From Alphaproteobacteria bacterium (lineage in GTDB: Bacteria > Pseudomonadota > Alphaproteobacteria > GCA-2731375): a DNA stretch of 64,000 nucleotides. Positions within the stretch are counted from its first letter, which is position 1, and each line of letters begins with the position of its first letter. Under the pieces are notes generated by a model. The model saw only the letters and a program-made list of their open reading frames with translations. It searched no databases and was not told the origin of the DNA. Shown here in pieces: positions 1-64,000 of this stretch. The position numbers and the translations under genes were made by a program. The stretch lies in assembly GCA_965225945.1 (NCBI GenBank), contig CBDDBZ010000037.1, positions 160,001-224,000 of the forward strand, in the 5' to 3' direction.

Positions 1-52
1 TGAAGCCGATGGCCAGGAATGGGGCCGCGCCGGACCGCGAGGCGGGGCGGTC

Positions 53-670
53 ATGATCATCGCCGGCATCGCCTTCTATGTTCTGGCGGCCGTCGCCGTG
101 TTCGCCGGCCTCATGGTGATCTCGGCCCGGAACCCGGTGCATTCGGTGCTGTTCCTCATCCTCGCCTTCTTCACCGCCGCCGGTCTCTTCGTGCTGATGG
201 GGGCGGAGTTCCTGGCGATGATCCTGATCGTCGTCTACGTCGGCGCCGTGGCGGTGCTGTTCCTCTTCGTGGTGATGATGCTGGACGTTGATTTCGTGCA
301 GCTTCGCGAGGGCTTTCTCCAGTATCTTCCCACCGGCGGCGTGATCGGCCTGGTCATGCTGGTCGAATTGATCTTGATCGTGGGCACCGCCGTCGGCGGG
401 CCGGAGCCGGCCGTCGGCGGCGCCGGGGTGCCGATCCTGCCGGTCGATCAAGTCACCAACACCAAGGCCATCGGCCAGGTGCTCTATACCAAATACGTCT
501 ATCTGTTCCAGGCGGCGGGCATGCTGCTGCTGGTGGCGATGATCGGCGCCATCGTGCTGACGCTGCGGCGACGGGTGGGGGTGCGCAGGCAGTCGATCGC
601 GGCGCAGATCGGCCGGCCTCGCGAGGCCTCGGTCGAGCTCAAGAAGGTCGAGCCGGGGCAGGGGGTCTGA
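53..670 (+). CDS. nuoJ: NADH-quinone oxidoreductase subunit J
   Basis: Hydrophobic 205 aa ORF with [10 protein letters not shown] and [18 protein letters not shown] motifs; first gene of the nuoJKLMN run. Confidence 0.97.
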
Positions 671-671
671 G

Positions 672-998
672 ATGGCGATCGCCAGCTTCTTCGAGATCGG
701 CCTCGGCCATTACCTGACGGTGGCCGCGATCCTCTTCACCCTCGGGATCTTCGGGATCTTCCTCAACCGCAAGAACGTCATCATCATCTTGATGTCGATC
801 GAGCTGATGCTGCTCGCGGTGAATATCAACCTCGTTGCCTTCTCGACCCATCAGGGCGATCTCGTGGGCCAGATCTTCGCCATGTTCGTGCTGACGGTGG
901 CGGCGGGCGAGGCGGCGATCGGCCTGGCGATCCTGGTGGTCTACTTCCGCAATCGCGGCTCGATCGAGGTCGAGGACATCGATCTGATGAAGGGCTGA
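672..998 (+). CDS. nuoK: NADH-quinone oxidoreductase subunit K
   Basis: [16 protein letters not shown] and [12 protein letters not shown] motifs. Confidence 0.97.
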
Positions 999-1011
999 CG
1001 GGCGTCGAGGG

Positions 1012-2952
1012 ATGAGCATTTATCACGTCATCGTCTTCCTGCCGCTGGTGGCCTGCATCATCGCCGGCTTCGGCGGGCGTTGGATCGGCGACCGGGGTGC
1101 TCAGTGGGTCACTTGCGGCGCGGTCGGGCTCGCCGGGCTGCTGTCGCTCTTCGCCTTCTACGACGTGGCGATCCAGGGCAACCTCGCCAAGGCGGCGGTC
1201 TTCACCTGGATCGATTCCGGTGCCTTCGAGGTCGTCTGGTCGATCCGCGTCGATTCCCTCACCGCCGTCATGCTGGTGGTGGTGAACGTGATCTCGGCTT
1301 TGATCCACGTCTATTCCGTCGGCTACATGAGCCACGATCCGCATATCCCGCGGTTCATGTCCTACCTTTCGCTCTTCACCTTCTTCATGTTGATGCTGGT
1401 GACGGCGGACAACTTCATACAGCTCTTCTTCGGCTGGGAGGGCGTGGGCCTCGTCTCCTATCTGCTGATCGGCTTCTGGTACCTCAGGCCCGCGGCCAAT
1501 GCCGCCGCGATCAAGGCCTTCCTGGTCAACCGGATCGGCGATTTCGGCTTCGCCCTCGCCATCATGGCGATCTTCCTGGCCTTCGGCTCGGTCGATTTCG
1601 ACACCGTCTTCACCGCCGCGCCCGAGCAACAGGGCAAGACGTTCGACTTCCTCGGCCTCGAGCTCGATCTGATGACGACGATCTGCGTCCTGCTGTTCAT
1701 CGGCGCGATGGGCAAGTCGGCGCAGGTCCCGCTCCACACCTGGCTGCCCGACGCGATGGAAGGTCCGACCCCGGTGAGCGCCTTGATCCACGCCGCGACC
1801 ATGGTGACCGCGGGCGTCTTCATGGTCGCGCGCTGCTCGCCGCTGTTTGAGCTCTCGGCCACCGCGCTGGTGGTGGTGACCGTGGTCGGCGCCTTCACCG
1901 CCTTCTTCGCCGCGACCGTCGGCCTGGTGCAGAACGACATCAAGCGGGTCGTCGCCTACAGCACGTGCAGCCAGCTCGGCTACATGTTCTTCGCCTGCGG
2001 CGTCGGCGCCTATGCCGCCGCGATCTTCCACCTCTTCACCCATGCCTTCTTCAAGGCGCTGCTGTTCCTGGGCTCCGGTTCGGTGATCCACGCGCTCTCG
2101 GACGAGCAGGACATGCGCAAGATGGGGGGCATGCGCAAGCTCATGCCGTGGACCTATGGGACCATGTGGGTGGGGACTCTCGCGCTCGCCGGCATTCCGA
2201 TCTTCGCCGGCTTTTACTCCAAGGACATGATCCTGGAAAGCGCCTTCGCCAAGGCCACCGGGGCGGGCCATTTCGCCTATTACCTGGGCGTCGTCGCCGC
2301 GGTGATGACCGCTTTCTATTCCTGCCGCCTGATGTTCATGACCTTCCACGGCGAGCCCCGGGCGGGGGAGGAAGCAATGCATCGGGCGCACGAAAGCCCA
2401 CCGGTGATCCTGATCCCGCTGGTGATCCTGGCGGTGGGCGCGGCCGGCTCCGGCTTCGCCTTCTACCACTTCTTCGTCGGCGACGGCCGGGCCGATTTCT
2501 GGGGCAAGGCGATTCTGACGCTGGGCGAGACGGACGTGATCGAGGCGGCGCACCATGTGCCGTTCTGGGTCAAGGCGCTGCCGCTGGTCGCGGCGGGGTC
2601 CGGCATTCTCGGCGCGGCGATCTTCTACCTCTGGCGCCAAGGCATTCCCGAGCGCATCGTCGGCGCGCATCGGGAGGCGTATCTGTTCCTGCTCAACAAG
2701 TGGTACTTCGACGAGGCCTACGAGCTGCTGCTGGTTCGCCCCTCCAAGTGGCTGGGCCTGAAGCTCTGGAAGGTCGGCGACGGACGGATCATCGATGGGC
2801 TAGGTCCCGACGGCGTCTCGACGACGGTGATCCGGCTCGCCCAGCGGGCGTCGGCGCTGCAGTCGGGCTACCTCTACCACTATGCCTTCGCCATGCTGCT
2901 CGGCATCGCGATTTTCGTCACCTGGTACTTCCTGGCGGGTTGGGGAGGGTGA
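1012..2952 (+). CDS. nuoL: NADH-quinone oxidoreductase subunit L
   Basis: [38 protein letters not shown] and [10 protein letters not shown] motifs. Confidence 0.98.
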
Positions 2953-2956
2953 GCCG

Positions 2957-4492
2957 ATGACCGATTGGCCGCTGCTCTCCCTCGTCGTCTTCCTGCCGCT
3001 GGCGGGCGTCGCCTTCATTCTGATCGGCGGCATGACCTCGAAGGACCCGGAGATCACCAAGCGCAACGCCAGGAGCGCCGCGCTCTGGACGTCCGCCGCG
3101 ACCTTCGTCATCTCGCTGCTGATATGGGCGAACTTCGAGAACGGCACCGCCGCTTTCCAGTTCGAGGAGCGCCACGAATGGCTGGCCCCGGGGATCGCCT
3201 ACCGGATGGGCGTCGACGGCATCTCGATGCTGTTCATCGTTCTGACCGCGCTGCTGACGCCGATCTGCATCCTGGCGAGCTGGGAGACCATCGAGAACCG
3301 CGTGCCCGAGTACATGATCGCCTTCCTCGTGCTCGAGACGATGATGATCGGCGTCTTCTCGGCCCTCGACTTCGTGCTGTTCTATCTCTTCTTCGAGGGT
3401 GGCCTGATCCCGATGTTCCTGATCATCGGGATCTGGGGCGGGCCGAGGCGGATTTACTCGACCTTCAAGTTCTTCCTCTTCACGCTCTTGGGCTCGGTCC
3501 TGTTGCTGCTGGCGCTCGCCTACATGTATGTGACCGTCGGCACCACCGACATCCCGACACTGATCGGCCATGACTTCGCGGCCGGCGCGCAGACTTGGCT
3601 CTGGCTCGCCTTCTTCGCCTCCTTCGCGGTCAAACTGCCCATGTGGCCGTTCCATACCTGGCTTCCCGATGCCCACGTGGAGGCGCCGACGGCGGGCTCC
3701 GTCGTACTGGCCGCCGTGCTGTTGAAGATGGGCGGTTACGGCTTCCTCAGATTCTCGATCCCGATGCTGCCGCTGGCCAGCGAGTATTTCATTCCCTTCG
3801 TCTTCGCGCTGTCGATCGTCGCGGTGATCTACACCTCCTTCGTCGCCCTGATGCAGGAGGACATGAAGAAGCTGATCGCCTATTCCTCGGTGGCGCACAT
3901 GGGCTTCGTCACCGTCGGAATCTTCAGCTTCACGACCCAGGGAGTGGAAGGCGGGATCGTCCAGATGCTGAGCCACGGCATCGTCTCCGCCGCGCTCTTC
4001 CTCTGCGTCGGGGTGATCTATGACCGCGTCCACAGCCGCATGATCGACGACTACGGCGGCCTGGTGAACCGGATGCCCAAATATGCCTTCGTCTTCGCCG
4101 TCTTCATGCTGGCCTCGGTCGGCCTGCCGGGGACCAGCGGCTTCGTCGGCGAATTCCTGATACTGGTCGGCGCCTTTCAGGTCAGCACCTGGGTCGCGGC
4201 GCTGACCTCGACCGGCATGATCTTGGGCGCCGCCTACATGCTCTGGCTCTATCGCCGGGTGATTTTCGGCGTGCTGGAGAAGGACAACCTGAAATCGATC
4301 GTCGATATGAGCCCGCGCGAAATTTTGATCTTTGCGCCGCTGGTGGCGATCGCGATTCTCATGGGAATCTACCCGACGCCGGTCCTAGACGTCATGCACG
4401 CCTCCGTCGCCAACCTGCTGGAGCAGTATCATGGCGCCGTGCAGGCGGCCCAGGCGGCGGGCGAGGGCGCGACGCGGTTGGCGGCGAGATAG
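2957..4492 (+). CDS. nuoM: NADH-quinone oxidoreductase subunit M
   Basis: [23 protein letters not shown] motif; ATG at 2957 chosen just after the nuoL stop. Confidence 0.97.
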
Positions 4493-4500
4493 GGGGAGCG

Positions 4501-5946
4501 ATGGCCATCGAGACCCACCTCTACGCCGCCGCGTTACCGGAGATATTCATCGCCGTCTCGGCCATGGCGCTGTTGATGCTTGGGGTATTCCGCGGCGACG
4601 GCTCGACACGCCTGGTCGCCTGGCTCGCCGTCGCGGCGATGGCGATCGCCTTCGCGCTGGTCTCGAACATGTCGGGCATCCGCGTGGTGACCTTCGCCGG
4701 CGGCTTCGTCATCGACGACTTCGGCAACTTCGCCAAGTTCCTGATCCTGCTCGGCGCCGCCGTTGGGCTGATCATGTCGCTTTCCTATATCCGCAACGAG
4801 GGGATGGAACGTTTCGAGTTTCCGGTTCTCATCCTGCTGGCGACGCTCGGCATGATGATGATGGTGTCGGCCAACGATCTGATCTCGCTCTACATGGGGC
4901 TGGAGATCCAGAGTCTCTCACTCTACGTCGTCACCGCCATCAAGCGGGATTCCCACCGCTCCAGCGAGGCCGGCCTCAAGTATTTCGTCCTCGGCGCGCT
5001 TTCCTCCGGCATGCTGCTCTACGGCTGCTCGATGATCTACGGCTTCACCGGCAGCACCAATTTCGAGACGATCGCGGCCCATGTCGGCGAGGCCAAGGGC
5101 GCTTCGGTCGGCCTGGTCGTCGGCATCGCCTTCCTGATGGCGGGCCTCGCCTTCAAGGTCTCCGCCGTGCCCTTCCATATGTGGACGCCGGACGTCTACG
5201 AAGGCGCGCCGACGCCGGTGACCGCCTTCCTGGCGGCGGCGCCGAAGATCGCGGCGATCGTGCTCTTCATCCGCGCCATGGTGGTGCCTTTCGCCGAGGC
5301 GACCCAGGACTGGCAGCAGATCGTCGTCTTCATCTCCATGCTGTCGATGGTGCTGGGCGCCTTCGCGGCGATCTGGCAGACCAACATCAAGCGGCTGATG
5401 GCCTACAGTTCGATCGGCCATATCGGCTTCGCGCTCATGGGCCTGGCGGCCGGCACGTCGGAGGGCGTGCGCGCGACGTTGGTCTATATGACGATCTATC
5501 TGGTCATGAACCTCGGTACCTTCGCCTGCATCCTCTGCATGCGCCGGCGCGATGGGCTCGTGGAGGGGATCAGCGATCTCGCCGGCCTCGACCGCAACGA
5601 CCGGCCGGTGGCGTTGGCACTGATGGTCTTCATGTTCTCCATGGCCGGCGTGCCGCCGGCGGCGGGTTTCTTCGGCAAGTTCTACGTCTTCATGGCCGCC
5701 GTCCACGCCGAGCTCTACCTGCTGGCGGTCGTCGGCGTCGTCTCCAGCGTGGTGGCCGCCTTCTATTACCTCAGGATCGTCAAGATCATGTATTTCGACG
5801 ACCCCGCCGAGCCGTTCATCAAGCCGATCGGCCCGGAGATGAAGGTGATCCTGACGGTGACGGCGAGCTTCGTGGTCTTTTTCGCCGTCTATCCGGCGCC
5901 CTTGCTGGAAAGCGCCCAGGCCGCCGCCGCCGCCGTGATGCCGTGA
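4501..5946 (+). CDS. nuoN: NADH-quinone oxidoreductase subunit N
   Basis: [13 protein letters not shown] and [22 protein letters not shown] motifs. Confidence 0.97.
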
Positions 5947-6725
5947 CGCCGACCTCGCCCGCCGGGGGCCGAGACACTCCGGCGCCGCCGGCGTTCTTTC
6001 GGCCGATCTTCCATGAAGAGCTGGTCAGCACCAACGACGAGGCGCGGCGTCTCGCCGACGCCGGGGCCGAGGAAGGAACGCTCGTCGTCGCGCGGCGCCA
6101 GAGTGGCGGTCGCGGCCGACGCGGCCGGGTCTGGCATTCGCCCGTGGGAAATCTTTACGCCTCGTTCGTGTTTCGCCCGGGCGGCCCGCCGGGGGAGGCC
6201 GCAATGCTCTCCTTCGTCGCCGCGGTGGCGGTGGCGGTGGCCTTGGAGCGATGGCTCGAACCGGCGCGCATCCAGCTCGCCTGGCCCAACGACGTCCACA
6301 TCGACGGCGCCAAGATCTCCGGCATATTGTTGGAGGCCTCAGGCCTGGGCGACGGCGCCGCCGACGCCGTCGTCGTCGGCATCGGCGTCAACATCCGCCA
6401 TCACCCCGATCTCGCCGATCGGCCGACCACCGCGCTTCGGGCGCTCGGCGTCGAGGCGGCGTCCCCGGAGGTGGTGCTCGCCGACGTGGCGGCCGGCCTG
6501 CTGTTTTGGTATGAACGCTGGCGTCTGGAGGGCTTCGCGCCGGTCCGCCACGCATGGCTCGCCCGGGCCATGCGACGGGGCGAGACGATATCGGCCCGGG
6601 TCGGCGGGAAGGTGATCCGGGGCGTCTTCGCCGACCTGGACGAGTCCGGCGCCCTGGTGCTCGTCACGCCCGAGGGCGCGCGTCGGCGGATCACCGCCGG
6701 CGAGATCCACTTCGAGAATGCGTGA
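5943..6725 (+). CDS. birA: Biotin--[acetyl-CoA-carboxylase] ligase
   Basis: [22 protein letters not shown] and KISGIL motifs; GTG overlaps the nuoN stop (GTGA). Confidence 0.93.
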
Positions 6726-6731
6726 GGCGAC

Positions 6732-7502
6732 ATGCTGCTCGCTATCAACGCCAACAACACCAACACCAAGTTCTCCCTCTACGACGGGAACCGCGCGGTG
6801 GGCGAATGGCGCCAACGAACCTCCGCGCACCGCACCGGCGACGAGCACGCGGTCTGGCTGTACCAACTGCTGGCGATGGAGAAGATCGATCCGAGCGCGA
6901 TCGATTCCGCGATCATCGCGACGACGGTGCCGGAGGCGCTGTTCAATCTACGCCGCCTCTGCACCCGCTATCTCGACTGCGAGCCGCTGGTGGTCGGCGA
7001 GGCGGGCTGCGAACTCGGCATCGAGGTCCGCGCGACGCCACCGGTCGGCGCCGATCGCATCGCCAATACCGTGGGCGCCGGGGTGCTGTTTCCGGGTCAG
7101 CCGATGATCATCGTCGATTTCGGCACCGCCACGACCTTCGACGTGGTGAACGCGGCCGGCGACTATTGCGGCGGCGCCATCGCGCCCGGCATCAACCTCT
7201 CCTTGGAGGCGCTGCACAACGCGACGGCGCTGCTGCCCAGGGTCGTGGTGGCGCGGCCCGAGAAGGTCATCGGCACCGATACGGTCGCCTGCATGCATTC
7301 CGGCATATTTTGGGGCTACGTCGGTTTGATCGAGGGCATCGTCGGGCGTATCCGGGACGAATTTGGGGCTCCCATGGGGGTACTTTCGACCGGCGGTCTG
7401 GCGCCGATGTTCGAAGGCGTGACCGAGGTGTTCGAGCAACTGGTGCCCGACATCACCATGCGCGGCCTGGTCGAGATCCATCGGCGGACCACCGGTGGCT
7501 GA
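6732..7502 (+). CDS. coaX: Type III pantothenate kinase
   Basis: GADRIAN, VDFGTATTFD and GGAIAPG motifs; conserved position after birA. Confidence 0.93.
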   Translation: MLLAINANNTNTKFSLYDGNRAVGEWRQRTSAHRTGDEHAVWLYQLLAMEKIDPSAIDSAIIATTVPEALFNLRRLCTRYLDCEPLVVGEAGCELGIEVRATPPVGADRIANTVGAGVLFPGQPMIIVDFGTATTFDVVNAAGDYCGGAIAPGINLSLEALHNATALLPRVVVARPEKVIGTDTVACMHSGIFWGYVGLIEGIVGRIRDEFGAPMGVLSTGGLAPMFEGVTEVFEQLVPDITMRGLVEIHRRTTGG

Positions 7503-9204
7503 GCCGGCAATCAGCGACGCCTGGTCGCCCGGCGACCTGGTGTTCCTCCCCCTCGGCGGGGCCGGCGAGATCGGCATGAACCTCAACCTCTACGGCCACG
7601 CCGGGAAATGGCTGATGGTCGATCTGGGGATCACCTTCGCCGACGAGACGATGCCGGGAATCGACCTGGTGATCCCGGACCCGAGCTTCATCGAGGAGCG
7701 GCGCGAGGATCTGTTGGGATTGATCCTGACCCATGCGCACGAGGATCATTTGGGCGCGGTGCCGCACCTCTGGCCCAGGCTTCGATGTCCCGTATATGCC
7801 ACGCCCTTCGCCGCCACGGTGCTGCGCCGCAAGCTCCGGGAGCACGGGCTGGAGAATGAGGTGCCGCTCCACGTGGTGCCGCTCGGCGGGAGTGTGTCGC
7901 TGCCGCCCTTCGAGGTCTCCTTCCTCGCCATCACCCACTCGATCCTGGAGCCCAACGCGCTCGCCATCCGCACAGCCGCGGGCATGATACTGCACACGGG
8001 CGATTGGAAGCTCGACCCCGATCCCCTGGTGATGGCGCCGACCGACGAGGCGGCTTTCCGCGCCTTGGGCGAGGAAGGCGTGCTGGCGATGGTCTGCGAT
8101 TCCACCAACGCGCTCGTCGAGGGCACCTCGGGCTCGGAGGCGGAGGTGCGCCGCCACCTGCTCGACCTCGTGGTGGGCCGGCCGGGCCGCGTCGCGATCA
8201 CCATCTTCGCCTCCAACGTCGCCCGCCTCAAGACGGTCGCCGAGGTCGCGCGCGCCGACGACCGCCATCTGGTCGTGGTCGGACGCTCGCTCTGGCGGAT
8301 GATCGAGGCGGCGCGCGAGACCGGCTACATGGACGATCTGGGCCCGCTGCTGGACGACAGGGAAGGGGGCAACCTGGCGCCGGAACGCGTGCTCTATCTC
8401 TGCACCGGCTGCCAGGGGGAGCCTCGGGGTGCCATGGCGCGGATCGCCTCGGGCGGGCATCGCGAGGTGGTGTTGGAGGCGGGCGACACGGTGATCTTCT
8501 CGTCGCGCATCATACCCGGCAACGAGCGGGCGATCGCCCGCATGCACAACCAGCTCGCCGAGGCGGGGGTCGAGGTGATCTCCGAGCGCGACGCCGACGT
8601 CCACGTATCCGGCCATCCCTGCCGCGAGGAACTGGCGGCGATGTATCGCTGGGTCCGCCCCCGGATCGCCGTGCCGGTCCACGGCGAGATGCGCCACATG
8701 CGCAGCCACGCGGACTTGGCCCGCTCGCTGCAAGTGCCGCATGCCGTCATCGCCGGCAACGGGCAAATTCTGAAGCTCGACGCGGCGGCGCCGGAAATCG
8801 TCGGCGAGGTCCGCTCGGGCCGCCTGCTGGTCGACGGCGACCGCCTGGTGGCCGAGGCCGATGCGGCGATCCGCGAGCGCCGGAGAATGATGTTCAACGG
8901 CAACGTCGTGGCGACCCTGGTGCTCGATGGCCGGGGCGAATTGGCGACGCCGCCGGCGATCGTCCTGCAAGGATTGCCCGGAATTGACGGCGAGGACTCG
9001 CTGGCCCAGGCCGTCGAGCGCGCCGTCGTCGCTGCCGTCGGACGGCTCGGGCGGGCGGGGCGACGGCTCGACGGCCGAATCGAGGAGGCCGCGCGTCTCG
9101 CCGCGCGCCGCGCGATCAAGAGCCTTTGCGGCAAGCGGCCCGTGGTGGAGGTGCGGGTCCTGCGCCTCGAACAGGGCCCCATGACGGGAGAGGGAAGAGG
9201 ATGA
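7495..9204 (+). CDS. rnj: Ribonuclease J
   Basis: PLGGAGEIGMN, THAHEDH (MBL), HTGDWK, HVSGH and PVHGE motifs. Confidence 0.95.
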   Translation: MAEPAISDAWSPGDLVFLPLGGAGEIGMNLNLYGHAGKWLMVDLGITFADETMPGIDLVIPDPSFIEERREDLLGLILTHAHEDHLGAVPHLWPRLRCPVYATPFAATVLRRKLREHGLENEVPLHVVPLGGSVSLPPFEVSFLAITHSILEPNALAIRTAAGMILHTGDWKLDPDPLVMAPTDEAAFRALGEEGVLAMVCDSTNALVEGTSGSEAEVRRHLLDLVVGRPGRVAITIFASNVARLKTVAEVARADDRHLVVVGRSLWRMIEAARETGYMDDLGPLLDDREGGNLAPERVLYLCTGCQGEPRGAMARIASGGHREVVLEAGDTVIFSSRIIPGNERAIARMHNQLAEAGVEVISERDADVHVSGHPCREELAAMYRWVRPRIAVPVHGEMRHMRSHADLARSLQVPHAVIAGNGQILKLDAAAPEIVGEVRSGRLLVDGDRLVAEADAAIRERRRMMFNGNVVATLVLDGRGELATPPAIVLQGLPGIDGEDSLAQAVERAVVAAVGRLGRAGRRLDGRIEEAARLAARRAIKSLCGKRPVVEVRVLRLEQGPMTGEGRG

Positions 9205-9605
9205 TCGGGCGATTGAATCACGTGGCCATCGTGGTCCCCGACTTGGGTGCCGCGAGCGCGGTTTATCGCGACACTCTCGGCGCCGAGGTCACCGCGCCCG
9301 CACACCTGCCGGAACACGGCGTGACGACGGTCTTCGTCGCGCTCGACAACACCAAGATCGAGCTGTTGGAGCCGCTCGGCGAGGACTCTCCGATCGCCGG
9401 GTTTCTCGCCCGCAATCCGGCCGGCGGCATGCACCACGTCTGCTACGAGGTCCACGACATCATCGCCGCGCGCGACCACCTGCGAGCCCAAGGCGCCCGG
9501 GTGCTCGGCGACGGGGAACCTCGGACCGGCGCCCACGGCAAGCCGGTTCTCTTCCTCCATCCGAAGGATTTCTGTGGCACATTGGTGGAATTGGAACAGG
9601 TCTGA
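9201..9605 (+). CDS. mce: Methylmalonyl-CoA epimerase
   Basis: MIGRLNHVAI, GGMHHVCYEV and GAHGKPVLFLHPKD motifs; ATGA overlap with rnj. Confidence 0.95.
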   Translation: MIGRLNHVAIVVPDLGAASAVYRDTLGAEVTAPAHLPEHGVTTVFVALDNTKIELLEPLGEDSPIAGFLARNPAGGMHHVCYEVHDIIAARDHLRAQGARVLGDGEPRTGAHGKPVLFLHPKDFCGTLVELEQV

Positions 9606-9623
9606 GGCGTCGGGAGCGGGGTC

Positions 9624-9881
9624 ATGAGCATCGCCAGCGACCTGCTGGTCTACGCCTTGATCTGGGGCGTCGTCTTCTTCATGGCGCTGCCGATCGGCGT
9701 CAGTACGGCGGAGGAAGCCGGCGAAAGCTTGGAACCGGGCATGGCGGAAAGCGCGCCGGTCCGCCCCCGGGTTTGGCTGAAAGCCGGCGCCACGACCCTC
9801 GTTGCGGCGCTGCTCTGGCTCGGGTTTTATTTCATTCGAAAATACGATCTGGTCGGCTTTCGCGACTACTTGGGGCAATAA
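9624..9881 (+). CDS. DUF1467 family membrane protein
   Basis: IWGVVFFMALPIGV...GMAESAP pattern; usual neighbour of mce in Alphaproteobacteria. Confidence 0.85.
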   Translation: MSIASDLLVYALIWGVVFFMALPIGVSTAEEAGESLEPGMAESAPVRPRVWLKAGATTLVAALLWLGFYFIRKYDLVGFRDYLGQ

Positions 9882-9995
9882 CCGAGGGGTGCGATCGCCG
9901 AATCCAGCTCATTGATTCGCGCGATTCGCCGCCGAATGCACAATTCAATGCGCGCCAAGGTGTTTCGATCGGCCGATGCAAGGCACGGTGCGTTT

Positions 9996-11687
9996 GTAAG
10001 AGGGGCAAAACCCCGGGCATTTTTTGAGCTGGGGGGATTCTCAGCGGACTCGAAGTATGAATCAATGGGGCGATGGCCGAATCGCTCCCGGATATTGAGG
10101 CCCTGAGCCTGGACGACCTCAAGCGGTTGGTGCTCCGGCAATTGGAGGAGGTCGCGCGTCTGCGAGTGGAGAACGCGGCCTTGCGCGAGGAGATCGCGCG
10201 GCTGAAAGGGCTCAAGGGGCGGCCCAAGATCAAGCCGAGCGGCATGGAGAAGAAGGCGGCCGAACGACGCAAGACCAAGGAACGGCGCCAACAGGCCCGC
10301 CGGGGCAAGAAGAACGCGCGGCTGCGTATCGACGAGGAGCGCATCCTTGTGGCCGAGGTTCCGCCGGGCTCGCGCTTCAAGGGCACCGAGCCCTACGTGG
10401 TCCAAGATCTCTTGGTGCGCCCATATACCCTGCGCTACCACCGGCAACGCTGGGTGACGCCGTCGGGAGAGACGGTGATAGCGGCCTTGCCAGCGGGGGT
10501 GAAGGGCCACTTCGGGTCGGAGTTGCGCCGCTTCGTGGTGGACCTCTACCACCAGGGCCAGACCACGGTGGCGCGTCTGGTGGCCTTGCTCAGCGATATC
10601 GGGGTGGCGATCTCCAAGCGCCAGGTGATGCGGCTCCTGAACGAGGACCAGGCGTGCTTCACCGGCGAGGCGGGCGCGGTTCTGCGCGCCGGCCTGGAGA
10701 CCGCGGCCTGGGTCAGCGTGGACGACACCGGCGCCCGCCATCGGGCGCGCAACGGCGTGTGCACGCAGATCGGCAACGACCATTTCGCCTGGTTCGCCAC
10801 CGGCTTTTCCAAGAGCCGGCGGAACTTCCTGGAACTGCTGCGGGCCGGTCACGAAGACTACCTGGTCAATGACGCGGCCTTGGCCTACATGCGCGAACGC
10901 CGTCTCGCCGGCCCCCTCGTCGCCCGTTTGGAAACGGCCCGGGTGCGCCGCTTTGCCGACGAGAGGATCTGGATGAGCCACCTGAAGGCCTTGGGGATCA
11001 CGGACCTCGAGGTCCAGCCCGATCCGGTCAAGATCGCCACCGAGGGCGCGCTCTGGGGCTCCCTTACTGACCACGGCCTGCTCAAAGACAGCGTCATCCT
11101 CAGCGACGACGCCGGCCAGTTCAACGTCGGCCATCACGCGCTCTGCTGGGTCCACGCCGAGCGCTTGGTCCATAAGCTGGATTGTTTCACTCAGGCGCAG
11201 GCGCAAGCGAAAGAACGGATCCGGACCCGGATCTGGTGGCTCTACGCGGACCTCAAGGCCTACCGCGAAGACCCGCGCCGGCGACGAAGACGCGAGCTTC
11301 GCCGGCGCTTCGACGATATCTTCACCAGGCGCACCGGCTTCGCCACCCTCGATCGCCTGCTCGCCCGGCTCCATGGCAACAAGGAAGAGTTGCTGCTGGT
11401 GCTCGAGCGCCCCGAGGTGCCGCTCAACACCAACGGCTCGGAGAACGACATCCGCTGCCAGGTGACCCGCCGCAAGATCTCCGGCGGCACCCGATCCGAG
11501 GCCGGCCGCGAGGCCCGCGACGCCTTCCTCGGCCTCATGAAGACCTGCGCCAAACAGGGCATCTCCTTCTGGGACTACCTCGGCGACCGCCTCGGGGTCC
11601 CCGATGCCCCGCCTATCGCCTACCTCCCCGATCTGATCAGGCAGCGCGCCGCCTCAGCCTGAGTGCCCGGGGTTCTGCCCCTATTAC
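9996..11687 (+). mobile_element. IS66-family element, single-ORF type, 1692 bp
   Basis: Ends GTAAGAGGGGCAAAACCCCGGGCA and TGCCCGGGGTTCTGCCCCTATTAC; perfect 8-bp TSD GTGCGTTT at 9988-9995 and 11688-11695. Confidence 0.95.
10073..11662 (+). CDS. IS66-family transposase
   Basis: N-terminal coiled coil; VDDTG, LSDDAGQF, HALCWVHAER and NTNGSENDIR motifs. Confidence 0.93.
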   Translation: MAESLPDIEALSLDDLKRLVLRQLEEVARLRVENAALREEIARLKGLKGRPKIKPSGMEKKAAERRKTKERRQQARRGKKNARLRIDEERILVAEVPPGSRFKGTEPYVVQDLLVRPYTLRYHRQRWVTPSGETVIAALPAGVKGHFGSELRRFVVDLYHQGQTTVARLVALLSDIGVAISKRQVMRLLNEDQACFTGEAGAVLRAGLETAAWVSVDDTGARHRARNGVCTQIGNDHFAWFATGFSKSRRNFLELLRAGHEDYLVNDAALAYMRERRLAGPLVARLETARVRRFADERIWMSHLKALGITDLEVQPDPVKIATEGALWGSLTDHGLLKDSVILSDDAGQFNVGHHALCWVHAERLVHKLDCFTQAQAQAKERIRTRIWWLYADLKAYREDPRRRRRRELRRRFDDIFTRRTGFATLDRLLARLHGNKEELLLVLERPEVPLNTNGSENDIRCQVTRRKISGGTRSEAGREARDAFLGLMKTCAKQGISFWDYLGDRLGVPDAPPIAYLPDLIRQRAASA

Positions 11688-11942
11688 GTGCGTTTGTGTT
11701 AACTAATTGAATTAATGACGAAAATATGGCCATCGAGAAGTCATGCAAGACCTCGTGCCTTGCCAAACGCGTGGCGCAATCACATAATTCCAATGTCGTT
11801 GGAGGGTGTTGGCCTCCAATGTACGCTTAAAGGCGTTTCCTCCCAAAACTTGGGCCGCGCGAGATTCGGGCGGCCCCTTTTGGTGTCGAATTCGCGCCTG
11901 CGCGGCTACCGAAAATTCATCAATTCGCGCCATGTTGGCCGT

Positions 11943-12419
11943 ATGTGGCGATCATTCAACTTGGCGATCTGCCTCGCGGTTTCGCTGCACGTCGGCCCGG
12001 CGGCGGCGGGCGACGAGGCGGCGTATCTCGTCGTCGATCGGCGAACTTGCGCCCGCCTGGTTCGACATCTGGCAGACGACGACGTCGCTTATCGAGGGGG
12101 CGTCGACGCCCGGGGCCGCGCCGTCGCGCCGGCGGACCTGGCGCCCGAGTTCGAGGTCCCGGTGCCGGCGGAGGTTGAGATCGCCCTGCTGGTGCCGCTG
12201 GAGGCGTTCGATGCGCGCCGCCCGCGCCGCGCCCGATTCCGGCGGCCGTGGCGCGTCCGCCGGTTTCGCCGCCGGGATCTGTTGGCCCGGGCGGAAGTGA
12301 ACCTCGGGCGGCTCACCTTCGAGTTGGCGAGCGGCGAAATTCGCTACAACGATCGCCCGCTGGAGCCCGCGCTGCTCACCAAATTTCGGGCCGCCTGCCG
12401 CCGCCTGACGACGCCCTGA
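11943..12419 (+). CDS. Hypothetical exported protein
   Basis: Signal-peptide-like N-terminus ending PAAAG, then a YRGGVDARGRAVAPADL segment; start chosen by inspection. Confidence 0.6.
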   Translation: MWRSFNLAICLAVSLHVGPAAAGDEAAYLVVDRRTCARLVRHLADDDVAYRGGVDARGRAVAPADLAPEFEVPVPAEVEIALLVPLEAFDARRPRRARFRRPWRVRRFRRRDLLARAEVNLGRLTFELASGEIRYNDRPLEPALLTKFRAACRRLTTP

Positions 12420-12536
12420 CGGGCAAGCGGGCCGGCGCGCGCCAGATCGCCCGCATGCGATAGAATCCAATCGATTCGTGCGCCGGACCCGGCGGGTCGG
12501 GCGCCAGACGTCAACGATGGATCCGAGGTAAAGCCG

Positions 12537-12842
12537 ATGTCCGAAGCAGTCATCCTCAACGACCATGCGGTGGAAATCGCTCGCCTGGCCAAGGCATTCT
12601 CCAACGACTCGCGGGTGCGGATCATCCGCTGCCTGGCGAGGGGCACCTGGCGGGTCCAGGAGATCGCGGCGGCGACGGGGCTGACCTACGGTGTCGTCTC
12701 GCAGCAGATCGTGACCTTGCGCCGGCTCGGCTACATCGCGGAATATCGCGAGGGCCTGCATGTCCGCCATGGCCTCGTCGGCCACCATATCCGCCAGATG
12801 CTCGACGCCTTCGGCTACATCTTCGAGGAGGCGGACGCGTGA
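12537..12842 (+). CDS. ArsR/SmtB-family transcriptional regulator
   Basis: KAFSNDSRVRII...VQEIAAATGL..VVSQQIVTLRRLG winged HTH pattern. Confidence 0.8.
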   Translation: MSEAVILNDHAVEIARLAKAFSNDSRVRIIRCLARGTWRVQEIAAATGLTYGVVSQQIVTLRRLGYIAEYREGLHVRHGLVGHHIRQMLDAFGYIFEEADA

Positions 12843-12861
12843 GCCGACGATCGCGCGACGA

Positions 12862-14112
12862 TCAATCGCGGCCCGCAATCCCGCGATTCAGATAGGCGGC
12901 CAGATGATCGCTCAGGTCGCGTGCGTCGTCGCCGGCGCCGTCGATCAGCGCGGACTTGCGACGGCGCAGGAACTGCATGCCCATCAAATAGAGGCCCGGC
13001 GCTTCGACCACGCCGCCGTCGTGGCGGATTCGCCCCTTGCGATCGAGCACCGGGATATGCAGCCACGAGAGGTCGGGGCGATAGCCGGTCGCCCAGATGA
13101 TCGTGCGAATTCCGGCGGCCTCGAGATCCATACCCAGCGGCGGCGCGGCCTCGACCTCGGTCGGCGGCAGGCGGTGCGGCGGCTCGACCTGGTCGTCGAG
13201 GCCATTCTCGCTGGCCCACGCGTCGATGGTACCCAGAAGCCGGTTCATCTTCAGATCGGACAAGGCGCACTGGTTGCGCAACGAGCCGGAGAATTGCGCC
13301 TTGCTCTCGCTCATGGCGGCGAGACGACCGATCAGTTTGACGCCGATTGCCGTGAGCGCGTTGAGGTCCAGGGTGAGGCGGGTGTCCGAGCCGGTGAGTT
13401 GCAATGACGGCACTCGGCGCGCCCGATTGATGTCGTCCATCTCGTCGTAGCGCTCGTCGTGGACGCCGGCGACGTCCATCCACCATTCGAGGTCCTTGCC
13501 CCGATAGAGGCGCGGCGCGCGGATGTGCTCGCCGACGGCGATGGTCACCGGACGGCCCGAGCGATGGATCTCGTCCGCGAGCTGCGTTCCGCTCGCCGAT
13601 GCGCCGACCACCAGCACGCCGCCATCGGGGAGTTGATCGGGGTTGCGATAGTCCATCGGCGTGAACGTGGCGATCGACGATGGTATCGCCTCGGCCACCT
13701 TGGGAAGGGTTGGAATGTTGCAGGCGCCGCTCGCCAGCACGACCGAGCGGCAGCGCCACTCGCCCCGGTCGGTCGCCACCAGATACCCGCCGTCGGCTCG
13801 GGCCACCGAGCTCACCGTGGTGTGGGTCTCGAGCGGCGCCGAGATGACCTCGGCGTAGCGGTCGAGGAAGGCGATGGTTTCCGGCATCGTCCGGTAGCCG
13901 TCGGGATCGTCGCCCCCATAGCCGAATCCCGGCAGCCGGCTCTGCCAGTTCGGCGTCAACAGCCGGAGCGAGTCCCAACGCTCGGTCCGCCACGAGTTGG
14001 CGACCTCGCCGCGTTCCAGCACGACGTGGTCGATCGCGCGCTTCGAGAGGCACCGACTCATGGCGAGCCCGGCGTGGCCGGCCCCGACCACGACGGTCGT
14101 GGTCTTACGAAC
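12862..14112 (-). CDS. Flavin-containing monooxygenase-like FAD/NAD(P) oxidoreductase; start codon uncertain
   Basis: GAGHAG and VGASASG dinucleotide-binding motifs, WDSLRLLTP, WATGY. Confidence 0.85.
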   Translation of the reverse strand, partial: VRKTTTVVVGAGHAGLAMSRCLSKRAIDHVVLERGEVANSWRTERWDSLRLLTPNWQSRLPGFGYGGDDPDGYRTMPETIAFLDRYAEVISAPLETHTTVSSVARADGGYLVATDRGEWRCRSVVLASGACNIPTLPKVAEAIPSSIATFTPMDYRNPDQLPDGGVLVVGASASGTQLADEIHRSGRPVTIAVGEHIRAPRLYRGKDLEWWMDVAGVHDERYDEMDDINRARRVPSLQLTGSDTRLTLDLNALTAIGVKLIGRLAAMSESKAQFSGSLRNQCALSDLKMNRLLGTIDAWASENGLDDQVEPPHRLPPTEVEAAPPLGMDLEAAGIRTIIWATGYRPDLSWLHIPVLDRKGRIRHDGGVVEAPGLYLMGMQFLRRRKSALIDGAGDDARDLSDHLAAYLNRGIAGRD

Positions 14113-15190
14113 GGTTCCGGTTCCTCAGGCTTCGAACCCGTCGCTCATTTCAACACGACGGTCACATTCGTCGGATTGGCGACGACGTCGTAAACCGCCG
14201 AACGCTTCTGCGACTGGGCGATGATCGCCTCGATGTCCTCGCGGCTGGCGTCGGCGTCGATGTCGTAAGTGATATTGATGCCGCCGAAGCCGTTGCGGAC
14301 CTCGTCGTCGATGCCGAGGATGCCTTGCAGGTCCATGTCGCCCTCGATCGTCGCGGTGACCGAGTTCAGTTGGATGTTGCGAAACTGGGCGACCGCGGCG
14401 ATGCCCGCCGTCAGACAACTGGCCAGCCCCACCAGGACGTATTCGACCGGCGTGGCACCCAGGTCCTCCGAGGCAAAAACCTCCGGGTGATCGGCATCGA
14501 AGGTAAAGGTCTTCGTAACTGCCCAGGTAGCTGATTTCGATGAGGCTGCGGATTGGGTCTCTGGGGGCAGATTTTGTGGGTTTGGGGCGCTGACGGCCTA
14601 GATTTCGTTTGACAGAGGGTGGTTGGTCGATTCTAAGGATTCGATGGATAGGGATGTTCTTGCCTTTTTGTCGAAAGACGAGCTGATCGATGTGGTGCTG
14701 GCCCAAGGGTCGCGGCTCGCCGAGTTCGAACTCCGGCTTGGTGAACTCGAGCGCCGGCTTGGCCTGAACAGCACGAACAGCGGCAAGCCACCGTCGAGCG
14801 ATGGATTGAACAAGCCACCGGCGGGTAAAAAGAAGCGCACCAGGAGCCTCCGTAAGAAATCGGCCCGCAAGCCGGGCGGGCAAAAGGGCCACAAGGGCGA
14901 GACCCTGCGCCAAGTCGCCGATCCCGACGCCACCGTCGACCATTATCCCGAGACGTGCCAGTGGTGTGGTTCGGGATTGACGCCGGATATGGCTACCGGC
15001 CATGGGGCCCGCCAGGTTTTCGATCTACCCGAGCCCCGGCCCCTGGTGGTCACGGAGCATCGGGCGCATCGCTGCCGTTGCGGGCATTGCGGCACGTACA
15101 CTCGGGCTTCTTTTCCCGTCGCCATCACCGGCCCGGTTCAATACGGCGCTCGGATCGGAGCCATGGTGGTCTACCTGTCGCACTACCAAC

Positions 15191-15977
15191 CTTGCCTATC
15201 CGGTTATCACCCACACCCACTATATGTAGTGTGTCTCCTTGGACTGCAGGCAAGGGCCGGCGCAGGCGCATTGAGGAGGCGATCCGGCTAATTCTTGATT
15301 GTTCTGAAAACCGAACCGGAGTTTAATTCACGTCACGTACTTAACATCGGGGGACGGAACGGTGGCGACCAAGGGAAAAACGAAGAAACCCACGGCCAGA
15401 CGGGAAGCTGCTGATGAAACGACATCGTCTGAGCGATTGACGGCACTAGTCGAACCCACTATATGTAGTGTGTCTCCCCAGGACTGCAAAGCGACGCGCT
15501 GGCACGAATCGTTGCGAAGAACCCGTCCGCGCCTGTTAGTCTCCTGCGCGTTTTGAGTCGCAGCGAAGACGAAGCGACACGCAAGAACGTGATCCTCAAT
15601 CCGTTTACTTCATATGACGTATTGAGCGAACTTGAAAACCAGTTCACAGAGCTATTTGTGAATAATCCGGCACTCGAATCCTACAATTCAATGAAGCTCT
15701 GATTTCCTGGAATATTCCATCGGTGTCGTTCACCTCCGATTTCAGATAAATTTCAATGAAGTGACGGTCCTTTATGCAACGTGGCGTTTTGCCAAATCCG
15801 ACTCAATGATTAGGATTTCCACCACGCTAAAGTGTCGCCTAAAAGGCGCTACAATGCCGTCCGAGTCCCTGCTCGGCATCGCCGGAGATATCTCCGCTTC
15901 GACCTGCACCGAGCTTTACTCAGGAAAATGGGTGCACACTACATATAGTGGGTGTGGGTGATAACCGGATAGGCAAG
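15191..15977. mobile_element. Non-autonomous TIR element with passenger gene, copy 1 (787 bp)
   Basis: Perfect 43-bp TIRs at 15191-15233 and 15935-15977; perfect 8-bp TSD CTACCAAC; no transposase; near-identical to 30311-31065. Confidence 0.95.
15362..15702 (+). pseudogene. LRV/HEAT-repeat passenger gene frameshifted by a TIR-derived insert
   Basis: Same sequence as 30482-30790 except that 33 nt (15455-15487) replace a single G. Confidence 0.8.
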
Positions 15978-17230
15978 CTACCAACTCCTGCCCGAGGACC
16001 GCCTGGCTGAATTGATGAAGGATCTGTTCGGGGCGGAACTGTCTCCGGCGAGCCTCGCGCGGATGGGCGGGAACAGCGCCGAGTCCGTCCAAGGCGTCGT
16101 CGATGTGATCCGCGAACTGGTGAAATCGGCGCCGGTCAAGCACATGGACGAGACCGGCTTGCGGATCGCCGGGCGGACCCAATGGTTGCACGTCGCCTCG
16201 ACCGCGCGGTTGACCTTCTATCGGGTCTCGGAGCGACGCGGCAGCCTGCTCGGCGGAGTCGGCGGCATCGTCGTCCATGACCACTGGAAGCCGTACTTTA
16301 CGATGGAGGGCGTACGGCACGCGCTGTGCAACGCCCATCACCTGCGCGAGTTGCAAGCCCTGATCGAGATCGAGAAGGAGGGCTGGGCACGCAAGATGCA
16401 GAGACTATTGCGCCGCGCCTGCCACGCGGTAAATCTCGCCCGGGAGCGGGGCGTGGCGCTGAAACCAGGCCTCGTCGAGCGCTTCCGAGGGTGTTACGAC
16501 GCGATCACGGCCGAGGGCATCGCCTTTCACGAGGCACAACCTCCTCTTGCGCCCAGATCGAGCAAGGCCAAGCGCCGGGGAAGCAAGCCGCGCCGCACCG
16601 GGCACAACCTTCTCCGGCGCCTTCAGACACACAAGGAAGACGCGCTGCGCTTCCTCATCAATTTCGCCGTGCCGTTCACCAACAATCAGGCCGAGCAGGA
16701 CGGGCGCATGATGAAGGTCAAGCAGAAAATCTCCGGCGGCTTCCGCAGCCAGAAAGGCGCCGAAGACTTTGCCACCGTCCGCGGCTTCATCTCGACCGCC
16801 AGAAAACAGGGCTGGAACATCATCCAGGCGCTCATGGAAAATCCCGAAACCCTGATCGAGCGTCTCCACGCCGCCTAAAAGGCCACCATGTACCTGGGCA
16901 GTTACAGGTCTTCTTGTGCATGTGCTCTTCGCCGAGGCCGAAGAAGCCTTCGACGGTCGAATGGCTGTAGGTGCCGTTCTTCCATTCGCAGGACGCGCGC
17001 CACATGAACTGGGCCGCTTCGGGCGCATCGGTCAGCGCCGTGCGCGCGCCGATCAGATGCTCGACGTTGACGCCGTTATTCGCTGTGCTTCCACCCTCGG
17101 ACATGTCGCCACTCCCTCTGTTGCCGCCAAGATGTTCCCTCTGCCCTGCACCATAGCAATGACAATGGTCGGGCGTCCAGGGAGCAATATCGGCGGGGTC
17201 CGGACCGACCTCGCGAGCCATTGCCGGCGG

Positions 17231-18124
17231 TCAGGCGCAAGCCACGCGCCGTCCCGTTCGGCAATATTCCTCGATCCACGCGGTCCGATTTTCACCATCG
17301 GACCAGAGCAGCGGAAAGAAGCTCTCGTCGAGGCTAGGATCGCCGGTGCGCTGATAGCGCCGGTAGATGTAGCCGCCCGGCTTGTCGGAGAACTCCGCGT
17401 GGCTCGGTATCATGTGAACGCCGACGGAGCGCCGGATCCGCTCGGCCGACGCGTTGGGGCCGGAGCCATGCCAGATTTCGCCGGCATGAAACACGCAAGA
17501 GCCGGCGGGCACCTCGATGGCGAGGGGTTCGGGCGCCGTGATGCCGGCCGCGCTCGCCGCATGGTGCATCGCCGCGCGGTAGTCGTCGGGGGCAAGAAAA
17601 TCCGCTGGTATGGCTGTCAGCGGCCAGTGATGGGAGCCCGGAACATATTCGATCGTCCCGGCTTCGGCCCATGTGTCGTCGAGCGTGAACCAGCACGTGA
17701 GCGTTTGCTGGGGGCGCAGAAAATCCAGAAACGAGGTGTCTTGGTGGAGCGTCACGGCTTTCGCTCCGGGCGGCTTCCACCAGATCGTGTCCTGGCCGAG
17801 CTTGACCCCCGGCCACTGGCCGAGGACGCCGGCCGCCCGCCCGATATCGGGTGACAGCGCGAGACGAGCGATCGTCAAGTCGGACTTCCAGGCATTGCAC
17901 ATGTGCCGGGTCACGTCCGGCAGAGAGATACCTTCGCGCCAATGCCATTCGTCGGGATAGACGCCGGTGTCGAAATCACCCGCGAACAGGCGCGGAAAGC
18001 AATCTCTGAGCCGCTGGACCCGCTCGTCGCTCAAGACCTTCGGGACGACCAGAAAGCCTTCGCGCTCGAAGCTCTCGACGCCTGAGGCCGAGATCTCTTC
18101 CAACCGCGGGATGTGCCAGGCCAT
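17231..18124 (-). CDS. Phytanoyl-CoA dioxygenase (PhyH) family protein
   Basis: KPPG...LHQD, AGTIEYVPGSH and WHGSGPN motifs of the Fe(II)/2-oxoglutarate fold. Confidence 0.9.
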   Translation of the reverse strand: MAWHIPRLEEISASGVESFEREGFLVVPKVLSDERVQRLRDCFPRLFAGDFDTGVYPDEWHWREGISLPDVTRHMCNAWKSDLTIARLALSPDIGRAAGVLGQWPGVKLGQDTIWWKPPGAKAVTLHQDTSFLDFLRPQQTLTCWFTLDDTWAEAGTIEYVPGSHHWPLTAIPADFLAPDDYRAAMHHAASAAGITAPEPLAIEVPAGSCVFHAGEIWHGSGPNASAERIRRSVGVHMIPSHAEFSDKPGGYIYRRYQRTGDPSLDESFFPLLWSDGENRTAWIEEYCRTGRRVACA

Positions 18125-18292
18125 TATGCTCTCGCTTCCATCTGAGGCGCGATGGCCGATTATATGTCGCGTATTCGGGAGGTGAAAGCGGCCTTCTCGA
18201 TCACCGGCCGCCATCACCCGCCGATCGCCGAGGGCGAAGCGGCCGGGCAATAGCACTCGACAAAACGGCGACTCCCCCGCCCGGCGGCGTCC

Positions 18293-20320
18293 TCAGGCGG
18301 CCTTTTCCTCCTCGCGCTGGGAAATCACCTGCTCGGCGAGGCGGCCGGTCAACTCCTGCAGGCGATCGAAATGCGCCACATAAGACGCGACGCCCTGGGT
18401 CAGCGAGCGCAACTCGACGATGATGTCGTGCATCTCCAATTCCGGGATGGTACCGCTGACCACGTCCCAGCCGCTCCAGCCCGGCCGCACATCGAAGCCC
18501 AGCACCTGGCCGCGCCGCCCGCTCAGCACCTGGTTGATCCGGGGCGTGAACTCCGATGGCACCATGACGTCGATCCGCATGATCGGCTCCAGCAGCACCG
18601 GATCGCACTTCGGCATGCCCTCGGACATGGCGATCCGCGCCGCCGTCCTGAAGGCAATTTCCGAGCTGTCCACCGCATGGAACTGGCCGTCGTAGAGCTC
18701 GACCTGGAGGTCGACCACGGGAAAGCCGAGCGGGCCTTTGGCGAGGTAGTCCTTGACCCCGTTTTCGACCGCCGGGATGTACTGCCGGGGCACCACGCCG
18801 CCGACGATCGAATTCTTGAACTCGAAGCCGGTCCCGCGTGGCTGCGGCTTTATGGTCAAGTGGACGTCGCCGAACTGGCCGTGGCCGCCCGACTGCTTCT
18901 TGTGCCGGCCGTGCTGATCCACCGACTTGCGGATCGCCTCCATGTAAGGGACGCGCGGGCGCCGGGTCGAGACGGCCAAGCCGTATTTGTGCCGCAAGCG
19001 ATCGACCGCGACGCGGAGGTGGATGTCCCCTTGGCCGCGCAGGACGAGTTCGCGCGTCGCCTCCATCTGCTCGTAGATCAAGGAGGGATCCTCGTCCGAG
19101 AGCTTGGAGAGCGCGCCCGAAAGCTTGACCTCGTCGTCCCGTTTGTCGGCCGAGATGGCGAGCGAGAACACCGGCGTCAGGGTATCCTCGGCGGCGAGCT
19201 CCGGCGCCTCCTTGCCGTCGCTCAGGACCTGGCCGGTGACGGCGGAATCGAGGCGGGCGAGACCCACCACCGCGCCCGGTCCCGCCTCGGCGATCTTTTC
19301 CGTGCCGTGGCCGAGCATGCGGAAGAGGCCGGCGACGCGCTCCCCGTTCAAGCTCATGCCGTCCTTCACCACGCCGCACCAAACCCGCGAGATCGAAAGC
19401 TTGCCGGCATGGGGGGTGTGGATGGTCTTGAGCACCTGGGCGACGACACCATCGCCAAATTCGCCCTGGCGCGCCGCCGCCACCTCAGCCCCCGGCACCT
19501 CGTGGCGCAGGAACTTCAGCAGGCGGCGGACGCCGTGGTCGAGTTCGGCGGAGCCGAGTAGCACCGGCACGATTTGGCCGTCCTGGAAGGCGTTGGTGAG
19601 GTTGGCGTAAATCTCGCCGTCCTCCAGCGTTATGTCCTCCAGCACCTTCTCCATCAACTCGTCGTCGAAATCGGCGAGCGTCTCCAGCATCGCGTAACGC
19701 GCGGTCTCGAAATCGTCGCTCGAGTCCGCCGGCAGCTCGATCGGCTCGGAGGCCGCGTTGGCCTTGTAGGAGAAGACCCGTCGGCTCGCCAGATCGACAT
19801 AGCCGCCGACGGCCTCGCCGTTCGCGAGTGGCATGTGACGGAGCACCAGGGGGGCGTCCGACATCGGCCCGAGCGCGTCCAACAGGCCCGGAATATCGCC
19901 GTTTTCCCTGTCGACCTTGTTGACGAAGAGGAGCCGGGGAATGTCGTGATCCGCCAGGATCTTCAGCAACGGCACGGCGGCCAGGGCCTTGCCCGGGTCC
20001 GGCTCGACCACGACGATGGCGCCATCGACGCCGACGATGGCATTGCGGCTCTCTTGCAGCAGCTCGACGGAGCCGGGGCAGTCGAGGAAGGCGAGGCTAT
20101 CGTCGAGGAAGCTCGTGACGGCGACGTTGACCTCGGTCCCCATGCCGCGCTCGCGGGATTCCGGCGCGCTGTCGCCGACGGTGTTGCCGGCGCTCTGCGT
20201 ACCTTTTCGTCCGATCGCCCCGGTGGCGAATAGAATGCTTTCGAGGAGCGTCGTCTTACCGCTGAGATAGGGACCCAGGATGGCGACGCTCCTCGGTCCG
20301 GTGGGCTTCGAAGTGCTCAT
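18293..20320 (-). CDS. Elongation factor G-like GTPase (EF-G paralogue)
   Basis: GPYLSGKTT, DCPG, NKVD, HKKQSGGHGQFGDV and HAVDSSE motifs; not in a ribosomal protein operon. Confidence 0.92.
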   Translation of the reverse strand: MSTSKPTGPRSVAILGPYLSGKTTLLESILFATGAIGRKGTQSAGNTVGDSAPESRERGMGTEVNVAVTSFLDDSLAFLDCPGSVELLQESRNAIVGVDGAIVVVEPDPGKALAAVPLLKILADHDIPRLLFVNKVDRENGDIPGLLDALGPMSDAPLVLRHMPLANGEAVGGYVDLASRRVFSYKANAASEPIELPADSSDDFETARYAMLETLADFDDELMEKVLEDITLEDGEIYANLTNAFQDGQIVPVLLGSAELDHGVRRLLKFLRHEVPGAEVAAARQGEFGDGVVAQVLKTIHTPHAGKLSISRVWCGVVKDGMSLNGERVAGLFRMLGHGTEKIAEAGPGAVVGLARLDSAVTGQVLSDGKEAPELAAEDTLTPVFSLAISADKRDDEVKLSGALSKLSDEDPSLIYEQMEATRELVLRGQGDIHLRVAVDRLRHKYGLAVSTRRPRVPYMEAIRKSVDQHGRHKKQSGGHGQFGDVHLTIKPQPRGTGFEFKNSIVGGVVPRQYIPAVENGVKDYLAKGPLGFPVVDLQVELYDGQFHAVDSSEIAFRTAARIAMSEGMPKCDPVLLEPIMRIDVMVPSEFTPRINQVLSGRRGQVLGFDVRPGWSGWDVVSGTIPELEMHDIIVELRSLTQGVASYVAHFDRLQELTGRLAEQVISQREEEKAA

Positions 20321-20466
20321 GGTGTTGGCCTTTCCCTGGATTATTGTCGTGCTATCCGCCCCTCCCGGACGGTTTTCCATCGATCGGCCGGAGCCCGGCC
20401 GATCCCTGACCGTATGGTTTCAAATCCGGGGCGGGACGCGCAAGGAGAAAGCGACGTCCCGACCCA

Positions 20467-21396
20467 TCATCGCTCGCCCGCGCGCCCCTCGGCCCAGGGT
20501 TTGAGCGCCGCATACATCACCCGGTGCAGCGGCGCCGCCAGCCCGTGCTTTTCGGCCAACCGCCAGACCGCGCCCGAGAGCCACTCGACTTCCAGCCGTT
20601 TGCCCTGCTCCAGGTCCATCGCCATGGAGGCGCGGGTCCCGGGCGCCATGTTGTCGGCGACGGCGACGATGTTGGCCACCTCGTCGCCCAGATCATGGCC
20701 CTCCGCCGCCGCGACGCGCACCACCTCCTCGGCCGCGTCGGCGAAGAGTTGGCGCATCACCGGATCCTCCCGGATCGGCCCGATGGTCTGGCGGGTGAGC
20801 GCGGTGACGCCGGCCATGGTGGCGAGGAAGACGAACTTGCGCCAGATCAGGTCACAGATGTCGCCCGAGAGCCTAGCATCGATGCTGGCCTCGCGCGCCG
20901 CCTCGTCGAAGGCGCGCAGCCGCGGGCTCCTCTCGCCGTCGAGCTCGCCGAAGGCGATCGCCGGGGCAATGGCGAAATGCTGGACGACGCCGGGCGCGAC
21001 GATGCCGCCGGAGATGTAGGCGACGCCGCCGACGACGTGATCGGCGCCCAGGATCGGGGTCAAGCGGTGTTCGGAGTCGATGCCGTTCAACAGCGAGATC
21101 ACCGCCGTCTCCGGTCCGATCAGCGCCCGGCAGGCTTCGCCCGCGCTCTCGACGTCCCAGAGCTTGGTGGCGAAGAGCACGATGTCGACGGGGCCGATCT
21201 CGCCCGCTTGGTCGCTGGCCCGGGCCGGCCGGACATGGACGTCGCCGGTGCTGGCGCTCCTGATCTCCAGGCCCCTCTCGCGGATCGCCGCTAAGTGCGC
21301 GCCCCGGGCGAGGAAGCCGACGTCGAGCCCGGCCGCCGCCAGCTTGGCGCCGAAATAGCCACCGACGCCGCCGCTCCCCAGCACCGCGATTTTCAT
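20467..21396 (-). CDS. 2-dehydropantoate 2-reductase (ApbA/PanE family)
   Basis: MKIAVLGSGGVGG, LLNGI, IWRKF and SMAMDLEQGKRLEV motifs. Confidence 0.9.
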   Translation of the reverse strand: MKIAVLGSGGVGGYFGAKLAAAGLDVGFLARGAHLAAIRERGLEIRSASTGDVHVRPARASDQAGEIGPVDIVLFATKLWDVESAGEACRALIGPETAVISLLNGIDSEHRLTPILGADHVVGGVAYISGGIVAPGVVQHFAIAPAIAFGELDGERSPRLRAFDEAAREASIDARLSGDICDLIWRKFVFLATMAGVTALTRQTIGPIREDPVMRQLFADAAEEVVRVAAAEGHDLGDEVANIVAVADNMAPGTRASMAMDLEQGKRLEVEWLSGAVWRLAEKHGLAAPLHRVMYAALKPWAEGRAGER

Positions 21397-21400
21397 GCCC

Positions 21401-21703
21401 TCACCCCTTGTCCGCGAGAGCTACCAGCGCGGCGTCGATATCGCCGCCGGTCAGCGACCAGGTGTTGTCGAGATAGGCGATCACCTCGGCCATGAAGGCC
21501 TCGTGCAGCGCCAGCGCCCGCTGGTCGTCGCCCAGATGGTCGGCCAGCATCGCCAGCGCCAGTTGGGCGGGCGAAGCCCCCTCGTAGGTCCATTCGAAGC
21601 CGAGATCGGTGATCCGCTTCAGATCCGTCCTCGCTTCGAGGGGCCGGCCGTCGACCAGCACCTCGATGCCGTCGATGGTGCGGTCGCCCCGATAGGTCTT
21701 CAT
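21401..21703 (-). CDS. Small conserved protein (DUF6166-like)
   Basis: GFEWTYEGASPAQLALAMLAD motif; GGAGAG RBS upstream. Confidence 0.7.
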   Translation of the reverse strand: MKTYRGDRTIDGIEVLVDGRPLEARTDLKRITDLGFEWTYEGASPAQLALAMLADHLGDDQRALALHEAFMAEVIAYLDNTWSLTGGDIDAALVALADKG

Positions 21704-21796
21704 GCTCTCCCTCCCCGAGCCGCGGACCGAGAGCCTTCGATATTAGCCGAAAGGCCTCAGGCGTCGAGGGCCGCCCGCGTGATCGCCTCGACGCTG

Positions 21797-21856
21797 AAAA
21801 AGGGGTCATTGTACTTTATTCGGCGGAACGGATCAAAAAGCAGAATGACCCCTTTT
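21797..21856. repeat. 60-bp hairpin-type intergenic repeat, copy 1 (REP/MITE-like, possible terminator)
   Basis: AAAAGGGGTCATT...AATGACCCCTTTT arms; 56/60 identical to 57550-57609. Confidence 0.85.
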
Positions 21857-21922
21857 CCCTTCGGAGATCACGATGCCGTGCCTCGGCCGGCTCCGCCACC
21901 CCGTCCCCCTTGCCCCGCGCCC

Positions 21923-23123
<1,201 letters not shown>

Positions 23124-23134
<11 letters not shown>

Positions 23135-24893
23135 GGGCTGATCCGTCCTCGTCCGGCGCCTGGGCGGCGCCCTTGTCTATCAGCTCGCGCGCACCGCTGA
23201 CCAGCCTCTCGCCATGCGCGCGTCGGGCTGCATCGAGGCCGACCTTGCCGTCGGCGAGGTCTTCCGCCAGGGCCTCGACGGCGCGTTTCCCCGGCTCCCC
23301 CAGGCCGCCGCCGCCCGGCGTCTCCAGCCGAATCGATTCCCCGGCGCGAAGCACGATCCGCGACGGCTTGGAGGAGAGCTCCCGCGTCTCCGCCCCGCTC
23401 ACGCGGTGGAGTATTCGGGCCCTGGCGCCCGCGGCCCCGCCATCGAGTCCGGGCGCCCCCGACTCGTGCCCGTCGGAGCGGGCCGAGAACACCACGCCGT
23501 CCCGCGTCGCCGCGATTTCCCGGGCGATGCCGAGGCCGCCGCGCCGGGTCCCGGCGCCGCCCGAATCCTCGACCAGGGCGTATTCCACCACGCGCAGGCA
23601 GTATTCGTGCTCCAAGGCCTCGACCGGCAGGTTCGAGGTGTTGGTCATGTGCATCTGGATCGCCTCCATGCCGTCGGCCTCGAGGCTGGCGCCGCCGCCG
23701 CCGCCCACCGTCTCCAGATAGACGAAGGGCTCGCCGTCGCCGGGCCGGGGGCCGGAGAAGACGATCGCCGGCACGATGTCGTGCCCGGCGGACATCGCGC
23801 GTGCCGCCGGCAGCAGGGGGGCGAAGGCGCGGAATAGCGCGCGGGCGATCTTGTTGCAGGTGATGGAGCGGGCGCCGCACGCGGCGGGCGGGCGCGGGTT
23901 GACCAGGCTCGCTTCCGGCAAGACGATTTCGATTCCCCGGAACATGCCGCTGTTCGCCATCAGCTCGGGATCGAGCAGCGCCTTGACGGCATAGTAGACC
24001 GTGGCGCGCGCGGCGCTGGGCGGGACGTTCATCGCGCCGCGCGCCTCCGTGCCCGTGCCGGTGAAATCGATCGTCAACCGCGGGCCCTCGACGGCGACCT
24101 CGACGACGATTGGCACGGCGCCACCGGGAAAGCCGTCGTCGTCGAGATGGCTTTCCCCGCGATGCCGGCCGTCGGGGAGCGCCAGGACCCGCGCGGCGAG
24201 GCGGCGGTGGGTATAGGCGAGGAGGTCGTCCAGCGAGCGGGCGACCGCTTCCAGCCCCAACTCCGCGATCAGCTCGGTGACCAGTTTGCGGCCCCGCTCG
24301 TTGGTCGCCACCTGGACCTGGAGGTCGAGCCGGCGTTCCACCGCGTCGCGGGAGTTGAGCGCGATCAGATCGATCACGTCGTGGTTCAGGGCACCGGCCC
24401 GGGCGATCCGGACGGCGGGAATGCGCAGACCCTCTTCGTAGATCGTCCTCGACTGGCCGGAGATCGAGCCCGGCACGCTGCCGCCGACGTCGGCATGGTG
24501 GCCGATGTTGGCGGCGAAGAAGCAGACCCGGCCGTCGTGGAAGATCGGCGTCACCACCGAGATGTCGGGGGTATGGGTGCCGCCGGCGACATAGGGGTCG
24601 TTGCAGACGAAAGCGTCGCCCACGACCATATCCGCGATTGCGGTCAGGGCGAGCGCGGCCTCGACGCCGCCCATGAGGGAGCCCAGATGCAGCGGCACGT
24701 GCGCCGCCTGTGCCGCCAGTCGCCCGCCCGCGTCGAACAGGGCGACGGAACAGTCCTTGCGCTCCTTGATGTTGGTCGAGAAGGAGGAGCGCACGAGGGT
24801 GTGTCCCATCTCCTCGGTGATCGAGAGCAATCGGTTGGAGAACACCTCCATCAGAATCGGGTCGTGGGCCGGGTCGTCGAAGGTGGCGCTCAT
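23124..24893 (-). CDS. Hydantoinase B / oxoprolinase family protein
   Basis: SFSTNIKERKDCS, NDPYVAGGTHTPD, HHADVGG and ETPGGGG motifs. Confidence 0.92.
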
Positions 24894-26935
24894 GGGCCCG
24901 CCTCCTCCTCGATCAGGATGTTGCCGTGGCCGTCGATCCGCGCGCTCTGGCCGGGCAGCACCAGGGTGGTGGCGCTCATCTCCTCGACGATCGCCGGGCC
25001 GGATAGGCGAACGCCGACGGCCAAACCATCGCGGGCATGGACCGGCGTCTCGCGCCAGCCGGTGGCCTCGTCGATATAGACGCGTCGCCGGCTCTCGAGC
25101 CCCGGCGTCGCCTCGCCGGCGGGCGGTCGCTCGTCGCCGGCGCGCTCGATACGCCCGATCGCACGCGAGCGGCAGTTGACGATCTCCACCATCCGGCCCT
25201 CCAGCGTGTGGCCGTGGACGCGGCGATGGGTCTCGTGGAAGCGCCAGAGAAAGCCGGCGAGATCCCCCGTCTCGGGCGACCAGGCGACCCGGACCTCGTG
25301 GTTCTGCCCGAGATAGCGGGCATCGAGGGCCATTTCATGCTCGCGCCTGGGCGCCGGAACCGCCTCGGAGTCCAGCCAGGCCTCGCCCTGGTCCCGCATA
25401 CCCGCGAGCCGCGCCATCACGCGGGGCCAGGCCGCCGCGTCGGCCGGCGCGATCTCGGTCTGGACGAAGTCGAGCGCGATGTCGGAGACCAGGATGCCCC
25501 GGGCGCACAGCGTGCCGGGCTCCCTCGGCACCAGGACCCGCGCGAGCCGCAGCTCGCGCGCGATCTCGGCCGCATGCAGCGGGCCCGCGCCGCCATAGGC
25601 GACGAGGCTGAAGCCGGCGAGATCGTGGCCCCGCTCGCTCGAAACGGCGCGGACCGCGCGCGCCATGTTGGCCAGCGCCACCCGGATCACGCCGCGTGCC
25701 GCGCGTTCCGGCGCCAGGCCCAAGGGTTCCGCGATGCCACGCGTCACCGCCGCCGTCGCGGCTTCGAGGTCGAGCGCGATGCGGCCGCCGACCAGACCGC
25801 CCGGCCCGAGGCGGCCGAGCACCAGGTTGGCGTCGGTCAGCGTCACCGCCTCGCCGCCTTGGCCGTAGGCGACCGGACCGGGCACGGCGCCCGCGCTCTC
25901 AGGTCCGACCTTGAGCCCGCCGGCCTCGTCGATCCGGGCGATCGAGCCGCCGCCGGCGCCGATCACGTGCACGTCGATCATCGGGTTGCGCGCCGGATAG
26001 CCGGCGATCTCCCGCTCCGAGGTCGCGAGCGGCGCTCCGTCGTGGACCAGCGAGACGTCGGTGGAGGTGCCGCCGACGTCGAAGGTGACGAGATCCCGGA
26101 AGCCCGCCTCGCCGGCGATCCGCGCGGCGCCGACGACGCCGGCGGCGGGGCCGGACAGGCAAGTTCTGACCGGATGCCCGCTCGCCGTCGCAAGCGACAT
26201 CAGGCCGCCGTTGGAATGAAGGGTGTAGGGCGCCGCGCGGATCCCGAGCTCCCCCATCGCCTCGGCGAAGCGGGCGAGATAGCGGCTCATCCGGGGCCCG
26301 ATATAGGCGTTCAGCACCGTCGTCGAGGTCCGCTCGAATTCGCGGAACTCCGGCGTCACCTCGGCGGAGAAGCTGACATAGAGATCGGGCGCGCGTGTCC
26401 TGACGAGGGCGGCGATCCGGGCCTCGTGCTCCGGGCGGCGATAGCTGTGCAGCAGCGCGATCGCGAGCGCCTCGATCCCTTGCTCCAACAGGCTCTCGAT
26501 CGCCGCCATCGCCTCGGCCTCGTCGAGGGGGCGGAGGATTTCGCCATCGGCGGCGACCCGCTCGTCGAGCTCCAGGCGCCGGCGGCGGGGGACCAGCGGC
26601 GGCGGCTTGCGCTGGCCGTAGTCGTAGAGATGCGGGCGGGTCTGGCGGCCGATCTCCAGGACGTCGCGAAAGCCCCGGGTGGTGATGAGGCCGGTCGGCG
26701 CGCCGCGACGCTCGATAATCATGTTGGTGGCGACGGTGGTGCCGTGGCCGAGGAAGACGACGTCGCCCGGATCGGCCTCGTGTTCCGCCAGCAATCGCGT
26801 GAGCCCAGCGCGAATGGCGCGGGCGGGATCGTCCGGCGTGGACGGCACCTTGACGTGGCGCAGCCGAGCCCGAGCGGGATCCGCGAGGGTGAAGTCGGTG
26901 AAGGTGCCGCCGACGTCGAAACCGATTCTGTACAT
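24890..26935 (-). CDS. Hydantoinase A / oxoprolinase family protein
   Basis: DVGGTFTD, HGTTVATN, SGPAAG and GAGGGS motifs. Confidence 0.93.
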   Translation of the reverse strand: MYRIGFDVGGTFTDFTLADPARARLRHVKVPSTPDDPARAIRAGLTRLLAEHEADPGDVVFLGHGTTVATNMIIERRGAPTGLITTRGFRDVLEIGRQTRPHLYDYGQRKPPPLVPRRRRLELDERVAADGEILRPLDEAEAMAAIESLLEQGIEALAIALLHSYRRPEHEARIAALVRTRAPDLYVSFSAEVTPEFREFERTSTTVLNAYIGPRMSRYLARFAEAMGELGIRAAPYTLHSNGGLMSLATASGHPVRTCLSGPAAGVVGAARIAGEAGFRDLVTFDVGGTSTDVSLVHDGAPLATSEREIAGYPARNPMIDVHVIGAGGGSIARIDEAGGLKVGPESAGAVPGPVAYGQGGEAVTLTDANLVLGRLGPGGLVGGRIALDLEAATAAVTRGIAEPLGLAPERAARGVIRVALANMARAVRAVSSERGHDLAGFSLVAYGGAGPLHAAEIARELRLARVLVPREPGTLCARGILVSDIALDFVQTEIAPADAAAWPRVMARLAGMRDQGEAWLDSEAVPAPRREHEMALDARYLGQNHEVRVAWSPETGDLAGFLWRFHETHRRVHGHTLEGRMVEIVNCRSRAIGRIERAGDERPPAGEATPGLESRRRVYIDEATGWRETPVHARDGLAVGVRLSGPAIVEEMSATTLVLPGQSARIDGHGNILIEEEAGP

Positions 26936-27168
26936 CGCCGCGCGTCCTGGGGCGGTTCAGACCGCTTCCGGCGGCACCACCGGCCGCGGGCCCGGCACCA
27001 CGATCCCGCCCCCGCTCCAGGCCTCGGGTCCGGTGAAAACGATCGGCTCGGCGGCCGCCTTGGTGCTCGCCTGCATGCTCGCTCTCCCCCGACGATGGGC
27101 GCCGGCAACCTACACGCGCCAGCGTCGCCGGCAAAGCATCCGCCCGCGTCGCCTCGAATTATGTATAA

Positions 27169-28263
27169 CGTCCCTATCCGGTTAAGGCAGGCAGCGCTCC
27201 CTGCGATTGTATACCGTCGACCAGTTCCCTGTAGGTGATGGTCGGTCGGGTCATGGCGCGGTGCAACACGAAATCGGCAAGGTCGAAGATGCGTTTGCGC
27301 CGGTTGAAGCGGTAGTTCCATTCCCGGACGTAGCGCGGCAAATGCTTGGCGCTCACCCCGTGGTAGGTTCCGTTGAGCCACGTCTTCACGTTGGAAAACA
27401 GGACATGGACGACCGGCATGAGCTGCTCGGCGTTCTTGCCTTGGCCTTGAACGACGGGCTGGTGGCGATAAGTATCGCCAAGCTTGGCGTAACTCTTGAA
27501 AGCGTCGCTGTCGAGGCGGCTTCCCGGCTTCACCGAGGCGCGCACGAAGTCGCCCAACTCACGGGCGGTGGCCTCGGGCAGGATGGCGAGCCGCGCGGCG
27601 CCGGCGGCGAAGCCGCTCCCCTTGATGCCCTTGCCCGACCCGACCGGCCACTTCTCGACCGCCATCACCAACAGGCTCTTGTTCGGGTTGGAAAGCCCGC
27701 GCCCCCGGCTCTCCGGCTTGCCCCGCCCGCCGTAATAGCTCTCGTCGACCTCGACCAAGCCCTCCAGCGGGAACTCCGGGCGCTCCGTCAGGGCATGGCG
27801 CAGCTTGTGGGCCATCAGCCAGGCGGTGTCGTAGCGCAGGCTCAACTCTCGCGACAGAAACAGCGCCGAGACCCCGCGCTTGTCGCGCCCCATCCACCAC
27901 GCCGCCAGGAACCATTTGCGCAACGGTGTGCGGGTGCGGTGGAAGACCGTGCCCGCGGTCACCGATTCCTGATGGCCGCAACCGGCGCATTCGAAGACCC
28001 GCGGCCGCGTCTTCAATTGGTAGTTCCGCCTCTCGCCGCAACGCGCGCAGACGTAGCCTTGCGGCCAGCGCAGCCGAGCCAGCGCCTCGATGCAGTCCGC
28101 CTCCGATCCATGGCGTTCGAGGAACTCCAATATCCCGCTCATCGAATAGTCCTCCAAAAGCTCCAGCCGATGCGATCAGCCTACACCTCTATGGAGAACA
28201 TATCAAGAACATTCGGAGCCCATCCTGCTTTAACCAGATAGGGACGTTAACCAGATAGGGACG
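27169..28263 (-). mobile_element. IS1595-family element (ISSod11-like) with a tandemly duplicated outer end
   Basis: 23-bp TIRs CGTCCCTATCCGGTTAAGGCAGG (27169-27191) and 28224-28246 match 21/23; extra 17-bp end copy at 28247-28263. Confidence 0.9.
27174..28142 (-). CDS. IS1595-family transposase
   Basis: Zn ribbon (RWPQGYVCARC..FECAGC), VEVDESYYGG, SDAFKSY and VHVLFSNVK..GTYHGVSAKHLPRY..EWNYRFNRR motifs. Confidence 0.95.
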   Translation of the reverse strand: MSGILEFLERHGSEADCIEALARLRWPQGYVCARCGERRNYQLKTRPRVFECAGCGHQESVTAGTVFHRTRTPLRKWFLAAWWMGRDKRGVSALFLSRELSLRYDTAWLMAHKLRHALTERPEFPLEGLVEVDESYYGGRGKPESRGRGLSNPNKSLLVMAVEKWPVGSGKGIKGSGFAAGAARLAILPEATARELGDFVRASVKPGSRLDSDAFKSYAKLGDTYRHQPVVQGQGKNAEQLMPVVHVLFSNVKTWLNGTYHGVSAKHLPRYVREWNYRFNRRKRIFDLADFVLHRAMTRPTITYRELVDGIQSQGALPALTG

Positions 28264-28312
28264 ATATCTAATATCTCTTCGCCGCCCGGCGACGTGGAAA
28301 GGGGAGCCACAC

Positions 28313-28774
28313 ATGAGCGAGCAGATTGAGGTCGACGACGGTTCGCAGGGTGCCAAGCCGGCTGGATTCTGGATTCGATTCGCCGCCTACATCATCGACG
28401 CCATCCTGCTCACGATCGTCGGTTGGCTGATCGCCGCCGTTTTCGGCATCGGCATGGCAATGGACATGTCGGACCCGGAAGCGGTCAGCGGCGCCTTCGT
28501 CGGGTTTCAAGTGGGCATGATGGTCTTCTGGTGTATCTATTTGGCCGCTTTCGAATCCTCCAAGCTGCAGGCGACGCCGGGTAAGCTGGTGGTCGGCGTG
28601 CGGGTGAGCGACGCCGCCGGAGCGAGAATCGGCATCGGCCGCGCCCTGGGCCGGGCGCTGGCGAAATACATCTCGGCCATCATCCTGTTGATCGGCTTCA
28701 TCATGGCGGCATTCACCGATCGCAAGCGGGTGCTGCACGACATGATGGCGGGCACGCTCGTCAGCTATCGCTGA
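28313..28774 (+). CDS. RDD family membrane protein
   Basis: AGFWIRFAAYIID, QATPGK and LHDMMAGT motifs. Confidence 0.92.
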   Translation: MSEQIEVDDGSQGAKPAGFWIRFAAYIIDAILLTIVGWLIAAVFGIGMAMDMSDPEAVSGAFVGFQVGMMVFWCIYLAAFESSKLQATPGKLVVGVRVSDAAGARIGIGRALGRALAKYISAIILLIGFIMAAFTDRKRVLHDMMAGTLVSYR

Positions 28775-28793
28775 AACCGAGAAGGGAGGGCAA

Positions 28794-29777
28794 TTGAAGT
28801 ACCGGCGACTGGGGCGAACCGGCCTGGAAATCTCGGAGATCGTCTTCGGCGCGGGCTTCGTCGGCGGCGTGCTGATCCACCAAGGCGAGGCGATGGGCCG
28901 CGAGGCGCTGGAACGCGCCCGCGCGCTGGGCATCGACTGGATCGACACCGCGCCGTCCTACGGCGACGGCAAGTCGGAAAGCGCGCTGGGCAAATTGCTG
29001 CCGGCGATCGGCTGGCAACCCCGGCTGTCGACCAAGTTCCGCCTCGAACCGGGCGGGCCGGCGCCGATCGCGACGCAGATCGAGACCAGCGTCGAGGCCA
29101 GCCTGGCCCGCTTGGGGGTCGATTCCGTCGACATGCTGCAACTGCACAATCCCCTGGGCGCCGAGACCGACGAGCGCCACCTCGGGATCGACCGGGTGCT
29201 GGAGGCGGGCGGCGTGGCGGACGTCATGGACGATCTGCGCCGGCGCGCCATCACCCGCCATCTGGGCTTCACCGCGCTCGGCGACGCGGCGACGCTGCGC
29301 CGGATGGTCGCGAGCCATCGTTTCGATACCGCGCAGGTCTATTACAACCTCTTGAACCCGAGCGCCGGGCGCACTGTATCCGCCGGCTGGTCGAGCGAGG
29401 ATTTCGGCGACGTCATCGCCACCTGCCAGGCCCATGACGTCGGTGTCCTGGTGATCCGCGTGATGGCCGCCGGCATTCTCGCCACCGACGAACGGACCGG
29501 GCGCGAGATGGCGATGTATCCGAGTGGCGACGTCGCCTCCGAGGAGGGGCGGGCAGGCGCGGTGCGCGCCGCGCTCGTCGGCGAGCCGGGCAACCGGGCC
29601 CAGGCGGCGATCCGCTTCGCGCTCGGTCATGCGGGCATCAGTGCCGTGTTGATCGGCCCGAGCGTGCCCGATCACCTCGACGAGGCGGCCCGCGCGGTCG
29701 ACATGGCCGCGCTGGCGCCCGAGACCTTGGCCCGTCTCGCCCAGCTTCACGACGGCGATTTCGGCCGCCTCGGCTGA
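28794..29777 (+). CDS. Aldo/keto reductase
   Basis: KYRRLGRTGL, IDTAPSYGDGKSE and QVYYNLLN motifs; TTG start after GGAGG. Confidence 0.9.
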   Translation: MKYRRLGRTGLEISEIVFGAGFVGGVLIHQGEAMGREALERARALGIDWIDTAPSYGDGKSESALGKLLPAIGWQPRLSTKFRLEPGGPAPIATQIETSVEASLARLGVDSVDMLQLHNPLGAETDERHLGIDRVLEAGGVADVMDDLRRRAITRHLGFTALGDAATLRRMVASHRFDTAQVYYNLLNPSAGRTVSAGWSSEDFGDVIATCQAHDVGVLVIRVMAAGILATDERTGREMAMYPSGDVASEEGRAGAVRAALVGEPGNRAQAAIRFALGHAGISAVLIGPSVPDHLDEAARAVDMAALAPETLARLAQLHDGDFGRLG

Positions 29778-30310
29778 GCCGGACCGGCATCGCCGGGTGG
29801 CCGGGGGCTTTACGATGCGCTCGGTCCGATCGGTGGCGCGCGCCCCATCGCGGTGAAATACCGGGTGGAATTCGAAGCCTGGAGGGGTGGCGCGAAATTG
29901 CCTAAAATTCGAAACGGATTTTAGCGGTATTTGGCTCAAAGGTTCGACGAAACAAGTTGAAAAACCACCTAAATATCAATGGTTTGCTAATCGAAATTTA
30001 AAGGATAAAATTGAAAATAAGGCTGAGAATGACGACATAATCGTTGCCGAGGAAGGATGCGACATCGGGTCGCGAGACCGGCTGAAGGGTCACCGGGAGA
30101 CGCGGATCATGGCCAGGAACGAGACGAGCCGCGATCGCCGCGCCCGAGGCGTGGGCCGTATGGTGGCCATCCTCGTACTGATCGGGATCGCCGCCGCGAA
30201 TTCGGCCCTTTTCTACTTTATCATCTGGCCCGAATTCTCGCCCCACGATCCGTTCAGTGCGATTCTCTTCTTCATCAGTGGCGGCGCACACCTGATCTAT
30301 TTCTTCATCC

Positions 30311-31065
30311 CTTGCCTATCCGGTTATCACCCACACCCACTATATGTAGTGTGTCTCCTTGGACTGCAGGCAAGGGCCGGCGCAGGCGCATTGAGGAGGC
30401 GATCCGGCTAATTCTTGATTGTTCTGAAAACCGAACCGGAGTTTAATTCACGTCACGTACTTAACATCGGGGGACGGAACGGTGGCGACCAAGGGAAAAA
30501 CGAAGAAACCCACGGCCAGACGGGAAGCTGCTGATGAAACGACATCGTCTGAGCGATTGACGGCACTAGTCGAAGAAAGCGACGCGCTGGCACGAATCGT
30601 TGCGAAGAACCCGTCCGCGCCTGTTAGTCTCCTGCGCGTTTTGAGTCGCAGCGAAGACGAAGCGACACGCAAGAACGTGATCCTCAATCCGTTTACTTCA
30701 TATGACGTATTGAGCGAACTTGAAAACCAGTTCACAGAGCTATTTGTGAATAATCCGGCACTCGAATCCTACAATTCAATGAAGCTCTGATTTCCTGGAA
30801 TATTCCATCGGTGTCGTTCACCTCCGATTTCAGATAAATTTCAATGAAGTGACGGTCCTTTATGCAACGTGGCGTTTTGCCAAATCCGACTCAATGATTA
30901 GGATTTCCACCACGCTAAAGTGTCGCCTAAAAGGCGCTACAATGCCGTCCGAGTCCCTGCTCGGCATCGCCGGAGATATCTCCGCTTCGACCTGCACCGA
31001 GCTTTACTCAGGAAAATGGGTGCACACTACATATAGTGGGTGTGGGTGATAACCGGATAGGCAAG
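30311..31065. mobile_element. Non-autonomous TIR element with passenger gene, copy 2 (755 bp, intact passenger)
   Basis: Perfect 43-bp TIRs at 30311-30353 and 31023-31065; flanks CTTCATCC / CTTCATAC match 7/8. Confidence 0.95.
30482..30790 (+). CDS. LRV/HEAT-like helical repeat protein, 102 aa (element passenger)
   Basis: Repeats VAKNPSAPVSLLRVLS, RKNVILNPFTSYDVLSEL and FVNNPAL; GGGGA RBS-like sequence before the GTG start. Confidence 0.7.
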   Translation: MATKGKTKKPTARREAADETTSSERLTALVEESDALARIVAKNPSAPVSLLRVLSRSEDEATRKNVILNPFTSYDVLSELENQFTELFVNNPALESYNSMKL

Positions 31066-31657
31066 CTTCATACCTTGGTTCGTGGTCGACGTGATCGGCG
31101 CCTCGTTCGGTACCGGCGGCGAGGATCCGAGCAAATACGAGACCAACCTGGGCGGCGATACGTCCGGCTTCTTCATGCGGCTTTGCACCTTGGTCGGCGT
31201 GCTTTCCATCGCCGTCGTCGCCATGCTCAGCCTGCTGGAAGATCAGTTTCGCGACGACGCGCCGCCGCCCGTCGCCATCACCCGGGCCAATTGTCTCTCC
31301 GTGGGCGGCGTGCCGACGATGATCGGCGGCCGGATGACCTGCAGTTTCGAATCGCAACAGCCAGCCCCCGTCGGCGGGACTGAGCCAGCCCCCGCCGGCG
31401 GAACGCAGTAGGGGGCCGGCCGCGGAGAGTTTGGGCGATGGGCCTCGCCGGGACGCCCTTGCCCGGTGAAGCCAGACCATCATCGCCCGGCGGCTCGGCC
31501 CCTCGCGGCCGAGCCGCGAGGCGTTCGAGCCAATTGCGAGCCTGGGGGATTGCGCATGATCGGTTCATGCCAGCCCGGATTTTCTGCTAGAACTCGGTGG
31601 GATCGGCGCGACCGCGCCGCGATGTATCCCGGCCAGGGATCAGGAAAGCGACGGAAC

Positions 31658-33175
31658 ATGTACGATTCGTTCGGTAAACCCCGTGCCGGCGGCTCGATGC
31701 TGGAGCGCTACACGAGCCAGCTCGGCGATCTGGTCGAAAGACGCCACCGGGAGGCGGCACTGATGTCGGCGAAGGACGAGGCGGAACGCGCGGCGGAAGC
31801 GGCGCGCACCGCCAATCGTGCCCTCCAGCAGGAAATGGAACAACGGTTGGAGGCGCTGGCCGATCTGGAGCATGTCGCCAACCACGACTCGCTCACCGGG
31901 CTGCCGAACCGCAATCTCTTCAACAATCGGCTGGAACAAGTGCTGGCGAGCTCGCGGCGAACCGCGATGCCGGTGGCGCTGATGATTCTCGACCTGGATC
32001 ATTTCAAGAGCGTCAACGATAGCCTGGGGCATGCCGTCGGCGACGACCTGCTGAAGGCGGTCGCCCGCCGGCTCGCCGAGTGCGTGCGCGGCCAGGATAC
32101 CGTGGCGCGCCTCGGCGGCGACGAATTCGCCATCATTCAGGTCGGCCTCAACTATCCCGCCGACGCCTATCTCCAGGCCCAACGGATCCTCGAAGCGCTC
32201 GTCGATCCGTTCGAGATCGGCACTCACAAGCTCTTCAGCAGCACCTCCATCGGCATCACCGTGGCGCCGGGCGACGCCGACACCGCCGAGCAATTGCAGC
32301 GCAACGCCGATCTCGCGATGTATCAGGCGAAGGAGGAGCAGCGAAATACCTTCCGCTTCTTCGATGCGGAACTGAACGCCGCCGTGCAGCGCCGGTTGTT
32401 CCTGGAGCAGGAGTTGCGAACCGCTCTCACCGACGACCAGTTCCTGGTCTACTACCAGCCCAAGGTGAAGCTCAAGGAGCGGACGCTGGCCGGCGCGGAG
32501 GCGCTGATCCGCTGGAAGCATCCCGAGAAGGGCATGGTCTCGCCGGCCGAATTCATTCCGGTCGCCGAGCGGACCGGCACGATCAGCGCAATCGGCGAAT
32601 GGATGCTCTACCAATCCTGCAAGCAGTTCAAGCAGTGGCAGATCGAGGGCAAGGCACCGCTGGTCGTCGCCGTCAACCTCTCGCCGGTGCAGTTCAGGGA
32701 GCGCGACATTCCCGCCACGGTGCGCGAGGTGCTGGCCGAAACCAAGCTCTTTCCCAGCTGCCTGGAGTTGGAGATCACCGAGACCGCGGTGATGAACGAC
32801 ATGCGCGGTGCGGTCGACGTGCTGGTCGACCTGCACGCGATCGGCGTCAATCTCTCGATCGACGACTTCGGCACCGGCTATTCCTCGCTCAGCTATCTGC
32901 GGCAGTTGCCGGTCAACAAGATCAAGATCGATCGCTCCTTCACCGTCGAGGTCGATCGCTTCGAGGCGGCCGCGGCCATCGCCCGCGCCGTGGTCATGCT
33001 CGGCAAGAGCCTCAATCTCTCCGTGGTGGCCGAAGGCATCGAGAACGAAGAGCAGCTCCGCTTTCTGGTCGAGCTCGACTGCGAGGAAGGCCAGGGCGCC
33101 CTCTTCAACATGCCGCTGCCGCCGGCCGAATACGCCGCCTACGCCCGGACCTTGGGGTACGACCTCACGGTCTGA
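31658..33175 (+). CDS. GGDEF-EAL diguanylate cyclase/phosphodiesterase
   Basis: HDSLTGLPNR, RLGGDEF, AEALIRW and DDFGTGYSSL motifs intact; N-terminal coiled coil. Confidence 0.95.
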   Translation: MYDSFGKPRAGGSMLERYTSQLGDLVERRHREAALMSAKDEAERAAEAARTANRALQQEMEQRLEALADLEHVANHDSLTGLPNRNLFNNRLEQVLASSRRTAMPVALMILDLDHFKSVNDSLGHAVGDDLLKAVARRLAECVRGQDTVARLGGDEFAIIQVGLNYPADAYLQAQRILEALVDPFEIGTHKLFSSTSIGITVAPGDADTAEQLQRNADLAMYQAKEEQRNTFRFFDAELNAAVQRRLFLEQELRTALTDDQFLVYYQPKVKLKERTLAGAEALIRWKHPEKGMVSPAEFIPVAERTGTISAIGEWMLYQSCKQFKQWQIEGKAPLVVAVNLSPVQFRERDIPATVREVLAETKLFPSCLELEITETAVMNDMRGAVDVLVDLHAIGVNLSIDDFGTGYSSLSYLRQLPVNKIKIDRSFTVEVDRFEAAAAIARAVVMLGKSLNLSVVAEGIENEEQLRFLVELDCEEGQGALFNMPLPPAEYAAYARTLGYDLTV

Positions 33176-33560
33176 GTGGCTGACCGATAAACTCGCCATT
33201 TTTTTGATCGCCGCTCGCGCGGCGCGCCGGGCCTCCCGCTCCCCCGCCCAACCACCCAGGAGCAGGAGGCCCGACGCGCCGCCTGGCCCGGCCGGCCCGC
33301 TCGGGTGGATGGGCGGGGGAGCGGGCAGGCCGGGCCATGCCGCGCCGAAGGCGTGGCGACAAAGAACCCGTTGGTCGGGTGGCGCCGGCTTCGGGGACTT
33401 TCAATTAGGACGCCGAGCGGCGGCCGCCATCCACCACCCGGTCTACGACAGCGGCGCGGGCGGCGGCCTTGCGCCCCAGGGCGTGAGAGGATAGAGCATG
33501 GCCGGCGGCGGATCGGCTTGGCCCTCCTCGGGACGCGGCCGATATCGGGGAGAGGGTGAC

Positions 33561-33875
33561 ATGGCTTGGCACGAGGTCGCGCGGATCGATCAGTTGGACG
33601 ACGACGAGGTGCTCGGCGTCGAGGCGGCGGGAATTCCGGTCGCGGTTTATAAGCTCGACGGCGAATATTTCGCGACCAACGACATTTGCACACACGAGCA
33701 TGCCAAGCTCTCCGACGGCTATGTCGAGGACGGTTGCATCGAATGCCCGCTACACATGGGCATGTTCGAGATCGCCACCGGCAAGGCCATGGGCGCCCCG
33801 GTCGAGGTCGACATCGCCACCTATCCGGTCAAGCTGGAGGATGGGGCCATTCTGGTCGACCTGCCGGAGAATTAG
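33561..33875 (+). CDS. Rieske-type ferredoxin
   Basis: CTH...CPLH ligands. Confidence 0.92.
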   Translation: MAWHEVARIDQLDDDEVLGVEAAGIPVAVYKLDGEYFATNDICTHEHAKLSDGYVEDGCIECPLHMGMFEIATGKAMGAPVEVDIATYPVKLEDGAILVDLPEN

Positions 33876-33942
33876 TGGATAGAATCCACTAGACGCCGCG
33901 CCGCCGCGCCGGAGGCACGCACCAGACCAGGGGAGAGGCGCC

Positions 33943-35109
33943 ATGAGCCAGTCCGGGGCCCTCGCGGGCATCACCGTGATCGACATGACCCGCGTGCTCG
34001 CGGGTCCCTTCTGCACCCTGATGCTGGCCGAACTCGGCGCCCGGGTGATCAAGGTGGAGACGCCGGGCAGCGGCGACGACGCCCGCGCTTACGGCCCCTT
34101 CATCAACGGCAAGTCGGTCTATTTCGTCTCGGTGAATCGGGGCAAGGAATCGATCGCTCTCGACCTCAAGGACGAAGGCGATCGGGAGATCTTCGAGAAG
34201 CTGCTGGCCAAGGCCGACGTGGTCGTCGAGAACTACCGTCCCGGCACGATGGAGAAACTGGGCTACGGTTGGGAGGACCTGCACCGACGCCATCCCCGGC
34301 TGATCTACGCCGCCTGCTCCGGCTTCGGCCACACCGGCCCGCACAGCCGACGCCCCGCCTACGACATGGTGGTGCAGGCGATGGGCGGGATCATGAGCAT
34401 CACCGGTCAGCCCGGCGCGCCCCCGACCCGCGTCGGCATGTCGATCGGCGACATCGCCGCCGGCCTCTTCACGGCGATCGGGGTCAACGCCGCGCTCTAT
34501 GATCGCCAGATGACGGGCGAGGCGCGGAAGATCGACGTCGCCATGCTGGATTGCCAGCTCTCTCTCTGCGAGAACGCGATGGTGCGCTACAGCGCCACCG
34601 GCGAGGTACCGGGACCGCTCGGCGCCCGACATCCCTCGATCACGCCCTTCGAAGTGTTTCCCACCGCCGACGGCCACGTCATCATCGCCGCCGGCAACGA
34701 CGTCATGTACCGGCGGCTCTGCGAGGCGATTCTGCGGCCGGACCTGGCCGAGGATGCGCGCTACCAGACCAACCCGCTTCGCAACGAGCACCATGACGTG
34801 TTGATCGGCGAGCTGAACGCGGTGCTGGAACGGCGCGACACCGATCATTGGCTCGCCCTTCTCGACGCCGCCGGCGTGCCGGCGAGCGCGATCAACGACA
34901 TGGCGCGGGTCGCCGCCCATCCGCAGGTCGAGCCCCGTAACATGCTGGTCGAGGTTCCGGACGAGACCACGGGTACGCTCCGTGTCGCGGGCAATCCGAT
35001 AAAGCTTTCCGGTTACGAGGATCCGGCGACGCGGCAAAGCGCGCCGGATCTCGATCGCGACCGGGCCCGGATCCTGGAGGAGCTCGGGATCGCCCAGGCG
35101 GCCGAGTAG
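33943..35109 (+). CDS. CaiB/BaiF family III CoA-transferase
   Basis: LAGPFC, NRGKESIALDLK, ENYRPG and PAYD motifs. Confidence 0.93.
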   Translation: MSQSGALAGITVIDMTRVLAGPFCTLMLAELGARVIKVETPGSGDDARAYGPFINGKSVYFVSVNRGKESIALDLKDEGDREIFEKLLAKADVVVENYRPGTMEKLGYGWEDLHRRHPRLIYAACSGFGHTGPHSRRPAYDMVVQAMGGIMSITGQPGAPPTRVGMSIGDIAAGLFTAIGVNAALYDRQMTGEARKIDVAMLDCQLSLCENAMVRYSATGEVPGPLGARHPSITPFEVFPTADGHVIIAAGNDVMYRRLCEAILRPDLAEDARYQTNPLRNEHHDVLIGELNAVLERRDTDHWLALLDAAGVPASAINDMARVAAHPQVEPRNMLVEVPDETTGTLRVAGNPIKLSGYEDPATRQSAPDLDRDRARILEELGIAQAAE

Positions 35110-35181
35110 GCGTTCCGTCGGGGCTTCGGCCGGCCACCGAGCATGTAGCATGCAGCCGATGCGAGAGGGGAGGGGAATGGC

Positions 35182-35904
35182 ATGGGCTTGAGTGATTTCA
35201 AGGTCCTGACCTTCGATTGCTACGGCACCCTGATCGATTGGGAAAGCGGCATGGCGGCGGCGCTCGCCCCCCTGGTCGAGCGCTCGGCCCGGAGCCTGAC
35301 GCGGAACCAGATCCTGGAGGCGCATTCGCGCCACGAAGCGGCCCAGCAGGGCCAGACGCCGGGGATGCGCTACCGCGATCTGCTGGCCATCGTGCACAAG
35401 CGCCTGGCCGAGGAGTGGGGCGTGGCCGCGCGCTGGGAGGAGAGTGCGGCCTACGGCCGCTCCGTCGCCGATTGGCCGGCCTTCGGCGATACCGCCGATG
35501 CGCTCGCCTACTTGAAACGGCACTATAAGCTGGTGGTTCTTTCCAACGTCGACAACCGGAGCTTCGCCGCCAGCAACGCCCGGCTCGGTGTCGAATTCGA
35601 TGCGATCTACACCGCCGAGGACGTGGGCGCCTACAAGCCCTCGGACCGCAACTTCACCTACATGTTGGAAAAGCTCCACGGCCTCGGCATCGACAAGTCC
35701 GACATCCTGCACACGGCCGAGAGCCTCTATCACGATCATGTGCCGGCCAATCGCTTCGCGCTCGCCTCCTGCTGGATCCATCGCCGCCACGAGCAGGACG
35801 GCTTCGGCGCGACGGCGGACCCCGGTGGCGTCCCGCGCCACGATTTCCGCTTCGCCTCGATGGCCGAGATGGTCGAGGCGCACCGCCGCGAGGTCGGCGG
35901 CTGA
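35182..35904 (+). CDS. Haloacid dehalogenase type II
   Basis: FDCYGTLIDWE, LSNVD, YKPS and HTAESLYHDH motifs. Confidence 0.92.
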   Translation: MGLSDFKVLTFDCYGTLIDWESGMAAALAPLVERSARSLTRNQILEAHSRHEAAQQGQTPGMRYRDLLAIVHKRLAEEWGVAARWEESAAYGRSVADWPAFGDTADALAYLKRHYKLVVLSNVDNRSFAASNARLGVEFDAIYTAEDVGAYKPSDRNFTYMLEKLHGLGIDKSDILHTAESLYHDHVPANRFALASCWIHRRHEQDGFGATADPGGVPRHDFRFASMAEMVEAHRREVGG

Positions 35905-35943
35905 GCGCAGGCGCCGTCCCGGCGCTCGCCCGAGGCGGGATCG

Positions 35944-37068
35944 TTACGAGGTTTTGCCGCTCAGCCGGTCCAGTCGATCCCGCCTGAGGCGCGACAGGAA
36001 TCGCGTGTCGATGCCGGCGTTCACCGCCAGGCCCCGGTCCCGCTTGTACGTCACGATCGCCTTGCGGGTACGCGGTCCCATCAGGCCGTCGATCGGGCCC
36101 GGATCATGGCCCAGCCGGCGAAGCGCGAATTGCACGAAACGCAGTGTCGGCACGTCGCTTGTCGCCATGCCCGAGGCGGTCTCGTTCTTACGCGCGTCGG
36201 CGGCGCGTCGCGCCCGCTCGAGTGCCGCCGCCGTCAGCTTGCCGGCGATCGCGTCGCGGAGTTTCTTGGCGCCCGCATGGCCGCCGCGCGCGGCGCTCTC
36301 CAGCCAGAAGAAGGCTTGTTCCTCATCCCTAGGTAGGCCGAGCCCGCCGCCCCATGCAACGCCCATCATGAATTGCGCCGGGGCATAGCCAGCCCGCGCC
36401 CCCTTGGCGTACCAGCGGGCCGCCCAGGCGCGGTCCTTGGCCGTGCCGAGGCCGCGCGAATGGGCCAGACCCAGATCGTGCATCGCCTCGACATGGTTCT
36501 GTCCGGCGGCGGCGGCGAGCCATTCGAGCCCCTCCGCCTCGTCGCGGAGCGTGCCGTGCCCGCGCATCCGCGCCCGGCCGAGCCGGTATTGCGCGCCGGC
36601 GTGACCCTGCTCCGCCGCGCGCTCGAACCAGGCGGCGGCGCGGACCGCGCTCTTCTCCATGCCGACGCCGTTCAGATGCATCAGGCCCAGGAAGAATTGC
36701 GCCTCCAAATGTCCCGCTTCGGCGGCGCGGCGGAACCAGCGGCCGGCGGCGACGTCGTCGCGTGGCGCGCCGGCGCCGACCTTGTGGGCGAGACCGACGA
36801 GAAACCGTGCCTCGACGTGACCGGCCTCGGCCGCGCGGCGAAAGTGCGCCGTCGCCCGGACGTCGTCGCGCGGCACTCCGTCGCCGTTCTTGTAGCGAAG
36901 CCCCTCGCGATAGGCCTGTTCGGCGGGATCGACCGGTTGCCTCGCCGCCGCTTGGGCCGGTTCGGCATCGGAGGAGGTTCTCCGCGCGCCCTCGTTGCCG
37001 GTGACGCAGGCCGCGAGCCAGAGCGATGTAAGCAGGGAAAGTAGCCGGACCGGCGGGCGCGCTGTCAT
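35944..37068 (-). CDS. Sel1-repeat lipoprotein with C-terminal peptidoglycan-binding domain
   Basis: LAAC lipobox, several AAEAGH/AAEQGH Sel1 repeats, LGHDPGPIDGLMGPRT. Confidence 0.88.
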   Translation of the reverse strand: MTARPPVRLLSLLTSLWLAACVTGNEGARRTSSDAEPAQAAARQPVDPAEQAYREGLRYKNGDGVPRDDVRATAHFRRAAEAGHVEARFLVGLAHKVGAGAPRDDVAAGRWFRRAAEAGHLEAQFFLGLMHLNGVGMEKSAVRAAAWFERAAEQGHAGAQYRLGRARMRGHGTLRDEAEGLEWLAAAAGQNHVEAMHDLGLAHSRGLGTAKDRAWAARWYAKGARAGYAPAQFMMGVAWGGGLGLPRDEEQAFFWLESAARGGHAGAKKLRDAIAGKLTAAALERARRAADARKNETASGMATSDVPTLRFVQFALRRLGHDPGPIDGLMGPRTRKAIVTYKRDRGLAVNAGIDTRFLSRLRRDRLDRLSGKTS

Positions 37069-37081
37069 GGCCGGATCATGC

Positions 37082-37462
37082 TCAGACGTTCCGGTAATAG
37101 TTGAAGGAGACCGAGGCGTCACTGTGGTCGTTGCCCCGCTCGCGCACGCAGATCCGTTTGATCAGGTGAAGCTCGGTATAGTCGCCGCTTTCCTCGTAGG
37201 GGTATTCGTCCCAGTTCTTGCCACGGTCCTTGGTCACCAGGATCTTGACCCGGGCGACGATCTCACTGGGATCGTCGCCCTCGAAGAACAGGTCGTCCGC
37301 GCCGATGATCTTGCCGCGCCGGTCGTTGCCGTACCATTTGCGGACCTTCACGATTTTGCCGTCGTCGACGAAGGTGAGCTTGATGGAGTGCATGAAACGG
37401 CTGGCCACGCCGCAAAAGGTCACGATCGGCGTGTTCTTCGGCAAGGTGATGGTCGTGCTCAT
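37082..37462 (-). CDS. Hypothetical protein, 126 aa
   Basis: ORF with GGGA RBS-like sequence and GC-rich third positions; no family recognised. Confidence 0.6.
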   Translation of the reverse strand: MSTTITLPKNTPIVTFCGVASRFMHSIKLTFVDDGKIVKVRKWYGNDRRGKIIGADDLFFEGDDPSEIVARVKILVTKDRGKNWDEYPYEESGDYTELHLIKRICVRERGNDHSDASVSFNYYRNV

Positions 37463-37532
37463 GCTTCCCGGCTCCCGATCGCTCGCGTCATGCCAGCAGC
37501 CCCGACGGGCGCCATCCCGTGCCGCTGCGCGG

Positions 37533-37847
37533 TCATGGAATTTCCAACTGCAGGCCGATCGATCCCGCGTAGATGATCATGGACTTCTCGGCCTTTTGCG
37601 GAACCGGGATGTTGTAGGCGCGGCAATGCGCGATCAGCGCCGCGATGACCTCGTCCTCGCTCAGCGAGAGGGCGATGCCGTCGCCGTCCTTGGCCAGCAC
37701 CTGGATGGAGATGCCGGATTCATTGCTGATCGAGAGACGGCCCATCTCGTCCGGATCGCCGGCTTCCCGCGCTCCCGGGTGGTGGACGGCAATCGCGTCC
37801 TTGATGTCGGCGTTGTCGAAGACGATGGTACGCGTTTCGCTCGGCAT
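37533..37847 (-). CDS. Hypothetical protein, 104 aa
   Basis: MPSETRTIVF...AALIAHCRAYNIPVP; GGAG RBS upstream. Confidence 0.7.
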   Translation of the reverse strand: MPSETRTIVFDNADIKDAIAVHHPGAREAGDPDEMGRLSISNESGISIQVLAKDGDGIALSLSEDEVIAALIAHCRAYNIPVPQKAEKSMIIYAGSIGLQLEIP

Positions 37848-38008
37848 GACGTGTGCTCCCCGCTGCCCATGGCCGCGTCGCGGGGAGTGTAACAGTGTTA
37901 GCGGTGGTTCCAGGGTGCGCTTATATGGTGCTCTTTTTGAGCGGTCGGTGGCGGTTGGCTGACGGGATGCTTTTGGGCTTGGCTGATTTTGTTTCGCGCT
38001 GTGGCTAT

Positions 38009-38905
38009 TCAGTCGAGGGGCCGGTCATCGATCTGGAGCGGTTCGCCGGCGCGGTCGCGCATGAGCATGTCGTTCCAGTCCAGGCCGTCGAGGGCAGGGC
38101 GCAGGCGGACGACCCTGCTGTCGTTTCGGATGAGCCGTGCCGCGGCGTCATCGCCCTGGCGGGTGGCGTCGTAGGCGCAGAAGATCCGGCCGGGGTTCCA
38201 GGCCTCGATCCATTCGGGGAGGCTTGCGGTGGCGCCGCCGGTTGAGACCACGGCGCATCCCTTGCGCCCGGCCGGGACGAGGTGGAGGGAGAGGACCGAC
38301 AGGGCGTCGATTGCGTTCTTGGCGAGGATGACGGAGTTCGGCCAGTCGGGTTCCCACGACATCCAGAAGCCGCCGCGCGCGGCGGCGCCGGTCGGCGCGA
38401 GGCGGCGTGGCGCCGCGGCAGGGACGATCTCGGCGCCGAGAGCCTCGCCGGCCGCGTTTCGGCGGACGAACACGGCGTTGCCGTGGCGGTCGGCGTAGAG
38501 CAAGCCGAGGTCGCGGCACAGGGCGACGAGCACATCCGCGAGGCCGCGCTGCTCGACGAGGTAGCTCTGGATGGCGGGCCAGTGGCGGTCCGGGCACGGC
38601 GGCTTCGGGTGGCGATCGGCCGGGAACCGGTCACGGCACGGCAGTTCCGAGAAGAAGCCGAGGGCCTCGGGCACGGTGCACCGGCAGGCATGGATTACCA
38701 GGTCGATCGCTCCGCCCCCGCCCTCGCCGCGCAGATGTTCGTAGAACATAAAGCCGTTGATGCTGACGACGGATCCGGGACGCCTCCAGCGCGCGGCATC
38801 GGTGGGATCGCGGCGGTAGCCGAGGCGGCGGACGACGTCTTCGAGGGGATAGCCTCGCAGGGCCTCGGCCCGCACCCGCCGGTCCCAGAGGCGGGGACCA
38901 TCCAT
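38009..38905 (-). CDS. DUF3991/Toprim primase-like protein with degenerate acidic motifs
   Basis: GGGAIDLVIH, YLVEQRGL...LYADRHGNAVF, AIDALS, STGG, AYDA and DWND motifs. Confidence 0.8.
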   Translation of the reverse strand: MDGPRLWDRRVRAEALRGYPLEDVVRRLGYRRDPTDAARWRRPGSVVSINGFMFYEHLRGEGGGGAIDLVIHACRCTVPEALGFFSELPCRDRFPADRHPKPPCPDRHWPAIQSYLVEQRGLADVLVALCRDLGLLYADRHGNAVFVRRNAAGEALGAEIVPAAAPRRLAPTGAAARGGFWMSWEPDWPNSVILAKNAIDALSVLSLHLVPAGRKGCAVVSTGGATASLPEWIEAWNPGRIFCAYDATRQGDDAAARLIRNDSRVVRLRPALDGLDWNDMLMRDRAGEPLQIDDRPLD

Positions 38906-38907
38906 GG

Positions 38908-39696
38908 CTACGCCGGCGGCGGTTCCCCGCGGTCCTGCGCGCCGGCCTTGCCGGCTCGCCGCCGGCGGCGCTCGGCGCTGCGCTGCTTCTGGCGTTCCTC
39001 GGCCTCCTTGCGGCGCCAGGACTCGGCGTCGATGGCGATGATCTCGGCGTTGTGGACGAGGCGGTCGACCAGGGCGACGAGGCAGGCGGCGTTGGGGAAG
39101 GCCTCACCCCACTCGGCGAAGGGCCGGTTGGTGGTGATTATGGTGGAGTTCTGCTGGCTGCGGCTGGAGACGATGTTGAACAGCAGATCGGCATGGCGGT
39201 TGCTGTAGGACAGGTATCCGACCTCGTCGATCACCAGCAGGTGCTGGCGGGCGTAGAAGCGCAGCCTGCGCTGAAGCAGGGTGTCGCTGTCGAGGGCGGC
39301 GAGCTCGCCGAGCATGCTGGCCGCGGTGGCGAAGCGCACGGTGTGGCCCTCGAGGACGGCGCGGTGGGCGATATTGGCGGCGATGGTCGACTTGCCGACG
39401 CCGTTTGGGCCGACCAGGACGACGTTGGCGGCCTCGTTGAGGAACTCGAGGCTCATGAGATCCTCGACGGCCATGCGGTCGCAGCGGCGCGGCCATGCCC
39501 AGTCGAAGTCGGCGAGCGGCTTGAACTGTCCGAGGCGGGCGTCGCCGAGGCGGCGCTTGAGGCTGCGGCTTCGCCGTTCCTCCTCTTCCCAGGCGACCAG
39601 CGCAGCGGGCCAGTCATGCCCGGCGACCTCGCCCCAGTGGGCGGCGAGGCCGTGCAGGCCGAGCGCCCGGGCACGGCCCATGAGGGTATCGTTCAT
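38908..39696 (-). CDS. istB: IS21 helper AAA+ ATPase
   Basis: [12 protein letters not shown] (Walker A), LLVIDEVGY (Walker B), ITTN and DRLVH; ATGA overlap with istA. Confidence 0.95.
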
Positions 39697-41198
39697 TGCT
39701 CGCTGTCCTCCTCGGGTTCGCCGGCCAGCCCGTCGTATCCGACGAGGTCGTGATCGCGGACAGTGATGTCGCGCACTCTCGGATCGCCGGGCAGTTCGAC
39801 GGGGATGGGCGGGGGTTGGTGCCGCAGCTCGCGCCGCCGGGTCAGGCTCAGGCGCACGGCGTTGGGATGGGGAACGTCCCGCTTCAGGGCCTCGTCGATG
39901 GCCGCCTCGAGCTCGGCGGCGCCGTAGGCGTCGAGGAGGCGCAACAGGGCGGCGACGGTGGCGCCTATATAGCCGCCGCGCTGGGCGGCCTCGGCGAGCA
40001 GGCGCTCGCTGTTGGGCGCGGCCTGGACCAGCCGGTCCTGGCCGCGAAGGCGGCGGGCATGGCTCTTGCGCCTGACCAGCTCGGCGATGTGCTCGGGGTT
40101 CTCGATGCGGGCCGCCTTGTCGAAGCTGCGCGGATGGCTGGCGATGACGTCCACACCGTCGAGGATGCGCACCTCGTCGAGCGTCGCGACCACGACGAGG
40201 GTGCGCCGCACATGGGTGTGCGGCACGCTGTAATCGTTGAGATCGAAGCGGGCGTAGGGGGTCTTGCCGATGGCGACCTCGACCCGGTCGTGGTCGGGGA
40301 AGGGATCGCCGGGCAGCGCGATGAGAGAGCCGCGTTCCCGCTCGAAGGCCTCGCGCACGGTGATCGAGCGGTCTTCGGGCCAGGGGCGGTCGGCGGCGAT
40401 GCCGTGGCACCAGGCCAGGGCCTGGGCGTTGAGATCGTCGATATCGCGCCACCGGCGGGCGGCGAAGAAGCTGGTCCGGACATAGCGAATCGCCCGCTCC
40501 ACGCGCCCCTTCTCGTTGCCGCGCGCGACCGCGACGGGCTTGGGCAGGAAGTGGTAGTGGCCGGCGAGGTCGAGGATCCGGGGATTGAACCGGATGGCGG
40601 CGCCGCGGCGCTCCAGCACGACGCTCTTCAGGTTGTCGTACCAGAGCTCGCGGGGCACGCCCTGCCACGCCTCGAAGGCTTCGACATGGCCGCGCAGGAA
40701 GTTGCTCATCCCGGCGTCGAGGTAGAAGCGCAGGAAGATCCGCCGCGAGTAGCTGAGAACCATCACGAAGCCCATCAGGCGGCGCTCCGCGCGGCCGATC
40801 GTCACCTTGCCGAAGTGTCCCCAGTCGACCTGGGCCTGCTCGCCGGGAAGGGTCTTGAGGCGCAGATAGGCCTCGGCCACGGGCCTGGGCCTGAAGTGGC
40901 TGAGCAGATGACGGAAGTGGTCGCCGCCGCCCGGATAGCCGCGTTCGCGCACCATCTGGTAGAGCCGGCTGGCGGGCAGCGTCGGCCAGGATGCCAGCGT
41001 CTCGGCGATGAACGGCACGTATGGATCGATCATCGACGGCCTGGGCGACCTCGCGTCCCGGGGCTCGCCGGCCGCGGTGAGGAGGCGCTCGACGGTGTAG
41101 CGATGCACGCCGAGCTGGCGTGTGATCGTGCCGACCGTCCACTTCTCGACGTGATACAGGCGCAGGATCTCCGCGCGGGTCTCCTTGTCGATGGTCAT
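39693..41198 (-). CDS. istA: IS21 DDE transposase
   Basis: [20 protein letters not shown] and KGRVERAI motifs. Confidence 0.96.
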
Positions 41199-41635
41199 CT
41201 CACCCCCTTTCCCGTCGGGCGCAGCCCCGGATAGACCGCCTGCCCGCAGAACCGGCCGCAGCGATCGCAGCGGAAGACCCTGGCGGGCCGCTCGTGCCCG
41301 AAGGGCCGTGTTCCGGGACGCCCTGCCGGCGTCCGCACCACAACAGGACGCCGCCGCGCGGCGGTCAAAGGGTGATGCGTCACTTCCTGCCCGCGGCGCC
41401 GATTCACCGGCGTCCGGCGCCGCCGGCGTTCGCGATAGCGCCGCTGGCGCTCAGCATGCTTGTGACGGCCCCGCCGGCTGTTCTGGTAGCGCTGCCCGGC
41501 ATGGCGCTGCGATCGCCGGCGCACCCGATCGCTGCAGCTCCGTGAACAGTAGATGTTGCCGTGGTCGCAGTGCCGGCAGAGAACCACCTGTTGATGGCAC
41601 GAGGCGCAGTTGAACAGGCGGGCGGTGTTCTTCAT
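41195..41635 (-). CDS. Cys-rich basic putative Zn-binding protein inside the IS21 element
   Basis: CASC..CRHC..CSRSC, Arg-rich helix and C-terminal CDRCGRFC; stop overlaps the istA ATG. Confidence 0.7.
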
Positions 41636-41865
41636 CGCGCAGCCGATGAGAACGGGGTGGACCCACGCCCAAACCCGCACGATACTGCGCATATGGGTCG
41701 TGCCTTGCATGGCTCGGGGGGTGCGGTGCCGGTCGTTGCCAGCAAGCAAACGGGGCCGGCGCCGCATCGTTCTCAGCGGCCCGAGTGTACTCCCGCGGCT
41801 CCCCTTGTCAGGTCCGCGGAACCGCCGCCGCCAGCCAGCCAAAACAGGAATCGAGACGCCCGCCC

Positions 41866-41933
41866 GCGGTGGATAAGCAGCCCGCCGCCGCCAGACTCTT
41901 GGCGGTCGCCGCGGCGGGCTACTTACCCACCGC
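41866..41933 (-). other. Long hairpin in the IS21 leader region
   Basis: 23-bp arms at 41866-41888 and 41911-41933 match 21/23; inner stem CGCCA-n6-TGGCG. Confidence 0.75.
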
Positions 41934-42182
41934 TGCGCCGAGCCAACTCCCGCCTGCAAACCACGCAGCTACAGCGCCACGATGCCCGATGTCGCTGAAA
42001 TCACCATCTAAGCGCGGTTTTTCATCGCCACCGACAGTAACAGAACCGCTTTTGCTATTCATCGCAAAACCCGGGCCGTCGTGTGTCGCAATGGCACGGG
42101 AATCGCCCGCCGAGGCGATTGCTATGATATCGGAGGGAAATATTCTACCGCCGGTCGGAAACGGCCGGTCGGCATTCCGAAA

Positions 42183-43207
42183 GGCTCAATTCGTGAATTG
42201 TATGCGTCACCTTGTTACGGCGGCGGCGAGGCAGGCTCGGTCATTGGCGCCGGGGGCGAGGCCGACGAGGTGGAACCAGCTCAGGTAGTTGTCCAGATAG
42301 CGGGTGGCGATGCCGCGGCGGGGACGCAGGAAGTCCTTCAACCGGCTGTGGCGGCTGTTCACCGTCTGCACATGCAGATCGCCCCGAACCCGTTCCCCCA
42401 TCGAGCGGTTGAGTGCTTCGTGGCTCACCCCGAGCGCGGCGGCGCACGGTGGGTAGCTCGCGCCGCCGTCGGAGACCAGCAGGGCGTCCTTCGCGACCAC
42501 CGGGTCGAGGGCAGCCGTGAGCGCCGCCGCATCGACCCTGGGCAGCACCGCGCTGACCGTCGTTCCGCTCCGGTCCGCCGCCATGAGAACCGGTACCTGC
42601 TCGCGCGAGAGGCCGCGCTTCTTCGCCTTGCCGCCCCGCCGCCGTGCCTTGCGCCCCAGCCCGCGCGCGCCCTTCCGGCTCTCCAGGACGTAGGTCTCGT
42701 CCGCTTCCACGATCCCCTTGAGCACCTCCGAATCGCTCCGCGCCGCCGCCAGAAACCGGTGACGCCAGCGGAACGCCGTGCTCACCGCCACGTCGCAGCG
42801 CGCCGCCGAGGCCTTCACCGTCTCCCCCTTCGCCAGCGACGCCCCGAACGACAGCCAGCGTTCCTTGTGGTGCAAGCCCGACAGCGGCGTACCGCTCAGC
42901 GCGTTGAAGGTCCTGCCGCAGCCCTTGCACTGGTAGCGCCGCAGACCCCGCGCCATACCGCGCGAAACCGCCCCTTCGCTCGCGCAGTGCGGACAGCGCC
43001 GGGCCTCGTCCACACCAAGCTCGATCGCGGCCTTCGATGCCTCGCCCTCGCTCCGGCCCGACAGCACCGCGAGCGCCTCGCGCCGCTGCGCGCGCGTCAG
43101 CCCGCGCGCCGCCGAAAGCCACACCTGGAAACCCTTGCCGTCCATAACCCAACCTCCTGACGTTCCAGGCACTCTATCACTAATGCATACAATTCACGAA
43201 TTGAGCC
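42183..43207 (-). mobile_element. IS1595-family element (ISPna2-like), 1025 bp
   Basis: Perfect 23-bp TIR GGCTCAATTCGTGAATTGTATGC; flanks TTCCGAAA / TTCAGAAA match 7/8. Confidence 0.93.
42207..43145 (-). CDS. IS1595-family transposase
   Basis: CPHC..CKGC Zn ribbon, VEADETY, VSDG and HVQTVNSRHSRLK..GIATRYLDNYL motifs. Confidence 0.93.
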   Translation of the reverse strand: MDGKGFQVWLSAARGLTRAQRREALAVLSGRSEGEASKAAIELGVDEARRCPHCASEGAVSRGMARGLRRYQCKGCGRTFNALSGTPLSGLHHKERWLSFGASLAKGETVKASAARCDVAVSTAFRWRHRFLAAARSDSEVLKGIVEADETYVLESRKGARGLGRKARRRGGKAKKRGLSREQVPVLMAADRSGTTVSAVLPRVDAAALTAALDPVVAKDALLVSDGGASYPPCAAALGVSHEALNRSMGERVRGDLHVQTVNSRHSRLKDFLRPRRGIATRYLDNYLSWFHLVGLAPGANDRACLAAAVTR

Positions 43208-43226
43208 TTCAGAAAGGCGGCGTGGC

Positions 43227-43799
43227 ATGGAGGCATTTCGGCTGAACTTCACCAGCGGCGTGGGGCTGGCGCTGCTGCGCAAACTCGACCGCGAGGATTT
43301 CGAGCTCACGATCGCGCAGGCGATAATCTGGTTTCTGGTCGTCTTCCTGGCGGCCGTCGCCTACGACGCGGTCCTGAGCCTCATGGCGAACACCACGACG
43401 ACGCCCGATGTCGTGGCGACGCTCGCCTATATGGGCGGTTTCGCGCTGGCCTGTCTCGTTGTCGCGCTGCTGGAGCGCGAAGGCGAGGCCTTCGCCGCGC
43501 TCATGGTGGTGACGGGGGCGATCAGCCCGCCGATATTTCTGGCCTCGTTCTGCCTCGAGCTGGCGATGGCGTGGAGCGTATCGGGGATGGGCGATATCGC
43601 CGAGCCGCCGAACCTGGTGGTCGCGGTCGCCTGGATGGCGTTGGCCGTGATTTTCCTCCTCCTCGCCTACTGGGTTCTCCTGGTGCTGTTCCGCGCTATT
43701 CGCTGCGCGCTCGATGTCGACCAGGCCAGGGCGGCGCTGTATCTGATCCTGTACTTGGTCGCTTGCATGCTGCCCGTCTATTTCCTGGCGGCGACATAG
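43227..43799 (+). CDS. Hypothetical membrane protein
   Basis: About five hydrophobic segments; begins immediately after the IS, so the 5' end may be affected. Confidence 0.6.
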   Translation: MEAFRLNFTSGVGLALLRKLDREDFELTIAQAIIWFLVVFLAAVAYDAVLSLMANTTTTPDVVATLAYMGGFALACLVVALLEREGEAFAALMVVTGAISPPIFLASFCLELAMAWSVSGMGDIAEPPNLVVAVAWMALAVIFLLLAYWVLLVLFRAIRCALDVDQARAALYLILYLVACMLPVYFLAAT

Positions 43800-43820
43800 A
43801 CCGGCGGCTGGGCGCGGCGT

Positions 43821-44861
43821 TCAAGACGGCTCGGCGGCCTTCTCGCCCGCTTCGGCGTCGGGGCAGGTGGGACCGACCTCGGAACGCTCGCCGATGCCGG
43901 CCCAGGGCAGAGCGGCGGCCGGGTCCACCTCGGCGCCCGACGGCAGCGCCGCCTCGGGTGCCACGGCCCAGGCGGCGACGTCGCGCCAGACGGTCTCGGC
44001 GCCACAATCGCGTAACAGCATGTGCCAGCCGTCGGGATAGACGGCGAGGCGGGTCGGCGCTTTGAGCGCCGAGCGCAAGGCGTCGATCGGTCCCGGCGGG
44101 ATGATCTCGTCGTGGGCGCCATAGAGCAGCAAGATCGGCGTCTCGACACGTCCCGCCACTACCAGCGCCTCCCCCATGGTCCGGGTCAGGCCGTAGAGCG
44201 CATCGACCCGGGTCTGCTTGATCACCAGGGGATCGCGGCCGAGCCCGCGCAGCATCTCGATGTTGTCGGAGGCGAGGCGGCCGAGGCCCCGCCCGCTCAC
44301 CGCCCCGGCCGGCGTCAGCCGCGTCCAGAGCCAGAGCAGGGCGCGGTAGAGCGGGTTCATCGCCCGCCCGCCCCAGGTCGCCGGCGCCGCCAGGATCAGG
44401 CCGTCCGCCGCCGCCCCGTCGGCCGCCGCCAGCAGCGCCACGGCGCCGCCCATGGAGATGCCGAGCAGGTGCACCGGCAGTCCCGGATGGCGCGCCCGGA
44501 CCAGCGCCACCGCCGTCCCGGCATCAGCCGCGAGCGCCGCCCGCCCGCCCCAGATTCCGGGTTTCGCGGTCTCGCCGAAGCCGCGCTGGTCGAAGGCATA
44601 GGTGGTGATGCCGCGCGCCGCCCACCAGCGGGCCGCCGGCCGGATGGCGCGACGATAGTCGTTGAAGCCGTGCAGCGCGATCAGAATTGCCTCGGGCTTC
44701 TCCGCCTCCCAGACCTCGAGCGGCAGGCGATAGCCGTCGCCGGTCCGGATCGCCCGGGATTCGATCCGGGCTGGCGCCACCTCGGGCCCGAAGGGCTGCA
44801 CCTCGGGCGTGGCGCAGGCGCCGAGCAAGGCCGAGAAGGCGAGGGCGAGCGCCGGTCTCAT
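43821..44861 (-). CDS. Alpha/beta hydrolase (lysophospholipase-like) lipoprotein
   Basis: LGAC lipobox, LHGFNDY, DQRGFG, GISMGG, HDEII and WHMLLRD motifs. Confidence 0.9.
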   Translation of the reverse strand: MRPALALAFSALLGACATPEVQPFGPEVAPARIESRAIRTGDGYRLPLEVWEAEKPEAILIALHGFNDYRRAIRPAARWWAARGITTYAFDQRGFGETAKPGIWGGRAALAADAGTAVALVRARHPGLPVHLLGISMGGAVALLAAADGAAADGLILAAPATWGGRAMNPLYRALLWLWTRLTPAGAVSGRGLGRLASDNIEMLRGLGRDPLVIKQTRVDALYGLTRTMGEALVVAGRVETPILLLYGAHDEIIPPGPIDALRSALKAPTRLAVYPDGWHMLLRDCGAETVWRDVAAWAVAPEAALPSGAEVDPAAALPWAGIGERSEVGPTCPDAEAGEKAAEPS

Positions 44862-45469
44862 TCGCCCGCCCCGATCAGCTCCGCGACCCTGGCACGCAGG
44901 TACGGCAGTACCTCCGCCTCGAACCAGGGATTGCGCTTGGCCCAACCGGTGGTCCGCCAGGAGGGATGCGGCAACGGCAGAAGCTCGGGCCCGTATTGGG
45001 CGAAGCCGCGGACCGTTTCCGTCAGGTTGCGCCGGCGCCGCTTGCCGAGATGCCAGGCCTGGGCGTATTGCCCGACCAGGAGGGTCAGCCGGACTTGCGA
45101 CATCAATTCGGCGAGCTTCGCCTGCCAGGCCGGCGCGCACTCGGGCCGGGGTGCCAGATCGCCGCCGCGCGCGTCCCGCCCCGGGTAGCAGAAGCCCATC
45201 GGCACGATGGCGAAGTTGCGGGTATCGTGGAAGCTGTCGGAATCGACCGCCAGCCATTGCCGCAGACGATCGCCGCTGGCGTCGCTCCAGGGAACGCCGC
45301 TCTCGTGCACCTTGGTGCCGGGCGCCTGGCCGACGATCCGGATCGGCGCCTTGGTCGAGGGGCGCAGCACCGGGCGGGGGCCGAGCGGCAGGGCCTCGGC
45401 GCAGATGCGGCAGGCGGTGATCTCGGCCCACAGCCGGTCCAGCTCTCGATCCTCGTCGTTTGCAACCAT
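44858..45469 (-). CDS. Uracil-DNA glycosylase family protein
   Basis: GQAPG, PWSDASGDRLRQW, PMGFCYPG and PLPHPSWR motifs. Confidence 0.92.
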   Translation of the reverse strand: MVANDEDRELDRLWAEITACRICAEALPLGPRPVLRPSTKAPIRIVGQAPGTKVHESGVPWSDASGDRLRQWLAVDSDSFHDTRNFAIVPMGFCYPGRDARGGDLAPRPECAPAWQAKLAELMSQVRLTLLVGQYAQAWHLGKRRRRNLTETVRGFAQYGPELLPLPHPSWRTTGWAKRNPWFEAEVLPYLRARVAELIGAGE

Positions 45470-45625
45470 GGCCACCCAATCTCGCCTCTCGGCGGGGCGA
45501 GGGCAAGCATCCACAGGCGGGCCGGCGCTTTCGCCGCCGCCTTACCCCTTTGCGGCGCGGTGAATTCGGCCTAGGTTCCGGCCACTTCGCCCGGCGCCGG
45601 CGCCGGGAGCACGGACGAGCGGGAC

Positions 45626-46681
45626 ATGTTGATCCAGAGTGACAAGCTGCGGGACCTGATCGGGACCATGTGCGAGGCCGCCGGCAGCACGGCCGAAGAG
45701 GCGAGCGCGGTCGCCGGGAACCTGGTCGAGGCGAACCTCATGGGCCACGACAGCCACGGCGTCGGCATAGTCGCGCGCTATATCCGCCATGCCCTCGACG
45801 GCCGGCTCAGCGTCGGCGGGCGGGCCAGCGTGGTGAGCGACAACGGCGCCTTCCTGCTGCTCGACGGCAACATGGGCTATGGCCAAACCGTCGGCGCCGA
45901 GGCGATGGAACTGGGCCTCGCCAAGGCGCGCGAACACGGCGTCGCCGTGGTCGGCCTTCGCAACGTGCATCATCTCGGCCGGATCGGCGCCTGGGGGGAG
46001 ATCTGCGCTCGGGCCGGCTTCATCTCGATACACTACGTCAACGCCGACGGCCACGAGCCGATGGTCGCCCCCCATGGCGGCTACGACGCGCGCTATTCGA
46101 CCAACCCCTATTGCACGGCGCTGCCGGAAACGCCGGACAATCCGATGATCGTGCTCGACATGGCGACCAGCCGGATCGCCCAGGGCAAGGTCCGCGTCGC
46201 CTATTACAAGGGCACCGAATTGCCCGAAGGCACCGCGCTCGACGCCGAGGGCCGGCCGACTCGCGATCCGGGCGTCATGTTCGCCGAGCCGCCGGGCGCC
46301 ATGCTGTCCTTCGGCGAGCACAAGGGCTACGGCCTGGCGCTGATCTGCGAGGTGTTGGCCGGCGCGCTGACCGGCGGCGGCACCGCCCGGCCGGAGCAAC
46401 ATGGCGGCGACACCATCCGCAACCACATGCTGACCATCATCCTCGACCCCTCGGGCTTTCGCGACGACATCGCCTTCCACGCCGAGATCGACCAGCTACA
46501 GAAATGGGTGAAGTCGTCCCGCGCGCGCCCGGGCGTGGAGGCGGTGCTGGTGCCGGGCGATCCGGAGCGGATCAGCACCGAAGCCCGACTCAGGGACGGC
46601 GTCGAGATCGACGAGGGCACTTGGAACGAGATCGTCGAATGCGGCCTGGGCCTGGGCATGAACCGGGTGGCGTTCGAATAG
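45626..46681 (+). CDS. Ldh_2 family (malate/lactate/ureidoglycolate) dehydrogenase
   Basis: GHDSHG, HHLGRIG, STNP, LDMATS and HKGYGL motifs. Confidence 0.92.
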   Translation: MLIQSDKLRDLIGTMCEAAGSTAEEASAVAGNLVEANLMGHDSHGVGIVARYIRHALDGRLSVGGRASVVSDNGAFLLLDGNMGYGQTVGAEAMELGLAKAREHGVAVVGLRNVHHLGRIGAWGEICARAGFISIHYVNADGHEPMVAPHGGYDARYSTNPYCTALPETPDNPMIVLDMATSRIAQGKVRVAYYKGTELPEGTALDAEGRPTRDPGVMFAEPPGAMLSFGEHKGYGLALICEVLAGALTGGGTARPEQHGGDTIRNHMLTIILDPSGFRDDIAFHAEIDQLQKWVKSSRARPGVEAVLVPGDPERISTEARLRDGVEIDEGTWNEIVECGLGLGMNRVAFE

Positions 46682-46722
46682 CGGCGCGCCGGCGGATCGG
46701 GCCGGGTGCCGTGCCCTCGCCC

Positions 46723-47760
46723 ATGACCCGGCGTCAGGCGGCGGCGCTGCTCGCCTATTTCGCCATCCTGAGCCTGCTGCCGGGGCTTTTTCTGCCGGTG
46801 CTGGAGGTCAGCCGCTTCGGCGGCATCACCGAGTATTCGATCCTCGACGGGATCGTCGCGTTGTGGCGCGGCGGCAACCTGGGCGTCGCGCTGGTGATCC
46901 TGGTGTTCAGCGTGATATTTCCGCTGGCCAAGCTCGCGGCGATCCTGTTCGCGAGCCTCGGGCCCGAGCACTCAGCCGGCCGGCGCCGTCTCGCCGGGCT
47001 CGCCTTGACGCTCGGCAAGTATTCCATGTTGGATGTCTTCGTCGTCGCCTTGCTGATCCTGGTCTTCAAGCTCGGCGGCATGATCGAGGCGCGGGTCGCG
47101 GGTGGGCTCTATCTCTTCGTCCTGGCGATCGCGCTCACCACGCTTGCCAACCTGCTCGTGGTGACCGGCGGAGGGCGCGACGTGACAGACCAACCGACGG
47201 CGGAGGACGACGCGGCGGGTCGCGGCGTTCTCGCCCGCGTGGTGGTGCTGGTTCTGGCGCCGGTGGTGCTGGTCGCGATCGGTCTCGCCGTCTACCTGTC
47301 GGCCTCGCCCGGCACCGTCTCCGAGATCTTCATCCAGCGCCTGCCGGGAATCGATATCCAGATCGTCGGCCTACCCGACGCGCCGGACTACCTGCTCGAG
47401 CTCCGGCTTTCCACGGGCGATTCCCATCGTACGGCGAGCAAGGTCGACACGCCGATCGGCAACGGCATTCTCTTCCGGGTGCCGGAGATGGAGATCGCCT
47501 TGCTGGACGAGATCGCGCTGTTCGACGACAACTCGGTTACCGTTTCCGGCCTCGAGCTCCGCGTGTTGCCGGACGAGATCGTCGACCGGGTGATCATCGG
47601 CGCCGAGCGGGTGGCGGAAGGCCAGAAGATGCGCTTCGAGCTGCGCGGCGCCGAGGACCCGGCCCGCGCGATCGGCCTGGTGATCGCGGGTGCCGGCGGT
47701 CTCTGGCTCGCGATCGGCCTGGCGGTGCTGCTGCTGGGCCTGGCGCGAACGCGAACTTGA
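46723..47760 (+). CDS. PqiA-like membrane protein with C-terminal extension
   Basis: YSILDGIVALW, VFSVIFPLAKL and GKYSMLDVFVVALL motifs. Confidence 0.8.
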   Translation: MTRRQAAALLAYFAILSLLPGLFLPVLEVSRFGGITEYSILDGIVALWRGGNLGVALVILVFSVIFPLAKLAAILFASLGPEHSAGRRRLAGLALTLGKYSMLDVFVVALLILVFKLGGMIEARVAGGLYLFVLAIALTTLANLLVVTGGGRDVTDQPTAEDDAAGRGVLARVVVLVLAPVVLVAIGLAVYLSASPGTVSEIFIQRLPGIDIQIVGLPDAPDYLLELRLSTGDSHRTASKVDTPIGNGILFRVPEMEIALLDEIALFDDNSVTVSGLELRVLPDEIVDRVIIGAERVAEGQKMRFELRGAEDPARAIGLVIAGAGGLWLAIGLAVLLLGLARTRT

Positions 47761-47805
47761 CAGCGGATCGGCCGGCCCCCTAGATGTTCGGGCTTCCGAC
47801 GCCAA

Positions 47806-47896
47806 GGAGGGTTGGCCGAGTGGCTTAAGGCGCGCGACTGCTAATCGCGTGGGTGTGAATAACGCCTCGTGGGTTCGAATCCCACACCCTCCGCCA
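47806..47896 (+). tRNA. tRNA-Ser(GCT)
   Basis: Acceptor GGAGGGT/ACCCTCC-G-CCA, anticodon arm CGCGA-CTGCTAA-TCGCG, long variable arm, GGTTCGAATCC T-loop. Confidence 0.93.
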
Positions 47897-47953
47897 GCGA
47901 ACCGGTCGTTGTTGTTGAGCGATTATCTCCAATACGAGACCCCGATACGCCAA

Positions 47954-48826
47954 ATGGCCACCATGAACCCACCCGATCGTCTGCGTGCCTTGTTGTCCGC
48001 GCCCGATTTCGTCGTGATGCCCGCCGTGTGGGATGGCTTGAGCGCCAAGCTCGCGGCCGGCGCCGGCTTCGAGACCGCCTTCCTCTCGGGGTCCTGCGTC
48101 GCGGCGAGCCGGATCGGGGGACCGGACCTCGACCTGATCTCGTTCGGCGAGATGTTCGACTCCTTCACCATGGTGCGCGGCGCGGCACCGGAGATGTTGG
48201 TGCTGGCCGACGGCGATCATGGTCACGGCAACGCCATGAACGTACAGCGCACGGTGCGGGCTTATGGCCGCGCGGGCGCCGCCGGCGTGCTGATCGAGGA
48301 CAAGATCACGCCGCGCGCCCTGACGGCCGCCGGCAAGCCCTGCGTGGCGCGCGAGGAAGCGCGGATGAAAATCCGCGCAGGCGTCGAAGCGGCGAAGGAC
48401 TCGGGCATCCTGATCCTGGCGCGCACCGATTGCCGGCCGACCCAGGGCATCGACGAAGCGGTGGCGCGGATCGAGATGTATGTGGAGGAGGGGGCCGACA
48501 TCTTGTTCCTGGACTCGCCGGGCGACGAGGACGAAATCCGCCGCGCCGTCGCCGCCGCCCAGGGACGGCCGTCCTTCGTCGTGCTTTCCCCGGGGGCGCC
48601 CAGGGCGACACCGTCGCAAGCCGAGGCGGCCGCGCTGGGCTTCAATCTCGGCACCTATCCGACGAACATGCTCTCGCCGGCGATCGCGGGCATGAAGGCC
48701 GGACTGGCCGCGCTGAACGCCGGGGAAGCCGAGGCGGCGAGCGCGCTGCCCTCGGCGGAACTGCGCGCGACCTTGGGCTATGCGGATTACGACGCCGAGG
48801 GCGCGCGCTTCATCGCTGGCGATTGA
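47954..48826 (+). CDS. Isocitrate lyase / PEP mutase family protein
   Basis: WDGLSA, ADGDHGHGN, LIEDK, ARTD and GAD motifs. Confidence 0.9.
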   Translation: MATMNPPDRLRALLSAPDFVVMPAVWDGLSAKLAAGAGFETAFLSGSCVAASRIGGPDLDLISFGEMFDSFTMVRGAAPEMLVLADGDHGHGNAMNVQRTVRAYGRAGAAGVLIEDKITPRALTAAGKPCVAREEARMKIRAGVEAAKDSGILILARTDCRPTQGIDEAVARIEMYVEEGADILFLDSPGDEDEIRRAVAAAQGRPSFVVLSPGAPRATPSQAEAAALGFNLGTYPTNMLSPAIAGMKAGLAALNAGEAEAASALPSAELRATLGYADYDAEGARFIAGD

Positions 48827-48884
48827 TCACGCCCATCCGGCGCGCTCGAGGTTCATGTCCATTGGCAGGGGCGAGTAGGGCAAC

Positions 48885-51662
48885 TCAGGTCGTCTCGTCG
48901 CGCGGCGAGTCGCCGCCATCCTCGCCGCCATCCTCGCCGCCATCCTCGCCCCCATCCTCGCCCAAGTCGCCGGCCTCGCCGTCGCCCGCCGCGTCCCCGG
49001 CCGGCTCGCTCCGCCGGGCGACGGAGACCACGTGTTCGTCCTCGGCGGTATCGAACAGCGTGACGCCCTGAGTGTTACGGCCGGCGATGCGGATGTCGTC
49101 GACCGGGCAGCGGATGATCTTGCCCCCGTCGGTCACCAGCATGATCTGGTCGTGGGCCTCGATCGCGAAGGTGGCGACCACCGGGCCGTTGCGGTCCGAG
49201 GTCTCGATGTTGATGATCCCCTGTCCGCCCCGATTGGTGATCCGGTACTCGTAGGCCGAGGTCCGCTTGCCGTAGCCGTTCTCGGTGATCGCCAGGACGA
49301 ACTGTTCGGCCGCCGCCAGTTCCTCCGCGTCGACCGGCATCGCCGGCAACTCGCCGTTGCCGTTCTCGCCCGCTTCCGCCCTGCGCTTGGCGTTGGCCCA
49401 GCGGAGATAGGCGTCACGCGCGCCGGTGTCGATCTCGCGGTGGCGCAGCACCGCCATCGAGATCACCCGGTCGCTCCGGCCGAGCCGTATGCCCCGCACG
49501 CCGACCGAATCGCGGCCCCGGAAGACCCGGACGTCGATCACGGGGAAGCGGATGCACTTGCCGCCCTGGGCCGAGAGCAACATGTCGTCGCGCTCGGTGC
49601 AGAGGCGGACGTTGACGATTTTGTCGCCCTCGTTGAGCTTCATCGCGATCTTGCCGTTGGACGGCACGTTGGCGAAGTCGGCCATCTCGTTGCGGCGCAC
49701 GTAGCCCGACGCGGTGGCGAACATGACGTAGAGGTTGCGCCACTCCGCCTCGTCCTCGGGCAGCGGTAGGATGGTGTGGATGGTCTCGCCCGGGGCCAGC
49801 GGCAGCAGGTTGACCATGGCCTTGCCGCGGGCCTGCGGCGTCGCCTGCGGCAGGCGGTAGACCTTGAGCCGATAGACCAGGCCGAGGGAAGAGAAGAACA
49901 GCACCGGCGTGTGCGTCGAGGTGACGAAGACCTTGGAGACGAAATCCTCGTCCCGCGTCGACATGCCGGCGCGACCCTTGCCGCCGCGCCGCTGCGGCCG
50001 GTAGGTGTCGAGCGCCACGCGCTTGATGTAACCGTTGTGGCTGACCGTCACCACCATCTCCTCGCGGCGGATCAGGTCCTCGTCGTCGCTCTCGAACTCC
50101 TGCTCCAGGATTTCGGTACGGCGCGGCGTCGCGAAGGCTTCGCGAACCGTCGTCAGCTCGTCGCGGATGATCGCGGTCAACCGCTCCCGGCTCGCCAGGA
50201 TCTCCAGATAGTCGCCGATCTGCTCGCCGAGGCTGGAAAGCTCCTCGCCGATCTCCTCCTGGCCCAGCGCCGTCAACCGCTGCAGGCGCAATTCGAGGAT
50301 GGCGCGCGCCTGCGTTTCCGACAGGCGATAGCGGCCGTCCACCACCTTGTGCGAGGGATCGTCGATCAGACCGATCATCTCGGCGACCTCGGCCGCCGAC
50401 CAGTCCCTGGCCATCAGCTCGGCCCGCGCGGTTCCCGGGTCGGGCGCCGCGCGGATCAGCGCGATCACCTGGTCGATGTTGTCGACGGCGATCGCCAGGC
50501 CGGCCAGCACATGGGCCCGCTCCCTGGCCCTGGTCAGCAGGTGCTTGATCCGCCGGGTCACCACCTCCGTGCGGAAGTCGACGAACGCGACGATCAGGCG
50601 CCGCAGGTCCAGCAGCTCCGGCCTGCCGCCGGTCAGCGCCAGCATGTTGACGCCGAAGCTGGTCTGCAGCGGGGTGAAGCGGAAGAGCTGGTTCAGCACC
50701 ACCTCGGCCATGGCCTCGCGCTTGAGCTCGATCACCACGCGCACGCCGTGCCGGTCGCTCTCGTCGCGCAGGTCGGAGATGCCCTCGATCCGCTTCGAGC
50801 GATGCGCCTCGGCTATCTTCTCGACCATGGTCGACTTGTTCACCTGGAAGGGTACCTCGGTGACGATGATCGCCTCGCGGTCCTTGCGGATGGTCTCGAC
50901 ATGGGTGCGCGCGCGCATGATCACCGAGCCGCGGCCGGTGTGAAAGGCGCTGCGAATGCCGGCCCGCCCGAGAATCATGGCGCCGGTCGGGAAGTCCGGC
51001 CCCTGCACTCGGGCCATCAGGTCCTCGACCGAGACCCCGGGGTTGGCCAGATAGTCGAGGCAGGCGTCGACCACCTCGCCCAAATTGTGCGGCGGAATGT
51101 TGGTCGCCATGCCGACCGCGATCCCGCCGGCGCCGTTCACCAGCAGGTTCGGAAACTCGGCCGGCAGGACCACCGGCTCGCGGGCGGAATCGTCGTAGTT
51201 GGTCTGGAAGTCGACGGTGTCCTTGTCGATGTCGCTCAACAGGGCCTCGGCCGGCTTGGCGAGACGGACCTCGGTGTAGCGCATGGCGGCGGCGGGATCG
51301 CCGTCCATCGAGCCGAAGTTGCCTTGCCCATCGATCAGCTCGAGCCGCATCGAGAAGGGCTGCGCCATGCGGACCATGGCGTCGTAGATCGCGCTGTCGC
51401 CGTGCGGGTGGTACTTGCCCATGACGTCGCCGACGATGCGGGCCGACTTGCGATAGGGCTTGTCGGAGCCATAGCCACTTTCATGCATCGCGTAGAGGAT
51501 GCGCCGGTGCACCGGCTTCAGCCCGTCCCTGGCGTCCGGCAGCGCCCGGGAGACGATGACGCTCATCGCATAGTCGAGATAGGAACGCCGCATCTCGTCC
51601 TCGAGGGCGAGAGGGATGACGTTGGGCTCGCTCGGCGGCGGCGTCGTGGTCTCGTCGGTCAC
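48885..51662 (-). CDS. gyrA: DNA gyrase subunit A
   Basis: [28 protein letters not shown] and GyrA-box QRRGGKG; GTG start at 51662 inferred. Confidence 0.97.
48911..48962 (-). repeat. 12-bp tandem repeat encoding the (GGED)n acidic tail of GyrA
   Basis: CGCCGCCATCCT unit repeated about four times, last copy imperfect. Confidence 0.85.
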
Positions 51663-51668
51663 GGCCGG

Positions 51669-51718
51669 TGTCTCGATTCCGCTGTCTCGAGGCTGATGTC
51701 TCGAGTTTGGTGTCTCGA
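51669..51718. repeat. Four TGTCTCGA octamers with exact 14-bp period upstream of gyrA
   Basis: Copies start at 51669, 51683, 51697 and 51711. Confidence 0.85.
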
Positions 51719-51733
51719 ATGACGTTCTGGGGT

Positions 51734-51782
51734 GTACTAGATGTTGTGGAACCGTGGGGCGGATGCCCACTTCATCTAGCGC
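51734..51782. promoter_or_regulatory. Paired NrdR-box-like sites upstream of gyrA
   Basis: 51734-51749 reads CCACAACATCTAGTAC on the minus strand with a full CwAnATnTwG core; 51767-51782 CCACTTCATCTAGCGC has one core mismatch; 33 bp apart. Confidence 0.55.
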
Positions 51783-52068
51783 GTGAACGCTGCCATGAAG
51801 CTAGCATCTTTCAGCCCCCGGAACAACGCACCGAGGGCATCGAAATGCATCCGATTTGGCGGAGTTTTCCGGGAATTTTCGCTCCTCCGCGACGCCGCGC
51901 GGAGCCGCCGATGGTGCCCTCGGATTGGACAATGCTATAAGCGATCGCGGAAAGGTCGGCGAAAGGCGGCGCGAGGGGGAGAGGGGCCATGAACAGAACA
52001 GTCGCGCTTCCAGCGGCCTTCGCCACGGTCATGCCGGCCGCCGGCCGGTGTTAGAGCATGATCCCACC

Positions 52069-53391
52069 ATGATCCCCCGCTATTCGCGGCCCGAGATGAC
52101 GGCGCTCTGGGCGCCCGAGGCCAGGTTTCGAATCTGGTTCGAGATCGAGGCCCATGCCTGCGACGCGCAAGCCGAATTGGGCGTGATCCCACGCGAGGCG
52201 GCCGAGGCGGTCTGGCAACGCGGCGCGTTCGAGGTCGCGCGGATCGACGCGATCGAGGCGGAGGTGAAGCACGACGTCATCGCCTTCCTCACCAACCTCG
52301 CCGAGCACGTCGGCCCCGAGGCCCGCTTCGTGCATCAGGGCATGACCTCGTCCGACGTGCTGGACACCTGCTTCAACCTGCAACTGGTCCGCGCCGCCGA
52401 CATTCTACTGGCCGACCTCGATGCGCTGCTCCAGGCCTTGGAGAGGCGCGCGCGGGAGCACAAGACCACGCCCTGCATCGGCCGCAGCCACGCCATCCAC
52501 GCCGAGCCCACCACCTTCGGCCTGAAGCTGGCGCAGGCCTACGCGGAATTCGCCCGCAACCGCGTGCGGCTGGAGGCGGCGCGCGAAGAGGTGGCGACCT
52601 GCGCGCTCTCCGGCGCCGTCGGCACCTTTGCCGGGATCGACCCCCGGGTGGAGGCGCATGTGGCCGGGAAGCTCGGCCTCCGGGCGGAGCCGATCTCGAG
52701 CCAAGTGATCCCGCGCGACCGCCATGCGATGTATTTCGCCACGCTGGCCGTGGTGGCCTCCTCGATCGAGCGGCTGGCGGTGGAGCTCCGCCACCTGCAG
52801 CGGACCGAGGTGGGGGAGGCCGAGGAGTTCTTCGCGGAGGGCCAGAAAGGCTCCAGCGCCATGCCGCACAAGCGCAATCCGGTGCTGAGCGAGAACCTGA
52901 CCGGGCTCGCCCGCATGGTCCGGGCCTATGCGCTGCCGGCCTTGGAGAACGTGGCGCTGTGGCACGAGCGGGACATCTCGCACTCCAGCGTCGAGCGGAT
53001 GATCGGCCCCGACGCTACGGTGACGCTGGATTTCGCGCTTTCGCGCCTGGCCGGGGTGATCGAGCGCCTGGTGGTCTATCCCGAGAACATGGCACGGAAC
53101 ATGGACAGGTTGGGCGGCCTGATCCACAGCCAGGCGGTGCTGCTGGCGCTGACGCAAGCCGGCATGAGCCGCGAAGCGGCCTACGCCCTGGTGCAGAAGA
53201 ACGCCACGGCGGTCTCGCGCGAGGGCGGGAGTTTCCTCGAACGCCTGAAGGCGGATGCGGAGGTGGCGACGCTGCTGGATGCGGCGAGGCTGGAGGGCTT
53301 GTTCGATCTGGCGCCGCATCTGCGGCATGTCGACGATATTTTCGAGCGGGTGTTCGGGAGTAGCGAGGGGTCGCTCGGTAAGTCCGCGTGA
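52069..53391 (+). CDS. purB: Adenylosuccinate lyase
   Basis: MIPRYSR, KHDVIAF, GMTSSD, GSSAMPHKRNP and WHERDISHSSVER motifs. Confidence 0.97.
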   Translation: MIPRYSRPEMTALWAPEARFRIWFEIEAHACDAQAELGVIPREAAEAVWQRGAFEVARIDAIEAEVKHDVIAFLTNLAEHVGPEARFVHQGMTSSDVLDTCFNLQLVRAADILLADLDALLQALERRAREHKTTPCIGRSHAIHAEPTTFGLKLAQAYAEFARNRVRLEAAREEVATCALSGAVGTFAGIDPRVEAHVAGKLGLRAEPISSQVIPRDRHAMYFATLAVVASSIERLAVELRHLQRTEVGEAEEFFAEGQKGSSAMPHKRNPVLSENLTGLARMVRAYALPALENVALWHERDISHSSVERMIGPDATVTLDFALSRLAGVIERLVVYPENMARNMDRLGGLIHSQAVLLALTQAGMSREAAYALVQKNATAVSREGGSFLERLKADAEVATLLDAARLEGLFDLAPHLRHVDDIFERVFGSSEGSLGKSA

Positions 53392-53435
53392 TCGATCGGT
53401 CCGAGCCGTAAGCGACGGCCGCGCCCGGCGCTCCC

Positions 53436-54437
53436 TCAGATGCCGTGGGCCTGTTCGCGCCGGGCGCGCATGACCTCGTGGCTTTCCGCCGTGCCGTCGT
53501 GCCAGGAGCCGAACCACTTGTCGAGCGGCACCGTCCCGTCGCCGCCATAGTTGCACTCGAAATAGCGGTGATGCAGGTGGTGGAAATAACGCTGCCCGAT
53601 TCCGTATTCGTTCTCGCCCTTCGTCAGCAGCTTGTGGAAGCCCACGTGACCGAGGGCGGGCGCCAGGCCGGTCTGCTGCAGGTGAAAGATCGCGTGCAGC
53701 GGATGGGAGAGCAGGATCCAGTGCAGCAGCACGCCGGAGAAGTAGACGATGTGCTCGACCGGATGCATCGACATGCCCGACCAGGGGCCGATATCGACGT
53801 TCTTGTGGTGCAGCGCGTGGAACGGCTTGTAGAGGAAGCGGTGGTGCAGCAGGCGATGGACGAAATAGAAGTGGACGTCGCGGATCATCGGAATGGCGCA
53901 GAACAGCAGCACGAAATAAACCGGATGCGCCTCCCAGCTCAGCATCGGGATATAGCCGTTGGCGAAGGCCCACAGCGTCACGACCTCGTAGGCGGTCCAG
54001 ACGGCGACACCGCTGCCCGCGGTCCAGAAGACGTTCTCGCGAACCTGGTTGCCGAAGAGGAAGCGGCGCTGCGTGGCCGTCGGCTCCCGCCGGTTCAACA
54101 TGTAGCGGGTGCCCTGCGACTTCAGGATATAGAAGCGCAGATGCAAGCCGCCGAAGACCAGGAAAGTCAGGCCGAGGTTTCGGCCATAGACGATGGCGAT
54201 CCAATCCCACTGGAACGTCGTCATGCGTGCGAGCTCGGGCGTGAATGCGAACCAGGTCAGGACGGCAAGCCCCATGTAAAGGATGTTGAGGGGCAGGAAG
54301 TAGCCCGGAAGGGAGAAGAAGAACTTGAACATGGCCACGGGCCGGGGTGGCCAGACGAAGACCGGAGCCTCGACGATCGGCGTGTCGGGTGGCGTATCGT
54401 CTCGGCGCGTATAGTCGCCGATGGTGGTCTCGGCCAT
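53436..54437 (-). CDS. Sterol desaturase / fatty acid hydroxylase family protein
   Basis: His boxes HRLLH, HALHH and HHLHH; SMHPVE; CNYG. Confidence 0.92.
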   Translation of the reverse strand: MAETTIGDYTRRDDTPPDTPIVEAPVFVWPPRPVAMFKFFFSLPGYFLPLNILYMGLAVLTWFAFTPELARMTTFQWDWIAIVYGRNLGLTFLVFGGLHLRFYILKSQGTRYMLNRREPTATQRRFLFGNQVRENVFWTAGSGVAVWTAYEVVTLWAFANGYIPMLSWEAHPVYFVLLFCAIPMIRDVHFYFVHRLLHHRFLYKPFHALHHKNVDIGPWSGMSMHPVEHIVYFSGVLLHWILLSHPLHAIFHLQQTGLAPALGHVGFHKLLTKGENEYGIGQRYFHHLHHRYFECNYGGDGTVPLDKWFGSWHDGTAESHEVMRARREQAHGI

Positions 54438-54567
54438 GGTCTGCCCTTCCCCTCGATTCGAGGCCGGTGGCTCGATCCGGTCACGGGCGAGCCTAGCAGA
54501 CGCGACCCTTCGCAGGCAATATTGGCGAGGGAAGGCACGCTTCGCTCGCCGGGGCCCGCGCCGGCCG

Positions 54568-55359
54568 TCAGATCCCCAGCAACTCCGCCGTCGTGAGAAT
54601 GCGATAGATCTTTTTCACCCGGTCCTCGGGGATCTCGATATCGTCGCGCGGCGGGTTGAATTGGGCCAGCACGACAAGGCCACCGCCCCGGCGGACATAG
54701 CGCTTGACGTAGCAGGCGCCGGGGACCTCGTCGGCGCCGTGGAGTTCGACGATGACGTCGGCGCCGGGGCGGGCGGGCAGGTGCGGGTTGACGTAGACCA
54801 GATCGCCGGGATCGAACCTGGGCGCCATCGAGTCGCCGGCGACGTAAACCGCGAAGATGCCACTCGCCGCCGCCACGCCCGGCGGTCGGCGCACCCGGTC
54901 GATGACCTCGCCGTTGAAGGCGAACTCCCTGTCGCCGCCGCCGACGGCGGTGCCTAGGACCTCGACGTCGCGCGGCATCCGGGCCGGCGCGATGTCACGG
55001 CGCACCGGCGTCGGGCGCTGCGGATCGGCGATCGGGTCTCGGCCCGAGGGCGTCTCGGCACCGCGAACCGGCGGGGCCGGCGCGGCGGCCTCGAACTCCG
55101 CGTCGCCCGTCTCGCCGAAATGGCCGGGCGGCAGGGGCGGATCCTCCAGGCCCGGCTGGCCCTCGCCGGTATAGAGCCAGACCCAACTCACCCCCAGGTG
55201 CGCCGCGTAGCGCCGCGCCGATCGCTCGCCGAAATTACGCGAGCCCGCCTCGTGCGCCCGGTAGGTCACCTCCGGAACGTCCAGGGCGCGGGCGAACTCG
55301 GCCGCCGAATCATATTCGAGCGCGCGGGCCCAATGCAGTCGTGTCGGCTTGTCGACCAT
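54568..55359 (-). CDS. HTH plus S24 peptidase (CI/LexA-like) repressor
   Basis: N-terminal XRE-like HTH (AAEFARALDVPEVTYRAHEAG..VSWVWLYTGEG), catalytic GDSMAPRF and YVKRY motifs. Confidence 0.9.
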   Translation of the reverse strand: MVDKPTRLHWARALEYDSAAEFARALDVPEVTYRAHEAGSRNFGERSARRYAAHLGVSWVWLYTGEGQPGLEDPPLPPGHFGETGDAEFEAAAPAPPVRGAETPSGRDPIADPQRPTPVRRDIAPARMPRDVEVLGTAVGGGDREFAFNGEVIDRVRRPPGVAAASGIFAVYVAGDSMAPRFDPGDLVYVNPHLPARPGADVIVELHGADEVPGACYVKRYVRRGGGLVVLAQFNPPRDDIEIPEDRVKKIYRILTTAELLGI

Positions 55360-55463
55360 CTGGTTCCTTTCGCCCCCGCGGGAGCGAGCCCTCTTGTTTC
55401 CCGCGCCCTGGTGGACGGTCCCGCGCCGCCCCGGCCACCCGCAGATTCGATTACGGAGTGTAA

Positions 55464-55525
55464 CGGACATTTTGTCACTTGTCAGATACATTTTGTATTG
55501 ACTTCGATGAGATGCATATTGTATC
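55464..55525. promoter_or_regulatory. Three palindromic operator-like sites between divergent genes
   Basis: CGGACATTTTGTCAC (55464-55478), GATACATTTTGTATT (55485-55499) and GATGCATATTGTATC (55511-55525) in an AT-rich patch. Confidence 0.7.
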
Positions 55526-55761
55526 GTCTGTTCACGCGAGGCGGCCGAAACATCGTCGACCAGCCGAAAGAAGTCCGGGCCGCCGCCGCTGGCACCCCAT
55601 GGCGCCCTTTCGACGGCTCGCGACGTGGTTCCGCGAGCTCGCTTCGAGGGGGGCATGACCGACATATCACGCAGCGACGAGAAGCCTCCATTCTGGCCGG
55701 AGCGGGCGACGCCGTCGCGACCTCGCCGAATTCCGGTGTCGAGGACAGGGGTGGTGACCGG

Positions 55762-56496
55762 GTGAGCCGGCGGATCACCCAGAAGGCGCGGGCGCTGGCG
55801 GCGGCCCGCGCCCTCGAGCGCGCGCGGCAAGCGGGCGTCGTGCCCGCCGATCCCGACGCCCTGGCCGCGGCGGCGATCGAGGCGGCGGCGCGCGAGGTGC
55901 AACGGCGCACGCGCGCACTTCGCGCCGCCGGGCGCAACCCCCGGGCGCGCGGCCGGGTGGACCGCGACGACACCCGACCGACGCCCGAGCAGTTGGCGCG
56001 CGATAGCTATGGCGACGTCGAGACCCTGACCCAGGACGCCCGCGGCGCGCCGGTCTGCGCGGTGGCCAAGCGCAACCTGACCGCCGAGCCCTTGGACCGC
56101 TATCTGAAGCGCGGCCGGATCGAGCGTGGCGCCTGGGAGGCCGGCGATCGCTTCCGCCGCCAGTGGCACGTTTCCGGCCTGGAACGCAACATGGTGAGCG
56201 GCTACGACGGCATCCGCATCGACGGCGCCGATCCCGCCTGGCAGATTCCCGTCACCGAACGCCAGGCCCAGGCACGCCAAGCGGTGCGGGCGGCGCTGGC
56301 CGGCGTCGGCAAACTCGCGGGGTCGGTGCTGATTGGCCACCTGGTCCTCGAACACACCGCCCGCGACATCGGCCACCTGGCCGGGCGCCGCGGCAAATAC
56401 GCCGAAGTCGCCGGCATGGAGCGTATCCGGATGGCCCTGGCCATTCTGGCGCACACCTACGGGATTGCGCTCGGCGACGGGGGCAGGGGGAGATGA
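55762..56496 (+). CDS. DUF6456-like protein (GafA/GafZ, Q-antiterminator-like)
   Basis: PLDRYLKRGRI...EAGDRFRRQW...ARQAVRAALAGVG...RMALAILAHTYG pattern; start uncertain. Confidence 0.72.
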   Translation: MSRRITQKARALAAARALERARQAGVVPADPDALAAAAIEAAAREVQRRTRALRAAGRNPRARGRVDRDDTRPTPEQLARDSYGDVETLTQDARGAPVCAVAKRNLTAEPLDRYLKRGRIERGAWEAGDRFRRQWHVSGLERNMVSGYDGIRIDGADPAWQIPVTERQAQARQAVRAALAGVGKLAGSVLIGHLVLEHTARDIGHLAGRRGKYAEVAGMERIRMALAILAHTYGIALGDGGRGR

Positions 56497-56522
56497 AGTG
56501 GGGGGAGGAGGCCGCCATCGGC

Positions 56523-57500
56523 TCAAGCGCGACCGTCGTCGTCTCGCCACGCTTCCGGGTGCGCGCGCATCCACTCGGCGTAGGCCGCGATTCCGGCCTC
56601 GAGCGTAAACCCAGGCTCGAACCCGGTGTCGTCGCGCAGTCTGTGCCCGGCAAGCGGCCCTCGCATGGCGGTAAATCGAGTCCAGGGTTCCGTACCGGGC
56701 CCGAGTTCGAGCTCGGCCGCCGGCACGGCCGCGCGGACCGCGGCCGCCACCTCGCGGGCGCTGAAGTTGACGCCGGGTCCCAGGTGGTAGACGTCGAAGC
56801 GCAACTCGGTTGCCTCAGCCGCCGCCAACAGGCCGCCGGCAACGTCTTCGACAAAGGTGAAACTGGCCGCGAAATCCCCGCCGGGCTCTCGAACGGTTTC
56901 TCCTCGTAGCGCGCGCGTCAGGTAGGAAGGGATCGGCCCCCGCGTCGGCCCCAGCGCGATCACCGGCGGCCCATAGACCCAGGAGATCCGCACCGTACTC
57001 GCCGACAGCCCGAACACCGCTCGGTACATGCGGCACAGCATCTCCGCGCTTGTCTTGGTGGTGCTGTAAATATCCTCGGGCTCGGGCAAGCCATCCTCGG
57101 GTATCGGCGAGGTGGTGTCGGCGCGCTTCTGAAACACCGATCCGGTACCGACCAGGACGAAGCGGCGCCAGCCTCGGCGCCGCGCCGCGTCCAGCAGGTT
57201 GGCGGTTGCGCCGACGTTGGTGGCGACCGCCCGCAACGGCGCCGGGCGGGCCATCGCCTCGTTCGAAACGGCGGCGGCGTGAATGCAGGCATCGATATGG
57301 CGACTTCCGACCAGGCGGTCGACCTGGGCCGCATCGTCCAGATCACATGGCGCCCACTCGACCTTCGAAGCCTCCCTCTCGGGCGCGAGCGCTCTGCGCT
57401 CGCCGCGATAGACCGCGACGACATCCAGGCCACGACGCGCGGCCGCCTCGACGATCCGGGCTCCGACGTGGCCCGTGGCGCCCGTGACCAGCAGCCTCAT
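56523..57500 (-). CDS. NAD-dependent epimerase/dehydratase
   Basis: TGATGHVG, YSTTK and VYGP motifs. Confidence 0.92.
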   Translation of the reverse strand: MRLLVTGATGHVGARIVEAAARRGLDVVAVYRGERRALAPEREASKVEWAPCDLDDAAQVDRLVGSRHIDACIHAAAVSNEAMARPAPLRAVATNVGATANLLDAARRRGWRRFVLVGTGSVFQKRADTTSPIPEDGLPEPEDIYSTTKTSAEMLCRMYRAVFGLSASTVRISWVYGPPVIALGPTRGPIPSYLTRALRGETVREPGGDFAASFTFVEDVAGGLLAAAEATELRFDVYHLGPGVNFSAREVAAAVRAAVPAAELELGPGTEPWTRFTAMRGPLAGHRLRDDTGFEPGFTLEAGIAAYAEWMRAHPEAWRDDDGRA

Positions 57501-57549
57501 GCGCCCTCTCCCTCGCCGTCCGGCCTCGCGCGCTCTGGACCGAGGATCA

Positions 57550-57610
57550 AAAAAGGGGTCATTGTACTTTATTCGGCGGAACGCGCCATAAAGCAGAATG
57601 ACCCCTTTTT
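57550..57610. repeat. Hairpin-type intergenic repeat, copy 2, flanked by a 22-bp direct repeat
   Basis: Same arms as 21797-21856; GCGCGCTCTsGACCGAGGATCA at 57528-57549 and 57611-57632. Confidence 0.85.
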
Positions 57611-57629
57611 GCGCGCTCTCGACCGAGGA

Positions 57630-58796
57630 TCAGTAGGACTTCGGAAGCCCCAGCACGCGTTCCGCCAGATAGCAGAGGATCAACTGCGGGCTGATCGGCG
57701 CCAGGCGATGGATCAGGACTTCGCGGAAATAGCGCTCGACGTGATAGGCCTTGGCGTAGCCCATCGCGCCATGCGTCAGGATCGCCGTCGAGCAGGCCTT
57801 GAAGGCCACCTCGCCGGCCAAATACTTGGCCGCGTTCGCTTCCGCGCCCGAGGGCCGGCCGGCGTCATAGAGCGCCGCCGCCTTGAAGGCCATCAGGTTT
57901 GCCGCCTCGAGTTCGGCCCAGCATTCGGCCAGGGGATGTTGGATGGCCTGGTTCATGGCGATCGGGCGGTCGAAGACGATGCGGTTCCGCGCATGGTCGG
58001 CGGCGCGCTTCAGCGCCACCCGTCCCAGCCCCACCATGCCGGCGGCGATCAGGATTCGCTCGGGGTTGAGGCCGGCCAAGAGATAGCGGAAGCCCATGCC
58101 TTCCTCGCCGATCCTGTCGCCCAGCGGGATCGGCAGGCCGTCGATGAAGAGCTGGTTCGAATCGACGCATTTGCGACCCATCTTCTCGATCTCGCGGATC
58201 TCGACATAGTCCCGGTCGAGGTCGGTATAGAACAGCGTCAGGCCGTCGATCGGCTTTTCTGTTTCCGCCTCCGGAATCGTGCGCACGATGAGCAGCATCT
58301 TGTTGGCGACCTGCGCAGCGGAGGTCCAGATCTTGTGGCCGTGAACGATGTAGTGCTCGCCGTCGCGCACCGCGCGGGTCTTCAACCGCGTGGTGTCGAG
58401 GCCGGTGTTCGGCTCGGTGACGCAGATGCAGGCCCGATCCTCGCGCCGGATGATCGGCGCCAGCCAGCGCCGTTTCTGCTCTTCCGTGCCATGGACCACC
58501 ACCGGGTTGAGACCGAAGATGGCGAGGGCGACCGAGGAGACGCCACCGTTGGCCGCGCCCGATTCCGAAATGGCCTGCATCATGATCGCCGCCTCGGTAA
58601 TGCCGAGGCCGCGACCGCCATGGGCCTCCGGCATGGCGATGCCGAGCCAGCCGGCGTCCGCCATGGCCTGGCAGAAATCCTCCGGAAAACGTCCGTCGCT
58701 ATCGCGCGCGAGCCAGTATTCGTCGCCGAAGCGAGCGCAAAGTTCGAGCACGCTCTCTCTGATCTGCCTCTGCTCCGCGCTCCAGGAGAAATCCAT
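57630..58796 (-). CDS. Acyl-CoA dehydrogenase
   Basis: VTEPNTGLDT, GHKIWTS, LNPERI and HGAMGYAKAYHVER motifs. Confidence 0.93.
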   Translation of the reverse strand: MDFSWSAEQRQIRESVLELCARFGDEYWLARDSDGRFPEDFCQAMADAGWLGIAMPEAHGGRGLGITEAAIMMQAISESGAANGGVSSVALAIFGLNPVVVHGTEEQKRRWLAPIIRREDRACICVTEPNTGLDTTRLKTRAVRDGEHYIVHGHKIWTSAAQVANKMLLIVRTIPEAETEKPIDGLTLFYTDLDRDYVEIREIEKMGRKCVDSNQLFIDGLPIPLGDRIGEEGMGFRYLLAGLNPERILIAAGMVGLGRVALKRAADHARNRIVFDRPIAMNQAIQHPLAECWAELEAANLMAFKAAALYDAGRPSGAEANAAKYLAGEVAFKACSTAILTHGAMGYAKAYHVERYFREVLIHRLAPISPQLILCYLAERVLGLPKSY

Positions 58797-58924
58797 GCCT
58801 GCTTTCCGCGCTTCCTCGGCCAGTCCGGATCGCTAGCATATCAGGCACGGCGAGGCGACCCGGCGGGATGTCGGGTAGAGTGCCAATGTGTGGCCATGCT
58901 GGCAGCTTTGCTCGATGCTGGCGC

Positions 58925-60091
58925 ATGGCCACGTCCTCCAGCAACGATGCGGGTCGTCACGATGGGTCGTGGCGCGGTCTCTGGCTGTCCTCGGGCGCGC
59001 TTTCCCTCGCGATCGTCGGCGACGCGTTGCTCTATGTCGTGCTTCCCGTCAACGCCGAGCGTTTCGGTGTCGGCCTCGCCTGGGTCGGCGTGCTGCTGGC
59101 CGCGAACCGCGTCGTGCGGACCTTCGCCTACGGCTGGATCGCCGTATTGGGCGAGCGCGTGGGGATCAAACGGCTCTGCATCGCCGCCTCGATCACCGCC
59201 GTCCTCTCGACGGCGATGTACGGCCTGTTCCAGGGCTGGGCGGCGCTGCTGGCGGCGCGACTCGTGTGGGGCTTGTCGTATGGCGCCCTTCTGTTGGTGG
59301 CGCTCGGCCATGCGACGTCGGACCCGGCGCGCACGGGGGTTCGGGTCGGCGTCAGCCGGGCCGTCGAGCAGGTCGGCCCGCTGCTGGCCTTGACCGCCGG
59401 CGCCTGGCTCGCGGGAATCGTCGGACCCAGAGAGGTCTTTCTCTACCTCGCCCTGTTGACGGCGACGGCGGTGCCGTTCGCCCTCATGCTGCCGGCCGCG
59501 CCCGCCCGCCCGCCGGCGCCGGCCGCGCGCCGGCCGAGCGCGCTGCCCCGGCCGGACCGTCTCGATATCTTGATCTTCTGGGTGGGCTTCGGCGTCGACG
59601 GTGTCTTCACCATGACGGTGACGATCATGCTGGCGGCCCATCTCGGGCTAGAGGCCGCGATGCTGTCCGCGGGGCTGCTGTTCGCCGGGCGACGCGTCGC
59701 CGAGATCGTCGCGGCCCCGCTTTCCGGCGCGCTTGCCGACCGCTTCGGCACCCGCCGGCCGCTGCTCGTAGCCTCGCTCCTGCTCGTAGCCGGCTTGGGC
59801 TTGGTCGGCTTCGGCTGGCTCGCCGCGGGCGCGCTCGCCATCCTGCTCGCCCGGGGCGCCTTGGGAACCTTGATTCCCGCCGCGGTCGCGCGCATCTCGC
59901 CGGGCGCCGTGTTGCGGCCGCTGGCGCGCAACCAGACCTGGCGCGACCTCGGCGCGGCGGCCGGGCCGCTGACCACGGGCTTCGTTCTCGGGCAGGTGAC
60001 GCCCGAGAGCCTCCATCTGATTCTCGCCGCGATCTTCGCCGCGAGCCTGCTCTGGCTCATGGCCTCGCCGAGCTGGCGGCGAGGCGCCTGA
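58925..60091 (+). CDS. MFS transporter
   Basis: About 12 hydrophobic segments; GALADRFGTR motif A. Confidence 0.85.
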   Translation: MATSSSNDAGRHDGSWRGLWLSSGALSLAIVGDALLYVVLPVNAERFGVGLAWVGVLLAANRVVRTFAYGWIAVLGERVGIKRLCIAASITAVLSTAMYGLFQGWAALLAARLVWGLSYGALLLVALGHATSDPARTGVRVGVSRAVEQVGPLLALTAGAWLAGIVGPREVFLYLALLTATAVPFALMLPAAPARPPAPAARRPSALPRPDRLDILIFWVGFGVDGVFTMTVTIMLAAHLGLEAAMLSAGLLFAGRRVAEIVAAPLSGALADRFGTRRPLLVASLLLVAGLGLVGFGWLAAGALAILLARGALGTLIPAAVARISPGAVLRPLARNQTWRDLGAAAGPLTTGFVLGQVTPESLHLILAAIFAASLLWLMASPSWRRGA

Positions 60092-60206
60092 TGGCCATGT
60101 TGAACGAGGCCAAGCGGCGGCGATGGGCATGGTGATCTGCCCCACCAACGCGCTGCCTCCGGTTAGACAAGCCCACTCGTAAAAATTTGATATTGCGGTT
60201 GAAATT

Positions 60207-60250
60207 TGGTGCGCCCGACAGGACTCGAACCTGTGACCGAGTGATTAAAA
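60207..60250 (-). other. 3' half of tRNA-Lys(TTT), probable att-site duplication
   Basis: Minus strand TTTTAATCACTCGGTCACAGGTTCGAGTCCTGTCGGGCGCACCA runs from the anticodon loop to CCA; no D-arm or 5' acceptor strand upstream. Confidence 0.8.
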
Positions 60251-60427
60251 ATGCACCAAGGCATTAATCCTCGATCAGTGACCACTCCTGACCGCATTAC
60301 AGCCATGACACCAACTCCATCAGCGACGGAAACATGAAACATCGACCAAAGTACCCTTGCTGGAGACGTCGCCATGAGGGGGTGCTCCGCTGGCTCGTCG
60401 AACATCCGTGGGTGACCCTCAAGGCGT

Positions 60428-60644
60428 GCGCCGGAACGTCCGCTCCGACACGCCCAGGATCTCCGAGGCCTCGGCCTGGCTCAAATCACCCCGATGGCAG
60501 CGACCGTAGACATCCTCGAACTTCATCAGTCTCAGTCCCTGCAACTGCTCCGTCCGGCGCATCCGATTCCTCCATCTTTGGAGGCATTCTAAAACCGGAC
60601 AGATCATCTGTTACATAGACCGGTCATATCTCGTGTTAGCGACA
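60428..60644 (-). mobile_element. Truncated ISNCY/IS1202-like element (left end plus about 45 transposase codons)
   Basis: TGT terminus at 60644, subterminal repeats at 60594-60613 and 60619-60638 (15/20), MRRTEQLQGLRLMKFEDVY..GVSERTFRR from 60562. Confidence 0.7.
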
Positions 60645-60679
60645 ATCATCCGATAAGATGATGACCAAGCCCGATTGGC

Positions 60680-63416
60680 TTGCCATACTGGATTCGATCG
60701 ACAAATCGGGGGGTGTTCGATTTGACGCGGAGTTGGAGTCAACGGGCCGCGTCCCGGGGTTTGTTTCATCGGCGTTTGGTGGCAACGGCGGGGCTGACGG
60801 GATGCTGGCTCATGTTGGCGAGCGGATCGCTCGCCCAGATCGCGACCGACGGCACGGTCGGAGCGGTCCAGGCGCTGACCGGCCCCGACTTCACCATCGG
60901 CGAGGTGCTTGGCAGCCGGGCCGGCACCAACCTCTTCCATTCCTTCTCCAACTTCAACGTCAACACGGGCGAGAGCGCGACCTTCACCGGCGCCAATGAC
61001 ATCACCAACGTGATCAGCCGGGTCACCGGCGGCGCGGCCTCCAATATCGACGGCATCCTGCGCTCGACCATCGGCAGCGCCGATTTCTGGTTCACGAACC
61101 CGGCGGGCGTGATGTTCGGCCCCAACGCCCAGCTGGATGTGCCGGGCTCTTTCCACGTCACCACCGCCGACGAGATCCGCTTTCCGGGCAACGAGATCTA
61201 CGCCGCCGCGCCGGTGCCCGGCGAAGTGCTCAGCGTGGCGTCGCCCGAAGCCTTCGGCTTCCTGAGCGCGAACCCCGCCGCAATCACGGTGCAAGGATTG
61301 ACGATCAATCAACTGGGTGGTGGCGCCCTATCAGTCGTCGGCGGCGATGTCGCCATCAGTTTCGCCGCGAGCGAGGATTTTATCGTCGACAACATCAATA
61401 TTGCGAGCGTCGGTTCGACGGGCGAGGTGGGTTTGGCCGGTGCAACCCTGACCACGACGGGGTTCGCCCAATTGGGCAATATCGACCTCACCAACGTAAA
61501 TCTTGTCTCCAACGGCAGCACTGGCAGCACTATCGCCATAAGGGGCGGTCAGCTGGTGGCGATCGATTCATCAATTACATCAGGGGGTGTCGCCAATGCG
61601 ACAGGCGCCAACGTCGACGTCGCGATCACCGGGGACCTAAGCTTAACGCGCTCGCGAATTATCGCCGGTGGTCCAGACTCGGGGTCCGGAGGAGATATCA
61701 CGGTAGATGTCGGCGGCACTCTTACGTTAACCGGGAACAGTCAGAACGTTCCGGGCATCTCAAGCATTGGGAACAGCAACGGCAACATAGTGGTGACCGC
61801 GGCGGCAATCGACATGACGTTTGGCGATATATCGACGCGAACCTCAGGCACCCAGTCGACGGGCGACGTGACGATCACGACACCGGCTCTCGCCATGAAC
61901 AAAAGCGGGATCGCGAGCATAAATGATGGCAGCGGGCCTGCCTCCGGAACCGTGACCGTGAATGGAGGCACCATAACGCTCGAGAATGCGGCCACGATCG
62001 GCGGAACCGGCGAGAGCAACATCACCGGAACGTCTCTTTTGCTCGATGCCTCCGAATTGAATAACTCTACAGGCGGCTCTCTAGACGCCGGAAATATCTC
62101 CGTCAATGTGAGCGGTGCCGTTACGCTGCAAAATAGCGCCGGCCTATTCTCCGACGCCAATGCTACGGGAAACGCAGGAGCGATCACGATTTCCGGCGAT
62201 AGCCTGCTCGTGGATGACAGTTTCATCAGCAGCAACGGAAACCCGGATCCGAACGCGATCGACGGCGGCGACGCCGGCAGTATCTCGATCACCGCGGCGG
62301 ACGTGACCTTTCAGAATGGAGGCGTCTTCAGATCGAGCTCGGAAGGCGACGCCTCCGCCGGAACCATATCGATCACCGCCGATCGCGTGGTCATGACCAG
62401 CACGAGTAATAGCGGCAGCAGCGCCGGTGCTAGGGGCGCAGGCAGGCGATGTCACCATTGCCGCAACTGAATCGATGGTCATGACCACTGCAACCATCGA
62501 GACTATTGCCGTGCAGGGGCCTCAGGTCATTGCCGATGGCGGCGCGATCACCATCACAACGCCTTTGCTCTCGATGGATGGGAGTCTGCTCTCGAGCTCC
62601 CATTCCGGGAGCGGCACGGGCGGGCCGATCACACTGAATGTGTCTGACTTCGTGGCTGACAATGGATCCAGGGTAGAGGCGGCGACTACTGGCGCCGGTC
62701 CGGCCGGAGATATTTTCATCGGCGCAACCAATTCGGTCAGCATCGCTGGCCAAACCTTCGTTTCTGCCAATACGAGCGGCGCGGGGGAAGGCGGCGCCAT
62801 CACCATCGATACCGCTGATCTTCAGCTCGACCAAGCCTTCATCGAGACCGAAACGCGAGGAGCCGGGCGCGCAGGCGATATCGAGGTCAACGCATCCGGG
62901 CTTGTCACCTTGGATACGGGCGCCGGGATATCGGCCGGCACCTTGACAGAGGCGGCAGGTGGCACCATCACGATTGCTGCGAGCCGGCTGGAAGTCCTCA
63001 ATCAATCGGCTATCAGCGCCAACACTTCCGCCGCCGGGCGTGCAGGTGATCTCAGCATCAACGTCAACGAATACTTTAGCTCGGACGGTAGCCTGCAATC
63101 CCAGACTAGTGGTGGCGACGCCGGCAATATTGCGGTGACGGCAATTAACCTGATCCGCCTTGAAAACGGGGGGGGTATTTCCGCATCGACGTTCGGTGCA
63201 CCGATTGGAAATGGTGGCAGCATTGTCCTGGCGGCCCCCGTGATAGAAATCGTCGAAACGAGCGACGTAAGCGCGAACACGAGCGGGAGCGGATTCGCTG
63301 GTGACGTGTCCGTTACGGGAGATTGGCTATTGGTGTCCAATGGCGCGATCGTGACAGGGACGGACGAAGGCTCAAGTGGTCGGGGCGGAACGATTAGCAT
63401 CGTCGCCCCCGATATC
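60680..63416 (+). pseudogene. Filamentous haemagglutinin N-terminal (TPS) domain exoprotein, frameshifted and truncated by IS256
   Basis: AQIATDGT, NLFHSFSNFNV, SRVTGG and NPAGVMFGPNAQLD motifs with G(N/D)AG(N/D)I repeats; frame change near 62430-62445; ends at the IS256 terminus. Confidence 0.85.
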
Positions 63417-64000
63417 GGGTCAAGTCCGGATTCTGCTGGGAATTTTCTCCGGGGTTGCCTCCGTCGAGGCCTGTTCTGGTAGTTCCAGCTGGGCTTGGTA
63501 TTCCTGATCGAGTTCCTTCCTGACGGCGTCCATCTGGCGCCGCTCGAAGACGGTGACCTTGACTGCTTTCCATCGCTCGGCGGCGCGGCTCATGGCACCG
63601 AACATGAGCTTCAGTACCGCCTTTTCGCCGAAGGCGTTGGGGATGATCTTCAAGCGCCGGCGCTCCTCCCCGAACAATCTCTCCAGCAGGTTGGTGGTGC
63701 GGATCGCCCGGCGGTGATTGACCGGCATGCGCAGGTGCGCGATGCAGGCCTCGAAATCATCCAGGAAACAGGCCACCGCCGAGGGCAGCTCGCGCTCCCA
63801 GTCACGCACCACGCCCTCGGCCAGATCGCGGGCGATGGCGCGCGAGGGGGCCTGGTAGGCCGCTTGGGCGCGGGCCTTGAACTCCGGCCAGAGATCCTCG
63901 GGCACCTTCGCCGCCAAGTTCCTCATCCGGTGCGCGAGGCAGCGTTGGCGCGCGCTCCTGGGAAAACAAATCTCGATCGCCTTGATAATGCCAGGCGCGC
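63417..64000 (-). mobile_element. IS256-family element, partial (runs off the window)
   Basis: QRCLAHRMRNL and IRTTNLLERLFGEERRR motifs; end GGGTCAAGTCCGGA; transposase stop at 63420. Confidence 0.9.

Follow-up and report, generated by a model that had tools for sequence, protein, structure and literature searches.

The window, a 64,000-nt stretch of DNA, contains two copies of a transposase-less cassette derived from the IS1595 family, both delimited by reading the sequence. Copy 1 (787 bp; 15191–15977, plus strand) interrupts a gene for an IS66-family transposase, which runs over 14623–15190 and is resumed at 15986–16878. It is flanked by a perfect 8-bp target duplication, CTACCAAC, at 15183–15190 and 15978–15985. 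Copy 2 (30311–31065, plus strand) has the canonical 755-bp form, and its target duplication, CTTCATCC on one side and CTTCATAC on the other, shows one mismatch. The terminal inverted repeats of both copies are perfect and 43 bp long. They lie at 15191–15233 (plus) and 15935–15977 (minus) in copy 1, and at 30311–30353 (plus) and 31023–31065 (minus) in copy 2.

Positions 27–42 of each repeat are occupied by the palindrome CCACTATATGTAGTGT, which resembles the operator box of the repressor NrdR. The palindrome was located at 15217–15232 (plus; 20.8 bits with the NrdR matrix described below) and 15936–15951 (minus) in copy 1, and at 30337–30352 (plus) and 31024–31039 (minus) in copy 2. These four sites had been given by the first-pass annotation of this DNA, and a search of the window sequence returned all four exactly. 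The same annotation had placed the start of the motif 27 bases from the tip, which is true of each repeat end in both copies. What it had missed was a fifth exact copy, at 15456–15471 (plus). Five exact matches in the window compare with 0.01 expected from 100 shuffles. It had also been stated that the ends of the local IS1595 elements have only the outer CCTATCYGGTTA part in common with the cassette, and the palindrome is indeed absent from those ends. The transposase gene of the local IS1595, a distant type that we call type E, lies at 27213–28127 (minus), and its product is 36% identical to the transposase of type A, the closest autonomous kin of the cassette (described below).

The fifth copy of the palindrome belongs to an insertion of about 33 bp (15455–15487, plus) that is present in copy 1 alone, in a context with only one copy in the genome. 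The inserted sequence duplicates left-end positions 26–58 with few changes and without the terminal 25 bases; template switching and patch repair are possibilities for its origin. The insertion disrupts the passenger reading frame of the cassette. In copy 2, the passenger gene (30482–30790, plus) encodes 102 aa with a leucine-rich-repeat-variant domain (Pfam LRV_2; E 2.6e-8, 34.1 bits against a cut-off of 27), and in copy 1 it is broken by the insertion into 15362–15556 and 15553–15702. The cassette also carries a C-terminal remnant of an IS1595 transposase gene (30849–31049, plus; the equivalent in copy 1 is 15761–15961), which crosses the right-end palindrome. The last 66 codons have been kept in this remnant, and its product is 39% identical to the autonomous type A transposase over 79 aa (tblastn).

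When the whole genome (6.27 Mb in 39 contigs, 66% G+C; assembly 96.55% complete) was searched, 152 exact copies of CCACTATATGTAGTGT were found, and a recognisable repeat tip preceded the palindrome in 148 of them. The exact 20-base repeat tips numbered 148, and 56 complete cassettes were recovered between two tips, 40 of them 755 bp long. The 8-bp target duplication was perfect in 42 of the 56 complete copies and had one mismatch in another four. The target consensus of the complete copies, G-w-T-y-r-A-w-C, has no likeness to the box. A cassette of the identical type, with the same 43-bp repeat, was present in three further genomes of the class (G002, G017, and G023). It also occurred in contigs assembled from public DNA and metatranscriptome runs, which carry no starts, strands or levels. 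The cassette is without a DDE transposase of its own and has the C-terminal stub only; for the candidate helper in trans, 11 tblastn matches in the genome span 325 or more of the 339 aa, with identities of 97% and above. The cassette is, in short, an ordinary but very successful transposase-less IS1595 element.

The IS1595 family was reportedly defined by Siguier et al. in 2009. Its members are numerous in this genome and fall into several types. Type A is 1105 bp long and is present in 11 near-full copies; its 339-aa product has the domains DDE_Tnp_IS1595 and Zn_ribbon_IS1595. The first 15 bases of its repeat are identical to those of the cassette repeat. At its right end, positions 27–42 read CCGCTACATGTAGGGT and lie within the codons for the C terminus of the transposase; at its left end, the palindrome position reads CCACTAGGGCTAGAAT. 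A promoter scan of type A returned a single site, TTTACA-17-TAGAAT, that matched at 10 of 12 positions (0.2 such sites expected) and whose TAGAAT coincides with the right arm of the palindrome. Types B and C, whose transposases are 43% and 40% identical to that of type A, have CGAGATGTTG, CAACATGTTG or CCAGATGTTG at the palindrome position. It may be noted that several type A copies are preceded by their own 3′ half, inverted and truncated (tblastn residues 177–339). This head-to-head arrangement is recurrent; it was seen at G000:C14:57696-58200 (G000 being the present genome) and, in similar form, in contigs C1, C15, C33, and C38. A search for solved structures related to the IS1595 transposase gave 0 matches.

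NrdR is a bacterial repressor that senses dNTPs. The conserved positions of its box are C4, A6, A8, T9, T11, and G13 (PMC13584703), and CCACTATATGTAGTGT agrees with six out of six. The first-pass annotation had counted 14 matches in 16; against our consensus, ACACTATATATAGTGT, the motif departs at two of the 16 positions and keeps all six conserved ones. The consensus is that of a symmetrised matrix prepared from 36 boxes, which form 18 pairs upstream of the long nrdJ genes of relatives. Since these training boxes had been selected by at least five of the six conserved positions, the independent test rests on the flanks only. The motif scored 20.8 bits with this matrix, whereas the leave-one-out maximum for the relatives' nrdJ boxes was 20.3 bits. 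It thus ranked 1 of 37. It was identical at 15 of 16 positions to box 2 of one relative (locus L042). Other top matches of the matrix in the genome include the likely promoter of an HU-like gene. At the level of sequence, then, the claim of likeness to an NrdR box is true, and stronger than had been stated. Those refuting conditions of the first-pass annotation that can be checked by computation do not apply.

An NrdR site consists of two boxes 15–16 bp apart, with 26–27 bp tolerated too, and an isolated box is not bound by E. coli NrdR (PMC13584703). The same paper reports a mutational study in which C4, A6, T11, and G13 were the critical positions, and states that the central AT is replaceable while at least 63% A/T persists between C4 and G13. 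Each box is gripped by one zinc-ribbon pair and kinked by about 90 degrees (PMC9110341). At both ends of the cassette, the positions at which a partner box would be expected scored −10 to −28 bits, and therefore the operator architecture is absent. A flanking partner with five of the six core positions, at the 42/43 spacing, was seen at 3 of about 150 cassette ends. Among the related elements described below, a partner box (linker of 15, 16, 26, or 27; threshold 8 bits) was found at none of the 36 ends whose main box reached 10 bits, the best candidate scoring −2.4 bits. Moreover, the motif sits in transposon ends, away from the promoters of RNR genes or of nrdR. The likeness is real for a single box but not for an operator.

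The gene nrdR, on whose presence the proposal of the first-pass annotation depended, was found in this genome and is intact (G000:C19:29291-29728; TIGR00244, 171.7 bits). Its product has the Zn_ribbon_NrdR and ATP-cone domains, with D15, R17, and the RRRR motif intact. Common origin of the zinc ribbons of NrdR and the transposase was considered and received no support from BLASTP, in which CPxCG alone was shared (E 0.39). The sole RNR gene detected was a short nrdJ (771 aa); a search of the genome, the assembly of which is 96.55% complete, found no gene for an RNR small subunit or for a class III enzyme. No box pair was present within 450 bp upstream of the short nrdJ, and none upstream of nrdR. 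When the regions upstream of the short nrdJ were compared in this genome and 19 relatives, a pair at the 31/32 spacing was found in 0 of 20, and a weak 5 + 4 pair at 42/43, far upstream, in 3 of the 20 loci. In the relatives, both same-genus genomes included, a further nrdJ encodes about 1250 aa and has a clear box pair upstream in 18 of 20 cases (loci L033–L054); the linker in these pairs is 15 bp, and 16 bp in one. This long nrdJ (~1250 aa) was not found in the present genome. NrdR may here be deprived of its usual target, or the long nrdJ may be unassembled. At G000:C38:400700-403400, IS630-type and IS256-type transposase genes lie beside the conserved downstream neighbour of the long nrdJ. 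Upstream of the short nrdJ (G000:C36:202066-202400; loci L002/L003) there are four tandem GGGGATAA(C) repeats, one perfect TGTGGATAA that resembles a DnaA box, and no NrdR box; the sequence hints at control of the short nrdJ by DnaA instead of NrdR.

Genome-wide scans for box pairs, carried out with the consensus and with the core positions, gave none at an RNR gene, and the counts were near chance expectation. The best pairs were located in rsmG/mnmE-type coding sequence near parA, at an IS630-like left end, and upstream of an unrelated small gene beside proC. The pair near proC is intergenic, upstream of the small gene adjoining proC (G000:C39:267926-267972; 12.7 + 14.7 bits, 15-bp linker). 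The sum of its scores equals that of the same-genus nrdJ operators; it may have arisen by chance, because a pair in coding sequence scores equally. The IS630-like left ends (G000:C18:17562, C29:12184, C29:49008, and C39:556268) carry a very good box of 18.7–20.6 bits and a second, weak one that follows exactly 15 bp downstream and overlaps the transposase start. Judged by the arrangement of the boxes, this is nearer to the true NrdR operator architecture than the cassette motif is. Within the window, an IS66-family left end (14564–14610, upstream of the tnpC start at 14623) contains GGGGCAGATTTTGTGG and GGCCTAGATTTCGTTT 15 bp apart. This pair of half-matches, which occurs at about 30 places in the genome, agrees in the core positions only and falls below the matrix threshold; it was rejected as an NrdR site and put down to chance.

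The wider IS1595 family was sampled by scanning a collection of species-representative genomes with three transposases. Of the 79 loci obtained, 51 were taken to repeat finding, those left out being surplus copies from two dominant assemblies and partial matches. Credible repeats came from 38 of the 51 loci and amounted to 36 distinct elements. These elements are kin, and the counts given here do not represent independent events. As judged from the record titles, the hosts of the family belong to the Alpha-, Beta- and Gammaproteobacteria, Acidobacteriota, Gemmatimonadota, Actinomycetota, and NC10.

The outer tip GCCTATCCGGTT is common to the related elements, and the palindromic module has a fixed offset, 20 bases beyond the TATC in the tip. 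C4, A6, T11, and G13 were all kept at the left end in 24 of the 36 elements and at the right end in 28, and 24 elements kept them at both. All six box positions were present at eight left ends and 25 right ends, and the matrix score reached 10 bits or more at both ends in 11 of 36 elements. Per-position conservation was highest at the tip and at the four box positions, and box positions 5, 7, and 10 drift, as does the spacer. The left arm (C4, A6) was conserved as well as the right arm. It had been suggested that a functional motif would be conserved while its neighbouring bases drift, and this is what was seen: the critical positions are kept in related elements, with drift in the bases that separate the motif from the tip. 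A central GG is seen in 13 of the 24 left ends in which the four positions survive. Left ends with the four positions and at least 5 of 8 A/T between C4 and G13 numbered 13 of 36, the lower limit given in PMC13584703 being 63%. At the right end, the amino acids encoded across the palindrome vary (HPTCSG, TTYSG, TYNML) while the DNA pattern is constant. The module was absent at both ends, with the tips kept, in 8 of 36 elements, whose transposases are 45–65% identical, and more distant elements (39–49% identity) retain it. We read the palindrome as an inherited, functionally constrained part of the repeat in one IS1595 clade.

The occurrence of nrdR was then compared with that of the module. 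Among hosts of elements with the module, 3 of 5 had a detected nrdR, as against 4 of 5 among hosts of relatives that lack it. It was not found in the hosts G032 and G033, which belong to orders where 21 of 31 and 38 of 41 genomes, respectively, have it. G033, an 8.6-Mb genome of the Bryobacterales (locus L117), contains at least 44 copies, 98–100% identical, of a 1027-bp module-bearing IS1595. The 3.4 kb that surround nrdR in a congener are likewise missing from G033, and because the whole neighbourhood is missing, the absence of nrdR there is possibly an assembly gap. The host survey leans, if anything, against a dependence on NrdR.

We consider it likely that the palindrome is the inner transposase-recognition module in the repeat of one IS1595 clade. 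This reading fits the fixed distance to the tip, the presence at both ends, the persistence at the right end despite amino-acid change, and the overlap with a −10 element at the left end. The repeat would be of two parts: an outer tip ending in GCCTATCCGGTT, at which cleavage would take place, and, separated from it by some 11 bases of variable spacer, the C-w-A-N4-T-w-G palindrome. The latter would most likely be bound by the transposase (zinc ribbon plus DDE domain), which would probably bend the DNA there. In autonomous elements, the copy at the left end includes the −10 hexamer of the promoter from which the transposase is expressed, so that binding there would silence this gene, and the copy at the right end lies within its last codons. 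The 755-bp cassette is a deletion derivative in which both ends survive and have been homogenised to a single, perfect repeat of 43 bp; the 1105-bp IS1595 of the same genome presumably mobilises it in trans. The likeness to an NrdR box would be a matter of convergence, both sites being palindromes with GC clamps and an AT-rich, kinkable core to which small domains bind in pairs.

Several points weigh against recognition by the transposase. Taken as a single box, the motif is, by its matrix score, the equal of any real NrdR box. The four positions conserved in the family are the same four that are critical for NrdR, a striking coincidence. The module is seemingly dispensable for some members, since 8 of the 36 lack it with their tips kept. 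To our knowledge, palindromic symmetry is not typical of transposase sites, which also counts against this reading.

The first-pass annotation had inferred that NrdR itself binds or bridges the two ends. If it truly did so, a dATP/ATP tetramer would place one zinc-ribbon pair on each end and, by bridging or blocking, couple transposition or passenger expression to dNTP status. We regard this as very improbable, even though nrdR is present and intact, the box score ranks at the top, and the critical positions are kept across the family at a constant distance from the tip. It can also be said for it that the strong NrdR-type boxes remaining in this genome are found only in mobile elements, the long nrdJ not having been found. 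One zinc-ribbon pair per box makes the bridging of two separate boxes geometrically conceivable (PMC9110341), but two boxes in cis at 15–16 or 26–27 bp are required and an isolated box is unbound (PMC13584703), and a partner box was present at 0 of 36 ends. By a rough estimate, a loop of 700 bp would be unable to match the effective concentration afforded by a 15-bp linker. Boxes of at least 10 bits at both ends occur in only 11 of 36 elements, and many left ends are GG-centred. The presence of the module does not appear to track nrdR (3 of 5 versus 4 of 5 hosts), and G033, without a detected nrdR, has its 44 or more module-bearing copies, although that absence may be an assembly gap. Much the same slim chance is given to a clade-wide version, in which an IS1595 clade spread over several phyla would carry one NrdR box 26 bp from each tip, and the dATP-loaded tetramer, by taking one box from each end or one end and a flanking box at a 26–27 bp linker, would gate synapsis or transposase expression according to dNTP status. 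Binding or bridging by NrdR therefore remains unsupported, as there is no partner box at the cassette or at the 36 related ends and the motif is a repeat module of the whole family. The annotation had named as its alternative a transposase-binding palindrome that resembles the box by chance. The transposase-binding palindrome is the better reading; the appeal to chance, however, may be too simple, because conservation rests on an identical set of four positions in the two systems.

The palindrome could also be a promoter remnant only. The parental −10 (of the alphaproteobacterial CTATAT / TAGTGT type) would then serve inward transcription of the passenger, and the right copy would be a by-product of homogenisation. 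This is unlikely, though the left end of the autonomous relative speaks for it, where the 10/12 promoter has the right arm of the palindrome as its −10. By eye, many related left ends read TTGAC(N)-17-TAG(T/A)(G/A)T, and the real NrdR box 1 of a same-genus relative is likewise located just downstream of a TTGACA. The likely HU-like gene promoter among the other best matrix matches points the same way. Yet a promoter scan of the cassette repeat finds no site, the left arm (C4, A6) is conserved equally with the right arm, and the module is better kept at right ends (28 versus 24 of 36), where no promoter is needed. Host-factor sites in the ends of insertion sequences are an established theme, which speaks for a site at which some other architectural protein of the host (IHF/HU-like) would bend the DNA and aid assembly of the transposition complex. 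The AT-rich kinkable core and the constant distance from the tip would suit such a role. On inspection, however, no match to the asymmetric IHF-type consensus was apparent, and the symmetry and GC clamps suggest a dimeric, sequence-specific binder; we hold this to be the least probable of the explanations considered.

Two-part repeats are familiar from insertion sequences: the outer domain serves cleavage and the inner one binding, often with an overlap with the left-end transposase promoter. The IS1595 ends described here are like these in their conserved tip, their variable spacer, a conserved inner module whose offset is the same at both ends, and the left-end −10 overlap. They are unlike them in that the inner module is palindromic and its conserved positions are those of the box of a host repressor. 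Among the titles and abstract openings screened, no such palindromic module is described for IS1595 ends, and likewise no NrdR box in an insertion-sequence end. We take the cassette to be of the kind of the mobile insertion cassettes, or MITE-like derivatives, of the IS1595 family. With these it shares the IS1595-type ends, the 8-bp target duplication, the lack of a transposase, a small passenger, and the many copies. Compared with a classical MITE, it is larger (755 bp) and has a coding passenger as well as a stub of the transposase gene. Its 43-bp repeats, which match perfectly, also exceed in length those of the presumed helper.

Sites for host factors are known in transposon ends, such as the DnaA box in IS50, the IHF sites in IS10 and IS1, and Dam sites. 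The coupling to the host cell cycle that the first-pass annotation proposed would be of this sort. However, sites of the IS50/IS10/IS1 type have been shown by binding and genetics, whereas the cassette offers a look-alike sequence without the operator architecture. The NrdR boxes of RNR promoters, as described in PMC13584703 and PMC9110341, are the same 16-bp partial palindrome with the same six positions and an AT-rich centre. In contrast to NrdR operators, the box of the cassette is single and unpaired, sits in a transposon end, and is present in about 150 copies per genome.

If NrdR did bind these ends, the elements would be the first family of transposons to be coupled to the cellular dNTP sensor, and they would provide a route for NrdR half-sites to spread through genomes. 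With about 150 boxes in a genome that apparently lacks an NrdR-controlled nrdJ, mobile elements would then be the main remaining targets of NrdR. The coincidence of positions raises the question whether C-w-A-N4-T-w-G is recognised by NrdR or by the zinc ribbon of the transposase. The case is also a well-documented caution against taking a lone box, however high its score, for an operator. Its value for the family lies in the description of a two-part IS1595 end, the palindromic inner module of which doubles as a promoter −10 and as coding sequence.

Follow-up and report, generated by a model that had tools for sequence, protein, structure and literature searches.

The mobile insertion cassette (MIC) MIC231 of Bacillus cereus is derived from IS231, a member of the IS4 family, and carries a cargo that varies. 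In the IS1595 family, "transporter IS" that carry passenger genes reportedly exist (Siguier, Gagnevin, and Chandler 2009). Transposase-less cassettes are rarely annotated, so such insertions go unnoticed. Mobile insertion cassettes are described as elements without a transposase that a cognate insertion sequence (IS) can activate (PMC3129680, PMC3281130).

The element analysed here, from an alphaproteobacterial genome, compares closely with these systems. Its terminal inverted repeats (TIRs) resemble the ends of an IS family: the first 17 nt are the same as the right end of a resident ISAcr1-like IS (35/43 positions identical overall), and the left end of that IS agrees with the TIR at 30/33 positions when read by eye. 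In place of a full transposase gene, the interior has a conserved gene that encodes a 102-aa protein of the Pfam LRV_2 family (PF25591), putatively unrelated to transposition, and the flanking target duplications are 8 bp long, like those of both resident IS1595 types. Descent from an IS1595 element is seen in a remnant of a transposase gene that aligns to the C terminus of the resident transposase, and in a tail that matches annotated ISAcr1. By every feature that could be tested the unit is a mobile insertion cassette, and because it codes for a protein, it is not a miniature inverted-repeat element (MITE) in the strict sense, for which a non-coding interior is expected. We found no description of an LRV-carrying IS1595 cassette in the literature; ISfinder lay outside this search and may list it.

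Structure and insertion sites of the cassette

We analysed a 64-kb stretch of DNA (64,000 nucleotides, hereafter the window) on contig 37 of an assembly of 6.27 Mb in 39 contigs that is 96.6% complete. The 43-bp TIR sequence has exactly four exact matches in the window, where 100 shuffles gave an expectation of none, and these fall into two inverted pairs, one of them listed in Table 1 and the other at 15191-15233 (+) and 15935-15977 (-). The pairs delimit units of 755 bp (30311-31065) and 787 bp, the longer differing from the shorter by one 32-nt insertion and one substitution. The GC content of the cassette is 51.0% versus 66.3% for the genome, and of a transposase gene it has only a short 3'-terminal remnant. 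A first-pass annotation, made from the letters of the window, had described two near-identical units with perfect 43-bp TIRs, AT-richer than the host and without a transposase, and each of these points was borne out. Its description of the 8-bp flanking duplications as perfect is accurate for the 787-bp unit and slightly overstated for the 755-bp unit.

Table 1. Features of the two cassette copies and of neighbouring elements in the window
Feature	Position	Strand	Evidence or remark
Left 43-bp TIR	30311..30353	+	Exact match; first 15 nt near-invariant in 57 distinct family members
Leader, 128 nt	30354..30481	+	Family alignment; mean major-allele frequency 0.77
Gene for LRV_2 helical-repeat protein, 102 aa, GTG start	30482..30790	+	Pfam LRV_2, 34.1 bits
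23-nt tail, common to the ~545-bp canonical form	30791..30813	+	Tail alignment
First 126 nt of the 209-nt insertion, peculiar to the 755-bp form	30814..30939	+	Absent from short forms
3'-terminal remnant of a transposase gene of the IS1595 family; frame continues into right TIR	30940..31022	+	blastn, tblastn
Right 43-bp TIR	31023..31065	-	Exact match
Left target duplication CTTCATCC	30303..30310	.	Right copy CTTCATAC at 31066-31073; 7/8 identical
Second cassette copy, 787 bp, ORF broken by 32-nt insertion	15191..15977	+	Insertion near 15456-15489
CTACCAAC duplication flanking the 787-bp copy	15183-15190 and 15978-15985		Perfect, 8/8
IS66-family transposase gene split by the 787-bp copy	14623..16878	+	Pfam matches on both halves
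Resident IS1595-family IS of the other type, 327-aa transposase	27169..28246	-	Pfam DDE_Tnp_IS1595 and Zn_ribbon_IS1595

Excision in silico of the 787-bp unit together with one copy of its duplication restores a 493-codon frame, the halves of which match DUF6444 plus zf-IS66 and DDE_Tnp_IS66 in Pfam. The corresponding empty site is present in more than 20 uninterrupted IS66 paralogues, each with one copy of the 8-bp target; at C37:87881-88180 and 88173-88472, for example, the flanks overlap by exactly that target. These empty sites demonstrate insertion with duplication of 8 bp, and the cassette is thus a mobile element. The IS66-family element itself occurs in more than 20 near-identical copies, including the one at 14602-16878 of the window, and the genome is heavily loaded with IS elements, several IS1595 sub-types among them.

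Removing the 755-bp unit restores a 263-codon frame on the plus strand, and a 267-codon frame on the minus strand likewise crosses the site. Neither half of the putative gene split by the 755-bp unit has a Pfam match when both strands are scanned.

The 32-nt insertion of the 787-bp copy is unique in the genome. It is an inexact near-copy of cassette positions 26-59, that is, the inner part of the TIR and the bases that follow, and either template switching or an aborted strand transfer may have produced it. Ahead of the gene, a Shine-Dalgarno-like GGGGGA before the start codon is conserved in the family alignment. The leader also contains TTGTTC-17-TTTAAT, a possible, weak promoter picked out by eye; a consensus promoter scan of the leader reported no site, this one included.

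Alignment of tails shows the 755-bp form to be the canonical form with 209 nt added precisely where the 23-nt tail otherwise meets the right TIR. The final 83 nt of this insertion and the right TIR make up the last ~126 nt of the unit (cassette positions 630-755), for which blastn gave 77% nucleotide identity with the termini of the ISAcr1-like IS of this genome. By tblastn, the remnant aligns to residues 290-349 of the transposase, at its C terminus, and its frame reads ...SLLGIAGDISASTCTELYSGKWVHTTYSGCG; in the resident IS group, the transposase gene likewise extends into the right repeat. For the first 126 nt of the insertion, the matches in this genome are to other cassette copies only, and no source was detected. 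A metagenome protein of 174 aa (P0247) joins a peptide like that of this 126-nt segment to residues ~232-338 of an ISAcr1-like transposase, which indicates that the segment recombines with the IS elsewhere too. Comparison of the forms points to the 755-bp unit as a young sub-lineage that gained 209 bp next to its right end.

The first-pass annotation had left some 230 bp after the gene unexplained, as a remnant or a noncoding RNA (ncRNA). About half is now accounted for by the family tail and the 83 nt of transposase remnant, leaving the 126 nt for which we have no source. An Rfam search of the cassette tail gave no family match, its sole row being a below-threshold snoRNA model in the flank, and the folding of the tail is unremarkable (z-score, -2.0; 7 of 200 shuffles fold as well). 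We dropped the ncRNA on these two grounds.

Copy number, family, and the LRV gene

The window understates the abundance of the cassette, which had been counted there as two copies. A blastn search of the genome returned 71 matches of at least 700 bp, with 22 copies at 100% identity over 755 bp and 17 more that differ by one base. Scanning for the TIR with up to four mismatches found 149 ends, comprising 65 pairs and 19 solo ends. Most TIR-paired units (46/65) are exactly 755 bp long, and five have been lengthened to 1504-2353 bp by insertions of other elements. Among the 65 paired units, 50 have perfect 8-bp duplications, five show a single mismatch, and the other 10 show at least two, the last group pointing to recombination, composite movement, or assembly joins.

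Taken together, the 50 perfect duplications define a palindromic target, G-W-W-S-S-W-W-C, with GC frequencies of 0.98, 0.22, 0.10, 0.62, 0.68, 0.12, 0.14, and 0.88 at the eight positions. Two pairs of cassettes have a common outer duplication and unmatched inner flanks: one at C24:55786-61169, with GATCAGAC outside and 3.9 kb between the cassettes, and one at C33:252803-254713, with GTTGATTC outside and 0.4 kb between them. These pairs probably moved with the intervening DNA as composite transposons.

We collected 81 family loci, 11 on genome contigs and 70 on metagenome contigs, and tblastn matched the protein in 80 of them. Labels on the genome contigs are Alphaproteobacteria, Stellaceae, Rhodospirillales, and Rhodoplanes; in addition, one locus is from a Proteobacteria metagenome-assembled genome (MAG), one is from a Dehalococcoidia MAG, and one is a weak Pseudomonas match. 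Sixty loci with both ends, a unit of 500-800 bp, and no ambiguous bases were aligned, giving 57 distinct units. Their architecture is uniform, consisting of a TIR, a leader of ~128 nt, an ORF of 306 nt, a tail of ~23 nt, and the second TIR, with a unit length of 516-582 bp, mostly 534-549 bp (canonical, ~545 bp). Mean major-allele frequency across the 57 units is 0.90 in the left TIR and 0.86 in the ORF, both above that of the leader. Just three of the fetched loci are 754-755 bp units, with protein identities of 94-97%. Within the DNA available at each locus, an ISAcr1-like transposase gene is present at 0 of 80 family loci, with short remnants in four, and no family member examined carries any other cargo. 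In one marine sub-lineage with 582-bp units (L091-L093), ~43 nt at the 3' end of the ORF region are duplicated internally.

The distribution of the family is patchy. Among 401 genomes sampled evenly from the class, three have the cassette protein and four have the ISAcr1-like transposase (E ≤ 1e-100), and all three cassette-bearing genomes have a 99-100% identical ISAcr1-like transposase; these three are not independent, two being from one family, different from that of the present genome. One of these two genomes has six cassette copies at 99-100% identity, a sign of recent horizontal co-transfer of the cassette with the ISAcr1-like IS.

The protein scores above the gathering cut-off of 27 bits for LRV_2 and, at 19.4 bits, below the cut-off for Pfam LRV. 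The initial view, of a non-autonomous IS1595-type unit that has moved, makes 8-bp duplications, and carries a helical-repeat gene, is upheld. We found 234 homologues of the protein at E ≤ 0.01; among the 120 listed, most are exactly 102 aa long, with 73-98% identity, on contigs of 0.5-1.5 kb. The reading frame is open for at least 102 codons in 52 of 55 family ORFs and begins with ATG, GTG, or TTG and no other codon. Major-allele frequency by codon position is 0.859, 0.921, and 0.804 over the 57 distinct units, and for 48 ORFs compared in 1115 pairs the median Nei-Gojobori dN/dS is 0.29 (5-95% range, 0.18-0.53), a moderate constraint. In the present genome the ORF is intact in 53 of the 65 units, and 44 encode an identical protein. 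From these data, we take the ORF to be a real gene under purifying selection that defines the content of the family; the constancy of the gene across a widespread family speaks against an incidental passenger.

An AlphaFold2 model, one of the checks proposed at the outset, has a pLDDT of 82 and shows five helices after the N-terminal 22 residues. The protein is thus predicted to consist of a basic, disordered N-terminal tail (22 residues; net charge, +2.7) followed by three or so helical repeats of the LRV type (net charge, -4.5). Foldseek of the model against the PDB returned nothing at E ≤ 0.001, and a profile search of PDB sequences gave no meaningful match. VIA-align recovered generic HEAT/ARM-like α-solenoids only (best Z, 5.9), and a search of the ESM Atlas recovered LRV clusters only. 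The element is present in 11 sequencing runs recorded as RNA. In four RNA runs, contigs over 30324-31052 have a depth of 28-100 versus 0-2.6 on the flanks, although for a ~70-copy element DNA carry-over could look alike.

Because all members of the family have this gene, most copies of it are intact, and an alternative cargo never takes its place, we lean, weakly, toward a role in the service of the element itself, for example as a transposition cofactor or regulator. It could instead be a passenger that benefits the host, such as a helical-repeat protein that acts on the physiology of the host or on a eukaryote with which it lives, and the cassette would then only spread it, in the way that resistance genes are spread by classic cassettes. 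Purifying selection on the ORF, the generic use of helical repeats as binding modules, and the occurrence of the element in libraries from several environments would all suit such a passenger. A host would need just one copy, yet most copies here are intact; the absence of any other cargo and a distribution that is very patchy and tracks one IS also argue against it, and we regard a host benefit as doubtful.

We consider it improbable that the ORF is a decaying relic and that the unit arose by deletion, as a MITE, from a larger IS in which the gene and a transposase were formerly combined. The transposase remnant of the 755-bp form and the reported IS1595 members with passenger genes would fit such an origin. 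The remnant, however, is restricted to the young sub-lineage and missing from the diverse ~545-bp forms, a transposase adjoins the ORF at no family locus, and neither the dN/dS nor the proportion of open frames is that of a decaying gene.

Candidate sources of the transposase

Outside the window, the genome contains a second type of IS1595-family element, the ISAcr1-like IS, which is 1105 bp long and encodes a 339-aa transposase (L122:514-1533, minus strand) whose homologues have PF12760 and PF12762. Matching ends are annotated as ISAcr1 in Acidiphilium plasmids (RefSeq), with 84% nucleotide identity over the last 68 bp; the plasmid search found no cassette, ISAcr1-type ends being the only matches. 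The terminal CTTGCCTATC of the cassette fits nnnGcnTATC, the presumed ISfinder consensus for ends of the ISSod11 group, and ISSod11, the group named in the first-pass annotation, is at most a provisional label. About a dozen copies of the ISAcr1-like IS are present in the genome, including variants of 1121, 1631, and 1658 bp, and its duplications GACTGATC, GATCGAAT, GATTGTCC, GATGAATG, and GTTCGATC fit the cassette target pattern.

At one site (L123; C26:1253-3136), the order is GTTCGATC, cassette, GTTCGATC, 1105-bp IS, GTTCGATC. Here the cassette and the IS inserted in succession into one 8-bp target, which the first insertion had recreated. A similar 8-bp spacing occurs at C32:60181-60944. 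Given the same terminal bases, the same target, the site common to both elements, and the co-occurrence across genomes, the ISAcr1-like IS is the most likely helper to supply transposase in trans. Mobilisation of the cassette in trans by a cognate transposase is itself suggested indirectly, by the target, the common site, and the co-occurrence. An autonomous IS1595 with the exact cassette TIR, which the first-pass annotation had suggested looking for, was not found in this assembly, and a search for a parent IS with the remnant peptide yielded read-through chimeras and no autonomous parent.

The 1631-bp (C1:44070-45700, C14:57696-59326, and C15:7573-9203) and 1658-bp variants (C33:95821-97478 and C38:177697-179354) of the ISAcr1-like IS have, where the left end should be, the final ~490 bp of the transposase gene in inverted orientation, so that both of their ends are right ends. 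Perfect 8-bp duplications flank two of the five, and the duplications are offset in the other three; these variants appear to be mobile.

The first-pass annotation had nominated another helper, the transposase at 27174-28142, which belongs to the IS1595 element within the window. Its enzyme would have to recognise the CCTATCCGGTTA core that its ends have in common with the cassette TIR. This IS is plentiful, with 13 end-paired genome copies from which we set its ends; it makes 8-bp duplications; and 14 of the 16 terminal bases match the TIR, as the annotation had correctly stated. The two sets of ends differ beyond the core, however, and its transposase is only about 36% identical in amino-acid sequence to the ISAcr1-like one. 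Its target is also unlike the palindrome used by the cassette: it begins CTA, with C, T, and A in 8, 9, and 8 of the 10 perfect duplications found among the 13 copies. We therefore think it very improbable that this element is the helper, and the ISAcr1-like IS remains the preferred candidate. Just outside the right end of the window IS1595, at 28247-28263, lies a tandem second copy of its 17-nt terminus without a matching duplication.

The cassette and its relation to known systems

Considering all of these data, we assign a probability of about 0.85 to the explanation of the unit as a mobile insertion cassette that derives from the IS1595 family, is non-autonomous, and is moved in trans. Collapsed or mis-joined repeats can be practically dismissed as the source of the pattern: 10 of the 65 units have no matching flanks and some flanks recur on different contigs, but 50 distinct perfect duplications lie in distinct unique flanks, empty sites exist, and the same element is present in independent genomes and metagenomes.

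According to the cassette explanation, the unit would keep only the ends that bind a transposase and no gene for one, and would be cut and pasted, or copied, by an enzyme supplied in trans, most likely by the resident 1105-bp ISAcr1-like IS. It inserts into the palindromic G-W-W-S-S-W-W-C site and duplicates 8 bp. The 102-aa gene is its constant content, kept intact under purifying selection across diverged ~545-bp units in Alphaproteobacteria-labelled genomes and metagenomes. The 755-bp sub-lineage would have gained its 209 bp, including a transposase 3' end, and afterwards multiplied in a burst that left about 70 copies here; it also appears to have moved recently between bacterial families.

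What the protein might do for the element is more speculative. It could be the transposition factor of the cassette itself, a small adaptor that captures the transposase of the ISAcr1-like IS or redirects it to the cassette ends, with the predicted basic tail as the DNA-binding part and the acidic helical repeats as the body. Complex prediction for the ISAcr1-like transposase with the LRV protein gave scores of 0.71, 0.13, and 0.13, which speak neither for nor against binding, and we hold the adaptor to be rather unlikely. If it were correct, the cassette would be a protein-coding hyperparasite of an insertion sequence, which would explain the roughly sixfold excess of cassettes over helper copies as well as the persistence of an intact gene in every lineage of an element that has no transposase.

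Whatever the role of the protein, the cassette has made about 70 insertions in a 6.3-Mb genome, splitting genes, forming probable composite units, and crossing family boundaries at 99-100% identity. That an element the size of a MITE keeps one small non-transposase protein under selection raises the question of what a non-autonomous element gains from it.

Among described systems, the closest parallel is to mobile insertion cassettes such as MIC231, which likewise have the inverted repeats of an IS family, no transposase, a gene that does not function in transposition, target duplications, and a presumed reliance on the transposase of a cognate IS of the same genome for movement in trans. The present cassette differs in its derivation from IS1595 rather than IS4, in its very high copy number (65-71), and in its cargo, a single constant gene under selection where that of MIC231 varies. 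Like the cassette, bacterial MITEs are small (compare about 545 bp for the canonical form), have TIRs and target duplications, reach high copy numbers, and depend on a related IS, but they are by definition non-coding, whereas this unit encodes a conserved 102-aa protein. ISAcr1 of the Acidiphilium plasmids and its resident 1105-bp relative resemble the cassette in terminal sequence, in a transposase 3' end that overlaps the right repeat, and in their 8-bp duplications; they are, however, autonomous and without an LRV gene. The transporter IS of the IS1595 family similarly place IS1595-type ends around a gene unrelated to transposition, but they keep the transposase that the cassette lacks. 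Finally, the LRV protein of Azotobacter vinelandii has the same repeat motif as the cassette protein, which differs in lacking an Fe-S domain and in having only about three repeats and a basic tail.

Follow-up and report, generated by a model that had tools for sequence, protein, structure and literature searches.

An active IS21-family insertion sequence with four coupled genes, including genes for a Cys-rich protein and a DnaG-like DUF3991/Toprim protein

Introduction

The IS21 family is a model system for transposases activated by a dedicated AAA+ ATPase, and its canonical elements are about 2-2.6 kb long and contain istA and istB only. The window analysed here (a stretch of 64,000 nucleotides, positions 160,001 to 224,000 of contig CBDDBZ010000037.1, alphaproteobacterial assembly GCA_965225945.1) possesses an IS21-type element in which istA and istB are accompanied by a gene for a Cys-rich protein and a gene with DUF3991 and Toprim domains. 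This raises the question of whether the two additional genes are parts of the transposing unit and of its machinery or are carried along for other reasons. No published description of the element or of its extra genes was found in the literature searched (ISfinder lay outside that search).

Results

The element occupies positions 37896-42036 and forms a 4141-bp IS21-family unit with TGT...ACA tips, imperfect terminal inverted repeats and a 7-bp target duplication. Its first letters are TGTTAGCGG at 37896 and its last letters CCACCGACA at 42036. The duplicated heptamer GTAACAG was read directly in both flanks, at 37889-37895 on the Toprim side and, identically, at 42037-42043 on the Cys side. 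The inverted repeat at the istB/Toprim-side end (37896-37935, plus strand) begins with TGTTAGCGGTGG and aligns with the reverse complement of the opposite end (41997-42036, minus strand, finishing ...CCACCGACA); 19 of 19 full copies of the element stop at the istB/Toprim-side end. Common to both ends in the end-to-end alignment are TGT and the core GCGCTTA(T/G)ATGGTG at positions 22-35. The leader upstream of the Cys-rich ORF contains a promoter-like site, CTGACA-16-TACACT (41784-41811, minus strand), the one sigma-70-like site observed in the element (0.3 expected) and a consensus match only. Furthermore, a repeat search revealed a hairpin in this leader (41866-41933) with arms of 26 nt, 88% complementary, and a loop of 16 nt.

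All four genes lie on the minus strand, in the order Cys-rich ORF, istA, istB, DUF3991/Toprim gene, and all are coupled. The Cys-rich ORF (41195-41635, 146 aa) runs from an ATG at 41635 to a stop at 41195; its frame is extendable to a TTG at 41959 (254 aa), and ATG 41635, which matches the starts of the homologues, was adopted. It shares an ATGA overlap with istA (39693-41198, 501 aa), which encodes a DDE transposase matching the IS21 family transposase model NF033546 (E 6.7e-74; 249 bits, cut-off 160) as well as PF22483 and rve. A second ATGA overlap joins istA to istB (38908-39696, 262 aa), the gene for the AAA+ helper ATPase (PF01695, E 1.7e-53; NF038214, E 2.1e-60, 204 bits, cut-off 200). 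IstA and IstB are ordinary members of the IS21 family. The fourth gene (38009-38905, 298 aa) follows istB after a gap of 2 nt (TAG, CC, ATG), and its product matches PF13154 (DUF3991, E 6.4e-9) and PF13155 (Toprim_2, E 1.1e-4). The ends, the duplication, the length of 4141 bp, the gene order and the junctions given in the initial annotation were all re-read and stand at the same coordinates.

The host genome carries 19 full-length copies with 99.4-100% identity, each with the four genes between its ends, plus two interrupted copies and fragments. Copies ending right after istB, which the initial annotation had named as evidence against its proposal, were not found among any of the genomic copies compared. 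Target duplications are present at 17 of the 20 sites examined (5 bp at eight, 6 bp at six and 7 bp at three of them); these 17 represent 16 distinct sites, among which neither a consensus nor a composition bias was detected. The complete 4141-bp unit, together with its two extra genes, recently multiplied to ~20 copies with 5-7 bp duplications. The region 37896-42036 is an active IS21-family insertion sequence, a mobile unit with four translationally coupled genes, not two. Of the RNA-library contigs, one from X4 covers the whole of 37896-42036 and one from X16 runs across the Toprim-istB-istA junctions, DNA carry-over being possible in both cases.

Three MAG contigs (L009-L011) keep the order Cys-IstA-IstB-Toprim, with identities to the window proteins of 77% (Cys-rich protein), 79-80% (IstA), 84-90% (IstB) and 65-66% (Toprim protein), and a further locus (L047) retains IstA-IstB-Toprim at a contig edge. 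These four-gene relatives amount to only 3-4 independent sequences, and recent common descent could partly explain the shared order. Between diverged elements, omega (NG86, a rough estimate in a genome with 66-70% GC) is 0.03-0.26 for IstB, 0.22-0.40 for IstA, 0.24-0.49 for the Cys-rich protein and 0.41-0.69 for the Toprim protein; for the near-identical pair L010-L011 the Toprim value is 0.90. In each of the nine pairs tested, five of them Toprim pairs, 0 of 200 bootstraps reached omega 1. Toprim is the least constrained and fastest-evolving of the four genes (omega about 0.5). Diverged elements keep the two extra genes in the same places and under purifying selection, in line with the earlier view that they are not a random addition. 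Among 80 metagenome loci found with the Toprim profile, istB directly precedes the Toprim gene in 69 but not in 8, and 3 have no upstream sequence; since the loci were fetched with the Toprim protein, 69/80 states how often this Toprim family adjoins istB and does not measure how often IS21 elements carry Toprim.

The AlphaFold2 (AF2) model of the Toprim protein (pLDDT 81) has DnaG primases as its top Foldseek matches (2au3, E 1.1e-6), and the protein has no sequence-level match to any solved structure. Residues 94-298 align with the catalytic domains of DnaG and T7 gp4 with Z 10-12.7 (VIA): 12.7 for 2au3 (rmsd 3.5, 188 residues aligned), 11.6 for 1dde and 12.5 for T7 gp4. Residues 5-90 resemble the DnaG zinc-binding domain 1d0q (Z 6.1); as there is no Cys within the first 73 residues, where the zinc ligands of DnaG presumably have their counterparts, the protein lacks a CHC2 zinc site. 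The predicted DnaG-type, mini-primase-like fold agrees with the initial description of the fourth protein as primase-like. At the positions that we take to be the catalytic Glu and the DxD motif of Toprim, the window protein possesses K196 and D246-A-T248. Within its clade (83 sequences), Glu196 was found in 1 of 82 and the second DxD Asp, Asp248, in 0 of 78; the remaining 97 Toprim sequences have the Glu in 96 of 97 and the second Asp in 95 of 96. This clade-wide loss makes priming, one of the functions initially suggested for the window protein, unlikely, and judging from these residues the protein probably no longer makes primers. Away from the active site, about 30 positions do not vary in the Toprim family (e.g., W232, R264, R269, P270, W277, N278).

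The Cys-rich protein starts with an N-terminal CxxC-x6-CxxC-x6-C-x3-C pattern, followed by a basic helical hairpin, a KVTHH motif and a C-terminal CxxCxxxC. No match was found in Pfam or NCBIfam. There are 218 homologues at E <= 0.001, which share invariant Cys and His positions and of which none bears a functional name; the 120 listed contain no Pfam domain. Foldseek with the AF2 model (pLDDT 71.6) gave nothing at E <= 0.001 (the best match being YacG, E 0.9), and the Atlas matches are unnamed clusters only. Pfam and structure searches revealed no TniQ-like domain in the two extra proteins, and NCBIfam none in the Cys-rich protein. The suggestion that an extra protein selects targets as TniQ does finds no support here: the 16 sites are free of bias, and the Cys-rich protein has no counterpart among the families and folds searched.

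The next-closest IstA clade (56-63% identity) does not carry the Toprim gene. Its loci (L013, L128, L139, L140, L141) keep the Cys-rich gene, and in four of the five an ORF of 61-73 aa follows istB; the Toprim protein is therefore not needed by this kind of IstA/IstB. Accordingly, the idea that close relatives share the Toprim gene holds for L009-L011 but fails for the nearest IstA sister clade. In the IstA tree, the window clade (support 99) is sister to the Cys-IstA-IstB clade (support 100), and both are placed among IS21 elements with two genes. This wider IstA subclade is marked by the Cys-rich gene; within it, the DUF3991/Toprim gene is confined to the narrower clade of the window, and its source is the pool of mobile-element primase-like genes. 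In the Toprim tree, the window clade (support 100, stem 0.63) is nested among relatives with an intact active site.

Metagenomes commonly contain related IS21 elements that encode a ParB-like protein together with an intact primase. This five-gene IS21-like family (L052-L125) encodes a Cys-rich protein, a ParB/KorB-like protein, IstA, IstB and an intact DUF3991/Toprim protein. Its IstA occupies a separate long branch of the IstA tree, and its Toprim clade (support 100) is separate from that of the window. The ends are of IS21 style with tandem ~22-bp repeats; inverted repeats scoring at least 40 were found in 24 of 32 loci and enclose 4.76-5.23 kb. The ParB-like gene is present in all 34 loci with enough upstream sequence (in L102 it matches PF08535, E 1.1e-5). 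The window element has no ParB/KorB gene, its Cys-rich ORF overlapping istA directly. Homology of the Cys-rich proteins of the two groups is at most hinted at by profile comparison (hhalign E 0.0014, probability 17%).

Discussion

The evidence from sequences and predicted structures makes it fairly probable, in our view, that the extra proteins of this active four-gene element serve as accessory factors of transposition and that the Toprim protein does so without catalysis. It would then survive most likely as a DNA-binding or ATPase-binding adaptor, expected to act after target capture by IstB, e.g. by handing the strand-transfer or copy-out intermediate to host replication. The Cys-rich protein, produced immediately before IstA, would be a basic factor that binds zinc and nucleic acid and probably acts on the element ends or affects its own expression. 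Where the active site is intact, in the five-gene family, real priming on a transposition intermediate would be the likeliest job.

Loss of catalysis together with the weakest constraint would also fit cargo or a slowly decaying gene. That the Toprim gene, perhaps with the Cys-rich gene, is cargo from a plasmid or an integrative element and unrelated to transposition chemistry (serving, for example, establishment after conjugative transfer, interference with competing elements, or defence and counter-defence) seems to us rather doubtful, even if several observations point that way. The closest relatives outside IS21 are plasmid mobilisation proteins: the Toprim protein matches 76 PLSDB records, and most of the 40 listed are MobV relaxase/plasmid-recombination genes, the remainder being stand-alone DUF3991/TOPRIM proteins, with every match at 32% identity or less; L083 and L120 have Mob_Pre fusions with the Toprim family. 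The Toprim gene, which is missing from the sister IstA clade, is also the fastest-evolving of the four, and its partners in the five-gene family are a ParB/KorB-like and a Cys-rich protein. A mix of ParB/KorB, Cys-rich and primase genes recalls plasmid leading regions. However, two separate Toprim lineages are found at the identical place, coupled to the istB stop, in two very distant IstA lineages, and the coupling is kept as an overlap or a 2-nt gap. The Toprim family also follows a Tn3 transposase and, in L050, a TniB-like AAA_22 ATPase, and therefore appears to be linked with transposition machinery rather than to be random cargo. A catalytically dead primase kept by purifying selection in 83 sequences would need another function anyway.

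It is improbable that the Toprim gene of the window clade is a relic on its way to a pseudogene, i.e. an active primase when captured, later dispensable and deprived of its active site, which stays open only since the copies are young. The clade-wide loss of Glu196 and Asp248, the long stem (0.63) and the highest omega of the four genes would agree with decay, as would the copies in which the gene is interrupted by other repeats (C39, C27) or reads in two frames (C36). Yet identity within the clade ranges from 54 to 100%, with dS of 0.25-0.70 from member to member, and the listed proteins (250-330 aa) come from uninterrupted frames of full length. In 5 of 5 Toprim pairs, omega lies significantly under 1; the ~30 positions outside the active site are invariant, and the 6-nt length variant common to six copies is in frame. 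Least probable of all, and by our estimate very improbable, is that the extra genes form a replication or maintenance module of an excised circular form, with the primase as initiator and the ParB/KorB-like protein of the five-gene family in partition or regulation, so that these units would be transposon-plasmid hybrids and the window element a reduced one. IS21-type elements act via joined-end or circular intermediates, some small replicons are initiated by a primase, and the five-gene family has both a ParB/KorB-like protein and an intact primase between its IS21-type ends, the ParB-like gene being present in 34 of 34 loci with enough upstream sequence. Against this, neither a replication origin nor an initiator or circular form was observed, the contigs of the RNA libraries list no joints, and the window element has spread to ~20 chromosomal copies without ParB and with a dead active site.

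The role of accessory factors may be taken further, although only as a tentative proposal. DnaG-like DUF3991/Toprim proteins might be dedicated partners of transposition ATPases, recruited by IS21-type elements (twice, from separate lineages), TniB-type and Tn3-type elements, that couple strand transfer or copy-out to DNA synthesis as a transposon-encoded primosome. IstB, itself DnaC-like, would then be paired with a DnaG-like protein much as loader and primase interact at the replication fork. The window clade would be a derived branch that possibly keeps the coupling role without catalysis, and the Cys-rich and ParB/KorB-like proteins could be further parts of the machine.

In the textbook picture, insertion sequences carry only the genes needed for transposition; here, whole IS21-type lineages keep one to three more under selection, one of them encoding a primase-shaped protein right behind the DnaC-like ATPase. 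An element-encoded primase would give a direct handle on how copy-out or replicative intermediates are passed to DNA synthesis, for which the intact five-gene family and the eroded window clade offer natural, ready-made controls. The 4-5 kb units, with their unannotated Cys-rich ORF, are now labelled as hypothetical proteins beside IS21 genes, and the annotation of insertion sequences therefore misses their true ends.

Comparison with known systems

Canonical IS21 elements (IS21, IS5376) match the same IstA and IstB models and share with the window element the overlapping order istA-istB, the TGT...ACA tips, imperfect inverted repeats and duplications of 5-7 bp. They differ in size and gene content (~2-2.6 kb and two genes versus 4141 bp and four genes), the window element having a Cys-rich gene coupled before istA and a DnaG-like gene coupled after istB. 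The structural work cited here (PMC11208146) describes a solved transpososome in which the target is bent and IstA is activated by IstB. Closer to the window is a sister subgroup on plasmids of Aromatoleum, Cupriavidus, Rhizobium and Mesorhizobium (NC_006823, NZ_AP025174, NZ_CP032692, NZ_CP050299), with IstA 58-63% and IstB 58-67% identical to the window proteins. It likewise has a Cys-rich ORF ahead of istA (33-60% identical within the matched part and without annotation in the records) and a further gene coupled to the end of istB; unlike in the window, the latter is an ORF of 61-73 aa (no Pfam match in the two of four checked) rather than the 298-aa Toprim gene.

Tn7 (TnsC with TniQ/TnsD), Tn5053 (TniB with TniQ) and Mu (MuB) also rely on a DDE transposase, an ATPase dedicated to it and additional element-encoded proteins, whereas in the window element no TniQ-like domain was detected and the 16 sites reveal no target preference; to our knowledge, a primase-like partner is not part of these systems. 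With DnaG and T7 gp4, the window Toprim protein shares an N-terminal zinc-ribbon-like domain and an RNA-polymerase domain with the Toprim fold, and its size is about that of the T7 gp4 primase fragment. It differs from them in the Lys replacing the Toprim Glu, the Thr replacing the second DxD Asp and the absence of a helicase-binding C-terminal domain; its pair of Pfam domains is the same as in the MobV fusions. The five-gene family differs in its IstA and IstB, which are only 25-30% identical to those of the window and lie on a separate long branch, in the extra ParB/KorB-like gene and in a Toprim protein of another lineage with intact Glu and DxD. Nevertheless, it is organised like the window element, in that the Cys-rich gene comes first, istB is immediately followed by the Toprim gene and the genes all share one strand.

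A mobile IS21-family element with four genes

The window carries an active four-gene element of the IS21 family, both extra genes of which are conserved and constrained. The layout proposed in the initial annotation, i.e., the ends, the GTAACAG duplication and four coupled genes on the minus strand, was borne out by reading of the sequence. The 4141-bp element (37896-42036) starts with TGTTAGCGG and ends with CCACCGACA; these ends pair as an imperfect inverted repeat with the common core GCGCTTA(T/G)ATGGTG (end-to-end alignment) and are bordered by the identical 7-mers GTAACAG at 37889-37895 and 42037-42043. The Cys-rich ORF (146 aa; ATG at 41635, minus strand) shares an ATGA overlap with istA, which overlaps istB in the same way on this strand, and the ATG of the DUF3991/Toprim ORF ("Toprim gene"; 298 aa, minus strand) lies two bases past the istB stop. 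Model searches assigned IstA to the IS21 transposases (E 6.7e-74), IstB to the IS21 helper ATPases (PF01695, E 1.7e-53; NF038214, E 2.1e-60) and the 298-aa protein to DUF3991 (E 6.4e-9) and Toprim_2 (E 1.1e-4); the same searches gave zero family matches for the Cys-rich protein.

The leader of ~400 nt between the Cys-side end and the Cys-rich ORF contains a hairpin (41866-41933; 26-nt arms, 88% complementary) and, just downstream of it, the sole sigma-70-like promoter-like site of the element (41811-41784, minus strand). The single Rfam match on the element falls on this hairpin and is sub-threshold and at chance level. An IS1595/ISXO2-type transposase is located directly beside the element (42207-43172).

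The mobile unit comprises all 4141 bp. Indeed, the genome holding the window (G000; 39 contigs, 6.27 Mb) possesses 19 full-length copies with 99.4-100% identity, together with a few fragments and two copies (C39:304481-308870 and C27:58997-63443) whose Toprim gene is interrupted by segments of other genome repeats, 252 bp and 332 bp in length. The Toprim gene is 6 nt shorter yet in frame in six copies and is read in two frames in another (C36:218929-223064). It had been considered initially that other copies might end right after istB; none of those in G000 does. Target duplications were found at 17 of 20 sites (eight of 5 bp, six of 6 bp and three of 7 bp). As two sites have identical flanks, 16 distinct sites remain; the two copies concerned apparently sit inside another repeat. 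No target bias emerged from the compiled sites, which have no consensus among them and a GC content (0.65-0.67) like that of the genome (0.663).

G000 is crowded with repeats, e.g., one of ~1450 bp that occurs at 17 or more positions, and an ordinary two-gene IS21 is present in ~45 copies, its IstA sharing 31% identity with that of the window. Furthermore, a Toprim paralogue (64% protein identity, with DUF3991 and Toprim) is present at C30:9340-10134 and C38:350-1144 (L014 and L015), in a duplicated 5.2-kb stretch by other repeats, away from istAB; an ORF located upstream of it matches UPF0236 weakly. This paralogue may have been left behind by a related element.

In RNA library X4, one contig of 4171 nt spans 37896-42036 with three differences, and a 2367-nt contig of library X16 bridges the Toprim-istB-istA junctions. 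In X17 and X18, coverage of the element is partial (10 and 11 of 30 bins) and uninformative about the remainder. Since contigs show neither strand nor level and DNA carry-over is possible, this support for expression is weak.

Relatives with and without the Toprim gene

Scanned with the Toprim protein, species-representative genomes yielded four loci. Three of them, on MAG contigs (L009, L010, L011), possess the Cys-IstA-IstB-Toprim genes in the same order as in the window (identities 77%, 79-80%, 84-90% and 65-66%, respectively); the fourth (L012) comprises the C-terminal part of the Toprim gene alone, at a contig edge. On a metagenome contig (L047), IstA-IstB-Toprim extends up to the contig edge. 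When 400 other genomes of the phylum, sampled evenly, were searched for the Toprim protein, G053 alone gave a match, a weak one; 32 other genomes of the order yielded only broken pieces in G428, which belongs to the same genus. The Toprim proteins of the window clade (P0052 and P0014 clusters; L009-L011) come from records titled Chloroflexota, Alphaproteobacteria and Pseudomonadales MAGs; this family of elements has therefore spread between phyla. Near-identical copies of the element were present in runs from 8 coded studies.

The next IstA relatives (56-63% identical) are encoded on plasmids of Aromatoleum, Cupriavidus, Rhizobium and Mesorhizobium and in genome G159; in the even sample of 400 other genomes, only G352 and G159 have an IstA with >50% identity. 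For the initial annotation, a lack of the Toprim gene in most close relatives would have spoken against its proposal. These five loci do lack it, but in each of them a Cys-rich ORF still precedes istA (33-60% identity across the matched stretch), and in the four plasmid records this ORF is unannotated. Thus, the Cys-rich gene marks a wider IstA subclade, and the Toprim gene marks the narrower clade of the window only. At the place of the Toprim gene, the four plasmids have their own coupled ORF of 61-73 aa behind istB (L013:5209-5421, L139:4726-4932, L140:4717-4902, L141:4739-4960), which is conserved, with the motif W(T/S)PEQA-AV-ELL; Pfam gave no match for either of the two scanned (L013, L139).

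A five-gene family in metagenomes

A profile of 24 Toprim homologues identified 80 metagenome contigs. In 69 of them istB immediately precedes the Toprim gene, whereas 8 are without an adjacent istB and 3 without upstream sequence. Most of the 80 belong to one family of ~5-kb units with tightly packed genes on one strand, in the order Cys-rich ORF (~160 aa), ParB/KorB-like ORF (298 aa in the example L102; PF08535, E 1.1e-5), IstA, IstB, DUF3991/Toprim. Every one of the 34 loci that extend 950 nt or more upstream of istA has the ParB-like gene, and 32 of the 33 that extend 1500 nt or more have the Cys-rich gene. Inverted repeats of ~45-90 nt enclose all five genes in 24 of 32 loci (spans 4.76-5.23 kb) and consist of two copies of a GCGCTCA...TGACCC motif, which we take to be the IS21 style of multiple terminal repeats. 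No convincing target duplications were found around these units; many of these contigs are collapsed repeats. IstA and IstB of this family are only 25-30% identical to those of the window.

The Toprim protein has a DnaG-like fold and an eroded active site

The AF2 model of the Toprim protein (pLDDT 81) retrieved DnaG-type primases in Foldseek (best 2au3, E 1.1e-6). In VIA-align, residues 94-298 gave Z scores of 12.7 to 2au3, 12.5 to T7 gp4 and 11.6 to E. coli DnaG, and residues 5-90 a Z score of 6.1 to the DnaG zinc-binding domain 1d0q; a search of the Toprim sequence profile against PDB chains found nothing at E <= 1. As the first 73 residues are free of cysteine, the zinc site has been lost; judging from L102, the same applies to the five-gene family. 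A predicted complex of IstB and the Toprim protein scored 0.00, which we count neither for nor against binding.

For the active site, 180 family members were aligned, i.e., 83 sequences of the window clade and 97 with less than 53% identity to the window. In the latter, the Toprim Glu is present in 96 of 97 sequences and the first and second Asp of the DxD in 96/96 and 95/96, respectively; we assume that Glu and DxD are the catalytic motifs of Toprim. In the window clade the Glu position is occupied by K, G, A, D or N (Glu in 1/82) and that of the second Asp by T, P or S (Asp in 0/78). The fourth protein thus combines a DnaG-like fold with an active site eroded across its clade, and in the deep five-gene sister architecture the site is intact. 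Therefore, the window protein is primase-shaped yet very probably no primase.

Toprim relatives occur in other settings as well, e.g., on small plasmids as MobV relaxase fusions or stand-alone (identity <=32% among the 40 listed of 76 PLSDB records), fused to Mob_Pre (L083, L120), directly behind a Tn3-family transposase (L056:1475-5461; DDE_Tnp_Tn3, E 5e-140), directly behind an AAA_22 (TniB-like) ATPase at a contig edge (L050:3-1933) and behind a tyrosine recombinase (L049:480-2408). It is therefore possible that this primase-like module goes along with transposons of several types.

In the IstA tree (66 sequences; quick search, SH-aLRT support only), the five-gene family forms one clade with a branch length of 1.8. 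The four-gene clade of the window (support 99) and the Cys-IstA-IstB clade are sister groups (joint support 100), both of them placed among ordinary two-gene IS21 elements. In the Toprim tree (66 sequences), the window clade (support 100, stem 0.63) is nested among relatives at 39-50% identity, and the five-gene Toprims are a separate clade (100) grouped with Mob-fused and Tn3-adjacent ones. The simplest reading of these trees is that a primase-like gene was captured twice, independently, at one place directly after istB.

The Cys-rich protein

In the alignment of homologues, C10, C13, C23, C30 and C34 are invariant and C20 nearly so. Behind these N-terminal cysteines come a basic helical hairpin, then an invariant V-T-H, and finally C123 and C126 together with a nearly invariant C130. 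None of the 218 homologues (E <= 0.001) is functionally named, and no Pfam domain was found in the 120 listed; Foldseek against PDB gave nothing at E <= 0.001 and the ESM Atlas unnamed clusters only. When its profile was compared with that of the five-gene Cys-rich protein, the match (E 0.025 locally; E 0.0014 at a probability of 17%) only hinted at homology and is too weak to call it.

Constraint on the extra genes and possible roles

Pairwise NG86 omega values for istB (0.03-0.26), istA (0.22-0.40), the Cys-rich gene (0.24-0.49) and the Toprim gene (0.41-0.69, but 0.90 in the near-identical pair L010-L011) all lay below 1, and 0/200 codon bootstraps reached 1 in each of the 9 pairs tested. 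It follows that both extra genes code for protein and are under constraint, which in the Toprim gene is the weakest of the four. The proposal that they are functional parts agrees with this constraint and the conserved gene order; the absence of the Toprim gene from the next IstA relatives counts against it. That one or both are cargo is accordingly an alternative to be reckoned with, albeit an unlikely one. Another is that the Toprim gene is a decaying relic; this would accommodate its eroded active site and its omega, the highest of the four genes, but the gene is constrained, and we regard it as improbable. That the extra genes are a maintenance module for a circular form seems highly improbable.

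Taking the extra genes as functional parts, we suggest that the eroded Toprim protein is a non-catalytic adaptor tied to IstB or to a transposition intermediate, and that on intermediates of this kind intact Toprim proteins would start DNA synthesis as primases. The Cys-rich protein probably binds nucleic acid at the element ends or regulates expression.

The few homologues bearing any name in NCBI records are called 'hypothetical protein'. A search of article full texts found none linking IS21, IstA or IstB with a primase, Toprim, DUF3991, ParB, Cys-rich or third gene. PMC7371123 deals with ordinary IS21 copies only, and a BREX paper (PMC12839542) was discarded as an IS21 precedent since 'iSTAND' had matched 'ista'. 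According to a cryo-EM study, the closest relative of IstB is the helicase loader DnaC (PMC11208146), which would make a DnaG-like neighbour of IstB suggestive.
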